DNA from: Escherichia coli
Lineage (GTDB): Bacteria > Pseudomonadota > Gammaproteobacteria > Enterobacterales > Enterobacteriaceae
Strand: one strand, 5' to 3'
NCBI RefSeq assembly: GCF_044647545.1
Contig: NZ_CP172818.1
Length of the DNA stretch: 64,000 bases
Part shown: one piece after another, positions 1-64,000 of the stretch
Layout of the letters: every line of letters begins with the position of its first letter
Numbering within the stretch: the stretch's first letter is position 1
Position numbers and translations under genes: made by a program
The notes under the pieces: generated by a model
The model's input: the letters and a program-made list of their open reading frames with translations, nothing else
Database searches by the model: none
What the model was told of the DNA's origin: nothing

Positions 1-574
1 CGTTCATTGGCGTGGCGATCGCCCCAGGTGCGACTGCGTTCACCAAAATTTTATGCCTGACCAACTCCAGCGCCATTGCTTTGGTTAACCCGCCGAGCGC
101 ATGTTTAGCGGCTGTGTAGGCGCTGGCATCCGGCAGCGGCGTATGTTCATGTACCGATGTAATGTTGATGATGCGACCGCCCTGCCCTTGCTTCACCATC
201 TGGCGGGCAGCAATTTGCGAGCATAAAAATGCACCATCGACATCAACGGTAAAAATCTTGCGCCACTCATCGAAAGCCATATCAAGAAACGGCGCTTTGG
301 TCATTGCGCCCGCATTATTCACCAGCACATCGATGCGCCCCAGTCGATGAATGAGTTTCTCCAGCGCCTGCGCACCTTCTGGCAGATTACCGAGATCCAG
401 CTGCACGATCTCCGCACGTACGCCGTGGCTAACCACCTCACGCGCAGTATCTTTTGCCCCTTCTTCATCTGAGTGCCAGGTAATACCAATATCAAACCCC
501 TGCTGCGCCAGTAATAACGCGCACTCTTTGCCGATCCCCGAATCGGAGGCGGTAATTATCGCGACCTGTGCCAT
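1..574 (-). CDS. yohF: Short-chain dehydrogenase/reductase YohF, 5' portion only (3' end lies beyond window start)
   Basis: Reverse-strand translation starts MAQVAIITASDSGIGKECALLLAQQGFDIGITWHSDEEG (Rossmann SDR motif); start codon complement at 572-574; reading frame runs off the window edge. Confidence 0.85.
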   Translation of the reverse strand, partial: MAQVAIITASDSGIGKECALLLAQQGFDIGITWHSDEEGAKDTAREVVSHGVRAEIVQLDLGNLPEGAQALEKLIHRLGRIDVLVNNAGAMTKAPFLDMAFDEWRKIFTVDVDGAFLCSQIAARQMVKQGQGGRIINITSVHEHTPLPDASAYTAAKHALGGLTKAMALELVRHKILVNAVAPGAIATPMN

Positions 575-626
575 CGAGTTCTCCACTTAACGCTGAATAA
601 ATGTTAAGTATAGAAGGCGCATATCA

Positions 627-2063
627 TCAGCGTTTGTAACCCCCGCCCAGCGCACCGGTGAGTTGAATGGAGGCATCCAGCCACTGCCCTTGCAATAACA
701 AGCCATTGGCCCGCTCACGCAGCGCGGGGATTCTGGCTTCGCTGACGCGGGAACCAGCAATGATGCCCGCGTTAAAGCGCGCCTGCGCAAGACCTACCAC
801 ACGCAAGGCATCGTGCTCAATTTGCGCCTGATGCTGGTTTTTCTCCGCCAGTGTCTGAACCTGGCTGGCCGCCCGCGCCACGTCATTCACCGCTTCAACC
901 ACCGCTTTGTTGTAGCTGGCGATAGACAAGTTGCTTTCGGCTTTTGCGATATCGAGGTTGGCGTTAAGACGACCACTATCGAAAATGGGTAGCGTCAGGC
1001 CTGCCGTAACGCCCATTTGCTGCGCGGAATGACGGAACAGATCGCTTAAGTGCAACGCATCCTGTTGCAGGAAGGCCATCAGGTTGATGTCAGGATAAAA
1101 TGCCGCTTTTGCCGCATCAATGGTGCTTAGCGATGACTCAACGTACCAGTGCGCCGCCTGCAAATCTGCCCGCCGCGCCAGTAAGGAGTACCCCAGTTCA
1201 TCAGGAAGCTGGCTTGCCACTTTCGGCAACGCGACCGGATTAAGCTTCAATGCCTTTGTCTGGTGATTTGTAAGTGCGCTTAACCGTGCCTCAATAATTT
1301 TCATTTTCCCCGCGACATCGTTGAGCTGCTGCCGGGTTTTGCTGGCATTAATATCGGTTTCCACACCTTCAACTGAAGAAGTAATCCCGTTCTGATATAG
1401 CTGGCGATCGGTGGCGATAATGGTGTTCTGCTCTTTTTCGATTTGCTGCAAGACCGTGTTTAACGCCGCCTGGGTTTGCCACTCCCAGTACAGGCGGGCT
1501 ACGCTGCCAGCCAGCAATTGGCGGGTTTGCTCGCGTTCCGCCACCCGTGCTTTAACCGTACCCAGGCGAGCAGTTACCTCCGCCCGATTCTTTCCCCAGA
1601 TATCGAGATGCCAGCCCGCCGTTAAGCCAAAAGTACCGTTGGTGTACCACGGACCGGTCGTACCTGCGGCAGGATCGTTCAAAGCAAACGGCCCCATTAA
1701 CCCTTCTGCCGACATTTTTTGCCGCTCCATATCCGCAGAAAAGTCGAGCTGTGGACCATCCTGAGTGGCAACTGCCTTCGCCTGGGCTTCAGCCAGCTGA
1801 ATGCGCTGTTCAGCCACCTGCATATCCGGTGCGTTCTGTAGTGCGTTATTAATTAATGAGGTGAGTTGATTATCGTGATACTCCAGCCACCATTGGCTGT
1901 CTGGCCAACCATTTTTCAGCGCCGTGGGTAATGCGGTGTCAACTTGTGCCGCGGGTGTTTGCTGGCTTAACGCCTGGCGGGTTTCATGCATAGGCGCACA
2001 CCCGGCTAGCATCAGTAACAGCGGAAAACAGGCGATGGCTGGATAAAAAGAATCACGATTCAT
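627..2063 (-). CDS. mdtQ: TolC/OprM-family outer membrane efflux lipoprotein MdtQ; uninterrupted ORF here
   Basis: Track ORF 627..2153; internal start chosen at MNRDSFYPAIACFPLLLMLAGC (lipoprotein signal with lipobox LAGC), giving 478 aa; ends GALGGGYKR. Confidence 0.85.
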   Translation of the reverse strand: MNRDSFYPAIACFPLLLMLAGCAPMHETRQALSQQTPAAQVDTALPTALKNGWPDSQWWLEYHDNQLTSLINNALQNAPDMQVAEQRIQLAEAQAKAVATQDGPQLDFSADMERQKMSAEGLMGPFALNDPAAGTTGPWYTNGTFGLTAGWHLDIWGKNRAEVTARLGTVKARVAEREQTRQLLAGSVARLYWEWQTQAALNTVLQQIEKEQNTIIATDRQLYQNGITSSVEGVETDINASKTRQQLNDVAGKMKIIEARLSALTNHQTKALKLNPVALPKVASQLPDELGYSLLARRADLQAAHWYVESSLSTIDAAKAAFYPDINLMAFLQQDALHLSDLFRHSAQQMGVTAGLTLPIFDSGRLNANLDIAKAESNLSIASYNKAVVEAVNDVARAASQVQTLAEKNQHQAQIEHDALRVVGLAQARFNAGIIAGSRVSEARIPALRERANGLLLQGQWLDASIQLTGALGGGYKR

Positions 2064-2286
2064 GGGGGAATAATCAGGTAAGAAAAGGTGCGCGGAGATT
2101 ACCGTGTGTTGCGATATATTTTTTAGTTTCGCGTGGCAATACATCAGTGGCAATAAAACGACATATCCAGAAAAATATACACTAAGCGAATGATATCTTC
2201 CGATTTATCTTAATCGTTTATGAATAGCGGCAAAGGGCTTCGTTTTTTCCTATACTTATTCAGCACTCACAAATAAAGGAACGCCA

Positions 2287-2370
2287 ATGAAAATTATACT
2301 CTGGGCTGTATTGATTATTTTCCTGATTGGGCTACTGGTGGTGACTGGCGTATTTAAGATGATATTTTAA
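2287..2370 (+). CDS. yohP: Small membrane protein YohP (27 aa)
   Basis: ATG at 2287, translation MKIILWAVLIIFLIGLLVVTGVFKMIF, stop TAA at 2368-2370; single hydrophobic helix; not in the ORF track because below its size cutoff. Confidence 0.8.
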   Translation: MKIILWAVLIIFLIGLLVVTGVFKMIF

Positions 2371-2742
2371 AATTAATTAATGTCATCAGGTCCGAAAATA
2401 ACGAGAATATTTCAGTCTCTCATCCTGTTGCGCTCCTGTCATGTGCATTGCTTCATATAATCACTGGCGCAAGGAGCGCGCAGGGGGCGGCCAATCGCCG
2501 CCGCCCCCTGCACCCCCGGGCTCTGGCGAACAAAATCGCCGCTGCGCGGTGCCCTCGGCTTATCCCTTACGGCTACCGGGTCGGGCGCGAGGTAACATCC
2601 CTGTAAAACGCGCCCTCAGCCCACATCCATGTGGGCTGCCCCGGCCTTCAGGGAACGCCTCGGCAATTTTGACGCCACCAAACAACCGTGCGGCCTATTG
2701 ATAAAGAGCTAACACATTGTCAAAAAACATCACTATGGTTTT

Positions 2743-3690
2743 TTAGAGTTTATCGATATCAATTGCCTGAATAGCCCTTGCAATATCAGGGGAATTATTC
2801 AACATCCGAACATGCTGAAATAATTCTGTTGCTTCATCGTATTCTTTACGCAAATAACTCAACCACTGTTTAATCCGCGCTACGTGATATAACCCGGTAT
2901 CGCCCTGCTTTTCCAGACGGGTATATTTTTGCAGCAAAGCAACTACCTCCGGCCATGGCATTCGCGGTTCGTTATATTTTACCACCCGGCTCAGGTTGGG
3001 AATATTGAGCGCCCCGCGACCAATCATCACTGCGTCGCATCCGCTGATCGTCATGCATTGTTGCGCACTCTGCCAGTCCCAGATTTCACCGTTGGCAATC
3101 ACCGGAATATTCAGCCGCTGGCGAATCTCGCCAATCGCCTGCCAGTCAATATGCTCCGCGCGGTAACCCTGCTCTTTTGTCCGCCCATGTACTACCAGCT
3201 CCGTAGCGCCAGCCTGTTGCACCGCATCGGCGATTTCAAATTTCTTCTCACCGCTGTCCCAGCCCAGACGCACTTTTACGCTGACGGGCAAATGCGCCGG
3301 TACAGCTTCGCGCATCGCTTTTGCACCCTGATAGATGAGTTCAGGATCTTTGAGTAACGTCGCCCCACCGCCGCTACCGTTAACCGTTTTCGACGGGCAG
3401 CCGCAATTGAGATCCACGCCCCAGGAACCTAACTCGACCGCACGGGCGGCATTCTCTGCCAGCCATTGTGGGAACTGACCTAACAACTGCACGCGCACCA
3501 GCGTACCAGATGGTGTCCGGCTGGCGTTTTGTAGCTCAGGGCAAATGCGATGAAAGACTTTTACCGGCAGCAGTTGATCCACCACGCGGACAAACTCGGT
3601 GATGCACAGATCGTAGTCGTTAACTTCGGTCAGTAATTCCCGCACCAGAGAGTCAAGTACACCCTCCATCGGAGCCAGTAACACACGCAT
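2743..3690 (-). CDS. dusC: tRNA-dihydrouridine synthase C
   Basis: Track ORF 2743..3756 trimmed to [13 protein letters not shown] start, giving 315 aa; Dus family TIM-barrel signature. Confidence 0.92.
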
Positions 3691-3892
3691 ATCATCACCC
3701 GCAAAAAAATGAGGCGCTATGTTAGCGCCTATGGTCAGCGGATTAAAGGTCTGCAAAGAGGGATTGCTGCAAACTGCAATCCCTCTCTATGCTTGATGTA
3801 TGCCTGAGTTCGCTGCTCATTGCGTAATGCCCGGGAGCGAAAAAATAAGCGCTGATTTCTTAATGTGATCGGTAGCACGTTTTACGAATTAA

Positions 3893-5019
<1,127 letters not shown>

Positions 5020-5023
5020 AATT

Positions 5024-5059
5024 TGCGATGCGTCGCGCATTTTTGATGTAAGTTTCACG
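5024..5059 (+). promoter_or_regulatory. cdd promoter tandem CRP sites (TGCGATGCGTCGCGCA at 5024-5039 and TGATGTAAGTTTCACG at 5044-5059), with a candidate -10 CATAAT at 5065-5070
   Basis: Two TGTGA-N6-TCACA-like palindromes spaced about 20 bp apart upstream of cdd; matches the known CRP/CytR-regulated cdd promoter architecture. Confidence 0.6.
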
Positions 5060-5148
5060 CGTTGCATAATTAATGAGATTCAGATCACATATAAAGCCAT
5101 AACGGGTTCGTAAACTGTTATCCCATTACATGATTATGAGGCAACGCC

Positions 5149-7144
<1,996 letters not shown>

Positions 7145-7337
7145 TATTTTCCCTTTTCTGTTAATTATTGAGAATAATTATTACTTCACTTAATAAGCTG
7201 CGGATATAACATTCTGAACCGCAGCTATTTGTGAATCCTTTCACAGTTTAAATTTCCCCACGCGCATAGCCTTAATATCAGCACGCAATATTTATTTAGC
7301 GTTCGCCTTAATTACTCATAGCATTAAGGAAGATCAC

Positions 7338-8576
7338 ATGCCGCAACAAAATTATCTGGATGAACTCACTCCGGCTTTTACGCCTTTACTGGCGATTAAA
7401 GAAGCCTCTCGCTGTTTATTATGTCATGACGCCCCCTGTAGTCAGGCTTGCCCGGCACAGACCGATCCAGGGAAATTTATCCGCTCAATTTATTTTCGTA
7501 ATTTTAAAGGTGCTGCCGAGACGATTCGCGAAAATAATGCTTTAGGTGCTGTATGCGCCAGAGTGTGCCCGACGGAGAAATTATGCCAAAGCGGTTGTAC
7601 CCGTGCCGGTGTTGATACTCCCATTGATATCGGTCGCTTACAGCGTTTTGTTACTGATTTTGAACAACAAACTGGGATGGAAATTTATCAGCCCGGTACT
7701 AAAACGCTCGGCAAAGTCGCGATTATTGGCGCGGGTCCTGCCGGATTGCAGGCCAGTGTGACACTGACAAACCAGGGTTATGACGTCACGATCTATGAGA
7801 AAGAAGCACAACCCGGTGGCTGGTTGCGTAACGGCATTCCGCAATTCCGGTTACCGCAATCAGTACTGGATGCAGAAATCGCCCGTATTGAAAAAATGGG
7901 CGTGACCATTAAATGCAATAACGAAATCGGTAACACACTCACCCTGGAGCAGCTGAAAGCGGAAAACCGCGCGGTACTGGTCACCGTGGGGTTATCGAGC
8001 GGTTCGGGGCTACCACTGTTTGAGCATAGCGACGTTGAGATTGCCGTCGACTTCCTGCAACGTGCACGACAGGCGCAAGGCGATATCAGCATTCCACAAA
8101 GCGCATTAATTATCGGCGGCGGTGATGTCGCGATGGACGTAGCCAGCACGCTGAAAGTTCTCGGCTGTCAGGCAGTAACTTGCGTAGCGCGTGAAGAGTT
8201 AGATGAGTTTCCGGCAAGCGAAAAAGAGTTTGCCAGCGCCCGGGAGCTGGGCGTTTCGATCATTGATGGATTCACGCCAGTAGCCGTGGAAGGCAATAAA
8301 GTCACGTTTAAGCATGTACGGTTACCGGGCGAACTGACGATGGCGGCAGATAAAATTATTCTCGCCGTCGGTCAGCATGCCAGACTGGATGCCTTTGCGG
8401 AGTTAGAGCCGCAGCGTAACACCATCAATACACAAAATTACCAGACCCGCGATCCGCAAGTCTTTGCTGCTGGCGATATTGTTGAGGGGGACAAAACCGT
8501 GGTCTATGCCGTGAAAACCGGGAAAGAAGCCGCCGAGGCGATTCATCACTATTTAGAGGGAGCTTGCTCATGTTAA
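7338..8576 (+). CDS. preT: NAD-dependent dihydropyrimidine dehydrogenase subunit PreT
   Basis: 412 aa; Fe-S cysteine cluster and GAGPAG FAD/NAD-binding motif. Confidence 0.93.
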
Positions 8577-9805
8577 CGAAAGATCTTTCGATTACTTTTT
8601 GCGGCGTGAAGTTTCCCAACCCGTTCTGCCTCTCTTCTTCGCCGGTAGGCAACTGCTATGAGATGTGTGCCAAAGCCTACGACACTGGCTGGGGCGGCGT
8701 GGTGTTTAAAACGATCGGCTTTTTTATCGCCAACGAAGTCTCGCCGCGTTTTGATCATCTGGTGAAAGAAGATACCGGTTTTATCGGCTTCAAAAATATG
8801 GAGCAGATTGCTGAACATCCGTTGGAAGAGAATCTGGCCGCCCTGCGTCGGCTGAAAGAAGATTACCCGGACAAAGTATTGATCGCTTCAATCATGGGCG
8901 AAAATGAGCAGCAATGGGAAGAGCTGGCGCGTCTGGTGCAAGAAGCTGGCGCGGATATGATCGAGTGTAACTTCTCCTGTCCGCAAATGACTTCTCATGC
9001 GATGGGTAGCGATGTCGGGCAAAGCCCGGAGCTGGTAGAAAAATATTGTCGGGCAGTAAAACGTGGTTCCACGCTGCCAATGCTGGCGAAGATGACGCCG
9101 AATATCGGTGATATGTGCGAAGTGGCGCTGGCGGCGAAGCGCGGCGGCGCAGATGGCATTGCGGCGATTAACACCGTTAAATCCATCACCAATATCGATC
9201 TTAATCAGAAAATCGGTATGCCGATCGTTAACGGTAAATCGAGTATTTCCGGATATTCCGGTAAAGCGGTAAAACCGATCGCCCTGCGCTTCATTCAGCA
9301 AATGCGTACCCATCCAGAGCTGCGCGATTTCCCGATCAGCGGTATCGGCGGTATTGAAACCTGGGAAGATGCGGCGGAGTTTTTATTGCTCGGTGCAGCG
9401 ACGTTGCAGGTGACCACCGGCATTATGCAGTACGGGTATCGGATAGTGGAAGATATGGCGAGCGGGTTGTCGCATTATCTCGCCGATCAGGGATTTGATT
9501 CGTTGCAGGAGATGGTAGGTCTGGCGAATAACAATATTGTCCCGGCGGAAGATTTAGACCGCAGTTATATTGTCTATCCCCATATCAATCTCGATAAATG
9601 TGTTGGCTGTGGACGCTGTTATATTTCCTGTTACGACGGCGGTCACCAGGCGATGGAATGGAGCGAGAAAACCCGTACACCGCATTGTAATACCGAGAAA
9701 TGTGTGGGTTGCCTGCTTTGTGGTCACGTCTGCCCGGTGGGTTGTATTGATCTCGGAGAAGTGAAGTTTAAGAAAGGCGAGAAAGAACACCCGGTAACGT
9801 TGTAG
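8570..9805 (+). CDS. preA: NAD-dependent dihydropyrimidine dehydrogenase subunit PreA
   Basis: Start trimmed to ATG at 8570 ([19 protein letters not shown], 411 aa); 7-nt overlap with preT; C-terminal ferredoxin-like Cys motifs. Confidence 0.93.
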
Positions 9806-9855
9806 AACCCGCGTCACATCCGGCATTTGCCCGCCGGAGAATACCCACATTCACA

Positions 9856-10866
9856 TCATTTCTTACGCGCGTATTTCAGTGAATCCAGCGCTACGGCGAA
9901 GATAATAATCGCCCCTTTGATGATGTACTGCCAGTATGGGTTTACGCCGATATACGTCAGGCCATAGTTGATGACGGTAAAAATAATTACCCCGGTCACC
10001 ACGCCAATCACCGTCCCCACACCGCCGCTGAACGATACGCCGCCTACCACGCACGCCGCGATAGCATCCAGCTCATACATAAAGCCGAGGTTATTGGTGG
10101 CTGAGCCGATACGTCCGGCTTCTAACATCCCGCCGAAGGCATAGAACACACCAGACAACGCGTAGATCATCAGCAGGTTCAGGCCGACGTTGACACCAGA
10201 TACTTTCGCCGCTTCCGGGTTACCGCCAATGGCAAAAATGTTCTTACCGAAGCGGGTTTTGTTCCACAACACCCAGACGAACGCCACCGCAATCAACGCG
10301 TAGAAGGTGATGTAAGAGAGACGGAAACTCCCCAGCGCGACAAAGCCCTGAGCAAAGGTAGAGAAGCCACTGTCGAAACCAGAAATCGGCGACGCCCCGA
10401 CAAAGTCGTAATAGAGCGAGTTGATGCCATAGACGATGATCATCGTGCCGAGCGTGGTAATGAACGGCGTCACGTTGAGATAAGCGATAATCAGGCCGTT
10501 GATCAAACCGATCACCGCACCAATGGCACAGACAATCAGAATAACCAGCGCAATCGGCATCGTCGCCATTTCCGGGAACACTTTGTTGGCGTTATCCATG
10601 GACTGCAATAACGTCGCCGCTACTACTGCCGCCAGCCCCACCTGGCGACCTGCAGAAAGGTCGGTCCCCTGGGTGACAATTAACCCTGCCACACCAAGCG
10701 CGATAATAATACGCACCGATGACTGGGTGAGAATATTACTTAAGTTCAACAGACTTAAAAATGTTGGGTCCTGGAAAATAATAATCGCCAGCAAAACTAA
10801 AAGAACGACGTAAATACCGCCTTCTTTCAGGTAAGTAAGAAAACTTTTCTTATTTAACGCACTCAT
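9856..10866 (-). CDS. mglC: Galactose/methyl-galactoside ABC transporter permease
   Basis: 336 aa, MSALNKKSFLTYLKEGGIYVVLLVL. Confidence 0.95.
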   Translation of the reverse strand: MSALNKKSFLTYLKEGGIYVVLLVLLAIIIFQDPTFLSLLNLSNILTQSSVRIIIALGVAGLIVTQGTDLSAGRQVGLAAVVAATLLQSMDNANKVFPEMATMPIALVILIVCAIGAVIGLINGLIIAYLNVTPFITTLGTMIIVYGINSLYYDFVGASPISGFDSGFSTFAQGFVALGSFRLSYITFYALIAVAFVWVLWNKTRFGKNIFAIGGNPEAAKVSGVNVGLNLLMIYALSGVFYAFGGMLEAGRIGSATNNLGFMYELDAIAACVVGGVSFSGGVGTVIGVVTGVIIFTVINYGLTYIGVNPYWQYIIKGAIIIFAVALDSLKYARKK

Positions 10867-10881
10867 GGGAAGCCCCTAATC

Positions 10882-12402
10882 TTAAAGGTGCAAAGACGCA
10901 AGACGCAGAATTTCGCTTTGCGTTGTTGTTTTTGTATCGACAATTCCGGAAACGAGACCATTGCTCATGACCAGAATACGGTCTGTTATCCCTAACAACT
11001 CTGGCATTTCGGAGGAGATAATAATAATCCCCTTGCCTTTCTTCGCCAGTTCGGCAATTAACTGATAAATCTCAAACTTAGCCCCAACATCAATACCGCG
11101 CGTCGGTTCATCGAGCATTAATATTTCTGGTTGCGTTAACAGCCAGCGACCAATAATCACTTTTTGCTGATTACCACCGGAGAGCGAACCTATTTGCGTC
11201 CGATGACCTGGCGTTTTTACCCGCATCGAATCAATGACCCACTGGGTATCACTTTTCATCCGCGAATTATCCAGCAAGCCAACTTTATTTTTGTAGTTGC
11301 GAATATTGGAAATTAACGAGTTAAAACCGATATCCAGATAGGCATAAATTCCCGTTGAGCGGCGCTCCTCAGTTACCAGAGCAAATCCGTGGTTTATGGC
11401 TTCATTGGCATTATGGTTATTGATCTTTTTGCCGTGCAACGTAATGGTGCCAGCCGATTTCTCGCGAATACCAAATAACGTCTCAACAATATCGGTACGT
11501 TTCGCCCCCACCAGCCCGGCAATACCGAGGATCTCCCCTTTATGCAGATCAAACGAGACATCACGGATCGACGGCTGGCGCAGTGACGTCAGGTTACGCA
11601 CCTCGAGGATGACTTCGCCCGGCTTGTTTTCTTTGTCAGGGAAACGCTGGTTAAGAGAACGCCCAACCATCATGGCGATGATCTTGTCCATCGTCAGCCC
11701 TGCCAGCGGTTCGGTAGCGATCCACTGACCGTCGCGCAATACGGTAACTTCATCACATAACTGGAAGATTTCTTCCATTTTATGCGAGATATAAACAATA
11801 CCGCAGCCGCGCTCTTTTAATTTACGAATAATAGTGAACAGATGATTGACCTCTTTTTCGGTTAACGAAGAAGTCGGTTCATCCATAATCACAATTTTCG
11901 CGTTATAGGAAAACGCTTTGGCAATTTCGATCATCTGCATTTGCGAAACGGATAATGTGCCGACGCGTGCACGCGGATCGATATCAATATCCAGTTCATC
12001 AAAAATCGCTTTGGTTTCGCGGTACATTTTGTCTTGATCGACAAACATGCCTTTGGTGGGATATCGCCCCAGCCACATGTTATCCATCACCGAACGTTGT
12101 AATACCAGATTTAACTCCTGGTGTACCATCGAAATACCATTTTCCAGCGCTTCTTTGGCAGAATGGAAATCGATCTCTTTACCCTGGAATAAAATGGTGC
12201 CGGAGTCTTTTTGATAAATACCAAACAGGCATTTTAATAATGTCGATTTTCCTGCACCATTTTCCCCCATTAATGCATGGATAGAATGTGGTCGGACTTT
12301 TAAATTAACGTTATCAAGTGCCTTAACACCAGGAAAAGACTTGTTGATACCGCTCATTTCCAACAAGTATTCCCCGGAAGACGGAGTCGTTGAGCTGACC
12401 AT
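10882..12402 (-). CDS. mglA: Galactose/methyl-galactoside ABC transporter ATP-binding protein (duplicated ABC domains)
   Basis: 506 aa, [29 protein letters not shown]; Walker [10 protein letters not shown]. Confidence 0.95.
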
Positions 12403-12462
12403 ATAATTTTACCTTGTTGGCCATACAATAAGGGCGCAGTAAACAACTGCGCCCAATCAGTC

Positions 12463-13461
12463 TTATTTCTTGCTGAATTCAGCCAGGTTGTCTTTATCTA
12501 CGCCAACATAAGGTACGCGGACCACTTTGTTGTCGATTTTCCAGTTGGTGCCATCAGCCGCACCTTTGCCATCGGCCAGGTTTTTCGCCAAATCAAAGGT
12601 CGCTTTCGCCTGGTTGTTAGCATCGTTCAGTACGGTGCCCGCCAGTGCACCGGATTTCACCAGCGCCAGCGCTTCTGGCAGCGCATCGACGCCAAACACC
12701 GGAATGCTGGACTTGTTGTGTGCTTTCAGTGCTTCTACCGCGCCCATTGCCATCGCATCGTTGTTGGCGATAACCACTTCGATTTTGTTGGCGTTCGGGC
12801 CAGATAGCCAGGCGTCCATCTTATCTTTCGCCTGAGCGGTATCCCACATAGCGGTATCTAACTGTAACTGTTCAGTTTTGATGCCTTTGTCGTTCAATTC
12901 TTTAATCACGTAAGTGGTACGTGCTTCTGCATCCGGATGGCCCGGCTCACCTTTCAGCAGTACGAACTGAATCTGACCGTCTTTGTTCAGATCCCAACCC
13001 TGATTCGCCGCCCAGTGTTTAGCAATCAAATCGCCCTGAATAATGCCGGACTCTTTGGAGTCAGTGCCAACGTAGTAGGCTTTGTCGTAGCTATCCAGCG
13101 CCTTACGAGACGGTTCTTTGTTGAAGAAAACCACCGGCACGTTTTGCCCACGCGCTTTCTCAATCACCGTACCCGCAGCTGCCGGGTCAACCAGGTTGAT
13201 TGCCAGTGCCTTCACCCCTTTCGCCAGCAATACGTCGATCTGATCGTTCTGCTTGGACTGGTCATTCTGAGAATCATTCATCAGCAGCTGAACATCTGGC
13301 GCGGCTTTCGCATCTTGCTCAATAGCCTTGCGCACTACAGACATAAAGTTATCGTCGTACTTATAGATTGTTACACCAATGCGAGTATCAGCAGCGTGTG
13401 CAGCGGCACCGAATAACATGCTGGCCATCACAGCAGACAGGGTTAACACCTTCTTATTCAT
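12463..13461 (-). CDS. mglB: Periplasmic D-galactose/D-glucose-binding protein
   Basis: 332 aa, [39 protein letters not shown]. Confidence 0.96.
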
Positions 13462-13712
13462 GGTATCTCCGGTTTTTCTTATGCAGGGTAGTGCTTGAGA
13501 TAAATGCTCGGCGGGGCAGTAGAGTTAATGAAGTGTTACTGAACGCCGAAGCTCACTTTTTAAAATTCGTTCTTCCATGCCCGGTAACGCTCCAGAAAAC
13601 GGCTTTAATTGTTGTTATGACGCTATTACCTCGGTGAAAGTGATTATTCACTGTTACATACGGGTTACAACGTTAAAACGGTGCAATCATAGCTATCACA
13701 TTGTTAAGATAC

Positions 13713-13745
13713 TGTGAAATCACTCACAGATTGAAAGCGGTTACA
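13713..13745 (-). promoter_or_regulatory. mgl promoter module: consensus CRP site TGTGAAATCACTCACA (13713-13728) abutting a Gal-operator-like site (13729-13745, ATGTAACCGCTTTCAAT on the minus strand)
   Basis: Perfect TGTGA-N6-TCACA palindrome; adjacent sequence resembles GalR/GalS operator half-sites; plausible -10 TATGAT on the minus strand at 13686-13691. Confidence 0.55.
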
Positions 13746-14781
13746 TCGCCTGATTTGTTGAGTTAGTGATCGCCGCCGCATTCTGGCGCGTTGCGACAGA
13801 ATGACGACGCACTAACGTTGGCATAAAACAGTGGCTGGCACGAGGATCAATATTGCCTGCTGCCCCCTGCAAGGCCAGTTCGGTGGCTAATTTAGCCATT
13901 GAAGCAATGGGATAACGCACGGTCGTTAATTGCGGGTCGGTGTAACGGGCGATGGGAATATCATCGAAACCGATGATTGAGAGATGTAACGGAATCGCAA
14001 TGCCATTATCTTTTAATGCTGTCAGTGCGCCAGCAGCCATATTGTCGTTATAAGCAAATACAGCGGTAAGTTGTAGATTGCGCCCCAGCAGTTCAACCAT
14101 CGCCGCCTCACCGCCCGGCATGTCCGGCGTGCCAGTGCCAATCCAGCTTTCCGGCGGAATAATATTCTGCTCTTTCAACGCACTCATCCAGCCTGCTTTA
14201 CGCATGGCGTCATCTTCAATGCCGTGGCTGGAAGAAAGATAACCAATACGTTGATGACCGTTATTCAGCAACATGCGCGTCGCCATTCGGGCACCGCTGA
14301 GATTATCCAGGCAAACGCAACGATGGGCGTACCCCGGCACAACGCGGTTGATTAACACCATACCGGGAATGTTATCCATAAATTGTGCCAGTTCATCGTC
14401 ACTCAATGCTTTTGAGTGAACAATCAACGCATTACAACGCTGGCGAATTAACACCTCAATGGCGTGACGCTCTTTTTCCGCTTCATGATAGCTATTGCCG
14501 ATTAGCACGTATTTCTGATGCTGCTGGGCGACCAGATCCACCGCTTTTACCAGCGCGCCGAAAAACGCATCAGAAACGTCCATCACCACCACGCCAATGG
14601 TGTCGCTAACCTGAGTTGCCAGCGCCTGGGCATTGGCATTTGGTCGATAATCCAGCTCACTCACGGCTTTCATTACTGCTTCACGCGTGTCGGCACTGAC
14701 CAGCGTGCTGTTATTGAGCACTCGGGAAACCGTTGCCACAGAGACGCCAGCCTGACGCGCTACATCACGAATGGTGATCAT
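13741..14781 (-). CDS. galS: Galactose isorepressor GalS (LacI family)
   Basis: Track ORF trimmed to [25 protein letters not shown] (346 aa); N-terminal HTH. Confidence 0.93.
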
Positions 14782-14858
14782 ATTCACTACCTGTTATGAG
14801 ATTGCAGTAAATGACTGCTTGCTGGCGGCTATTTTGTCAGCACTGAATACAGGACTTC

Positions 14859-14893
14859 GTGAATCGAGTCACAGCAATGGAAACGGTTACAGC
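14859..14893 (-). promoter_or_regulatory. galS promoter module: CRP-like site GTGAATCGAGTCACA (14859-14873) plus Gal-operator-like TGGAAACGGTTACAGC (14878-14893)
   Basis: Same CRP-plus-operator arrangement as upstream of mglB; operator matches the gal operator consensus at about 12 of 14 positions. Confidence 0.5.
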
Positions 14894-14922
14894 CGTTTTG
14901 TTAACGAATGTGATCCAGATCG

Positions 14923-16080
14923 TTATCTTGATGTTTTAGATATTGCCGGTCCGGCAGCACGCAAAGTTAACTGACGCCAGAGCCATTCCACCGGCCCCTG
15001 GCGGAAGTAACGCAGCCAGATAACAGAGAAGAAGATATTCGCCAGCCATACCGGAATAACAAACGCCAGCAGCTCCAGACGGTCAAACTGCATAAACAAA
15101 CTGAGGTGGTAAAAAAGCGTGGTACAAATCAGCGTTTGCAATAGATAGTTGGTCAGTGCCATCCGTCCGACACAGGCGATTGCCAGCACCAGCTTAAAGC
15201 GGCTTAATTGCGGCCAGAAGCCATAAAACAGCGACGCATAGCCAATCGCCTGAAACGGCGCACTCAGTTCCCGCGGCATTTGAAGTAAGAATGCACACCA
15301 GCGATACGCCCAGTCCAGCTGCCATTGCAGGGCGATGGCAGGAAGGTTAATGGTCACCCCAATCGCCACCAGCACAAAACCAGTACGACGATAGTGACGT
15401 AAGCTGAACTGCCCTTTCAGCCAGCCGCTGCGCATCAATGCGGCACCAATGAGCATCATCCCTGCCAGTTGCCAGCCATACTGTGCGCCCAGTGCCAGTA
15501 AACTGTTCCCAACACCATCGGCACGATTACTGATCGCTTCAACGCCGCCGTGAAGCTTCCAGTATTTTTCATACAAAATAGCCGATGCATCCGGCGTCCA
15601 GGCGCGGCTGGTCTGGCTGTCGGAAATCAGCCCCAATAACAGCAAAACGCCAAGCCCCACCAGATAAAGCATGACGCCTGTATTAAACAGGCTTTTTACC
15701 GATGGCGCATCGCGCACCAGCCGCCAGCAGATTAAGCCCACCAGCCCGTAAGCCAGCAGAATATCGCCGTCCCAGAACAATAAACCGTGAATAAAGCCCA
15801 GCAAGACTAACAGCGTTAACCGCGACTGGATCCAGCGTCTGCCACGGGGCAGCAACATTTGCAGGCCAGCACCAAACAGCAGCGCAAAAAGCGTGAGGAA
15901 TTTCACCTGGCCGATGAGATCGAGAAATGCCCAGGTCCATGCATCCTGCGGCGTAATAGCGCCGTACCAGGCGGGATTGAGATAAGCCGCCTTTGGTAGC
16001 CCAAAGGCGCTGATGTTTAATAGCAGGATCCCCAGAATGGCGACGCCGCGAACAAAATCGAGCGTGACGTTGCGCTCCAT
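14923..16080 (-). CDS. yeiB: DUF418-family inner membrane protein YeiB
   Basis: 385 aa, MERNVTLDFVRGVAILGILLLNISAFGLP. Confidence 0.9.
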   Translation of the reverse strand: MERNVTLDFVRGVAILGILLLNISAFGLPKAAYLNPAWYGAITPQDAWTWAFLDLIGQVKFLTLFALLFGAGLQMLLPRGRRWIQSRLTLLVLLGFIHGLLFWDGDILLAYGLVGLICWRLVRDAPSVKSLFNTGVMLYLVGLGVLLLLGLISDSQTSRAWTPDASAILYEKYWKLHGGVEAISNRADGVGNSLLALGAQYGWQLAGMMLIGAALMRSGWLKGQFSLRHYRRTGFVLVAIGVTINLPAIALQWQLDWAYRWCAFLLQMPRELSAPFQAIGYASLFYGFWPQLSRFKLVLAIACVGRMALTNYLLQTLICTTLFYHLSLFMQFDRLELLAFVIPVWLANIFFSVIWLRYFRQGPVEWLWRQLTLRAAGPAISKTSR

Positions 16081-16096
16081 GGTTCCTGCCTTTTAA

Positions 16097-16765
16097 TCAG
16101 TTGTGATGACGCACAGCGCGCAGAAATTCGTGGCGCGTATTCTGACTGGATTTGAACAATCCACCAAGAGAAGTCGTTGTTGTGGCACTGGTTGCGTCGC
16201 GGATGCCACGCGCTTTCACGCAGTAATGCACCGCGTCGATAGAGACAGCCACGTTATTGGTGCCCAGCAGCGTTTGTAGCGCAATGAGAATTTGCTGGGT
16301 CAGACGTTCCTGCACCTGCGGACGCTGGGCAAAGAACTGCACGATGCGGTTAATTTTTGACAGACCGATCACCGAATCTTTCGGGATATAAGCCACCGTC
16401 GCTTTGCCATCGATGGTAACAAAATGGTGTTCACAGGTGCTGGTCAGGGTGATATCGCGCACGGTGACCATTTCATCGACCTTCATTTTGTTTTCAATGA
16501 GGGTGATTTTCGGGAAGTTGGCGTAATCCAGACCGGAGAAAATTTCATCGACATACATTTTAGCGATGCGATGCGGCGTTTCCATCAAACTGTCATCAGC
16601 CAGGTCGAGATTCAGCAGCTGCATGATTTCGGTCATATGACCAGCAATAAGGCTTTTGCGCGTTTCGTTATCCATTTCATGCACGGGCGGGCGCAGCGGT
16701 GTTTCCAGTCCTCGCGCAACTAACGCTTCATGAACCAGGGCCGCTTCTTTACTGAGTGATGGCAT
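16097..16765 (-). CDS. folE: GTP cyclohydrolase I
   Basis: 222 aa, [24 protein letters not shown]; 16-bp gap after yeiB suggests co-transcription. Confidence 0.96.
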
Positions 16766-16989
16766 TTATGATTTCTCCTGCAGGTGTGACGCCTCCGCCC
16801 TGCGTGGGGGCAAAGTTATTAAGCTGATTTACAGCCTGATTATTGTGCGTGAGGCGGCGCACATAATCCAGTATTCACAGCGATAATTATTGTAATTGCC
16901 GCTGCCTTTCATCAGCAGATGTTAAAACATCGTTATGCAAATACGGAAGTGAAAGTTACTCACAGCACATTGAATAAACGGTATGATGA

Positions 16990-17859
<870 letters not shown>

Positions 17860-17889
17860 AGTCTGCCCGGTTCGCCGGGCATCTTCCTG

Positions 17890-19881
17890 TCAGAAGCGAT
17901 AATCCACTGCCATAAAGTAACGACGTCCGTCTTCGTTATAGCTGTAGTCGTCACGACTGAGATCCTTGTCGCCAAGGTTCAGCACGCCTGCGCGCAGTTT
18001 GACGTCTTTAGTTACCTGCCAGGCCGCACCGGTATTCCAGATGGTATAACCGCCCGGTGTTTTAGCCGTCGCGCTGTCGGCGCGTTTCTGCCCGGTATAG
18101 TGACCAGAAACATAGAATGACCAGTCTTCCAGCGCCAGCGGTTTCCAGTCCAGCGTACCGTTAGCAGTATGGAACGGCAGATCGGATAGCGGTTTATTTT
18201 CGCCGTTGCTGACATCACGACCATCGTTGTAGGTGTAGTTGAGTGACAGTTTCCATTCATCGTTGAACGGAATTTTCAGTTCGGTTTCCACGCCCTGAAT
18301 ACGTGCTTTGTTAACGTTGTAGTAGCTAAATACCGGTATGCGCCGTCCGTTAGCGCCCGTCTCAAAACCAACAAAGTTTTGGTAGCCCGGTGCAGCGTTG
18401 ACGTCAGACGTACGGCTGATGCTGATACGATCTTTCACATCGTTACGGAAAACGGTAACGCTGGATTCAACCCCTTCCAGCCAGCCTTCTTCACCCATGT
18501 AGTAAAGCCCCAGCTCCCAACTTTCGCTGGTTTCTGGTTTCAGATCCGGGCTACCCACAATCTTACATGCGCCACGGCAGGAATTGCTCGTCCAGTCAGG
18601 GCTAAGTTGCAACAGAGAAGGTGCTTTAAATGCCGTCGCCCAGCCCCCTTTCACCGTTACGGTGTCGGTGGCGTTATAAACCAGGTAGGCACGCGGACTC
18701 CAGTGTTCACCGTAGGTTTCGTGATCGTCCATACGCACGCCGGTCGTCAGCGCCAGCGGCTCGAAGATCCGCCATTCATCTTCCACAAACAGCGCGTACT
18801 GGCTGGCAGACGTTTTGGAGCTGGTTCCCCCGGTCAGGTTCACCGCATCGCTAAGTTTGTCGTGACGCCATTCACCGCCAACCGTGAGAAACTGATTAAT
18901 CGCCGTCAGCGGCAACGTGTATTTGCCGTCGACCGTATTGCTTTCGGAAGTTATCGGGCTGCTGTAGCCAGGGTTTTTGTTCTCGACTTTCTCACCGTAG
19001 TATTTCAGTTCGCTGGTGCCGTAATCCCAACGCCCATTATGGCTGACGGAGTAGTTCTGGCGTTCCAGGCGGTTTTTGTCCAGCGAGTCGGAATCACGAT
19101 CCTGACGGTCGAAACCGTATCCGGCAGTAAAATCGTGATTTTGATTCGGTGTCCAGGCAAATTCGACATTGCCGTCGCGGCTGGAGAATCCTTCAATACG
19201 CGGCGTTTCTCCGGTATCGGTGGTCGTTGAGTTTTGCGGGTCATCCTTTTCACGTTTTGCCAGGCTGCCGTAAGCTTTCATTCCCAGCACGCCGTCAATT
19301 AATGGTCCGCTGGTAAAGAACTGACCGTTATAGGTATCACCGCGATCGCGATGTTCCTGAACGGTGGTATCGACGGTAACGGTGCCCGACCATTTCTGAC
19401 CGATTTTTTTGGTGATGATATTCACTACACCGCCGAGCGCATCGGAACCGTACAGCGACGACATCGGGCCACGGACCACTTCAATACGTTCGATGGAATC
19501 GACCGGGATCCAGTTCAGATCGAAATCATTGTGGCGGAAGACGGCATTGCGGGAGTTAACGCGTTTACCGTCGACAAGAATCAGGGTGTAGCTGCTGTCC
19601 AGACCACGAATACTTACGCCCTTACGGTTATCCCCTTCGTTCGTCAGTTGTACGCCAGGCACTTCTTTGAGGACATCCTTCAGATTCTGTACCGGTTTTC
19701 GCTGCAGGTCTTCCTGGGTAATGACGCTGATACTGGCGGGTGCATCTTTAAGGTTTTGCTCAACGGAAGATGCAGTGACAACCATCGTTTCGCCATCATC
19801 ATCGACCGCTAACACAGGCCATGCACAAGAAATAGCGGACAAACACAGCCCGACCCGTACGAAAGGGTTCAACCTAAACAT
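17890..19881 (-). CDS. cirA: TonB-dependent catecholate siderophore / colicin IA-IB receptor
   Basis: Track ORF 17890..20076 trimmed to [25 protein letters not shown] (663 aa); C-terminal terminal-Phe barrel signature VDYRF; GGAG ribosome-binding site upstream. Confidence 0.94.
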
Positions 19882-20049
19882 TCCATATCTCCATGAGGTA
19901 ACTACGAAAATAAAATGGGTATCGCTCACATCTTCTTTACGTCCCCTTGCGTACGGCAGCATCGCGGTGGACTTATTTGTATGCAGGTGATCATCCCAGA
20001 AAGCCGGAACAGCCTCTGATTTGTCAGCCTTTTTTGATTGCGGCGTAAC

Positions 20050-20074
20050 GATAATGCAAACGATAACAATTATC
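20050..20074 (-). promoter_or_regulatory. Fur box in the cirA promoter region
   Basis: Minus strand reads GATAATTGTTATCGTTTGCATTATC, a close match to the Fur consensus GATAATGATAATCATTATC; lies about 170 bp upstream of the cirA ATG. Confidence 0.7.
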
Positions 20075-20124
20075 AATCCAAATGTTAAATTTTATATCCG
20101 CATGATTTGTCAGGGAAATGGAAT

Positions 20125-20152
20125 TGAAAAAGCCCTCTCGGTTGAGAGGGCT
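20125..20152 (-). terminator. Rho-independent terminator of lysP
   Basis: Hairpin AGCCCTCTC-GGTT-GAGAGGGCT at 20131-20152, followed on the minus strand by a U-run (complement of 20125-20130). Confidence 0.7.
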
Positions 20153-20172
20153 TAGCAAGGAAGGGAGGAAAC

Positions 20173-21642
20173 TTATTTCTTATCGTTCTGCGGGAACTTC
20201 ATTTCGCTGTAGCGTACGAAGTGAGTTCCTTTAATCAGCTTGTATCCGAACCAAATAATCAGGAACAGCGGGATACCAATATACGTTGCCGCTACGCCGC
20301 CCCAGTCAATGGTATCTTTCAGGAACGCTTCGTAGTTCTGGCCCAAAGTGATAATCAGACACAGAATGAATGCGAAGATCGGCCCCAGTGGGAAGAAACC
20401 TGAACGGTACGGCAGATCGTTAATGTCGTGTCCCTGCAATACGTACCCGCGACGGAAACGATAGTGGCTAATGGCAATCCCCAGCCAGGCGATAAAACCG
20501 GTCATCCCGGAGGTGTTCAGCAGCCACAGGTATACCGTCTGGTTGCCAAACATGGAGGTCAGGAAGCACAGACCTGCAATCACCGTCGTCGCATACAGCG
20601 CATTACGCGGCACGCCACCACGCGACAGTTTAGCGAAAATGCGCGGCGCTTTACCGTCACACGCCAGGGTGTACAGCATACGAGTAGACGCATACATACC
20701 GGAGTTACCCGCTGACAGCACCGCCGTCAGAATAACTGCGTTCATCACCGCCGCCGCAGAGAGCAGACCCGCGTGCTGGAACACCAGGGTGAACGGACTG
20801 ACGCTGATGTCTTTAACATCGTTACGCAGCAGGCTCGGATCGGTATACGGAATAATCAGGCTGATAATCAGGATCGCGAACACATAGAACAACAGGATTC
20901 GCCAGAATACCTGACGTACCGCGCGTGGAATGTTTTTCGCCGGATCTTCGGACTCGCCTGCAGCAATACCGATCAGCTCGGTTCCCTGGAAAGAGAAGCC
21001 GACAATCATAGCTACGCCGATCATCGCCGCAAAACCACCAGCAAACGGCGCTTCGCCGATTGTCCAGTTGCTCCAGCCCGCAGGCTGCGCGCCTTTGAAG
21101 ATACCGATAATCATCAGCACGCCAACGATGATAAAGACAATAACTGTCGTGACTTTGATCAGTGAGAACCAGTATTCCGCTTCACCAAAGCCACGAACTG
21201 AGATGTAGTTCAGCAGGAAGATAACGCCGAGGAACAGCGCACTCCAGATCCAGCCCGGTGTATCCGGGAACCACCAGCTCATGACCAGCTGAGCTGCAAC
21301 CAAGTCAACGGCGATAGTCACCGCCCAGTTGTACCAGTAGTTCCAGCCCAGCGCGAAGCCAAAGCCTTCTTCAACATAGTTCTGACCGTAAGTGGCAAAC
21401 GAACCGGAAACCGGCATATATGCAGCCAGTTCACCGAGACTGGTCATCAGGAAGTAAACCATCAGGCCAATCAGCATATACGAGAGCAATGCCCCGCCCG
21501 GACCTGCCTGAGAAATCGTTGCGCCAGAGGCAACAAAAAGACCTGTACCGATGGAACCGCCAATGGCAATCATCGTCAGGTGACGCGCCTTTAATTCACG
21601 GCGTAAGCCCGGCGCTTCTGTAGTTTTAGTTTCGGAACCCAT
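20173..21642 (-). CDS. lysP: Lysine-specific permease (APC family)
   Basis: 489 aa, MGSETKTTEAPGLRRELKARHLTMIAIGG. Confidence 0.95.
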   Translation of the reverse strand: MGSETKTTEAPGLRRELKARHLTMIAIGGSIGTGLFVASGATISQAGPGGALLSYMLIGLMVYFLMTSLGELAAYMPVSGSFATYGQNYVEEGFGFALGWNYWYNWAVTIAVDLVAAQLVMSWWFPDTPGWIWSALFLGVIFLLNYISVRGFGEAEYWFSLIKVTTVIVFIIVGVLMIIGIFKGAQPAGWSNWTIGEAPFAGGFAAMIGVAMIVGFSFQGTELIGIAAGESEDPAKNIPRAVRQVFWRILLFYVFAILIISLIIPYTDPSLLRNDVKDISVSPFTLVFQHAGLLSAAAVMNAVILTAVLSAGNSGMYASTRMLYTLACDGKAPRIFAKLSRGGVPRNALYATTVIAGLCFLTSMFGNQTVYLWLLNTSGMTGFIAWLGIAISHYRFRRGYVLQGHDINDLPYRSGFFPLGPIFAFILCLIITLGQNYEAFLKDTIDWGGVAATYIGIPLFLIIWFGYKLIKGTHFVRYSEMKFPQNDKK

Positions 21643-21846
21643 ACAAAAATGCTATCCATCTTAAAAATGAGGCGCGATTGTAGCAGACGATTGGCAATCC
21701 TTCCGGCAGAAATACACGGTTATAAGACACCTTCATGATCGCCCAGGGATTATAAGTAAAGCAGCCAATCTCTTTTCTGGCGAATGCATGCTGAGGGCGC
21801 TGCGTCACGAAATCGACACAGCACCAGCATGTTCTTGTACAGCACC

Positions 21847-22728
21847 TTAACGCGGTACATTCGCGGGATCGCAATAGTCCAGGAAGCGCCGTAGCGCGTT
21901 GGAAAGGTGTTTTTGCCGATGATGTATACGCCACAACGTACGCATCAGGCGCGGAAGAGGGACCGCAACTTCACTTAATGTGCCTGCCTGCAATTGATCT
22001 TCAATCACCCGTCGCGACAGGCAACTAATACCCAACCCATGACGCACCGCATGTTTGATTGCCTCGGAGTTACCTAATTCCATCGCCATCTCAAACTTCG
22101 GTAAATGTGACAGCAACAGATAATCGACAATCTCCCGCGTGCCGGAGCCGCGTTCACGCAGGATCCACGGCGCAGCGGCCAGCTGTTCTAAGGTGACCGG
22201 ACCACGAGCCAACGGCGAAGTCGGCGCGGCGAAAACCACCAGCTCGTCTTCCAGCCACGGTTCAGAGATGATTTCAGTGCTGTGGCACGGTCCTTCAATA
22301 AAGCCAATATCAACGCGGAAATCCAGCACCGCTTGCATCACGTCCTGGCTATTCCCAACGCTAAGTTCAATCGGCAACTGCGGATAATCATGGCGATAAC
22401 GGGCGATAACTGCAGGCAGAATGTAGTTACCGATGGTACTACTGGCATAGATACGAATCGCGCCGTTGTCTTCGCGAAACAGTTGTTCGATTTCAACCGC
22501 CTGTTCAAGCAGTGCCAACGCTCGCGGATAGAGCAGCCGCCCGTGTTCATTAACTACCAGTCTTTTCCCCACGCGATCAAACAGTTGAACGCCAAGCTGC
22601 CCTTCCAGGTCGGTCAAGGCTGCGCTCACTGCTGATTGCGACAACGCCAGCATCACCGACGCCTGGGTGGTTGATCCACTTTTCAATACTTCTGCAAAAA
22701 CTTCCAACTGCCGGAGGGTGATGTGCAT
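21847..22728 (-). CDS. yeiE: LysR-family transcriptional regulator YeiE
   Basis: 293 aa, [24 protein letters not shown]; N-terminal HTH. Confidence 0.93.
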
Positions 22729-22826
22729 AGTCGCTTACCACTTATAAAGATTAATTATAAATATATAATCAATTTTATTTTTAAACCAGTTAGTCGTAAC
22801 CTTATGCCCGGTTAAAGGAGAGGGTT

Positions 22827-23876
22827 ATGACGAATATCACCTTACAGAAACAACATCGTACACTGTGGCATTTTATTCCGGGGTTAGCCCTGAGTGCAGT
22901 TATCACCGGGGTCGCCCTGTGGGGTGGTTCCATTCCCGCGGTTGCGGGTGCCGGGTTTAGTGCCCTCACCCTCGCAATCTTGTTGGGGATGGTTTTAGGC
23001 AACACCATCTATCCGCACATCTGGAAAAGCTGTGACGGTGGCGTGCTGTTTGCCAAGCAATATTTATTACGTCTGGGTATCATTCTTTATGGCTTCCGTC
23101 TGACGTTCTCGCAAATTGCCGATGTCGGTATCAGTGGGATCATCATTGACGTGTTGACGCTGTCCAGTACCTTCCTGCTGGCTTGCTTCCTGGGGCAGAA
23201 AGTGTTTGGTCTGGATAAGCACACCAGCTGGTTGATCGGTGCCGGTAGCAGTATCTGTGGTGCTGCCGCGGTACTGGCGACTGAGCCGGTAGTGAAAGCG
23301 GAAGCCAGTAAAGTAACCGTGGCTGTTGCAACCGTTGTTATCTTCGGGACCGTCGCGATTTTCCTCTACCCGGCGATATATCCGCTGATGTCTCAATGGT
23401 TTAGTCCGGAAACTTTCGGTATCTACATTGGTTCTACTGTGCACGAAGTGGCGCAGGTGGTGGCGGCAGGTCATGCCATCAGCCCGGATGCAGAAAACGC
23501 AGCAGTTATTTCCAAAATGCTGCGCGTGATGATGCTGGCTCCGTTCCTCATCCTGCTGGCGGCGCGTGTTAAACAGCTGTCTGGGGCGAACAGCGGCGAG
23601 AAAAGCAAAATCACTATTCCGTGGTTTGCCATCTTGTTCATCGTAGTTGCCATCTTTAACTCGTTCCACCTGTTACCGCAGAGCGTAGTGAATATGCTGG
23701 TAACGCTGGATACCTTCCTGCTGGCAATGGCGATGGCGGCGCTGGGTCTGACCACTCACGTCAGCGCGCTGAAAAAAGCCGGGGCGAAACCTCTGCTGAT
23801 GGCTCTGGTACTGTTTGCCTGGCTGATTGTTGGTGGTGGTGCGATTAACTATGTGATTCAAAGCGTCATCGCATAA
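22827..23876 (+). CDS. yeiH: UPF0324-family inner membrane protein YeiH
   Basis: 349 aa polytopic membrane protein, divergent from yeiE. Confidence 0.9.
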
Positions 23877-23949
23877 ACCACTACATCTTGCTCCTGTTAA
23901 CCCGCTATCATTACCGTTTTCCTCCAGCGGGTTTAACAGGAGTCCTCGC

Positions 23950-24807
23950 ATGAAATACATTGGAGCGCACGTTAGTGCTGCTGGCGGTCTGGCAAATGCC
24001 GCAATTCGCGCCGCCGAAATCGACGCAACCGCGTTTGCCTTGTTCACCAAAAACCAACGTCAGTGGCGTGCCGCACCGCTCACGACGCAAACCATCGATG
24101 AATTCAAAGCCGCCTGTGAAAAATATCACTACACATCGGCGCAAATTCTTCCCCACGACAGTTATCTGATTAACCTCGGACATCCGGTCACTGAAGCTCT
24201 GGAAAAATCGCGCGATGCCTTTATAGATGAAATGCAGCGTTGCGAACAGCTGGGGCTTTCTTTGCTCAACTTCCACCCTGGCAGCCATCTGATGCAGATT
24301 TCAGAAGAGGATTGCCTTGCGCGTATTGCCGAATCCATCAACATTGCGCTGGATAAAACTCATGGTGTGACAGCGGTGATTGAAAACACCGCCGGTCAGG
24401 GCAGTAACTTAGGGTTTAAATTCGAACATCTCGCGGCGATTATCGACGGCGTGGAAGATAAATCCCGCGTCGGCGTCTGCATTGATACCTGCCATGCTTT
24501 CGCTGCCGGGTATGATTTGCGTACTTCTGCCGAATGCGAGAAAACGTTCGCGGATTTTGCCCGTATTGTCGGCTTTAAGTATCTGCGCGGGATGCACCTT
24601 AACGATGCGAAAAGCACCTTTGGCAGCCGCGTTGACCGCCATCATAGCCTCGGTGAAGGCAATATCGGTCATGATGCGTTCCGCTGGATCATGCAGGACG
24701 ACCGTTTCGACGGAATTCCGCTGATCCTTGAAACCATCAACCCGGATATCTGGGCAGAAGAGATCGCCTGGCTGAAAGCGCAACAAACTGAAAAAGCGGT
24801 AGCCTGA
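23950..24807 (+). CDS. nfo: Endonuclease IV (AP endonuclease)
   Basis: 285 aa, [39 protein letters not shown]. Confidence 0.96.
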
Positions 24808-24809
24808 AG

Positions 24810-25898
24810 ATGAATAACCGGGAGAAGGAGATCCTTGCAATATTAAGGCGTAACCCGCTGATTCAGCAGAACGAAATTGCGGATATGCTGCAAATCAGCC
24901 GTTCGCGTGTTGCAGCGCATATTATGGATTTAATGCGCAAAGGACGGATTAAAGGCAAAGGTTACATTCTCACCGAGCAGGAATACTGCGTAGTGGTGGG
25001 GACAATCAATATGGATATTCGCGGGATGGCGGATATCCGTTACCCGCAAGCGGCTTCTCATCCCGGTACCATTCATTGCTCGGCAGGCGGCGTTGGACGC
25101 AATATCGCCCACAATCTGGCGCTGTTAGGCCGCGACGTTCATTTGCTTTCAGTGATTGGCGATGACTTTTATGGCGAAATGCTCCTGGAAGAAACGCGCC
25201 GCGCCGGCGTGAATGTCTCCGGCTGCGTTCGTTTACATGGTCAAAGCACATCGACGTATCTGGCAATTGCCAATCGAGACGATCAAACCGTGCTGGCGAT
25301 TAACGATACCCATCTGCTGGATCAGTTGACACCGCAACTACTGAACGGGTCGCGCGATTTACTTCGTCATGCGGGCGTGGTACTGGCAGATTGTAACCTG
25401 ACAGCCGAGGCGCTGGAATGGGTCTTTACCCTCGCTGATGAAATCCCGGTGTTTGTCGATACCGTTTCAGAATTCAAAGCGGGCAAAATCAAACACTGGC
25501 TGGCGCATATTCACACCCTGAAACCCACTTTACCGGAGCTGGAAATTTTATGGGGACAGGCGATCACCAGCGATGCTGACCGTAATGCCGCAGTGAATGC
25601 ATTACATCAGCAAGGTGTTCAGCAACTGTTTGTTTATTTGCCCGATGAGTCAGTTTATTGCAGCGAAAAGGATGGAGAACAATTTTTGCTGACCGCACCA
25701 GCGCATACGACAGTAGACAGTTTTGGTGCTGACGATGGTTTTATGGCGGGTCTGGTATATAGCTTTCTGGAGGGAAACAATTTCCGTGACAGCGCCCGTT
25801 TTGCGATGGCCTGCGCAGCAATTTCACGCGCCAGCGGCAGCTTAAACAACCCTACCCTGTCTGCCGATAACGCGCTTTCATTAGTGCCGATGGTGTAA
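24810..25898 (+). CDS. yeiI: Putative PfkB-family nucleoside/sugar kinase with N-terminal HTH domain, YeiI
   Basis: 362 aa; N-terminal about 50 residues (MNNREKEILAILRRNPLIQQNEIADMLQISRSRVAAHIMDLMRKG) look like a winged helix-turn-helix; remainder aligns by eye with PsuK in this window (GGVGRNIA, LKPN/TLKP motifs). Confidence 0.88.
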   Translation: MNNREKEILAILRRNPLIQQNEIADMLQISRSRVAAHIMDLMRKGRIKGKGYILTEQEYCVVVGTINMDIRGMADIRYPQAASHPGTIHCSAGGVGRNIAHNLALLGRDVHLLSVIGDDFYGEMLLEETRRAGVNVSGCVRLHGQSTSTYLAIANRDDQTVLAINDTHLLDQLTPQLLNGSRDLLRHAGVVLADCNLTAEALEWVFTLADEIPVFVDTVSEFKAGKIKHWLAHIHTLKPTLPELEILWGQAITSDADRNAAVNALHQQGVQQLFVYLPDESVYCSEKDGEQFLLTAPAHTTVDSFGADDGFMAGLVYSFLEGNNFRDSARFAMACAAISRASGSLNNPTLSADNALSLVPMV

Positions 25899-25905
25899 CA
25901 ATGTT

Positions 25906-25939
25906 GCCGGATTCGACGCTTGACCGCGTCTTATCCGGC
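25906..25939. repeat. REP-like palindromic element
   Basis: GCCGGATTCGACGCTTGACCGCGTCTTATCCGGC between convergent yeiI and nupX. Confidence 0.6.
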
Positions 25940-25953
25940 TCATAACTCGCGCA

Positions 25954-27204
25954 CTACGCTAAACCAATAAAGAACCCGGCAATGGTGGCACTCATCAGGT
26001 TAGAAAGTGTCGCCGCCGCCAGCGCGCGTAAACCAAGCTGGGCGATTTCCGGCGCACGGTGTGGCGCAACCGCAGAAAACGCCCCCACCACCACCCCGAT
26101 AGAACCAAAGTTAGCGAAACCGCACAACGCGAAGGAAATAATCGCCACGGTTTTAGCATCCAGAGTGCCAGCTGTTTGCAGATAAGGTGAGAAATTGAGG
26201 TAAGCGACAAATTCATTTATTGCCAGTTTCTGTCCAATCAAACTCCCGGCAAGATTCGCATCACTCCAGTCAACACCCATTACCCACGCCAGTGGGGCCA
26301 GCAGGTAACCTAAAATGGACTCCAGCGAGGCATGTTCAAAACCAAACCAGCCGCCAACGCCGCCGATAATACCGTTAATCAACGCAATTATTGCAACAAA
26401 TGCCATCACCACTGTCGCCACACCTGCGGCGATTTTCAGCCCGGTCATTGCCCCTGTCGCAGCGGCTTCAATAATGCTTTTTGGCGGTGTTTCGGTGAAA
26501 GAGAGGTTATTAAAGGAAACCTGCGAAGATTCCGTGGCCGGACTTAACAGGCGAGCAAATAAGATCCCGCCAGGGATCGCCATTAACGATGCCGCCAGCA
26601 AATATTCCACAGGTACGCCCAGTGCGGCGTAACCAATCATTGTCGAACCAGCAATCGAGGCCATGCCACTACAAATCGCTGTAAATAATTCATTGCGATT
26701 CAGCCGATCGATAAAGGGTTTGACGATTGCCGGAATTTCGTTTTGCCCGAGGAAAATGGTAGTGACCGCGACGAATGACTCGATCTTGCTGATATTTAAT
26801 GCTTTCTGGAAGATACCGCCGAGAATGCGAATTAAGATCCCCATCACACCGATGTAGTAGAGAATACTCACCAGCGCGGTGACGAAGATAATTGCCGGTA
26901 ATACTCTGAAACCAAAGATAAATCCTGCACCATCAAACAGCGTGTCCATTTTCGGCCCGACCAGCGAACCGAAGATAAATGCGCTACCCGCGTCGCTGTA
27001 CGCCATCACTTTATGGACGCCAAAAGCGACTTTTTCAGCGACCCAACGCCCTGGCGGTAACCAAAGCATAATGCCGCCAATCACGACCTGTAACACTAAC
27101 GCCGCGCCAACGGTACGCAGGCTGATCCTCTTCTTGTTTACTGACAGCAAAAATGCAATTGCCAGCAATACCACCATTCCCAGAACACTTCTCATGACAT
27201 CCAT
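25954..27204 (-). CDS. nupX: NupC-family nucleoside permease NupX
   Basis: 416 aa, MDVMRSVLGMVVLLAIAFLLSVNKK; close paralog of PsuT in this window. Confidence 0.93.
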   Translation of the reverse strand: MDVMRSVLGMVVLLAIAFLLSVNKKRISLRTVGAALVLQVVIGGIMLWLPPGRWVAEKVAFGVHKVMAYSDAGSAFIFGSLVGPKMDTLFDGAGFIFGFRVLPAIIFVTALVSILYYIGVMGILIRILGGIFQKALNISKIESFVAVTTIFLGQNEIPAIVKPFIDRLNRNELFTAICSGMASIAGSTMIGYAALGVPVEYLLAASLMAIPGGILFARLLSPATESSQVSFNNLSFTETPPKSIIEAAATGAMTGLKIAAGVATVVMAFVAIIALINGIIGGVGGWFGFEHASLESILGYLLAPLAWVMGVDWSDANLAGSLIGQKLAINEFVAYLNFSPYLQTAGTLDAKTVAIISFALCGFANFGSIGVVVGAFSAVAPHRAPEIAQLGLRALAAATLSNLMSATIAGFFIGLA

Positions 27205-27303
27205 AGTTATTATCTCTTCATGTCATTTTGGGCGACGGCTTTCTGCCCATCAGAAATCGCCGGGCCTGCATCTTGCGATACTGTCCCGGCTTGTTATCAA
27301 CAC

Positions 27304-28245
27304 TTAATGGGTTTTGATGTAGCCGCGCACGCACTCTTCGACTAATCCCCAGAACCAGTCAGTATCAATAGTGATGCCGACTTTGGTATTGGCGGGCTTG
27401 CCAAGAACGCCCAGCTCGTCGCAGACGGTACGCCCATAGCAAGGGCCACTGTTAACATCCACTTCGACGTACATCTCCTGGGTTTTAATGCCATCTGGGT
27501 TAATCAGATAACCGATGCAGGTGGCGTCATGCACCGGGCCGCCAGCCAGGCCGTAGTTTTCGAACTGGGTTTTGAGAGTGAAGTTCATGATGTCGCTGAA
27601 CAGCTCTCCGGCAGGGCCGCCTGCCCTTTCCATTCGTGCAATCACGTCCGGGGTGCAAACGGTCTGGTTGGTGAGATCGAGGCCCATCATTACTAATGGA
27701 ACGCCGGAGGTGAACACCACACGTGCCGCTTCCGGATCAGCAAAGATGTTGAACTCGGCAGATGGCGTGAAGTTGCCAGTACCGTAAGCGCCGCCCATCA
27801 GTACAATTTCACGGATTTTCGGCAGAATTGCGGGTTGCATCCGCATTGCCACCGCGATGTTTGAAAGCGGACCAACCGGCACCAGAGTGATATCGCCATC
27901 GCTTGCCATCAGGGTATCGATGATATATTTCACCGCATGGGTGTTTTCTGCCTGACGAGTCAGCGGTTCGAATACCGGACCATCCAGCCCGGTTTCACCG
28001 TGAATATTATCGGCAACGATTTGTTGACGCATAATGGGTTGCGACATCCCCGCATAAACCGGAACATTAATCTCCAGTTTCTGGCAAACATTCAGGCCAT
28101 TAATTAATGTTTTATCGAGGGTTTGATTCCCCGCCACAATAGTGATACCTAATAAATCAATCGCCGGATGTTTCGCTGCCATCATCATTGCAATAGCATC
28201 ATCATGACCCGGATCACAATCCAGAATAATTTTTCTTTTTTCCAT
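27304..28245 (-). CDS. rihB: Pyrimidine-specific ribonucleoside hydrolase RihB
   Basis: 313 aa, [23 protein letters not shown] (DXDXXXDD nucleoside hydrolase motif). Confidence 0.94.
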
Positions 28246-28413
28246 TGTTTATTTCCTCTGTTTCCAGTTGCGTTATTTTTTCTACAGCAAAGAAAATTCG
28301 ACCGGGCCGATGATTGAATCTTAACAACAGCGTACGTATGCTAAATATGAGAAATCTCATAGCGGATAAACATCGTGAAAGAAATCCACAATAATGATCT
28401 TAAGCAGCAATTG

Positions 28414-29073
28414 ATGAGTGAATCCGCGTTTAAGGATTGCTTTTCAACGGATGTTTCAGCCGATACGCGGCTGTTTCATTTTTTAGCGCGTGACTACATA
28501 GTGCAGGAAGGGCAACAGCCGTCCTGGCTGTTTTACCTGACGCGAGGCCGCGCCAGGCTTTACGCCACGCTAGCTAATGGTCGCGTGTCGCTGATCGATT
28601 TCTTTGCCGCGCCCTGTTTTATTGGTGAGATTGAGTTAATCGATAAAGACCATGAACCGCGTGCGGTACAGGCTATTGAAGAGTGTTGGTGCCTTGCGCT
28701 CCCTATGAAACATTACCGTCCGCTGTTATTAAACGACACGCTATTTTTACGAAAACTTTGCGTCACCTTAAGTCATAAAAATTATCGTAATATTGTTTCT
28801 TTAACTCAGAATCAATCATTTCCGTTAGTGAATCGCCTGGCAGCATTTATATTACTCTCGCAGGAAGGTGATCTTTATCACGAAAAACATACCCAGGCGG
28901 CAGAGTATTTAGGTGTTACTTATCGTCACTTGCTATATGTGATCGCTCAACTCATTCACGACGGTTTATTAATTAAAAGTAAGAAAGGGTATTTAATTAA
29001 AAACAGAAAGCAGTTGTCAGGACTGGCGCTGGAGATGGACCCGGAGAATAAATTCTCCGGGATGATGCAGTAA
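28414..29073 (+). CDS. yeiL: CRP/FNR-family transcriptional regulator YeiL
   Basis: Track ORF 28375..29073 trimmed to [12 protein letters not shown] (219 aa); C-terminal HTH. Confidence 0.85.
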
Positions 29074-29097
29074 AAATTAATCTGCAATAGCGCGATT

Positions 29098-29133
29098 GCC
29101 GGATGCAACACTTAATAAGCGCGTACATCCGGC
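29098..29133. repeat. REP-like palindromic element
   Basis: GCCGGATGCAACACTTAATAAGCGCGTACATCCGGC between convergent yeiL and psuT; 8-bp GCCGGATG/CATCCGGC arms. Confidence 0.55.
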
Positions 29134-29141
29134 AATGAAAC

Positions 29142-30392
29142 TCAAGCTAAACCAATAAAGAACCCGGCAATGGTCGCGCTCATCAGGTTGGAAAGCGTTG
29201 CTGCTGCCAGCGCCCGTAAACCAAGCTGAGCGATTTCCGGTGCGCGTTTTGGCGAAATAGCCGAAAATGCCCCAACGACAACACCGATAGAACCAAAGTT
29301 AGCAAAACCACAAAGCGCAAAGGAGATAATCGCAATGGTTTTCACTTCCAGCGTGCCGCCCGTTTGCAGGTATGGGGAGAAACTCAGGTAAGCGACGAAT
29401 TCGTTAATCGCCAGTTTCTGCCCAATCAGGCTACCCGCAAGATTGGCATCACTCCAGTCCACACCCATGATCCACGCCAGCGGTGCCAGCACATAGCCGA
29501 AAATACTTTCCAGAGAGGCATTGGCGAAACCAAACCAGCCGCCGATTCCGCCGATAATGCCGTTGATCAGCGCAATAATTGCGACAAACGCCATTACTAC
29601 CGTTGCTACACCAGCGGCGATTTTCAGCCCGGTCATCGCACCGCTCGCCGCTGCTTCGATAAAGCTTTTTGGCGGCGTTTCGCTGAACGATAAATTTTCA
29701 AATGTGACCTGCGAAGGCTCGGTTGCCGGGCTAAGAATACGTGCAAACAAAATCCCGCCAGGGATCGCCATCAGCGATGCCGCTAACAGGTAGTCAATTG
29801 GTACGCCCATTCCGGCATAACCGATCATCATCGAACCCGCAATGGACGCCATCCCGCTACAAATTGCAGTAAACAACTCGTTGCGATTCATGCGATCGAT
29901 AAACGGTTTAACGATCGCAGGGATCTCATTTTGCCCGAGGAAAATAGTGGTAACCGCAACAAAAGATTCGATTTTGCTGATGTTGAGAGCTTTCTGAAAA
30001 ATACTGCCAAGAATGCGGATTAGCAGCCCCATCACGCCAATGTAGTACAGCAGACTGATGAGCGCAGTAACGAAAATAATCGCCGGAAGTACGCGAAAGG
30101 CGAAGATAAAACCCGCACCGTCAAACAAGACATCCATTTTCGGCCCAACCAGCGAACCAAAAATGAAGGCGCTACCGGCATCACTGTAAGACATCACTTT
30201 ATGAACGCCTAATGCCGCCAGTTCAACTGCCCATTTTCCCGGTGGGAAGTAGAGCATGATGCCACCAATAGCGATTTGCAGCAGCAGCGCGGCTCCAACC
30301 GTGCGTAAACTGATGCTCTTTTTATTCACTGATAACAGAAATGCTATTACCAGTAACACCACCATCCCCACAACACTTCTCATTATATCCAT
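29142..30392 (-). CDS. psuT: NupC-family pseudouridine/nucleoside transporter PsuT (YeiM)
   Basis: 416 aa, MDIMRSVVGMVVLLVIAFLLSVNKK; near-identical in length and sequence to NupX. Confidence 0.92.
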   Translation of the reverse strand: MDIMRSVVGMVVLLVIAFLLSVNKKSISLRTVGAALLLQIAIGGIMLYFPPGKWAVELAALGVHKVMSYSDAGSAFIFGSLVGPKMDVLFDGAGFIFAFRVLPAIIFVTALISLLYYIGVMGLLIRILGSIFQKALNISKIESFVAVTTIFLGQNEIPAIVKPFIDRMNRNELFTAICSGMASIAGSMMIGYAGMGVPIDYLLAASLMAIPGGILFARILSPATEPSQVTFENLSFSETPPKSFIEAAASGAMTGLKIAAGVATVVMAFVAIIALINGIIGGIGGWFGFANASLESIFGYVLAPLAWIMGVDWSDANLAGSLIGQKLAINEFVAYLSFSPYLQTGGTLEVKTIAIISFALCGFANFGSIGVVVGAFSAISPKRAPEIAQLGLRALAAATLSNLMSATIAGFFIGLA

Positions 30393-30484
30393 AATGATTT
30401 CCCCTTCATACCAGTAAACCCGACGTCAGCGCCAGGTTCTGGTATGTATGATCATACGGGCGACGGCTTTCTGCCCGTCAGAAA

Positions 30485-31423
30485 TTAACCCGCGAGACGC
30501 TGGTATTCTTTGGCAATTTCGCTCGCCAGAATGGCGTTGTTGAACACCAGTTGGATGTTGGATTTCAGACTGTCACCGCCGGTCAGTTCTGCAACACGAG
30601 CCAGTAGGAACGGTGTACTTTCTTTACCAATAACGCCCTGCTCTTCGGCTTCGGCGACGGCCTGATCTATGGCTGCATTAATTGACTCCTCCGCCATCGC
30701 AAACTGCTCCGGGATCGGATTCGCCACTACCAGACCACCGTTCAAACCGGTTTGCCATTTCACTGCCATTGCACGAGCGATTTCTGTGGCACTATCAAGG
30801 CGAATGCTGACCTCAAACGGGCTGGTACGGCAGAAAAACGCAGGCAGCGCTTTTGTCTGATAGCCAATTAACGGCACACCGAAGGTTTCTAAATATTCTG
30901 TTGTTAATCCTAAATCGAGAATGGATTTTGCACCGGCACAAACAACGGTGACATTAGTATTTGCCAGTTCTTGCAAATCGGCAGAAATATCGAAGGTATG
31001 TTCCGCCCCGCGATGCACACCACCAATTCCCCCGGTGGCAAATACTTTAATTCCGGCAAGCGCCGCAATAATCATCGTTGAAGCCACAGTGGTTGCGCCA
31101 TTTTTTCCGGCGGCAACAACAAAAGGTAAATCGCGACGACTAACTTTGGTCACGTTATGCCCTTCGCGACCCAGCAATTCAATTTCTTCTTTGCTTAAAC
31201 CCACTTTCATCACGCCGCCAATAATGGCGATAGTGGCAGGTACAGCGCCCTGTTTACGAATAGTTTCTTCAACTTCAATTGCGGTCTGGGCATTTTGTGG
31301 GAACGGCATCCCATGAGAAATAATGGTCGATTCCAGCGCCACAACCGGTTTTTTGTTTTTTAAAGCGTCCTGCACTTCCGGGGAAATTTGTAATAATTCA
31401 GGGGAAATTTTTAATTCAGACAT
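30485..31423 (-). CDS. psuG: Pseudouridine-5'-phosphate glycosidase PsuG (YeiN)
   Basis: 312 aa, MSELKISPELLQISPEVQDALKNKKPVVALESTIISHGMPFPQN. Confidence 0.94.
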   Translation of the reverse strand: MSELKISPELLQISPEVQDALKNKKPVVALESTIISHGMPFPQNAQTAIEVEETIRKQGAVPATIAIIGGVMKVGLSKEEIELLGREGHNVTKVSRRDLPFVVAAGKNGATTVASTMIIAALAGIKVFATGGIGGVHRGAEHTFDISADLQELANTNVTVVCAGAKSILDLGLTTEYLETFGVPLIGYQTKALPAFFCRTSPFEVSIRLDSATEIARAMAVKWQTGLNGGLVVANPIPEQFAMAEESINAAIDQAVAEAEEQGVIGKESTPFLLARVAELTGGDSLKSNIQLVFNNAILASEIAKEYQRLAG

Positions 31424-32352
31424 TCTGCGTTCTCCACTAACGATATAACGTTGGCAATCGATAAATCGGGGTTATTGGTGTATTCACAGGAGAGCGCCAT
31501 TGACGAACATCCCTGTGCGAAACGAACGGATTCGGCAAACGGCATTCCGTCTACCCAACACGAAGCAAGTCCCGCCATCATGGCATCGCCCGCTCCGGTA
31601 ACATTAATAACATTGGTTTTGATCGGCGCAGACCAGCCACTTTCACCGCTGATATCGCTGTAATAAACGCCATCGCCGCCCATGCTCAATACCAGTCGGT
31701 TCAGCCCATGTTGATGGAACCAGGCAGCAACTTTTGCCACATCTTCACGCCCTGACAGCGCAATCCCACTCAGGGTTTCCGCTTCAAGGCGGTTTGGCTT
31801 GAGAGTGTGGATTTGATTTAGACGGTCGCGCACTTTGACACATTTCCACGCAGAAACCGGATCGACAAATACGGGTACGTTGGCGGCATTATCCAGAATC
31901 CATGCCAGTGCCTCTTCACTGATATTACAGTCCGCGACAATGACCTTTGCCCTCTGAATAAATTCACGATGCTGTGCGAGATATTCAGCTGTAATAGCGT
32001 TGCTAATATTCATGTCATTTATAGCAACTAGCATTTCACCGGTATTATCGAGTAATGATAAATAGCTCGACGTATTTTCTCCCGGCACAATCAGGCATTT
32101 ATCGACATAAACACCAGATTGATTGGTTTGCGTTAGCAACGATTGACCATAAAAATCACTGCCTACTGCGCTCAGTAGCCAGGCTTTATTCCCCAGCAAC
32201 GCCAGGTTTTGTGCAATATTGCGCCCTACTCCACCAGGCGTAAACTTTATTTTACCTGGATTTGAATCCGCATAATTTAATGATTCATGTGAATATCCGG
32301 CGACATCAATATTCGCCGAACCTATAATTACGACATAATCCTTTTCGCGCAT
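31411..32352 (-). CDS. psuK: Pseudouridine kinase PsuK (YeiC), PfkB family
   Basis: 313 aa, MREKDYVVIIGSANIDVAG; 13-nt overlap with psuG. Confidence 0.93.
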   Translation of the reverse strand: MREKDYVVIIGSANIDVAGYSHESLNYADSNPGKIKFTPGGVGRNIAQNLALLGNKAWLLSAVGSDFYGQSLLTQTNQSGVYVDKCLIVPGENTSSYLSLLDNTGEMLVAINDMNISNAITAEYLAQHREFIQRAKVIVADCNISEEALAWILDNAANVPVFVDPVSAWKCVKVRDRLNQIHTLKPNRLEAETLSGIALSGREDVAKVAAWFHQHGLNRLVLSMGGDGVYYSDISGESGWSAPIKTNVINVTGAGDAMMAGLASCWVDGMPFAESVRFAQGCSSMALSCEYTNNPDLSIANVISLVENAECLN

Positions 32353-32592
32353 AGCACGTCCTCTGGTAAAAAATTACCAACCCTGTCAATCCACAAGAAT
32401 ATAGATACTGCAAAGACGGTTTAAACATGTGTTCATATTTAAACATGTGCTCATAGTATGCATGTTTTACGTAAAGTAAATTACCGCCAGAGAGGCAAAA
32501 TGGGCAGATTTGAGCAGGCTCACAAAACGCGATTAAATGCCTGAATTATAAAAACGGGGAATTTGTGACGGGAGGCACAGAACAGGAACAAT

Positions 32593-32618
32593 AAAAAAGG
32601 GCAGAAATTAATCTGCCC
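32593..32618 (-). terminator. Rho-independent terminator downstream of fruA
   Basis: Hairpin GGGCAGA-AATTAA-TCTGCCC at 32599-32618 followed on the minus strand by a six-U run; a second hairpin without a U-tract at about 32739-32765 lies closer to the fruA stop. Confidence 0.65.
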
Positions 32619-32775
32619 TTGAGGAAATAACCTTAGTGTTTGATGAAAGTTTCAGGTTTCCACTAAAAGATAAAACCATTTAAATTCATAAAATTACATT
32701 CACAAACCGGTCATTCTCTTTGCGCGCATCAAATGTTCCAGGGCAGGAAATTTCTGCCCTGGAACACACCTTTTA

Positions 32776-34467
32776 TTACGCTGCTTTTGCTACTGCGTCC
32801 ACTTCCGGACGTTTCAGGAAGGCATAGGCCAGACCCGCCACCAGCGTACCGGCAATAATGGCTACCAGGTAACCCAATACCGGCGTAATCGCGCCAGGGA
32901 TCAGCAGAACAAACAGACCACCGTGCGGTGCCATCAGTTTCGCACCAATCGCCATTGAGATTGCGCCAGTCAGCGCCCCACCCACGATACAGCACGGCAG
33001 CACACGCATCGGATCACGGGCAGCAAACGGAATTGCACCTTCCGAAATAAAGCACAGTCCCAGTACCAGAGCAGCTTTGCCCCCTTCCTGCTGCGCCTTG
33101 TCGAATTTGCGACGCGCTACCATTGTTGCCAGCCCCATTGCCAGCGGTGGCACCATACCTGCCGCCATAATCGCCGCCATCGGGCCATAGGTTTGAGTAC
33201 TCAGCAGACCCACACCGAACGCGTACGCTGCTTTGTTTACCGGACCGCCCATGTCAGTACACATCATGCCACCGAGGATCGCCCCCAGCAGAACCGCATT
33301 CGCAGTCCCCATGGTCTGCAGCCAGTGAGTCAACCCTTCGAGAATGCCAGCAACCGGTTTACCGATCAGGTAGATCATCGCCAGACCGACCACCAGACTG
33401 GAAATTAGCGGAATGATCAGAATCGGTTTCAGCGCCTCCATACTCTGTGGCAGTTTCAATTGCGTACTGATTAACTTCGCAATGTAACCAGCCAGGAAGC
33501 CCGCAATAATACCGCCAATGAAGCCAGAACCGGTGCTGACCGCCAGCATACCGCCAATCAGACCCGGCGTGAGGCCCGGACGATCGGCAATGGAAAAGGC
33601 AATATAACCTGCCAGTACCGGCACCATTAGCGCAAAGGCTGAACCTCCACCAATCTGCATCAGCGCCGCAGCCAACGTACCCGGCTCTTTAAACGCTTCG
33701 ATACCAAAAGCAAAAGAAAGCGCGATACACAGACCACCTGCAACGACCATCGGCAGCATGTAAGAGACGCCCGTCAGCAAGTGACGGTAAGCGCCTGCAC
33801 TCTCTTTCTTACCTTCAGTGGTCGCTGTTTGAGCTTTGCCCGCTGGTTCATACGGCGTTGCTTCAGCAACCGCTTTATCCAGTTCCTGCGCAGTTTTCTT
33901 CAGCGCCAGACCGGTAGAGGTGCGATACATCGGTTTACCAGCAAATTTCGCCAGATCCACTTCGATATCTGCCGCCACAATCACCAGATCCGCTGCGGCG
34001 ACTTCTTCAGGGGTGATTGCATTACCTGCGCCAACAGAACCACGGGTTTCAACTTTCACCCACCAGCCACGTTTTTTCGCTTCGGTTTCAATGGCTTCAG
34101 CCGCCATAAAGGTGTGTGCTACGCCAGTCGGGCAAGCAGTCACCGCAACTACGCGTTTCGGACCGCTGGCGGCAACCGGTGCTGTCGCAGCGACCGGCGC
34201 AGTGTAAGGTTTCGCATGGCCTTTGGCTTCACTCAGGAACAGCTCAGGGTGCGCAACTGCCCGGGAAATATCGCCCAGCCAGACATTTTTACCGTTCAGC
34301 GCGCTGTCGTTCGGGATGGAATCACCGAGAACAATCGCCATTTCAGCGTCGTTCGGATTGTCGATGATTTCCAGTTTTGCTTTTCGCGCCGCCGCGCCCA
34401 GCAGGGTCTTCGCCATATAGGCGCGTGCCTGACCGAGATTAGCGTCAATAATCAGCAGCGTTTTCAT
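32776..34467 (-). CDS. fruA: PTS fructose-specific EIIB'BC component
   Basis: 563 aa, MKTLLIIDANLGQARAYMAKTLLGAAARKAKLEIIDNPND. Confidence 0.96.
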   Translation of the reverse strand: MKTLLIIDANLGQARAYMAKTLLGAAARKAKLEIIDNPNDAEMAIVLGDSIPNDSALNGKNVWLGDISRAVAHPELFLSEAKGHAKPYTAPVAATAPVAASGPKRVVAVTACPTGVAHTFMAAEAIETEAKKRGWWVKVETRGSVGAGNAITPEEVAAADLVIVAADIEVDLAKFAGKPMYRTSTGLALKKTAQELDKAVAEATPYEPAGKAQTATTEGKKESAGAYRHLLTGVSYMLPMVVAGGLCIALSFAFGIEAFKEPGTLAAALMQIGGGSAFALMVPVLAGYIAFSIADRPGLTPGLIGGMLAVSTGSGFIGGIIAGFLAGYIAKLISTQLKLPQSMEALKPILIIPLISSLVVGLAMIYLIGKPVAGILEGLTHWLQTMGTANAVLLGAILGGMMCTDMGGPVNKAAYAFGVGLLSTQTYGPMAAIMAAGMVPPLAMGLATMVARRKFDKAQQEGGKAALVLGLCFISEGAIPFAARDPMRVLPCCIVGGALTGAISMAIGAKLMAPHGGLFVLLIPGAITPVLGYLVAIIAGTLVAGLAYAFLKRPEVDAVAKAA

Positions 34468-34483
34468 TATGCCTCTCCTGCTG

Positions 34484-35422
34484 TCAGTTAAAAGGTTGTA
34501 AGTCGACGCGCGCCATCATTGCGGCCAACTGCGGACGATCGGTAATACCCACATTGCTTTGACTTACCGCCAGGGCTGCAACAGCTGTCGCCAGACGCAG
34601 TGTGTGTTCACTGGATTCACGCATCAGCAAGCCATAAATCAGGCCACCAACCATAGAATCCCCTGCGCCAACGGTGCTTACGACATCGACTGACGGTGGT
34701 TTGGCGATCCATTCGCCGGAGGCATTAACCCAAAGCGCGCCTTCGGCACCCAGTGAAATAACGACATGCGCGATACCCTGTTCACGCAGCGCATGCGCAG
34801 CTTCAATCACATCTTTCATTTCAGGCAGTTTACGGCCCGCCCAGATTTCCAGCTCGCGGCGGTTAGGTTTCACCAGCCACGGTGCCGCTTTCAAACCTGC
34901 TACTAACGCTTCACGGCTACTATCAAAGATAATGCAAGGACACTGACTACGCAGGCGAGTCATCCAGTCGGTGAACGCTTCCGGGCTGACGCCTGACGGT
35001 AAGCTTCCGCTGACACAGACCATATCGAACTGACCGAGCCAGCTCAGAGAATCAGTCACAAAGCGTTCCCAGTCGGCGGGGGTGACTTCAAAACCCGAGA
35101 AGTTGAAGTCGGTCACTTCGCCGTCTTTTTCCGTCAGCTTAACGTTAATTCGGGTGCGCCCCTGTACAACCTGGAAACGGTTGGCAATGCCCAGCTCGCT
35201 GAACAGTTGCTGAAAACCATCCTGATTGTCTTTACCGAGGAAGCCGCCAACGGTGACATCAATTCCCAGGTCTTTTAATACTTTGGCCACGTTGATGCCT
35301 TTACCCGCCGCATGCAGACCGGTGGTTTTCACCAGGTTCACTTCGCCGCGTTCAATTTCCGGGCAGAAACCAACAAGGTCATAAGCCGGATTAAGGGTGA
35401 TAGTAGCAACACGTCTGCTCAT
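34484..35422 (-). CDS. fruK: 1-phosphofructokinase
   Basis: 312 aa, [35 protein letters not shown]. Confidence 0.96.
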   Translation of the reverse strand: MSRRVATITLNPAYDLVGFCPEIERGEVNLVKTTGLHAAGKGINVAKVLKDLGIDVTVGGFLGKDNQDGFQQLFSELGIANRFQVVQGRTRINVKLTEKDGEVTDFNFSGFEVTPADWERFVTDSLSWLGQFDMVCVSGSLPSGVSPEAFTDWMTRLRSQCPCIIFDSSREALVAGLKAAPWLVKPNRRELEIWAGRKLPEMKDVIEAAHALREQGIAHVVISLGAEGALWVNASGEWIAKPPSVDVVSTVGAGDSMVGGLIYGLLMRESSEHTLRLATAVAALAVSQSNVGITDRPQLAAMMARVDLQPFN

Positions 35423-36552
35423 TATGCGCCCTCCCCAAGACCAGCAGCGATAGCGTCGCCAATGGCTTTCAGCGCCTGTTCAGCATCTGCACCCTGGGCG
35501 GTAAAGCGTAGGCGATGACCTTTCTTAACGCCAAGTGCCACAACTTTCATCAGACTACGTCCGTTTGCCGGTTTGCCGGTGCCATCAAGGTTTGTCACGG
35601 TAATATCACTGTTAAATTGTTTAATGGTATTGACCAGCATGGTACCTGGACGAGCATGCAGGCCGTGTTCATTGCGCACCACAAACTCCGCGCTTAACAC
35701 GTCGTCGGTCGGCGCATCATCGCTGGTCAGCAGTGCCAGCAACGTTGCCGCATCCGCTTTCAGCAAGCGGTCAGCTTTATTATCGAGTAACAAATCAGCG
35801 AGACGCTTAAGAACCGCGACGGGCTGATCGTCATTCATCGCCACACTCACCAGCATGGCTGCCGTTTCGCCGTCCACATCAAAAGCATTTGCCGCACGGC
35901 TTACCGCAATCGCGCTACGCAGATTGCCTTCGGCGCTATCGCTCAGCCAGATACCCTGTCCGAGGTTCAGCGGTTGTTCATTGATGGCTTTGGTGACGAA
36001 AGTGGCGTCAACTGCCCCCGCCTCTTTCAGACGCGCAGCGTTCAGCGCCTGAAGAGTCAGCAGATCGCTGGCGACGATATCCAGCGTCAGCATTTCGTTG
36101 TCGAGCTTCAGCTGCTCACTCTGCTTTTCGCCCATCAGCAATGCGCGAAGTTCTTCTGCTGTTGTTGCTGACTTCAGCTGTTCAGCAACGGAATCATCGC
36201 TCAGTACGTGGGTCAGCTGGCGTAGCAGGCCCAGATGTTCATCCGAGCTGGCAGCAATACCGATCGCCACGTACGCTACCTGGCCGTCACCCCAGGTGAC
36301 GCCTTCCGGGAACTGAAATACCTGAACGCCGGTTTTCAGCACCTGATCGCGGGTGTCGGTAGTGCCGTGTGGAATAGCAATACCATTGCCGAGGAACGTA
36401 GAGGTTTGCTGTTCGCGCGCCAGCATGCCATTGACGTAGCCTTCAGCTACATTACCGGCCTGCACCAGCGCCGCAGCGACCTGGCGAATCGCCTCTTCTT
36501 TGTCTCCGGCCTTTTCGCCCGGATGGATGTCCTGTACGGATAACTGGAACAT
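35422..36552 (-). CDS. fruB: PTS fructose-specific EIIA/FPr multiphosphoryl transfer protein
   Basis: 376 aa, [49 protein letters not shown]; 1-nt overlap with fruK. Confidence 0.96.
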
Positions 36553-36573
36553 AGTTCTCCTCTCTTGCTGAAT

Positions 36574-36652
36574 TGAAACGATTCAGCTTCTATGAGAAAA
36601 AAAGCGCCAACCTGGCTTAGGGTTAAAGACAAGATCGCGCTGAAACGTTTCA
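36574..36652. promoter_or_regulatory. Cra (FruR) operators in the fruBKA promoter/leader: TGAAACGATTCA (36574-36585) and TGAAACGTTTCA (36641-36652)
   Basis: Two palindromes matching the Cra consensus core TGAAACGTTTCA, positioned just upstream of the fruB start (36552). Confidence 0.75.
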
Positions 36653-36919
36653 AGAAAGAATAATACTTCTGTTTCAGCACGCAAGGAAAGCCGTAAAGTA
36701 ATGAGCAAAAGTTTGATGTGCTGCACAATTTTTTGTCATTTTTCCTAATTGCTGATGGGAAAATCCGTTATCAGCAATTTCATTTCAGCAGCGTCAGCAG
36801 CCAATCAGCAACAGTGAAATGGCATTTTGATTATTCGTGGCGCTTTTGATTTCGCTGTCTGTTTATTTTCTAACAAGCAGCGTAAACTCCGCGTCTTCCT
36901 CTTCCAGTGATCGACCAGC

Positions 36920-38101
36920 ATGCATAACTCCCCCGCAGTCTCCAGCGCGAAATCGTTTGACCTGACCTCGACGGCGTTTTTAATCGTTGCCTTTCTCACC
37001 GGTATTGCGGGCGCTCTGCAAACCCCGACACTCAGTATTTTCCTTACCGATGAAGTACATGCCCGTCCGGCGATGGTGGGATTCTTCTTTACCGGCAGCG
37101 CTGTCATTGGGATTCTGGTCAGTCAGTTTCTCGCCGGGCGCTCTGATAAGCGCGGCGATCGCAAATCGCTGATTGTCTTTTGCTGCCTGTTAGGCGTGCT
37201 GGCCTGCACCCTTTTTGCCTGGAATCGCAACTACTTTGTTTTGCTATTCGTTGGCGTCTTTCTTAGCAGCTTTGGCTCGACCGCTAACCCGCAAATGTTT
37301 GCCCTTGCACGTGAACATGCCGACAAAACCGGACGTGAGGCGGTGATGTTCAGCTCTTTTTTACGCGCTCAGGTTTCACTGGCATGGGTCATTGGCCCGC
37401 CGCTGGCTTATGCCTTAGCGATGGGTTTCAGCTTTACGGTAATGTATCTGAGCGCAGCGGTAGCGTTTATTGTTTGCGGCGTGATGGTGTGGCTGTTTTT
37501 ACCGTCGATGCAAAAAGAGCTTCCGCTGGCGACCGGCACGGTTGAAGCGCCGCGCCGTAACCGTCGCGATACGCTGCTGCTGTTTGTCATTTGTACATTG
37601 ATGTGGGGCTCGAACAGCCTGTACATCATCAACATGCCGCTATTTATTATCAACGAACTGCATCTTCCCGAGAAACTGGCAGGCGTGATGATGGGGACCG
37701 CCGCCGGGCTGGAAATCCCGACCATGTTGATTGCCGGATATTTTGCCAAACGTCTGGGTAAGCGTTTCTTAATGCGCGTTGCTGCCGTGGGTGGCGTCTG
37801 TTTTTACGCAGGAATGCTGATGGCGCATTCACCTGCCATTCTGTTGGGCTTGCAGCTGCTAAATGCTATTTTTATTGGCATTCTGGGCGGCATCGGGATG
37901 CTTTATTTTCAGGATTTGATGCCCGGTCAGGCAGGTTCAGCCACCACGCTCTATACCAATACGTCGCGCGTGGGCTGGATCATCGCAGGATCAGTGGCGG
38001 GCATCGTCGCCGAGATCTGGAATTATCACGCTGTGTTCTGGTTTGCGATGGTGATGATTATCGCCACTCTGTTTTGCTTACTGCGGATTAAAGATGTTTA
38101 A
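36920..38101 (+). CDS. setB: Sugar efflux transporter SetB (MFS)
   Basis: 393 aa, [46 protein letters not shown]. Confidence 0.94.
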
Positions 38102-38352
38102 GGCGCGGTCAGCATTTCCAGATCGATAAGCCAGGTCATTGCCTGCTGACGCGAGTTACCGCACATTTCAGCGCTGGCTTGTAAGCCTGCACAGACTTTC
38201 GGCCGCAGTGGCGAGGTGAAAATTTTACAGCGTTGCTGTTCATCAAGCTGAATGCAGGGCGTATTGGCGGGCTTGCCATCTGGCATACCGGGAATAGGGC
38301 TGGAAATTGAAGGGGCAGTGCAACACGCCCCGCAACCCGGACGGCATTCCAT
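38098..38352 (-). CDS. yeiW: Cys-rich UPF0153/YkgJ-family protein YeiW
   Basis: Track ORF 38098..38484 trimmed to [22 protein letters not shown] (84 aa); 3' end overlaps the setB 3' end by 4 bp (convergent). Confidence 0.8.
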
Positions 38353-38506
38353 ACGTTGTTCTCTTAAGGTTAACCACCGGATTGATGAGCGCGCACAGTA
38401 CCACCTTTTTTGCACCAGCAAAAGTGCGAATACCACTTGCCCGAAAGGCCCGTCGCGAGTACTTTGTCGCGATATTTTTGACATTTTCGACTACAGGAAT
38501 TTTTCG

Positions 38507-39079
38507 ATGCCAAGAGCGAACGAAATTAAAAAAGGTATGGTACTGAATTACAACGGCAAACTGCTGCTGGTTAAGGATATTGATATTCAGTCGCCCACTG
38601 CCCGCGGTGCCGCTACGCTGTACAAAATGCGTTTTTCTGATGTCCGTACCGGGCTGAAAGTAGAAGAGCGTTTCAAAGGTGATGATATCGTTGACACCGT
38701 GACGCTGACCCGCCGTTACGTTGACTTCTCCTATGTCGATGGCAACGAATATGTCTTTATGGATAAAGAAGACTATACCCCGTATACCTTCACCAAAGAT
38801 CAGATTGAAGAAGAGTTGCTGTTTATGCCTGAGGGCGGCATGCCGGACATGCAGGTGCTGACCTGGGACGGTCAACTGCTGGCGCTTGAGCTGCCGCAGA
38901 CCGTTGATCTGGAAATCGTTGAAACCGCACCTGGCATCAAAGGGGCATCTGCCAGCGCCCGTAACAAACCGGCGACATTGAGCACTGGTCTGGTGATTCA
39001 GGTACCAGAATACTTAAGCCCGGGCGAAAAAATTCGTATCCATATCGAAGAACGCCGTTATATGGGTCGTGCTGACTAA
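38507..39079 (+). CDS. yeiP: Elongation factor P-like protein YeiP (EfpL)
   Basis: Track ORF 38252..39079 trimmed to [30 protein letters not shown] (190 aa). Confidence 0.92.
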
Positions 39080-39301
39080 CTTCAGCCGCATGCAGAAAAG
39101 GGATAGCTCAGGCTGTCCCTTTTTTAATTTATTATACCAATCTTCTATTTTGCGCTTCCTGAACACCTTACGCCCGCAATTTTCACTCGTTGATTGATCG
39201 CCCTCACACTTCATCGCATTAACAATCCAGACCAATTTCAATTGCTGTCATATAACTTTACACTGTCATTGTTAATTAATCGTTACTAAGACGTGACTCC
39301 T

Positions 39302-40768
39302 ATGAATACAATCGCCTCCGTTACGCTCCCGCATCATGTACACGCTCCACGCTACGATCGCCAGCAGTTGCAATCACGTATCGTTCATTTTGGCTTTGGA
39401 GCCTTTCACCGCGCTCATCAGGCGTTACTGACCGATCGTGTGCTGAATGCCCAGGGCGGCGACTGGGGGATCTGTGAGATCAGCTTGTTCAGCGGCGATC
39501 AACTGATGAGCCAGCTCCGCGCACAGAACCATTTATATACCGTGCTGGAGAAAGGTGCGGACGGCAATCAGGCGATAATTGTCGGTGCCGTTCACGACTG
39601 CCTGAATGCAAAACTGGATTCCTTAGCGGCAATTATTGAGAAATTTTGCGAGCCACAGGTGGCAATTGTTTCCCTGACGATTACCGAAAAAGGCTATTGT
39701 ATTGACCCGGCCACCGGTGCACTCGACACCAGCAATCCGCGGATTATTCACGATCTTCAAAATCCTGAAGAACCTCACTCCGCGCCGGGTATTCTCGTCG
39801 AAGCACTGAAACGACGCCGTGAACGCGGCCTTGCACCGTTTACCGTACTCTCCTGCGACAATATTCCCGACAATGGCCATGTGGTGAAAAACGCGGTGCT
39901 GGGGATGGCGGAAAAACGTTCACCAGAACTCGCCGGGTGGATAAAAGAACACGTCAGTTTTCCGGGAACCATGGTCGACCGTATTGTTCCGGCAGCAACC
40001 GACGAATCACTGGCGGAAATCAGCCAGCATCTGGGGGTGAATGATCCCTGTGCGATTAGCTGCGAACCGTTTATCCAGTGGGTGGTGGAAGATAACTTCG
40101 TCGCTGGGCGTCCTGCCTGGGAAGTCGCAGGTGTACAAATGGTGAATGATGTCCTGCCATGGGAAGAGATGAAACTGCGGATGCTTAATGGCAGCCACTC
40201 TTTTCTCGCTTATCTGGGTTACCTCTCAGGATTCGCCCATATCAGTGATTGCATGCAGGATCGCGCATTTCGCCATGCCGCCAGAACATTAATGCTGGAT
40301 GAGCAAGCGCCGACTCTGCGAATTAAAGATGTCGATTTAACACAATATGCGGATAAGTTAATTGCACGTTTTGCTAACCCGGCGCTGAAACATAAGACCT
40401 GGCAAATCGCGATGGATGGCAGCCAGAAATTACCGCAACGTATGCTGGCAGGTATTCGCATACATCTGGCGCGCGAAACGGACTGGTCGTTGCTGGCATT
40501 AGGCGTTGCAGGCTGGATGCGTTACGTCAGCGGCGTTGATGATGCAGGAAATGCCATTGATGTTCGCGATCCGCTTAGCGATAAAATTTGCGAACTTGTT
40601 GCGGGCAGTAACAGTGAACAACGCGTAACCGCCCTGCTTTCTCTGCGTGAAGTTTTCGGTGATGATCTGCCAGATAACCCGCATTTTGTGCAGGCAATCG
40701 AACAAGCCTGGCAACAAATCGCACAATTCGGCGCGCATCAAGCGCTATTAAACACCCTCAAAATTTAA
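39302..40768 (+). CDS. yeiQ: Mannitol dehydrogenase-family oxidoreductase YeiQ
   Basis: Start at MNTIASVTLPHHVHAPRYDRQQ (488 aa); the track ORF begins 9 nt earlier at an in-frame GTG. Confidence 0.9.
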   Translation: MNTIASVTLPHHVHAPRYDRQQLQSRIVHFGFGAFHRAHQALLTDRVLNAQGGDWGICEISLFSGDQLMSQLRAQNHLYTVLEKGADGNQAIIVGAVHDCLNAKLDSLAAIIEKFCEPQVAIVSLTITEKGYCIDPATGALDTSNPRIIHDLQNPEEPHSAPGILVEALKRRRERGLAPFTVLSCDNIPDNGHVVKNAVLGMAEKRSPELAGWIKEHVSFPGTMVDRIVPAATDESLAEISQHLGVNDPCAISCEPFIQWVVEDNFVAGRPAWEVAGVQMVNDVLPWEEMKLRMLNGSHSFLAYLGYLSGFAHISDCMQDRAFRHAARTLMLDEQAPTLRIKDVDLTQYADKLIARFANPALKHKTWQIAMDGSQKLPQRMLAGIRIHLARETDWSLLALGVAGWMRYVSGVDDAGNAIDVRDPLSDKICELVAGSNSEQRVTALLSLREVFGDDLPDNPHFVQAIEQAWQQIAQFGAHQALLNTLKI

Positions 40769-40885
40769 CGATTTCTGCGGTTAAAGCGGATGAAGCTCGC
40801 CTTCGTCCGCTCTCCCCTTCTCTTTTCTGCCTTTTTTAGCCAGGATTAACGCTCAGTTAACTTTTAAGAGTATTGCGGAGCCGTT

Positions 40886-41872
40886 GTGACCAGAACCAAC
40901 CTCATCACCGGTTTTCTCGGCAGCGGGAAAACTACGTCGATTCTTCATCTGTTAGCCCATAAAGATCCCAACGAAAAATGGGCGGTACTGGTTAATGAAT
41001 TTGGGGAAGTCGGAATTGATGGTGCTTTGCTCGCCGATAGCGGCGCATTGCTGAAAGAGATCCCCGGCGGCTGCATGTGCTGCGTTAATGGTTTACCTAT
41101 GCAGGTAGGGTTGAATACCTTACTGCGTCAGGGAAAACCAGACCGCTTGTTGATAGAGCCGACCGGGCTAGGCCATCCGAAACAGATCCTCGATCTCTTA
41201 ACCGCACCCGTCTATGAACCGTGGATAGATCTGCGCGCCACGTTGTGCATTCTCGATCCACGCCTGCTGCTGGACGAAAAAAGCGCCAGCAATGAAAACT
41301 TCCGTGACCAGCTGGCTGCCGCAGACATTATTGTCGCCAATAAATCCGACCGTGCGACGCCCGAAAGTGAGCAAGCGCTACAGCGCTGGTGGCAGCAAAA
41401 TGGTGGCGATCGGCAATTAATTCACAGTGAGCATGGGAAAGTTGACGGTCATCTTCTGGATTTGCCGCGTCGCAATTTAGCCGAGTTGCCCGCCAGCGCC
41501 GCGCATTCTCATCAGCATGTCGTGAAAAAAGGGTTAGCAGCGTTAAGCCTGCCAGAGCATCAACGCTGGCGTCGCAGTCTGAACAGCGGGCAAGGATATC
41601 AGGCCTGCGGCTGGATATTCGACGCTGATACGGTATTCGACACCATTGGCATTCTGGAATGGGCGCGACTTGCACCGGTAGAACGCGTCAAAGGCGTGCT
41701 GCGTATTCCCGAAGGGCTGGTGCGAATCAACCGTCAGGGCGATGACCTGCACATTGAAACGCAAAACGTTGCGCCACCGGACAGCCGTATTGAGCTGATT
41801 TCCAGCAGCGAAGCTGACTGGAATGCCTTGCAGAGCGCGCTGTTGAAGCTTCGTTTAGCGACTACCGCGTAA
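40886..41872 (+). CDS. yeiR: COG0523/CobW-family zinc-binding GTPase YeiR
   Basis: 328 aa, GTG start; P-loop GFLGSGKTT and CxCC motif (GGCMCC). Confidence 0.92.
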   Translation: MTRTNLITGFLGSGKTTSILHLLAHKDPNEKWAVLVNEFGEVGIDGALLADSGALLKEIPGGCMCCVNGLPMQVGLNTLLRQGKPDRLLIEPTGLGHPKQILDLLTAPVYEPWIDLRATLCILDPRLLLDEKSASNENFRDQLAAADIIVANKSDRATPESEQALQRWWQQNGGDRQLIHSEHGKVDGHLLDLPRRNLAELPASAAHSHQHVVKKGLAALSLPEHQRWRRSLNSGQGYQACGWIFDADTVFDTIGILEWARLAPVERVKGVLRIPEGLVRINRQGDDLHIETQNVAPPDSRIELISSSEADWNALQSALLKLRLATTA

Positions 41873-41910
41873 GGTTGCCTGCGTTTTTCAGTAAGATAAT
41901 TAGAGAAAAT

Positions 41911-42624
41911 ATGATTAAAAATTTGCCGCAAATAGTGTTGTTGAATATTGTCGGCCTCGCGCTGTTTCTTTCCTGGTATATTCCCGTTAATCATGGATTC
42001 TGGTTGCCGATTGATGCGGATATTTTTTATTTCTTTAATCAGAAACTGGTCGAAAGTAAGGCCTTTTTGTGGCTGGTTGCATTGACCAACAATCGCGCCT
42101 TCGACGGTTGTTCACTGCTGGCGATGGGTATGTTGATGCTGAGTTTCTGGCTGAAAGAAAACGCCCCTGGCAGACGACGTATCGTGATTATTGGTCTGGT
42201 CATGCTATTAACTGCAGTGGTATTAAACCAGCTGGGTCAGGCATTAATTCCTGTAAAACGGGCCAGCCCAACATTGACTTTTACCGATATTAACCGCGTC
42301 AGCGAACTGCTCTCTGTTCCCACGAAAGATGCCTCACGAGATAGCTTTCCCGGCGATCACGGTATGATGCTGCTTATTTTTTCGGCATTCATGTGGCGTT
42401 ATTTCGGCAAAGTTGCAGGCCTTATCGCCCTTATTATTTTTGTGGTTTTTGCATTTCCCAGAGTAATGATTGGCGCACACTGGTTTACTGACATCATTGT
42501 TGGTTCGATGACCGTGATATTGATCGGTTTGCCCTGGGTGTTGCTGACGCCATTAAGTGATCGATTAATCACCTTTTTTGACAAATCACTACCGGGAAAA
42601 AACAAACATTTCCAAAACAAATAA
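41911..42624 (+). CDS. lpxT: Lipid A 1-diphosphate synthase LpxT (PAP2 family)
   Basis: Track ORF 41875..42624 trimmed to MIKNLPQIVLLNIVGLALFLSWYIP (237 aa). Confidence 0.9.
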   Translation: MIKNLPQIVLLNIVGLALFLSWYIPVNHGFWLPIDADIFYFFNQKLVESKAFLWLVALTNNRAFDGCSLLAMGMLMLSFWLKENAPGRRRIVIIGLVMLLTAVVLNQLGQALIPVKRASPTLTFTDINRVSELLSVPTKDASRDSFPGDHGMMLLIFSAFMWRYFGKVAGLIALIIFVVFAFPRVMIGAHWFTDIIVGSMTVILIGLPWVLLTPLSDRLITFFDKSLPGKNKHFQNK

Positions 42625-43035
42625 CTCACAGTAATTAACATCATCAGGGTTATTTTTATAGTGAGGATAATCCTGATGATGCGCACCGTGCTTTCATCTA
42701 TCGAACGCAAAAATCATTCTCTAAGTAAATGAATGTATTGCATGCGTTTCACTCAATCGTACTTTAATTGACCAATCCCGCTTATTAACTTTCTGTATCA
42801 CTTTTTCTTATAAAAAATCATGTAAAACCGCTCGCCAAGACCGCACCAATCGGGTAATCTCGAACTCGTTTTGCCTCGGCGGTAGATTATCCTCACAGCA
42901 TATAATTTTGTGCGTTAGTCCACAGATTTGGCCTTAAGGAATTGTTTCAACATGCCCAGGTAATTAGTCTCGTGTCGCTTGGCATTTTTTTATAACGATA
43001 TTTGTCGTTAAGGACTTCAAGGGAAAACAAACAAC

Positions 43036-43602
43036 ATGGTCAAATCTCAACCGATTTTGAGATATATCTTGCGCGGGATCCCCGCGATTGCAGTAGCGGT
43101 TCTGCTTTCTGCATGTAGTGCAAATAACACCGCAAAGAATATGCATCCTGAGACACGTGCAGTGGGTAGTGAAACATCATCACTGCAAGCTTCTCAGGAT
43201 GAATTTGAAAACCTGGTTCGTAATGTCGACGTAAAATCGCGGATTATGGATCAGTATGCTGACTGGAAAGGCGTACGCTATCGTCTGGGCGGCAGCACTA
43301 AAAAAGGTATCGATTGTTCTGGTTTCGTACAGCGTACATTCCGTGAGCAATTTGGCTTAGAACTTCCGCGTTCGACTTATGAACAGCAGGAAATGGGTAA
43401 ATCTGTTTCCCGCAGTAATTTGCGTACGGGTGATTTAGTTCTGTTCCGTGCCGGTTCAACGGGACGCCATGTCGGTATTTATATCGGCAACAACCAGTTT
43501 GTCCATGCTTCCACCAGCAGTGGCGTTATTATTTCCAGCATGAATGAACCATACTGGAAGAAGCGTTACAACGAAGCACGCCGGGTTCTCAGCCGCAGCT
43601 AA
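43036..43602 (+). CDS. mepS: Murein DD-endopeptidase MepS (Spr), NlpC/P60 lipoprotein
   Basis: 188 aa, [36 protein letters not shown]; lipobox LSAC. Confidence 0.95.
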
Positions 43603-43650
43603 TAAACCGTTTGGATGCAATCCCTTGGCTATCCTGACGAGTTAACTGAA

Positions 43651-43676
43651 AGCACTGCTTAGGCAGTGCTTTTTTG
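43651..43676 (+). terminator. Rho-independent terminator of mepS
   Basis: Hairpin AGCACTGC-TTAG-GCAGTGCT followed by TTTTTT. Confidence 0.75.
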
Positions 43677-43782
43677 TTTTCATTCATCAGAGAAAATGAT
43701 GTTTCCGCGTCTTGATCCAGGCTATAGTCCGGTCATTGTTATCTTTTAAATGTTGTCGTAATTTCAGGAAATTAACGGAATC

Positions 43783-45339
43783 ATGTTTATACGCGCTCCC
43801 AATTCTGGACGTAAGCTCCTGCTTACCTGCATTGTTGCAGGCGTGATGATTGCGATACTGGTGAGCTGCCTTCAGTTTTTAGTGGCCTGGCATAAGCACG
43901 AAGTCAAATACGACACACTGATTACCGACGTACAAAAGTATCTCGATACCTATTTTGCCGACCTGAAATCCACTACTGACCGGCTCCAGCCGCTGACCTT
44001 AGATACCTGCCAGCAGGCTAACCCCGAACTGACCGCTCGCGCGGCGTTTAGCATGAATGTCCGTACGTTTGTGCTGGTGAAAGATAAAAAAACATTCTGT
44101 TCATCTGCGACTGGTGAGATGGACATTCCACTAAAAGAATTGATTCCGGCGCTCGACATTAATAAAAATGTCGATATGGCGATCTTACCCGGTACGCCGA
44201 TGGTGCCGAACAAACCCGCAATCGTCATCTGGTATCGCAACCCTTTGCTGAAAAATAGCGGCGTCTTTGCCGCTCTGAATCTCAATCTGACGCCTTCACT
44301 CTTCTATAGCTCACGGCAGGAAGATTACGATGGTGTCGCCCTCATTATTGGTAATACTGCTCTATCTACCTTTTCGTCACGTTTGATGAATGTTAATGAA
44401 TTAACCGACATGCCGGTCCGTGAAACTAAAATTGCGGGCATTCCTCTGACCGTTCGGCTTTATGCGGATGACTGGACATGGAACGATGTGTGGTACGCAT
44501 TTTTACTGGGTGGCATGAGTGGAACTTTCGTTGGACTTCTCTGCTATTACCTGATGAGTGTGCGTATGCGCCCAGGCAGAGAAATCATGACCGCCATCAA
44601 GCGCGAACAATTTTACGTGGTATATCAACCGGTGGTTGATACACAAGCTTTGCGGGTAACGGGCCTGGAAGTACTGCTACGCTGGCGGCATCCAGTAGCA
44701 GGAGAAATCCCCCCGGATGCCTTCATTAACTTTGCCGAAGCGCAAAAGATGATTGTGCCACTGACTCAGCACCTGTTTGAGTTGATTGCCCGCGATGCCG
44801 CAGAATTAGAAAAAGTACTGCCGGTAGGCGTCAAATTTGGCATTAACATTGCGCCGGCCCACTTGCACAGCGAAAGCTTTAAAGCGGATATCCAGAAACT
44901 ACTCACTTCCCTGCCCGCACACCATTTCCAGATTGTGCTGGAAATTACCGAGCGCGATATGCTGAAAGAGCGAGAAGCCACACAACTCTTCGCCTGGCTG
45001 CATTCGGTCGGCGTAGAAATTGCTATTGATGACTTCGGCACCGGGCACAGCGCGCTTATCTATCTTGAGCGTTTTACGCTCGATTATCTGAAAATTGATC
45101 GTGGATTTATCAACGCCATCGGTACGGAAACAATCACTTCACCCGTACTTGACGCGGTGCTGACGCTGGCGAAACGTCTCAATATGCTGACAGTTGCTGA
45201 AGGGGTCGAAACGCCAGAACAGGCACGATGGCTAAGCGAACGCGGCGTTAATTTCATGCAAGGCTACTGGATTAGTCGCCCGTTACCGCTGGACGATTTT
45301 GTTCGCTGGCTGAAGAAACCGTATACGCCGCAGTGGTAA
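43783..45339 (+). CDS. pdeN: c-di-GMP phosphodiesterase PdeN (Rtn), EAL domain membrane protein
   Basis: 518 aa, MFIRAPNSGRKLLLTCIVAGVMIAILVSCLQFLVAW; C-terminal EAL-domain motifs. Confidence 0.92.
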   Translation: MFIRAPNSGRKLLLTCIVAGVMIAILVSCLQFLVAWHKHEVKYDTLITDVQKYLDTYFADLKSTTDRLQPLTLDTCQQANPELTARAAFSMNVRTFVLVKDKKTFCSSATGEMDIPLKELIPALDINKNVDMAILPGTPMVPNKPAIVIWYRNPLLKNSGVFAALNLNLTPSLFYSSRQEDYDGVALIIGNTALSTFSSRLMNVNELTDMPVRETKIAGIPLTVRLYADDWTWNDVWYAFLLGGMSGTFVGLLCYYLMSVRMRPGREIMTAIKREQFYVVYQPVVDTQALRVTGLEVLLRWRHPVAGEIPPDAFINFAEAQKMIVPLTQHLFELIARDAAELEKVLPVGVKFGINIAPAHLHSESFKADIQKLLTSLPAHHFQIVLEITERDMLKEREATQLFAWLHSVGVEIAIDDFGTGHSALIYLERFTLDYLKIDRGFINAIGTETITSPVLDAVLTLAKRLNMLTVAEGVETPEQARWLSERGVNFMQGYWISRPLPLDDFVRWLKKPYTPQW

Positions 45340-45420
45340 GGTGTGCTTACGTCCCTTATTATTCATAGTGAAAGCATGCCGGATTGCGGCTAATGATGAG
45401 TAAAAGGAAATCCGTTGCAG

Positions 45421-47235
45421 ATGATTGTGCGCATACTGCTGCTGTTTATCGCTCTGTTCACCTTTGGTGCGCAGGCGCAGGCTATCAAGGAAAGCTATGC
45501 CTTTGCCGTACTGGGCGAACCCCGGTACGCATTTAATTTCAACCATTTTGATTATGTGAACCCCGCCGCGCCAAAAGGTGGGCAAATAACGTTGTCTGCC
45601 CTCGGCACCTTCGATAATTTCAACCGCTATGCACTGCGCGGCAATCCGGGCGCACGCACCGAGCAGCTGTACGACACGCTATTTACGACTTCCGATGACG
45701 AACCAGGCAGTTATTACCCGCTGATTGCTGAAAGCGCACGCTATGCTGACGATTATTCCTGGGTGGAGGTCGCTATTAATCCACGCGCCCGTTTTCATGA
45801 TGGTTCGCCCATTACTGCCCGCGATGTAGAGTTTACTTTTCAAAAATTTATGACCGAAGGCGTGCCGCAATTTCGTCTGGTCTACAAAGGCACCACCGTC
45901 AAAGCCATTGCGCCGTTAACCGTGCGCATTGAGTTAGCTAAACCCGGCAAAGAAGATATGCTGAGTCTGTTTTCGCTGCCGGTCTTTCCAGAAAAGTACT
46001 GGAAAGATCACAAACTTAGCGACCCGCTCGCCACGCCTCCGCTTGCCAGTGGTCCGTACCGCATTACGTCCTGGAAAATGGGGCAAAATATTGTCTATTC
46101 CCGCGTGAAAGATTACTGGGCAGCAAACTTACCGGTAAACCGTGGACGCTGGAATTTCGACACCATTCGCTACGATTATTACCTCGATGATAATGTCGCC
46201 TTTGAAGCGTTTAAAGCAGGTGCCTTTGATTTGCGTATGGAAAACGACGCCAAAAACTGGGCCACGCGCTATACCGGTAAAAATTTCGATAAAAAATACA
46301 TCATCAAAGATGAGCAAAAGAACGAATCAGCCCAGGATACGCGCTGGCTGGCGTTTAATATCCAACGTCCGGTATTCAGCGATCGCCGGGTGCGGGAAGC
46401 GATCACTCTCGCCTTTGACTTTGAATGGATGAACAAAGCGTTGTTTTACACTGCCTGGAGTCGCACGAACAGTTATTTTCAGAATACCGAATACGCGGCC
46501 AGAAATTACCCCGACGCCGCGGAGCTGGTGCTTCTGGCACCAATGAAAAAAGATCTACCGCCAGAAGTCTTCACGCAAATCTACCAGCCGCCGGTATCCA
46601 AAGGCGATGGCTACGATCGTGACAACCTGTTAAAAGCCGACAAACTTCTTAACGAAGCAGGCTGGGTGCTGAAGGGTCAGCAACGCGTTAATGCCACAAC
46701 GGGTCAGCCACTCAGCTTTGAATTATTGCTTCCCGCAAGCAGCAATAGTCAGTGGGTATTACCGTTCCAGCACAGCCTGCAACGGCTGGGTATCAACATG
46801 GACATTCGCAAGGTGGATAACTCGCAAATCACCAACCGCATGCGCAGTCGCGACTATGACATGATGCCGCGCGTATGGCGGGCGATGCCGTGGCCCAGTT
46901 CCGATTTACAGATTTCCTGGTCATCGGAATATATCAATTCCACTTATAATGCCCCCGGCGTGCAAAGCCCGGTTATCGACTCGCTGATCAACCAAATTAT
47001 TGCCGCGCAGGGAAATAAAGAAAAATTACTGCCGTTGGGGCGAGCACTGGATCGCGTATTAACGTGGAATTATTACATGCTGCCAATGTGGTATATGGCG
47101 GAAGACCGTCTCGCCTGGTGGGATAAATTCTCCCAACCCGCTGTACGCCCTGTTTACAGTTTGGGTATCGATACCTGGTGGTATGACGTTAATAAAGCGG
47201 CCAAACTGCCGTCAGCCAGACAACAGGGAGAGTAG
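45421..47235 (+). CDS. yejA: Oligopeptide/microcin C ABC transporter periplasmic binding protein YejA
   Basis: Start taken at MIVRILLLFIALFTFGAQA (604 aa); the track ORF begins two codons earlier, so start is uncertain by 6 nt. Confidence 0.9.
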   Translation: MIVRILLLFIALFTFGAQAQAIKESYAFAVLGEPRYAFNFNHFDYVNPAAPKGGQITLSALGTFDNFNRYALRGNPGARTEQLYDTLFTTSDDEPGSYYPLIAESARYADDYSWVEVAINPRARFHDGSPITARDVEFTFQKFMTEGVPQFRLVYKGTTVKAIAPLTVRIELAKPGKEDMLSLFSLPVFPEKYWKDHKLSDPLATPPLASGPYRITSWKMGQNIVYSRVKDYWAANLPVNRGRWNFDTIRYDYYLDDNVAFEAFKAGAFDLRMENDAKNWATRYTGKNFDKKYIIKDEQKNESAQDTRWLAFNIQRPVFSDRRVREAITLAFDFEWMNKALFYTAWSRTNSYFQNTEYAARNYPDAAELVLLAPMKKDLPPEVFTQIYQPPVSKGDGYDRDNLLKADKLLNEAGWVLKGQQRVNATTGQPLSFELLLPASSNSQWVLPFQHSLQRLGINMDIRKVDNSQITNRMRSRDYDMMPRVWRAMPWPSSDLQISWSSEYINSTYNAPGVQSPVIDSLINQIIAAQGNKEKLLPLGRALDRVLTWNYYMLPMWYMAEDRLAWWDKFSQPAVRPVYSLGIDTWWYDVNKAAKLPSARQQGE

Positions 47236-48330
47236 ATGGGCGCTTATCTGATTCGCCGTCTGTTGCTGGTGATCCCAACGTTATGGGCGATTATCACTAT
47301 CAACTTTTTCATCGTGCAAATTGCGCCTGGCGGTCCGGTCGACCAGGCCATCGCCGCCATTGAGTTTGGTAATACTGGTGTATTACCCGGTGCAGGCGGT
47401 GAAGGTGTTCGCGCTAGCCATGCACAAACGGGCGTCGGTAATATCAGCGACAGTAATTACCGTGGCGGACGCGGATTAGATCCAGAAGTGATCGCCGAGA
47501 TCACTCATCGCTACGGTTTCGATAAGCCGATCCACGAACGTTACTTCAAAATGCTCTGGGACTACATCCGCTTTGATTTTGGCGACAGCCTTTTTCGCAG
47601 CGCCTCGGTGCTGACGCTGATTAAAGACAGTCTGCCGGTCTCCATCACCCTCGGATTGTGGAGCACGCTGATTATCTATCTGGTGTCGATTCCGTTAGGC
47701 ATTCGCAAAGCTGTTTATAATGGGAGCCGCTTTGACGTCTGGAGTAGCGCATTTATCATCATCGGCTACGCCATTCCGGCCTTTTTGTTTGCCATCCTGC
47801 TGATTGTCTTTTTCGCAGGCGGCAGCTATTTCGACCTGTTCCCTCTACGCGGCCTGGTTTCCGCTAACTTTGATTCGCTGCCGTGGTATCAGAAAATCAC
47901 CGATTATCTGTGGCATATCACGCTGCCGGTGCTGGCGACTGTGATTGGTGGCTTTGCAGCGCTGACCATGCTGACAAAAAACTCATTCCTTGATGAAGTG
48001 CGTAAGCAATACGTGGTGACGGCACGTGCGAAAGGGGTAAGTGAAAAAAATATTCTCTGGAAACATGTGTTCCGCAACGCCATGCTGCTGGTGATTGCCG
48101 GTTTTCCGGCGACGTTTATCAGCATGTTTTTTACCGGCTCGCTGCTGATTGAGGTGATGTTTTCACTCAATGGTCTTGGTTTACTGGGCTACGAAGCGAC
48201 CGTCTCGCGCGATTATCCTGTAATGTTTGGTACCTTGTATATTTTCACCCTGATTGGCCTGCTGCTGAATATTGTCAGTGATATCAGCTATACGCTGGTC
48301 GATCCGCGTATAGATTTTGAGGGACGTTAA
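47236..48330 (+). CDS. yejB: ABC transporter permease YejB
   Basis: 364 aa, [34 protein letters not shown]. Confidence 0.93.
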
Positions 48331-49355
48331 TGTCGCGACTCAGCCCCGTCAATCAGGCCCGTTGGGCGCGTTTTCGTCATAACCGTCGCGGCTACTGGTC
48401 GTTATGGATTTTCCTCGTCTTATTTGGTTTGAGTTTGTGTTCTGAACTTATCGCCAACGATAAACCGTTGCTGGTACGTTATGACGGCAGTTGGTATTTC
48501 CCGTTGTTGAAAAACTACAGCGAAAGCGATTTTGGCGGCCCGCTGGCAAGCCAGGCTGATTATCAGGACCCGTGGCTGAAACAGCGGTTGGAAGATAAAG
48601 GCTGGGTACTGTGGGCACCGATTCGCTTTGGTGCTACCAGTATCAACTTTGCTACCGATAAGCCCTTCCCTTCTCCACCCTCCCGGCAAAACTGGCTGGG
48701 AACGGATGCCAATGGCGGCGATGTGCTGGCGCGCATTCTCTATGGCACGCGGATCTCAGTTCTGTTTGGCCTGATGCTGACCCTCTGCTCCAGCGTGATG
48801 GGCGTGCTGGCGGGGGCGCTACAAGGCTATTACGGCGGTAAAGTCGATCTCTGGGGGCAACGTTTTATTGAAGTATGGTCGGGGATGCCGACGCTGTTTT
48901 TGATTATTTTACTTTCCAGCGTCGTACAGCCTAACTTCTGGTGGCTGCTGGCAATTACTGTCTTGTTTGGCTGGATGAGTCTGGTCGGCGTGGTGCGGGC
49001 GGAGTTTTTACGTACCCGTAATTTCGACTACATCCGCGCGGCGCAGGCGCTTGGCGTCAGCGATCGCAGTATCATCCTGCGTCATATGTTGCCAAATGCC
49101 ATGGTCGCTACCCTCACCTTTTTACCGTTTATTTTATGTAGTTCGATAACCACCCTGACCTCACTCGATTTCCTCGGCTTCGGTCTGCCGCTCGGTTCAC
49201 CGTCACTCGGCGAACTGCTGTTACAAGGGAAAAATAACCTTCAGGCCCCGTGGCTTGGGATCACCGCCTTCTTGTCGGTGGCGATATTGTTGTCTTTGCT
49301 GATCTTTATTGGTGAAGCCGTCCGCGACGCATTTGATCCTAATAAGGCGGTGTAG
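48330..49355 (+). CDS. yejE: ABC transporter permease YejE
   Basis: 341 aa, [28 protein letters not shown]; 1-nt overlap with yejB. Confidence 0.93.
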   Translation: MSRLSPVNQARWARFRHNRRGYWSLWIFLVLFGLSLCSELIANDKPLLVRYDGSWYFPLLKNYSESDFGGPLASQADYQDPWLKQRLEDKGWVLWAPIRFGATSINFATDKPFPSPPSRQNWLGTDANGGDVLARILYGTRISVLFGLMLTLCSSVMGVLAGALQGYYGGKVDLWGQRFIEVWSGMPTLFLIILLSSVVQPNFWWLLAITVLFGWMSLVGVVRAEFLRTRNFDYIRAAQALGVSDRSIILRHMLPNAMVATLTFLPFILCSSITTLTSLDFLGFGLPLGSPSLGELLLQGKNNLQAPWLGITAFLSVAILLSLLIFIGEAVRDAFDPNKAV

Positions 49356-49356
49356 C

Positions 49357-59447: not shown

Positions 59448-62036
59448 TCAGAACGTCCAGACCACACCCGCCTGAGTATTCCACGGCGATTCTACCCCTG
59501 CGCCATTGCCATAACTGACTGACAAATGACCGCTTAACGTCGGGGTAAACGATGACCTTATCCCAGCCTGATAAACGCCACGGGTTCCAGCCACATCATT
59601 ATTAAATTTGCCATCGTCATTAACTTTCACCTGGTTAGAATCGGCGTATTCCTGACGTACGGCGGCTTTCAGCCAGGGTTCCAGCGTCGTACCGTTTTGC
59701 AGGTCCATGTGATAGCTTACCGCCGTTCCCGCTTCAGCCCGTAATATGCGGGTATTTCCCACATCCGCGCGCATGCCGTTTGATAACGTGTAGTCCTGAC
59801 CATCTGTGGTAAAGCCGGTAAAGGCCAGATAAGGTCTAACACTCCACAATCCGTCAACCCAACGGAACCCGCTCTCGACATGAGCACCCGCGCCGTTACT
59901 ATTGTAATCGCCAAACGCTGTTGCCCCATTACTCATCTTGCCATGGATGGTGTTGGCAAAACGGTCAACTTTCACCACCCCATCAACATAGGCACCGTTC
60001 TGATGCTCCCAACCGGCATAAGCCCCCAGGGTATAGCTATCGACATTGCCTTTGCCGCCGCGATCAAAACCAATATCAGAATGAGAGTAACCAAAGAACA
60101 AGCCGCGAATTGTACTGCTTTCTTCACGGGAGAAACGGCTATCGATACCGAGCGTCAGCCCCGTCAATGTTTGCTCAAAGCCAGCTCCCGCATCAGTGGT
60201 CACGTTGTTGCGGGTGTTAATTGCCGAACTCCACATCGCCGTATCGTAATTAACGCCTTTTACGCTACCAAGACGCTCACGCACGGTGTCCAGTTCTGCA
60301 TCAAATACCAGCGGTTGTGCTGCCGCCATATTCAGCACATCAGTGGTTGAAGGGGTAATTTGCGCGCGATTCTCTGCCAGACTCCAGCTATGGTTGCCAT
60401 TATCCAGCAAGGTATATTCATACGTACCGATATCAACAACGCCTCCGGCATTGCCCAACGTAAATGCAGCATCACCGCCGCCCGTCGTTACCAGTGTAAG
60501 GCTATCTCCTGCTGCCGGGCTGGCACCGGTGTCCGTAACGAATATTTTGAAATCACCTGTTGCCTGACCGGTGACGTTGAGCTGATCGCTCTGATGATTA
60601 GCCATATCGGTACGCATATAAAAATTGCCGTTTCCCGACAGGGTATTGGTGGTCAACGTAATGAAATTTTCCGCACTTGCCGTCACTGATGAACGAGTCA
60701 CTGGCTCATCCATCATAATCACATTTGCGTCAGACATCGCAAGGTTGGCTAAGTTGAGGAGGGTGTTTTGGTTCGTCGTAGTGATATCGGCAATGATGGT
60801 CCATGAGCTACCATCGAGCGAAACATCCGCTTTGCTGGTATCCACGGCACCATGCGTTCTTAAAGAAGCGCCCTCAGAAACCACGACACTACCCACCAAC
60901 ATAGCGGGTGCATAATTTATTTGCGGCTTCATGACCTCAAGAATGCCATCATTCCCTCTGACTGAAACGTTAACCATCGTGCCAGCCCAGACATTAGCGC
61001 GGCCATTGTTGATAACCATATTTTCAGAGATGGCTTTAGAGGAATACGTGATACTTCCATTCTGATCTGATCGACCGAGATCATACACCGCATTTGCCTG
61101 CACTCTCGTACCAGTATCCTTTCCCAGCGATTGCATAGTGGCATGCTCATCAAGGATAGTGTCAATGGCCTGCGTGTCCTCCATAACAATGAGCCCGGAA
61201 CCATCATCCAGTTCATAATTTTTTGACACACCATCTTTTATACTAAATTGGCCTTTACTGTTTGTACCACTCACTTCCAGCGCATTCGTTGAGACAATTA
61301 ATTTTCCGCCTGCTTTTTTATCAACGCCAGTTGCAGTCCCGCCATCCATAACCTCCAGTAAGCCGCCATTATCCACAGTGGTATTATAAGCGAAGTCATT
61401 TTCTTCAACTCGCAAACTTCCGCCGTTTTCCAACAGCATATTATTAGCAATACCATTCTTGATATCGAACTGACCGAGACGGTTTGTTCCGAATACCTCC
61501 ATGGCCCGCGTGGTTGTTTTAATCGCACCGCCTGCTTTCTGATCTACCGCAAGCGCAAATCCCCCCTCTTTAACCTCCAGTAGTCCTCCCTTTTCGATAG
61601 CGGCAAAGACGGTCCCCCCATCTTTTTCAACGATTAAGCGCCCGCCTTTAATCGTAGGTTCATTCGCCGCGCCATAAACCTGTAGCACACCATTATTGAG
61701 GGTAGTCTGGTTTGCCGCGCCACCCATTTGAACAATTTGATAACCATCATTTAATACTGAGTATTCTGCGGTGCCATTCATTTCAATGTACTGATACCCG
61801 CCGTTAATTTCAGTATTACTACTTATACCAAATTCTTTAATATGCTGTTCTCCGCCAGGATTGATTTTCGTATTATTGGCAGTCCCATAAACCAGCTGGA
61901 TATCTTTTTCCAGGACAACACCATCAACTGTCTCACCATACTCAACTGTTGATGCCAATGCTATGGGTGATAACGCTGTAGCCACCAGAACAGATATTGC
62001 GGAACGACAAAGAGAAACAGAACCAGATTGATGCAT
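59448..62036 (-). CDS. yejO: Adhesin-like autotransporter YejO (passenger with repeats plus C-terminal beta-barrel); uninterrupted here
   Basis: 862 aa; N-terminal signal peptide MHQSGSVSLCRSAISVLVATALSPIALA; repetitive Gly/Asn/Thr-rich passenger; C-terminal barrel ending AGVVWTF. Confidence 0.88.
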   Translation of the reverse strand: MHQSGSVSLCRSAISVLVATALSPIALASTVEYGETVDGVVLEKDIQLVYGTANNTKINPGGEQHIKEFGISSNTEINGGYQYIEMNGTAEYSVLNDGYQIVQMGGAANQTTLNNGVLQVYGAANEPTIKGGRLIVEKDGGTVFAAIEKGGLLEVKEGGFALAVDQKAGGAIKTTTRAMEVFGTNRLGQFDIKNGIANNMLLENGGSLRVEENDFAYNTTVDNGGLLEVMDGGTATGVDKKAGGKLIVSTNALEVSGTNSKGQFSIKDGVSKNYELDDGSGLIVMEDTQAIDTILDEHATMQSLGKDTGTRVQANAVYDLGRSDQNGSITYSSKAISENMVINNGRANVWAGTMVNVSVRGNDGILEVMKPQINYAPAMLVGSVVVSEGASLRTHGAVDTSKADVSLDGSSWTIIADITTTNQNTLLNLANLAMSDANVIMMDEPVTRSSVTASAENFITLTTNTLSGNGNFYMRTDMANHQSDQLNVTGQATGDFKIFVTDTGASPAAGDSLTLVTTGGGDAAFTLGNAGGVVDIGTYEYTLLDNGNHSWSLAENRAQITPSTTDVLNMAAAQPLVFDAELDTVRERLGSVKGVNYDTAMWSSAINTRNNVTTDAGAGFEQTLTGLTLGIDSRFSREESSTIRGLFFGYSHSDIGFDRGGKGNVDSYTLGAYAGWEHQNGAYVDGVVKVDRFANTIHGKMSNGATAFGDYNSNGAGAHVESGFRWVDGLWSVRPYLAFTGFTTDGQDYTLSNGMRADVGNTRILRAEAGTAVSYHMDLQNGTTLEPWLKAAVRQEYADSNQVKVNDDGKFNNDVAGTRGVYQAGIRSSFTPTLSGHLSVSYGNGAGVESPWNTQAGVVWTF

Positions 62037-62355
62037 TGAGCTTTCATCCTATGAAATTAATTGCTGTTAAAAGCATTGGGTAAAGAAAATACCCATAGCT
62101 CCATACCCGGAGTCAGTTTTTAAAAACTGTTTAAAGAAATGCACAAGTATTGTGATTGATTTTTTAGTTGTTTTTCTTGATGAGAAGCTGATGCAAAATT
62201 CCGTCTTTATAATGAAAATGATGCCAAAGCGAACGACAAGGTTGTAGTTTTCGCTACATGTCCATACATAAAATGGGGTAACATTCACGCGCCTGGTAGC
62301 GTTACCAACGCTACGCTCAAACATAATGATTCTAATAAAACCTCAGGAGACTACT

Positions 62356-63003
62356 ATGCCTGAAGCAACGCCTTTTCAGGTGATGATTGTGGATGATCAT
62401 CCACTTATGCGACGCGGTGTTCGTCAGTTACTGGAGCTTGATCCTGGCTTTGAAGTGGTCGCCGAAGCGGGCGACGGCGCGAGCGCGATCGATCTGGCGA
62501 ATAGACTGGATATCGACGTGATCTTACTGGATCTCAATATGAAAGGTATGAGTGGCCTGGATACCCTCAATGCCTTGCGCAGGGATGGCGTTACCGCGCA
62601 AATTATTATCCTGACCGTATCAGATGCCTCCAGCGATGTCTTTGCGCTGATAGACGCAGGCGCAGACGGTTATCTGTTGAAAGATAGCGACCCGGAAGTG
62701 TTGCTGGAAGCGATTCGTGCCGGAGCGAAAGGCAGCAAAGTCTTTAGCGAACGCGTCAATCAGTACTTACGTGAACGTGAAATGTTTGGCGCGGAAGAAG
62801 ATCCCTTCAGCGTGCTGACGGAGCGCGAGCTGGATGTTCTGCACGAGCTGGCACAGGGGCTGTCAAATAAACAGATTGCCTCGGTGTTGAATATTTCCGA
62901 GCAGACAGTAAAAGTACACATTCGCAATCTGCTGCGTAAACTCAATGTCCGCTCACGCGTGGCGGCCACCATTCTGTTCCTGCAACAACGCGGGGCACAA
63001 TAA
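62356..63003 (+). CDS. narP: Nitrate/nitrite response regulator NarP (NarL/FixJ family)
   Basis: Track ORF 62326..63003 trimmed to MPEATPFQVMIVDDHPLMRRGVRQLLE (215 aa); receiver domain plus LuxR-type HTH. Confidence 0.94.
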   Translation: MPEATPFQVMIVDDHPLMRRGVRQLLELDPGFEVVAEAGDGASAIDLANRLDIDVILLDLNMKGMSGLDTLNALRRDGVTAQIIILTVSDASSDVFALIDAGADGYLLKDSDPEVLLEAIRAGAKGSKVFSERVNQYLREREMFGAEEDPFSVLTERELDVLHELAQGLSNKQIASVLNISEQTVKVHIRNLLRKLNVRSRVAATILFLQQRGAQ

Positions 63004-63006
63004 ATA

Positions 63007-63037
63007 GCCCGATGGCATCACCATCGGGCCTCTTTTT
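63007..63037. terminator. Bidirectional terminator between convergent narP and ccmH
   Basis: GCCCGATGG-CATCA-CCATCGGGC hairpin followed by CTCTTTTTA; the ccmH stop codon overlaps the T-run. Confidence 0.8.
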
Positions 63038-64000
63038 ATTTACTCTCCTGCGGCGACAAATGTTGCATCGCCTGCGCGATACTACGTTCAATCACCGCAC
63101 GGCGAGTATCGTTGGCAGGTAAGAGTTTCAACATCATCTCCCACGCGGCAACGGCTTCGCCAAATCGCTGCTGCTCAAAGGCATTAAACGCATACATGCT
63201 TAACACACGGATATTGCTGTGGTCAGTTCTCACCAACTGGCGTAGCAGTTCACCACCGAGGCGGTTGTCGTTGGGATCAGATGAACGTGTCAACGCTTCA
63301 GCGTATCCGAGCGCCGCATCACTGTTCTTCGGATCGAGGCGATATGCAGTAGCGTATGCATCGGTGGCAATACTGGCGTTACCCAGCGCCATGCCAACGC
63401 GGCCCAACATAATCCAGCCTTCTATATCTCCCGGATTTTTTTGCAGTTGAGTACGCATCCCCAGCGCCAGGCGCGACATCTCTTCTTCGTTGAGCGGATC
63501 GGCTTTCGGATCCAGCGCCCTGTCCAGTAACGCCGGAGCCTGTGCCGTGGCCTGCTGCCAGATTTTCACCTGCTGATAATTGCCCGTCTGGTAGTAGCTG
63601 ACGCCAGCCACAATTAACGCCACCACAATACCCGGCAGATAAACAATATATCCGGCACGCTTACCTTCCGGCACGCTTTGTTCAGGAAACTCTTCCGGCA
63701 CCACGCGTACCCGACGCCGCGAACGGGCGTAAATGACCCAACCGCCAATGCCAATAGCCACTACCGGAAGCACCCACAGCAGCACGGTCAGCGGCGTTAA
63801 CGGCGGATCGTAAGTGACGAAGTTGCCGTAACGCGCCACCATATAATCGACAATCTCTTTCTTACTTTTACCTTCCTGCATCAGTTCATACACTTTCTGG
63901 CGCAGGTCGGTGGCAATCATCGAGTTGGAATCGGCAATGCTGTTGTTCTGGCATTTCGGGCAGCGTAGTTCTTCAGTGAGTTGGCGGAACTGCTGCTCCT
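63036..64000 (-). CDS. ccmH: Cytochrome c-type biogenesis protein CcmH, 3' portion only (5' end beyond window end)
   Basis: Reading frame continues to the window edge; the last 80 nt encode ...EQQFRQLTEELRCPKCQNNSIADS (CXXC motif) upstream of the track ORF start MIATDLRQKVYELMQEGKSKKEIVDYMVARYG. Confidence 0.88.
   Translation of the reverse strand, partial: EQQFRQLTEELRCPKCQNNSIADSNSMIATDLRQKVYELMQEGKSKKEIVDYMVARYGNFVTYDPPLTPLTVLLWVLPVVAIGIGGWVIYARSRRRVRVVPEEFPEQSVPEGKRAGYIVYLPGIVVALIVAGVSYYQTGNYQQVKIWQQATAQAPALLDRALDPKADPLNEEEMSRLALGMRTQLQKNPGDIEGWIMLGRVGMALGNASIATDAYATAYRLDPKNSDAALGYAEALTRSSDPNDNRLGGELLRQLVRTDHSNIRVLSMYAFNAFEQQRFGEAVAAWEMMLKLLPANDTRRAVIERSIAQAMQHLSPQESK

Follow-up and report, generated by a model that had tools for sequence, protein, structure and literature searches.

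Escherichia coli is the most closely examined bacterium, and two of its operons, both read from the minus strand of the 64-kb stretch of DNA analysed here (the window), carry an almost identical 28-nt sequence, GGGCGACGGCTTTCTGCCCRTCAGAAAT, in the spacer before a transporter gene. What does this sequence encode, and why is it kept in front of both transporters? We know of no regulation of nucleoside and pseudouridine uptake by these operons, and the leader that contains the sequence is unannotated in the MG1655 record, absent from Rfam and unmentioned in the literature searched. One copy lies at 27230-27257, in the spacer between rihB (27304-28245, minus strand) and nupX (25954-27204, minus strand), and the other at 30458-30485, between psuG (30485-31423, minus strand) and psuT (29142-30392, minus strand), with yeiL (28375-29073, plus strand) between the two operons; the final base of the psuT copy is also the final base of the psuG TAA stop codon. 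The original observation of a motif in two near-identical copies is confirmed: the copies share 27 of 28 positions, no third match occurs anywhere in the window with up to 3 mismatches, and matches to the 28-mer were found in 0/100 dinucleotide-preserving shuffles, the chance expectation being none.

The near-identity of the copies exceeds what the kinship of the two genes provides. The coding DNA of nupX and psuT is 78.7% identical (third codon positions only 52-55%), an identity of 27/28 is reached by only 0.74% of 28-nt coding windows compared between them, and by our own calculation a 27/28 match at a near-neutral rate has a probability of ~1e-6. The flanks, which had been described as otherwise divergent, are so only in part, since the alignment shows that ~22 nt upstream of each ATG are homologous as well. 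A covariance model built from orthologous leaders matches the two copies in the window with 45.8 bits (nupX) and 40.6 bits (psuT), the next match reaching 11.6 bits. The 28-mer is found in 5424 of 5426 E. coli genomes, at a median of 2 places per genome and a maximum of 3 (E-value limit 10).

A comparison of 80 distinct leaders from 10 named genera and metagenomes reveals what is being kept. These leaders were retrieved via the protein or the coding-sequence start, so that retrieval was blind to the hairpin, and 78 of them contain a stem-loop, hereafter hairpin 1, with a G·C-rich stem of 5-6 bp (A-Y-G-G-G-C/G-C-C-C-R-U) and a loop that is always exactly 11 nt long (consensus [A]G-n-n-w-G-C-s-G-U-[C]). 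Among 53 distinct orthologous sequences, loop base U10 is present in 53/53, G9 in 52, G2 and G6 in 51 each and C7 in 48. Compensatory changes occur at three stem pairs in the same set: pair 9-29 is CG in 35 sequences, UA in 10 and UG in 5, with 3 left unpaired; pair 10-28 occurs as GC in 47, as AU in 4 and as GU in 1; and pair 8-30 is AU in 17, GC in 13 and GU in 4. The conserved stem pairs in 83.6% of cells, compared with 34-54% when the partner strand is slid, and its covariation score is reached by 0/500 shuffles, a statistic that ignores kinship. Moreover, G·U outnumbers A·C in the stem cells by 12 to 4 (8 to 1 in the five core pairs), so the wobble lies mostly on the sense strand, in agreement with the predicted element of the transcribed strand. 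Hairpin 1 thus keeps its base pairs by compensatory change across species, as expected of a structured cis-regulatory RNA, and the comparison shows that what the 28-mer specifies is a stem-loop of the sense (operon) RNA. For sequence pairs whose third-codon identity is 0.49, hairpin identity is 0.74 and identity at codon positions 1 and 2 is 0.90. As judged from such comparisons, hairpin 1 is under purifying selection in both paralogues, a pattern seen across Escherichia, Citrobacter, Klebsiella, Enterobacter, Leclercia, Kluyvera, Buttiauxella, Superficieibacter and Entomohabitans. All of these sequences come from one protein cluster of at least about 86% identity, a narrow set, and part of the invariance of the hairpin could reflect common ancestry rather than recognition.

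In the psuT leader, hairpin 1 spans 30456-30478 on the minus strand (ACGGGC-AGAAAGCCGUC-GCCCGU), with a 6-bp stem (30473-30478/30456-30461) around the loop at 30462-30472, and begins 6 nt past the psuG stop; the 28-mer corresponds to the 5' flank AUUUCUG followed by the hairpin minus the last two bases of its 3' arm. This copy is identified by sequence, covariance model and covariation, and it lies within the minimum-free-energy fold of the spacer (stem -10.1 kcal/mol). The nupX copy, at 27229-27249 on the minus strand (UGGGC-AGAAAGCCGUC-GCCCA), has a 5-bp stem (27245-27249/27229-27233) and a loop at 27234-27244; its sixth pair is an A-A mismatch here and an A-U pair in another E. coli allele (L001), and it is likewise identified by sequence, covariance model and the minimum-free-energy fold of its spacer. 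In some E. coli strains the nupX copy of the hairpin is decaying, GCC-AAA and AGGGGC being examples of such alleles, and at least one strain carries nupX as a pseudogene.

The stem is not the one originally drawn. The first reading had paired GA(U/C)GG with CCGUC in a 5-bp stem around an 8-nt loop and had taken the one base that differs between the E. coli copies for a C-G to U-G wobble. Because the conserved stem is AYGGGC/GCCCRU with an 11-nt loop, the wobble reading falls: the single difference is one half of a full compensatory swap from C-G (psuT) to U-A (nupX), whose partner base, at 30457 and 27229, lies one base beyond the 28-mer. The GAYGG/CCGUC stem can be drawn in both E. coli copies (-8.5 and -6.7 kcal/mol) and some psuT alleles of E. 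coli adopt it in their minimum-free-energy fold. Among the 53 sequences, however, it pairs in 71% of cells, a level reached by 412 of 500 column shuffles and no better than a +3 slide (72.5%); of its five pairs, two are disrupted, in 34/53 and 28/53 sequences respectively and in most genera, and both sides have changed in only 2 of 265 cells. It is also incompatible with the conserved stem, whose stability is the greater, and that it is the functional fold is hardly credible. The alignment of spacers across genera proposed at the outset has found the motif together with compensatory pairs, in a different stem. The perfect palindrome GTATGATCATAC noted beside the psuT copy is present at 30446-30457, as described, but it is allele-specific and outside the conserved element; MG1655 carries GTACTCATCAAGC at this position, and the palindrome is probably irrelevant.

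Hairpin 1 is the first module of a leader of ~45-100 nt common to both paralogues. In the ancestral order it is followed by an A/C-rich single-stranded tail with AUCAGAC, a terminator-like second hairpin (hairpin 2) that has a short run of U, the Shine-Dalgarno sequence and the AUG. This leader came along with the transporter gene when duplication gave nupX and psuT. Hairpin 2 has been deleted in E. coli nupX and in several other nupX lineages, losses that the leader comparison identifies as independent, and hairpin 1 is kept in these; lineage L105 has an unrelated hairpin in place of hairpin 2. In the psuT leader hairpin 2 occupies 30407-30446 on the minus strand (CAUACCAGAACCUGGCG-cuga-CGUCGGGUUUACUGGUAUG; minimum-free-energy fold z-score -3.5, supported by the RNAalifold consensus), with a core stem of 30419-30425 with 30430-36, an A-tract before the stem and UUUACUGG after it, and it ends 0-3 nt upstream of the Shine-Dalgarno sequence. 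It has the look of a weak intrinsic terminator; a simple terminator scan made no call there because fewer than five of eight bases are T. Across 26 leaders hairpin 2 pairs in 90.8% of cells, and its sequence is conserved with no double changes. In the RNAalifold consensus each of the two hairpins folds on its own, and no conserved antiterminator pairing joins them. The psuT ribosome-binding region (30393-30406, minus strand; AAGGGGAAAUCAUU), defined by the alignment and the orthologous leaders, lies directly upstream of the AUG at 30390-30392 and is homologous to nupX 27205-27218 (AAGAGAUAAUAACU). Outside the common leader, a further hairpin, GCCGGG...CCCGGC followed by GAUUUCUGAU, lies next to rihB at 27259-27290 on the minus strand, where other genera have unrelated hairpins. 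Hairpin 1 begins 4-9 nt after the psuG stop or 17-90 nt after the rihB stop and lies 26-69 nt from the AUG, and spacing this variable speaks against a direct steric effect on the binding of ribosomes.

What hairpin 1 does is a matter of weighing several readings. The one that we tentatively favour, which may be right but falls somewhat short of probable, takes it as a cis-acting operator in the polycistronic mRNA that is recognised sequence-specifically and would tune the distal transporter cistron; this reading is suggested by the four loop-proximal pairs, five bases of the loop, its length and the tail, all of which are fixed far beyond structural need. The partner could be a general RNA-binding protein, an RNase or the hairpin's own tail, and no candidate partner gene co-occurs with hairpin 1 among the loci compared: yeiL accompanies only the rihB-nupX form, and yeiI is absent from the Buttiauxella loci. 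Such an operator would set the output of the distal membrane-protein cistron relative to that of the upstream enzyme genes, acting on mRNA processing or stability or on downstream read-through and translation, and in the ancestral leader it would act together with hairpin 2, a leaky structure resembling a terminator, while folding independently of it. A passive structure with no specific partner is also possible, if rather unlikely; it would stop 3'-to-5' exonucleases and so protect psuKG or rihB mRNA once the spacer has been cut, form a cap at the 5' end of a transporter mRNA released by processing, or insulate the cistrons from each other. Hairpin 1 is suited to this in being G·C-rich and placed between cistrons, 4-9 nt after the stop in the psuT form, a layout classically associated with the differential expression of genes in one operon (the malEFG REP and the pap operon are the textbook cases), and a similar position is taken by unrelated hairpins downstream of rihB in other genera and downstream of psuG in a relative (66% protein identity). 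However, a passive barrier needs no fixed 11-nt loop, no fixed loop bases and no four invariant pairs; the rihB-nupX form already has a hairpin after rihB, yet hairpin 1 is kept beside the transporter; and the element accompanies the downstream gene rather than the one upstream. That it is a functionless relic of the duplication, or of recent gene conversion between the paralogues, is scarcely believable: its position at the 5' edge of the homology between the paralogous regions, the decay of the nupX copy in some E. coli strains and the nupX pseudogene would fit a relic, but its conservation in both paralogues over ten genera, with third codon positions near saturation, and its compensatory changes would not.

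Two further readings were considered. The inverted repeats GGGC-N11-GCCC and, in E. coli, TTTCTG-N5-CAGAAA could in principle be a double-stranded DNA operator bound by a regulator such as YeiL, a member of the CRP/FNR family encoded between the two operons. This is very improbable, given that the half-sites co-vary and differ between the copies within one genome (C-G versus U-A), that the wobbles are mostly G·U on the sense strand, that TTTCTG/CAGAAA is not conserved, and that the hairpin also occurs in psuKGT loci without yeiL nearby. In addition, its setting is intercistronic, and neither a promoter-like site nor a mapped start adjoins it. In a published K-12 table, in which these operons are poorly expressed, no start is mapped at either hairpin, and the sole nearby start on the operon strand is upstream of psuK (PMC7815308 supplement); the poor expression of the operons in published data sets accounts for the lack of recorded 5' or 3' ends near the hairpins.

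The other of these readings, an H-type pseudoknot that might form a small ligand-sensing aptamer, is unlikely but has more to recommend it. Here the four bases at the 3' end of the loop (S-G-U-C) would base-pair with R-A-C-N in the conserved AUCAGAC tail, 7-10 nt past the stem, with an A-rich strand alongside the stem, and hairpin 2 or the ribosome-binding region would be affected once this helix forms. The proposed fold is compact, with a 6-bp stem, a 7-nt first loop, a second helix of 3-4 bp and an A-rich third strand of 7-10 nt. It would explain the fixed loop length, the fixed G9-U10 together with the A-C of the tail, the A-rich linker and the invariant G-C pairs, and loop and tail vary in matching combinations (GGUC/GACC, UGUC/GACA, GGUU/AACC and GGUU/AAUC). 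Among 26 leaders the helix pairs in 74% of cells, against 8-43% when slid, and its covariation score is reached by 5/500 shuffles, with few independent events. Both sides have changed in 7 cells, matched by 1/500 shuffles. In the tool's own trials, 5-25% of unstructured alignments of related sequences give shuffle counts like these two. In this nupX allele GACA of the tail (27221-27224, minus strand), a candidate for the 3' strand of the second helix for which the orthologue test is suggestive, could pair with loop GUC at 27234-27236 to give 3 bp. Against the pseudoknot stand the short helices (3 bp in Citrobacter, only 2 bp possible in E. coli psuT and Kluyvera nupX), the origin of the GACC tail in a single deletion junction, the very narrow distribution and the lack of an Rfam aptamer match. 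The more specific proposal, that hairpin 1 and the AUCAGAC tail are a minimal aptamer or protein-independent switch that senses a pyrimidine nucleoside or base (pseudouridine, uridine) and gates hairpin 2 or the ribosome-binding site, is quite unlikely; if true, it would represent a new, very small riboswitch class in E. coli operons, and the pseudoknot would be a candidate new minimal aptamer.

Several known systems resemble the leader in part. Intercistronic stem-loops, such as the malE-malF REP and the processing or stabiliser hairpins of pap and puf, are likewise stable hairpins without a U-tract in the untranslated spacer between enzyme and membrane-protein genes, with an expected effect on the relative abundance of transcript segments. 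In contrast to these, hairpin 1 has a loop length, loop bases and four stem pairs fixed across genera and is inherited with the downstream gene, and, unlike REP-type stem-loops, it is not dispersed. Internal terminator attenuators resemble hairpin 2, with its 7-10-bp G·C stem, A-tract and UUU(U) just before the transporter ribosome-binding site, rather than the 28-mer. The preQ1-I riboswitch folds as an H-type pseudoknot in which the stem has ~5-6 bp and the loop ~11 nt, and in which the end of an A-rich 3' tail can pair with the 3' part of the loop. Hairpin 1 is similar in scale and layout and in its place upstream of the terminator or ribosome-binding site of a transporter gene, but its second helix, though suggestive, is weak in E. 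coli, it has few conserved unpaired bases and no Rfam match, and it is limited to one clade of Enterobacteriaceae. With lambda boxB, the MS2 operator and the histone mRNA stem-loop it shares a short stem whose loop-proximal pairs are invariant, a fixed loop length, a small number of fixed loop bases and conservation of the adjoining single strand; it differs from these in its larger loop and in having no known or nearby-encoded partner. The retention of the hairpin in two paralogous operons through the history of Escherichia, Klebsiella and Enterobacter suggests post-transcriptional control of nucleoside and pseudouridine uptake, and, at 23 nt and with natural compensatory variants, it offers a small, defined target for studying how a distal membrane-protein cistron is tuned.

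Known classes of element were also compared with the motif. Neither copy is followed by a U-tract, the next bases being GUAUGAUC or AAAAUGAC, and with its 11-nt loop hairpin 1 received no call at either copy from a scan for intrinsic terminators (G·C stem, 3-8-nt loop, U-rich tract), in line with the original view that it is not a simple terminator. Searches of Rfam 15 gave no match overlapping either copy in the window (E-value limit 10) or the leaders of nine orthologous loci (E-value limit 5), and the MG1655 record annotates no repeat feature in either spacer. A REP/BIME element was rejected on the median of two places per genome, where hundreds would be expected, and on the lack of a REP consensus. 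A leader peptide or small ORF was likewise dismissed: the would-be start codon varies among ATG, ACG, GTG, TCG and ACA, the loop varies at first and second codon positions, and an upstream ORF ending in UAAUG is absent in Klebsiella and Leclercia. The RfaH ops element (GGCGGTAGNNTG, in the non-template strand of a leader) was rejected too: E. coli has AGCCGTCGCCCG, which agrees by eye at 7/12 positions, and an ops-like stretch is confined to two lineages, L146 (GCGGTAGC) and Kluyvera (GCAGTAGC, 7/8).

The nupX and psuT transporter genes share a leader whose first module, here called hairpin 1 (minus strand, 27229-27249 before nupX and 30456-30478 before psuT), is established as a selected, sense-strand RNA stem-loop. 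It was noticed through a 28-mer, GGGCGACGGCTTTCTGCCCRTCAGAAAT, which reads AUUUCUGAYGGGCAGAAAGCCGUCGCCC on the transcribed strand and occurs at 27230-27257 and at 30458-30485, the first A of the latter copy being the last base of the psuG stop codon. According to the ORF listing and annotated E. coli genomes, nupX (25954-27204), rihB (27304-28245), psuT (29142-30392), psuG (30485-31423) and psuK (31411-32352) are all on the minus strand, and yeiL is on the plus strand. A search of the window allowing up to 3 mismatches revealed no third site, and dinucleotide-preserving shuffles contained no match to the 28-mer, which bears out the original prediction that this sequence is repeated before both transporters. 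Moreover, 5424 of the 5426 complete E. coli genomes contain the motif, with a median of two places each, which marks it as locus-specific rather than dispersed. It has no match among the Rfam families, and the curated MG1655 record has no annotated feature in either spacer.

To assess its range, leaders were collected blind to the motif, which played no part in their selection. A protein-guided scan of species-representative genomes provided Escherichia, E. albertii, three Citrobacter species, Leclercia and Superficieibacter; contigs with close PsuT homologues provided Buttiauxella, Klebsiella michiganensis, K. spallanzanii, Kluyvera, Enterobacter and Entomohabitans; and metagenomes were scanned with a degenerate pattern of the transporter's first ten codons. 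The total sample comprises 80 distinct 130-nt leaders, every one behind psuG (psuT-type) or rihB (nupX-type). Hairpin 1 is carried by 78 of them, and the leaders without it belong to one lineage (loci L121 and L197) with a remodelled 5' arm. When the window is scanned with a covariance model of the hairpin, the two copies alone stand out, at 45.8 and 40.6 bits, the next match scoring 11.6 bits. The regions ahead of 73 genes for more distant CNT-family transporters (~50% protein identity) gave the model no match, the leader of a Klebsiella sp. homologue with 72% identity lacks hairpin 1, and it is also missing from the psuK-psuG-transporter locus of the nearest 50%-cluster relative (66% protein identity), whose spacer hairpins differ. 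Hence, the element is confined to one clade of Enterobacteriaceae. In the 66%-identity relative (locus L217, 2390-2500), a strong hairpin, CCCCCUUUGA...UCAAAGGGGGG, stands where hairpin 1 would sit, analogous in architecture and non-homologous in sequence.

The fold conserved across genera differs from the one originally predicted, a 5-bp stem of GAYGG with CCGUC. Its core is R/Y-Y-R-G-G-C, eleven nucleotides and G-C-C-Y-R-Y/R, realized as ACGGGC/GCCCGU in E. coli psuT, AUGGGC/GCCCAU in one E. coli nupX allele and Buttiauxella, ACAGGC/GCCUGU in Leclercia and Enterobacter psuT, GCGGGC/GCCCGC in Klebsiella and GACGGGC/GCCCGUC in Enterobacter nupX, with wobble forms such as GUGGGC/GCCCGU. Among 53 distinct sequences, the three inner pairs are nearly invariant, and the outer ones vary in step: pair 10-28 is GC in 47, AU in 4 and GU in 1; at pair 9-29, 35 sequences have CG, 10 have UA, 5 have UG and only 3 lack pairing; and pair 8-30 is AU in 17, GC in 13 and GU in 4. 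Overall, 83.6% of cells pair in this stem, compared with 34-54% when the partner is slid, and its covariation score was reached by none of 500 shuffles. The single difference between the E. coli copies lies at position 9, whose partner, position 29, falls one base outside the 28-mer and is G in the psuT copy and A in the nupX copy; therefore, the difference is a full C-G to U-A compensatory change. The predicted stem, by comparison, pairs in 71% of cells, a value that 412 of 500 shuffles and a +3 slide also attain. Two of its pairs are each disrupted in the majority of the 53 orthologous sequences, and in the psuT copy of the window it is less stable than the conserved stem (-8.5 vs -10.1 kcal/mol). 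With pairing no better than in shuffles or slid controls, it is scarcely credible as the functional fold.

Two further explanations would place selection on the DNA or do away with it altogether. In the stem, G·U cells exceed A·C cells by 12 vs 4 overall and by 8 vs 1 in the five core pairs, an excess that fits an RNA made from the operon strand, and we give hardly any weight to a DNA operator. That the element is a neutral relic of paralogy is just as far-fetched. Between nupX and psuT, identity amounts to 88% for protein, 78.7% for DNA and only 52-55% for third codon positions; 27/28 identity is attained by just 0.74% of 28-nt windows within their coding sequences, and by our own calculation the probability of such a match at a near-neutral rate is ~1e-6. 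In addition, in pairs with near-saturated third positions (identity 0.49), the 23-nt hairpin retains an identity of 0.74, and codon positions 1 and 2 one of 0.90.

Beyond the motif, spacer homology extends to ~22 nt alignable before each AUG. The ancestral leader, as represented in other genera, consists of hairpin 1, a single-stranded tail with AUCA(G/A)AC, another hairpin, AAACCUGGCG-nnnn-CGCCGGGUUU, set between an A-tract and a short run of U, a Shine-Dalgarno sequence and AUCAUU-AUG. In the window, this hairpin 2 (30407-30446, minus strand) lies directly before the psuT ribosome-binding site, with the core CCUGGCG-cuga-CGUCGGG, an A-tract upstream and UUUACUGG downstream. Its folding z-score is -3.5, and 90.8% of cells pair over 26 leaders, the sequence being conserved with no double changes. 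Hairpin 2 resembles a weak intrinsic terminator, although a simple terminator scan did not call it, and could act as a leaky internal attenuator. It is kept in sequence in nearly all psuT-type leaders, one lineage having an unrelated hairpin in its place, whereas most nupX-type leaders, including that of E. coli, have deleted it and kept hairpin 1; the K. spallanzanii nupX leader has both. After rihB, upstream of hairpin 1, each lineage has its own, mutually unrelated hairpin at the same position. The one in the window is two-tiered (27259-27290, minus strand; GCCGGG...CCCGGC, then GAUUUCUGAU) and may be a rihB 3' stabilizer or weak terminator. The palindrome noted beside the psuT copy, GTATGATCATAC at 30446-30457, is indeed perfect, but it is an allele of the window strain only among 34 distinct leaders bearing hairpin 2: MG1655 has GTACTCATCAAGC at this site, and GUACUCAUCAA(A/G)C is found in MG1655 and most other E. 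coli sequences.

How might hairpin 1 act? The reading that we tentatively favor, while holding it somewhat short of probable, is that it would serve as a sequence-specifically recognized cis-acting operator that tunes the distal, membrane-protein cistron. A passive stabilizer or insulator, which would need no recognition, is the less likely explanation. The loop is 11 nt long without exception and has five conserved bases (U10 in 53/53 sequences, G9 in 52/53, G2 in 51/53, G6 in 51/53 and C7 in 48/53); together with four stem pairs and the tail, these are fixed well past the needs of an exonuclease barrier. Furthermore, hairpin 1 remains beside the transporter gene even in leaders whose upstream gene already has a different hairpin after it. 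Both points count against a passive barrier and favor the operator. A pseudoknot or aptamer has a slim chance. The last four loop bases can pair with R-A-C-N of the tail in 74% of cells, compared with 8-43% when slid, and matching loop/tail variants occur (GGUC/GACC, UGUC/GACA, GGUU/AACC, GGUU/AAUC), but these reflect few independent events, and the psuT leaders of Escherichia and Citrobacter, like the nupX leader of Kluyvera, allow only 2-3 bp. The double-change count of this helix was reached by 1 of 500 shuffles and its covariation score by 5 of 500, statistics that unstructured alignments of related sequences are known to exceed. A second helix of loop end with tail is suggestive. Extension of the stem into the loop through G2·U10, which is always possible (GU 24, AU 2), is a weak proposal, the next pair being broken in 12 of 26 sequences.

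Other candidates were rejected. A 5'-side TTTCTG/CAGAAA helix that would form a pseudoknot with the main stem was noticed in E. coli and Superficieibacter. Its cells pair in 62% of cases, vs 55% when slid by -2, and Buttiauxella, Kluyvera, Klebsiella and Leclercia lack it. In ribosome-coupled antitermination, the 3' arm of hairpin 1 would pair with the 5' arm of hairpin 2 while a ribosome at the psuG stop occupies the 5' arm of hairpin 1. When the latter arm was constrained to be unpaired, however, all 35 psuT-type leaders folded retained hairpin 2 in their minimum-free-energy structures and showed no conserved alternative helix, and the RNAalifold consensus treats the two hairpins as independent. 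A small ORF across the hairpin (MGRKPSP...) conserves neither start codon nor frame. A uORF, AUGAAGGGG...UAAUG, that would be coupled to psuT Met4 is limited to Escherichia and Citrobacter; in the window (30383-30409, minus strand) it reads AUG AAG GGG AAA UCA UUA UGG AUA UAA, its stop overlapping the fourth psuT codon, AUG, as UAAUG. Besides Escherichia, most Citrobacter carry it; C. youngae has a frame-shifted version, and Klebsiella and Leclercia have none. Similarities with the ops element and a tRNA D-arm were put down to chance.

Among known systems, the closest likeness in action is to the intercistronic stem-loops of differential operon expression, and hairpins 1 and 2 together resemble internal attenuators. 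In contrast, hairpin 1 lacks what defines REP elements, intrinsic terminators, transcription-factor operators, leader peptides and every Rfam family. It is best filed as an undescribed example of a broad kind, the conserved cis-acting leader hairpin, with a low probability of its being something rarer.

Published K-12 maps have no transcription start and no 3' end at either hairpin, nearby starts being upstream of psuK and inside yeiL. The former, MG1655 2259533 (minus strand), is in the fruA-psuK spacer. This region contains terminator-like palindromes in the spacer (32597-32620, minus strand) and at the fruA 3' end (32734-32766, plus strand) that have GGGCAGA...TCTGCCC in common with the motif; given hairpin-model scores of only 10.2 and 7.7 bits, the likeness is probably chance. 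The Hfq-CLASH chimeras CpxQ-psuT, CpxQ-nupX and CyaR-nupX map inside coding sequences, not in the leader (PMC7213987 supplements), which suggests that both transporters are under sRNA control independent of the leader hairpin. The psuT site covers codons ~7-23 (approximately 30320-30372), and the nupX site is likewise in the coding sequence. Nitrogen-starvation RIL-seq tables yielded nothing.

No regulator gene consistently accompanies the hairpin across loci. yeiI (24810-25898, plus strand), a psuK kinase paralogue encoding a PfkB-family sugar kinase with an N-terminal winged-helix domain, points towards the transporter gene, in convergent orientation, at many psuT-type and nupX-type loci (the window, L082, L083 and L087) and is missing in Buttiauxella. 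In some E. coli strains, nupX and its neighbors are decaying, and the hairpin is disrupted in certain nupX alleles (GCC-AAA, AGGGGC). In one E. coli locus (L090, 2000-3554), an IS1 element replaces psuG, psuT, yeiL and the 5' part of rihB, and in another (L088, 6886-6951) only a 66-nt remnant of nupX is left behind an intact leader.

Follow-up and report, generated by a model that had tools for sequence, protein, structure and literature searches.

Organization of the lpxT-mepS locus

The DNA analyzed here, referred to as the window, is a 64,000-nt stretch in which yeiR, lpxT, mepS and pdeN follow one another on the + strand (Table 1). The locus is that of E. coli: over the 541 bp around the hairpin described below, the identity is 100% to strain FDAARGOS_497 and 99.1% to K-12 derivatives, and the 96 nt 3' of the lpxT stop codon show no differences from K-12 MG1655. 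K-12 coordinates are obtained by adding 2226943 to the window coordinates. The offset was checked against the Term-seq 3' end of the mepS terminator (2270620), which maps to window position 43677, within the U-run that follows the 43648-43673 stem. lpxT and mepS are separated by a spacer of 411 nt (42625-43035), with a GC content of 34-41% compared with 43-50% in the flanking genes; the spacer of MG1655 carries no RefSeq feature.

Table 1. Coordinates of genes, hairpin elements and transcript features in the window.
Feature	Position	Strand	Source or remark
yeiR	40886-41872	+	ORF list, RefSeq annotation
lpxT CDS, 237 aa	41911-42624	+	ORF list; RefSeq annotation of the identical sequence in FDAARGOS_497 and K-12
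A-rich motif AATTAAC	42633-42639	+	Abuts the stem on its 5' side; 70-90% column identity in 71 spacers
Hairpin 5' arm CATCATCAGGGTTAT	42639-42653	+	Sequence, RNAfold; 42649 polymorphic in E. coli (G, C or T)
Apical region	42654-42666	+	13 nt for the 15-bp stem; five extra U-A/U.G pairs leave a 3-nt loop (RNAfold)
Hairpin 3' arm ATAATCCTGATGATG	42667-42681	+	Sequence, RNAfold
Steady-state RNA 3' end, 3 nt past the stem (...GAUGAUGCGC-3')	42684	+	Term-seq, Adams et al. 2021, supplementary file 1
Tail between hairpin and mepS P2 start, candidate Rho-loading/termination zone (inferred)	42685-42866	+	C-rich, G-poor, untranslated
mepS	43036-43602	+	ORF list, RefSeq annotation
pdeN	from 43783	+	ORF list, RefSeq annotation

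Structure and occurrence of the hairpin in E. coli

The stem begins 15 nt past position 42624, where the lpxT stop codon ends. Its arms mismatch at one position only, where G42649 faces T42671; the two bases form a G.U wobble in + strand RNA and a C.A mismatch on the - strand. With the five additional pairs predicted by RNAfold, the + strand RNA stem reaches 20 bp and is closed by a 3-nt loop. In its 76-nt context the hairpin has an energy of -25.8 kcal/mol, compared with an average of -12.7 +/- 2.8 kcal/mol for dinucleotide shuffles, of which none among 200 is as good (z = -4.74). The - strand folds as well (-23.8 kcal/mol in context), though more weakly when the same 43 nt of the hairpin proper are considered (-14.2 vs -23.7 for the + strand). 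The stem is followed by CGCACCGTG, in which a single T is found among 9 nt and the first 6 nt (CGCACC) contain no U. These results reproduce most of the preliminary description, namely an AT-rich spacer of about 410 bp and a 15-bp stem with a 13-nt loop, placed 15 nt after the lpxT stop and lacking a U-tract; the single bulge reported there is the G.U wobble.

A consensus terminator scan does not call the lpxT hairpin, and a permissive Rfam 15 search of positions 41500-44000 returns only chance-level matches to eukaryotic miRNA and snoRNA families (E >= 0.44). The AATTAAC motif on the 5' side of the stem is kept across genera in the alignment described below (A1) and could derive from a former terminator A-tract.

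Within the species the hairpin is present in 5425 of 5426 complete genomes, at a median of one and a maximum of two places per genome, and is absent from the plasmids of complete E. coli genomes. The 64-kb window holds no second copy of the arm sequence, with 0.11 matches expected by chance. REP/BIME elements or another dispersed repeat were considered and rejected, given one copy per locus and genome and no REP consensus. Among the E. coli strains read, the lower 10 bp of the stem are invariant, and position 42649 varies among G, C and T, so that the apposed bases are G.U, C.U or U.U. Two strains carry insertion sequences at this site. In strain 20A24, IS1A (L086:2544-3330) breaks the 3' arm after ...GGATAATC, and in strain EC2001 the IS5-like element ISKpn26 (L087:1300-2500) has inserted downstream of the hairpin and ahead of the mepS promoters. 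These isolates, at least, thus tolerate losing the intact hairpin.

Conservation across Enterobacteriaceae

For comparison, one genome was taken per species with LpxT, yielding 80 loci or, with the window, 81 sequences from Escherichia, Salmonella, Citrobacter, Enterobacter, Lelliottia, Kosakonia, Klebsiella, Raoultella, Phytobacter, Atlantibacter, Franconibacter and other genera. mepS is the next gene after lpxT in 78 of the 80 loci, which is everywhere the contig permits, and in 70 of these 78 the spacer measures 400-430 nt. A hairpin of -11 kcal/mol or better is located 12-39 nt past the lpxT CDS in 78 of the 81 sequences (the window and 77 of the 80 others), and ten representative hairpins give z scores of -3.9 to -7.9. 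The hairpin belongs to the least conserved quarter of the spacer, and the 60 nt just 3' of it are the least conserved part of all. The mepS-proximal ~310 nt (42725-43035) are mostly 80-99% identical across genera.

The stem occurs in several sequence versions. Escherichia and most Citrobacter share the lower stem CAUCAUCAGG/CCUGAUGAUG. The Enterobacter, Kosakonia and Lelliottia group has CAUCAGGGAUCG/CGAUCCCUGAUG at this place, and Klebsiella and Raoultella have AAGGGAUC/GGUCCCUU. At the same position, stems of unrelated sequence occur in Salmonella (AUUACCUUCAGCGAUG...), C. amalonaticus S646 (AUCGCCAUC...) and Atlantibacter (AAACCGCCA...). Covariation was scored for one specified structure and compared with shuffled and slid controls. 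In alignment A1 (56 sequences, 15-pair structure), 79.4% of cells are paired compared with 67.1% after shuffling; 13 of the 15 pairs have changed on both sides, in 101 cells where 39 are expected. None of the five measures is reached by any of 500 shuffles, a count that is not a probability because the sequences are related. Registers slid by 1-3 columns are only 26-43% paired. This slide control, together with the wholesale replacement of the stem, argues for selection on pairing. RNAalifold on a MAFFT alignment recovers just 6 pairs because the loop length varies.

Strand preference is less clear. When the best hairpin is taken on each strand, the + strand version is the stabler in 45 sequences and the - strand version in 30 (p = 0.088). 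An earlier count of 60 vs 12 in favor of the + strand (p = 5e-7) was dropped as biased, the hairpins having been selected on that strand.

At least 6 U within the 8 nt behind the hairpin are found in 14 of the 81 sequences, contributed by Klebsiella, Raoultella, Atlantibacter, Pseudenterobacter and some Enterobacter and Lelliottia (for example UCAGGGAUCGUUUUCGAUCCCUGAAUUUUUUU). By sequence, the lpxT hairpins of these 14 are canonical intrinsic terminators. Escherichia, Salmonella and Citrobacter have U scores of 1-5 and no U-tract. U-less and U-tract hairpins do not differ significantly in stem length (bp p = 0.06) or stability (energy p = 0.41). The E. coli hairpin is thus the positional counterpart of an lpxT terminator in which the hairpin module is kept and the U-tract module varies.

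Transcript ends and start sites

The curated Term-seq data of Adams et al. 2021 (eLife 10:e62438) list a + strand 3' end at 2269627 in MG1655 grown in LB to OD 0.4, with a mean count of 1323, the class 'orphan' and a printed flank ending in ...CCTGATGATGCGC. The table prints 50 nt upstream and 10 nt downstream of each end, as verified on the SgrS row. In the window this end is position 42684, which is 60 nt past the lpxT stop. Its read count is low, and it occurs in one of three growth conditions; the parts of the LB OD 2.0 and M63 tables that were searched show no such end near the locus.

SMRT-Cappable-seq (Yan et al. 2018) reports operons comprising b2173 and b2174 (start 2267795) and b2174 alone (start 2268825), with mepS as a separate unit that starts at 2269810 or 2269919 and ends at 2270620. 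None of the coordinates in its tables begins with 22696, a range that includes the hairpin. The mepS start sites correspond to window positions 42867 (P2) and 42976 (P1). Their 109-nt spacing agrees with the length difference between the two mepS mRNAs that Elgrably-Weiss et al. 2024 describe in their work on OxyS, where the OxyS site is G146-G156 in the long P2 mRNA and G37-G47 in the short P1 mRNA. The nearest mapped mepS start lies 186 nt downstream of the hairpin and 183 nt from 42684, which places the hairpin outside the mepS leader.

The upstream operon structure is inconsistently reported. The yeiR-lpxT start (2267795) corresponds to window position 40852 and the lpxT-alone start (2268825, flagged 'novel') to 41882, and Herrera et al. 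2010 failed to amplify a joint yeiR-lpxT transcript by RT-PCR. TERMITe has no lpxT entry, and a literature search on lpxT with sRNA, Hfq or bicyclomycin retrieved nothing concerning the lpxT 3' region.

Two of the tests proposed in the preliminary description come out in favor of the hairpin: 3'-end mapping places an RNA end 3 nt beyond the stem, and a hairpin is found at the same place in 77 of 80 other species, with covariation in alignment A1. A lack of 3' ends and a lack of stem conservation, which had been named as refuting outcomes, are both contradicted by the data.

Other features of the spacer and of mepS

On the + strand, ~70-95 nt past the lpxT stop, about 50 of 80 enterobacterial spacers contain a Pho-box-like repeat, CTGTCAT-N4-CTGTCAT. 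It is perfect in 10 spacers from Citrobacter, Enterobacter, Phytobacter and Pseudenterobacter; examples are L010:3786-3803 and L043, about +69 nt past the lpxT stop codon. The repeat is degenerate in E. coli (42694-42711, CTTTCATCTATCGAACGC) and in Salmonella. A conserved TAAAAT/AAATGAA block follows ~12 nt past the repeat and aligns to E. coli 42727-42735. The arrangement points to a possible PhoB-dependent promoter in front of mepS in other genera. In the PhoB ChIP-seq paper on E. coli, neither mepS nor lpxT is mentioned in the main text.

Positions 42725-42866, the ~140 nt before the mepS P2 start, are 80-99% identical in at least 15 genera and include conserved blocks such as TTTCTGTATCAC, TTCTTATAAAAAATCA, CTCGC and ATCGGGTAATCTCGAACTCGTTTTGCC. 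Conservation extends to the length of the spacer (~413 nt). The constraint on this segment exceeds by far what a plain promoter would need. A weak terminator-like pattern, TCGGGTAATCTCGA then ACTCGTTTTG (42850-42878), spans the P2 start at 42867 and hardly varies between genera; a promoter or leader element is more probable here than a terminator.

Further Term-seq ends lie 4-6 nt before the mepS ATG (window 43030-43032; K-12 2269973 and 2269975), seen in LB OD 0.4 and in a second sheet of the table of Adams et al. 2021, and inside mepS at codon ~53 (window 43193; K-12 2270136), with counts of about 10,000-13,000. The ends in the mepS leader and within mepS are both scored as not Rho-dependent in that study and could represent processing products or RNAs that end prematurely in the leader or coding sequence.

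Function of the hairpin

We conclude that the hairpin is very probably the 3'-terminal stem-loop of the lpxT mRNA. As such it would close both the lpxT and the yeiR-lpxT mRNA and represent the Escherichia version of a terminator hairpin that follows lpxT in Enterobacteriaceae. For the complete mechanism, in which transcription ends downstream, probably through Rho, and exonucleases trim the RNA back to a stem that protects the lpxT mRNA, our confidence is more modest, though we still favor it. RNA polymerase would probably be released inefficiently at the hairpin because the U-tract is absent. Transcription most likely stops in the ~180-nt untranslated tail, rich in C and poor in G, that precedes the mepS promoters, with Rho as the suspected terminating factor. 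PNPase and RNase II, acting 3' to 5', would then trim the tail and stall at the stem, leaving the end 3 nt past it, and the stem would shield the lpxT mRNA from further decay. Both the trimming and the stabilizing effect are inferred. Together, hairpin and downstream termination would separate lpxT transcription from the mepS promoters.

The 186 nt past the hairpin contain 48 C and 24 G, and the resulting skew, (C-G)/(C+G) = 0.33, is in the top 0.5% of 186-nt windows in the 64 kb. Species with a U-tract have an equal downstream skew, which does not separate the mechanisms and so is not specific evidence for a Rho-loading site. Supplementary file 2 of Adams et al. 2021 gives no + strand bicyclomycin-sensitive region between 2266280 and 2272670. 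This may reflect weak lpxT expression together with masking by the strong mepS promoters, or Rho may play no role. Dar & Sorek 2018 describe E. coli Rho-dependent transcripts that end precisely after stable stem-loops without U-tails, to which PNPase and RNase II trim, with rut sites just downstream.

The most serious competitor is an atypical, weak intrinsic terminator, in which the 20-bp hairpin itself frees polymerase without a U-tract, possibly aided by NusA or NusG, and the +3 end results from nibbling. We regard this as rather unlikely, even though the positional counterparts in U-tract genera are canonical intrinsic terminators by sequence, no bicyclomycin-sensitive region is reported at the locus (Adams et al. 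2021), and Dar & Sorek 2018 raise transition states with inefficient intrinsic termination backed by Rho. Past the stem, U is missing from the first 6 nt and occurs once in 9, the consensus scan is negative, and the mapped end lies at +3, whereas intrinsic terminators usually end 7-9 nt into a U-tract. Without a U-tract, hairpins are poor terminators for the E. coli polymerase. The preliminary description had also entertained an unannotated small RNA or a long leader controlling mepS. The length of the spacer and the high conservation of most of it speak for this idea, as does a promoter-like TTAACA-16-TATAGT that overlaps the hairpin. That promoter candidate was rejected, however, since its -10 element sits in the loop, is not kept outside Escherichia and coincides with no listed start site. 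The mapped mepS starts are at 42867 and 42976, with none in the 22696xx range of SMRT-Cappable-seq; the mapped end is a 3' end following lpxT; and no Rfam family matches. Moreover, the U-tail that Hfq-dependent small RNAs need is missing, and it is the mepS-proximal ~310 nt, not the quarter containing the hairpin, that are conserved. A small RNA or leader is accordingly very improbable.

The palindrome could also act at the DNA level, as an operator for a dimeric DNA-binding protein or as a remnant of recombination or of a mobile element. The inverted repeat of 15 bp is nearly perfect, its core CAGGGATC-N6-GATCCCTG is conserved in sequence in several genera, and the folding asymmetry between the strands is weak. 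Complete replacement of the stem with retention of pairing in Salmonella, C. amalonaticus S646 and Atlantibacter nevertheless agrees with selection for structure and not for a recognition sequence. The U-tracts of the 14 species lie solely 3' of the stem on the + strand, and 5'-arm substitutions in the Escherichia relatives L003 and L004 keep U.G/G.U pairing only in + strand RNA. No locus or genome holds a second copy, and a + strand RNA 3' end maps to the hairpin base; a DNA-level role is very unlikely. We give hardly any credence to a translational element, in which the hairpin would sequester the start of an 18-codon ORF (42676-42732, ATGATGCGC...TGA). GAGGA in the loop (42663-42667) does lie 8 nt upstream of its ATG (42676). 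Against this, the ORF undergoes non-synonymous changes within E. coli (T-V to L-L, E to A, R to S), neither its length nor its sequence is kept in other genera, and conservation in the spacer is lowest just 3' of the hairpin. The ORF (MMRTVLSSIERKNHSLSK) is probably not a gene.

A 3'-terminal stem-loop of the lpxT mRNA hence remains our preferred reading. Of the functions offered in the preliminary description, a Rho-dependent or atypical terminator, or a processing or stability element, fits the +3 end and the terminator counterparts in other genera; the small RNA or mepS leader is not supported and can be removed from consideration. The result fills an annotation gap, the lpxT mRNA 3' end having so far existed only as an 'orphan' entry in a supplementary table.

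A more speculative extension, which we think improbable, is that the U-less hairpin forms a conditional boundary: with termination behind it depending on Rho and on the untranslated tail, lpxT read-through into the conserved segment before mepS could change with growth or stress. If true, lipid A phosphorylation and undecaprenyl-phosphate recycling would be coupled to expression of the peptidoglycan hydrolase MepS, and the repeated gain and loss of the U-tract would reflect selection for or against this coupling.

Comparison with known terminators and repeats

REP/BIME palindromes are 3' stabilizers of mRNA, as in malE-malF. The lpxT hairpin resembles them in being an intergenic palindrome 3' of a gene that may block 3' exonucleases. 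They differ in that REP/BIME elements form a dispersed multi-copy family with a consensus, whereas the lpxT hairpin is single-copy and lacks the REP consensus. With intrinsic terminators it shares the stable stem-loop on the coding strand; it has neither the U-tract of about 7-8 nt nor an RNA end about 7-9 nt past the stem, the lpxT end being at +3.

The closest relatives by position are the lpxT terminators of Klebsiella, Raoultella, Atlantibacter and Pseudenterobacter, which have a stable hairpin at the same place and in the same orientation as in E. coli. Except in Atlantibacter, with its unrelated stem, a stem core of CAGGG...CCCUG or AAGGG...CCCUU is common to E. coli and these terminators. 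The E. coli hairpin is distinguished by the missing U-tract, a longer upper stem rich in AU and GU pairs (20 vs 8-11 bp) and the end at +3. With one hairpin kept in at least 15 genera and a variable U-tract, the lpxT 3' end is a clean comparative example, and the series across Enterobacteriaceae illustrates terminator-type switching well. Dar & Sorek 2018 propose that terminators may switch type by altering U content alone, and the natural U-tract and U-less lpxT variants could test the predicted switching between intrinsic and factor-dependent termination directly.

The lpxT hairpin agrees with the Dar & Sorek class in its stable stem, precise end at the base, absence of a U-tail, independence from any repeated element and downstream excess of C over G, the last being equally strong in species with a U-tract; these are the descriptive features of a class whose functional hallmarks are bicyclomycin sensitivity and trimming by PNPase and RNase II. 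It is an ordinary, hitherto unannotated example of the U-less 3' stem-loop class and leaves established knowledge unchanged.
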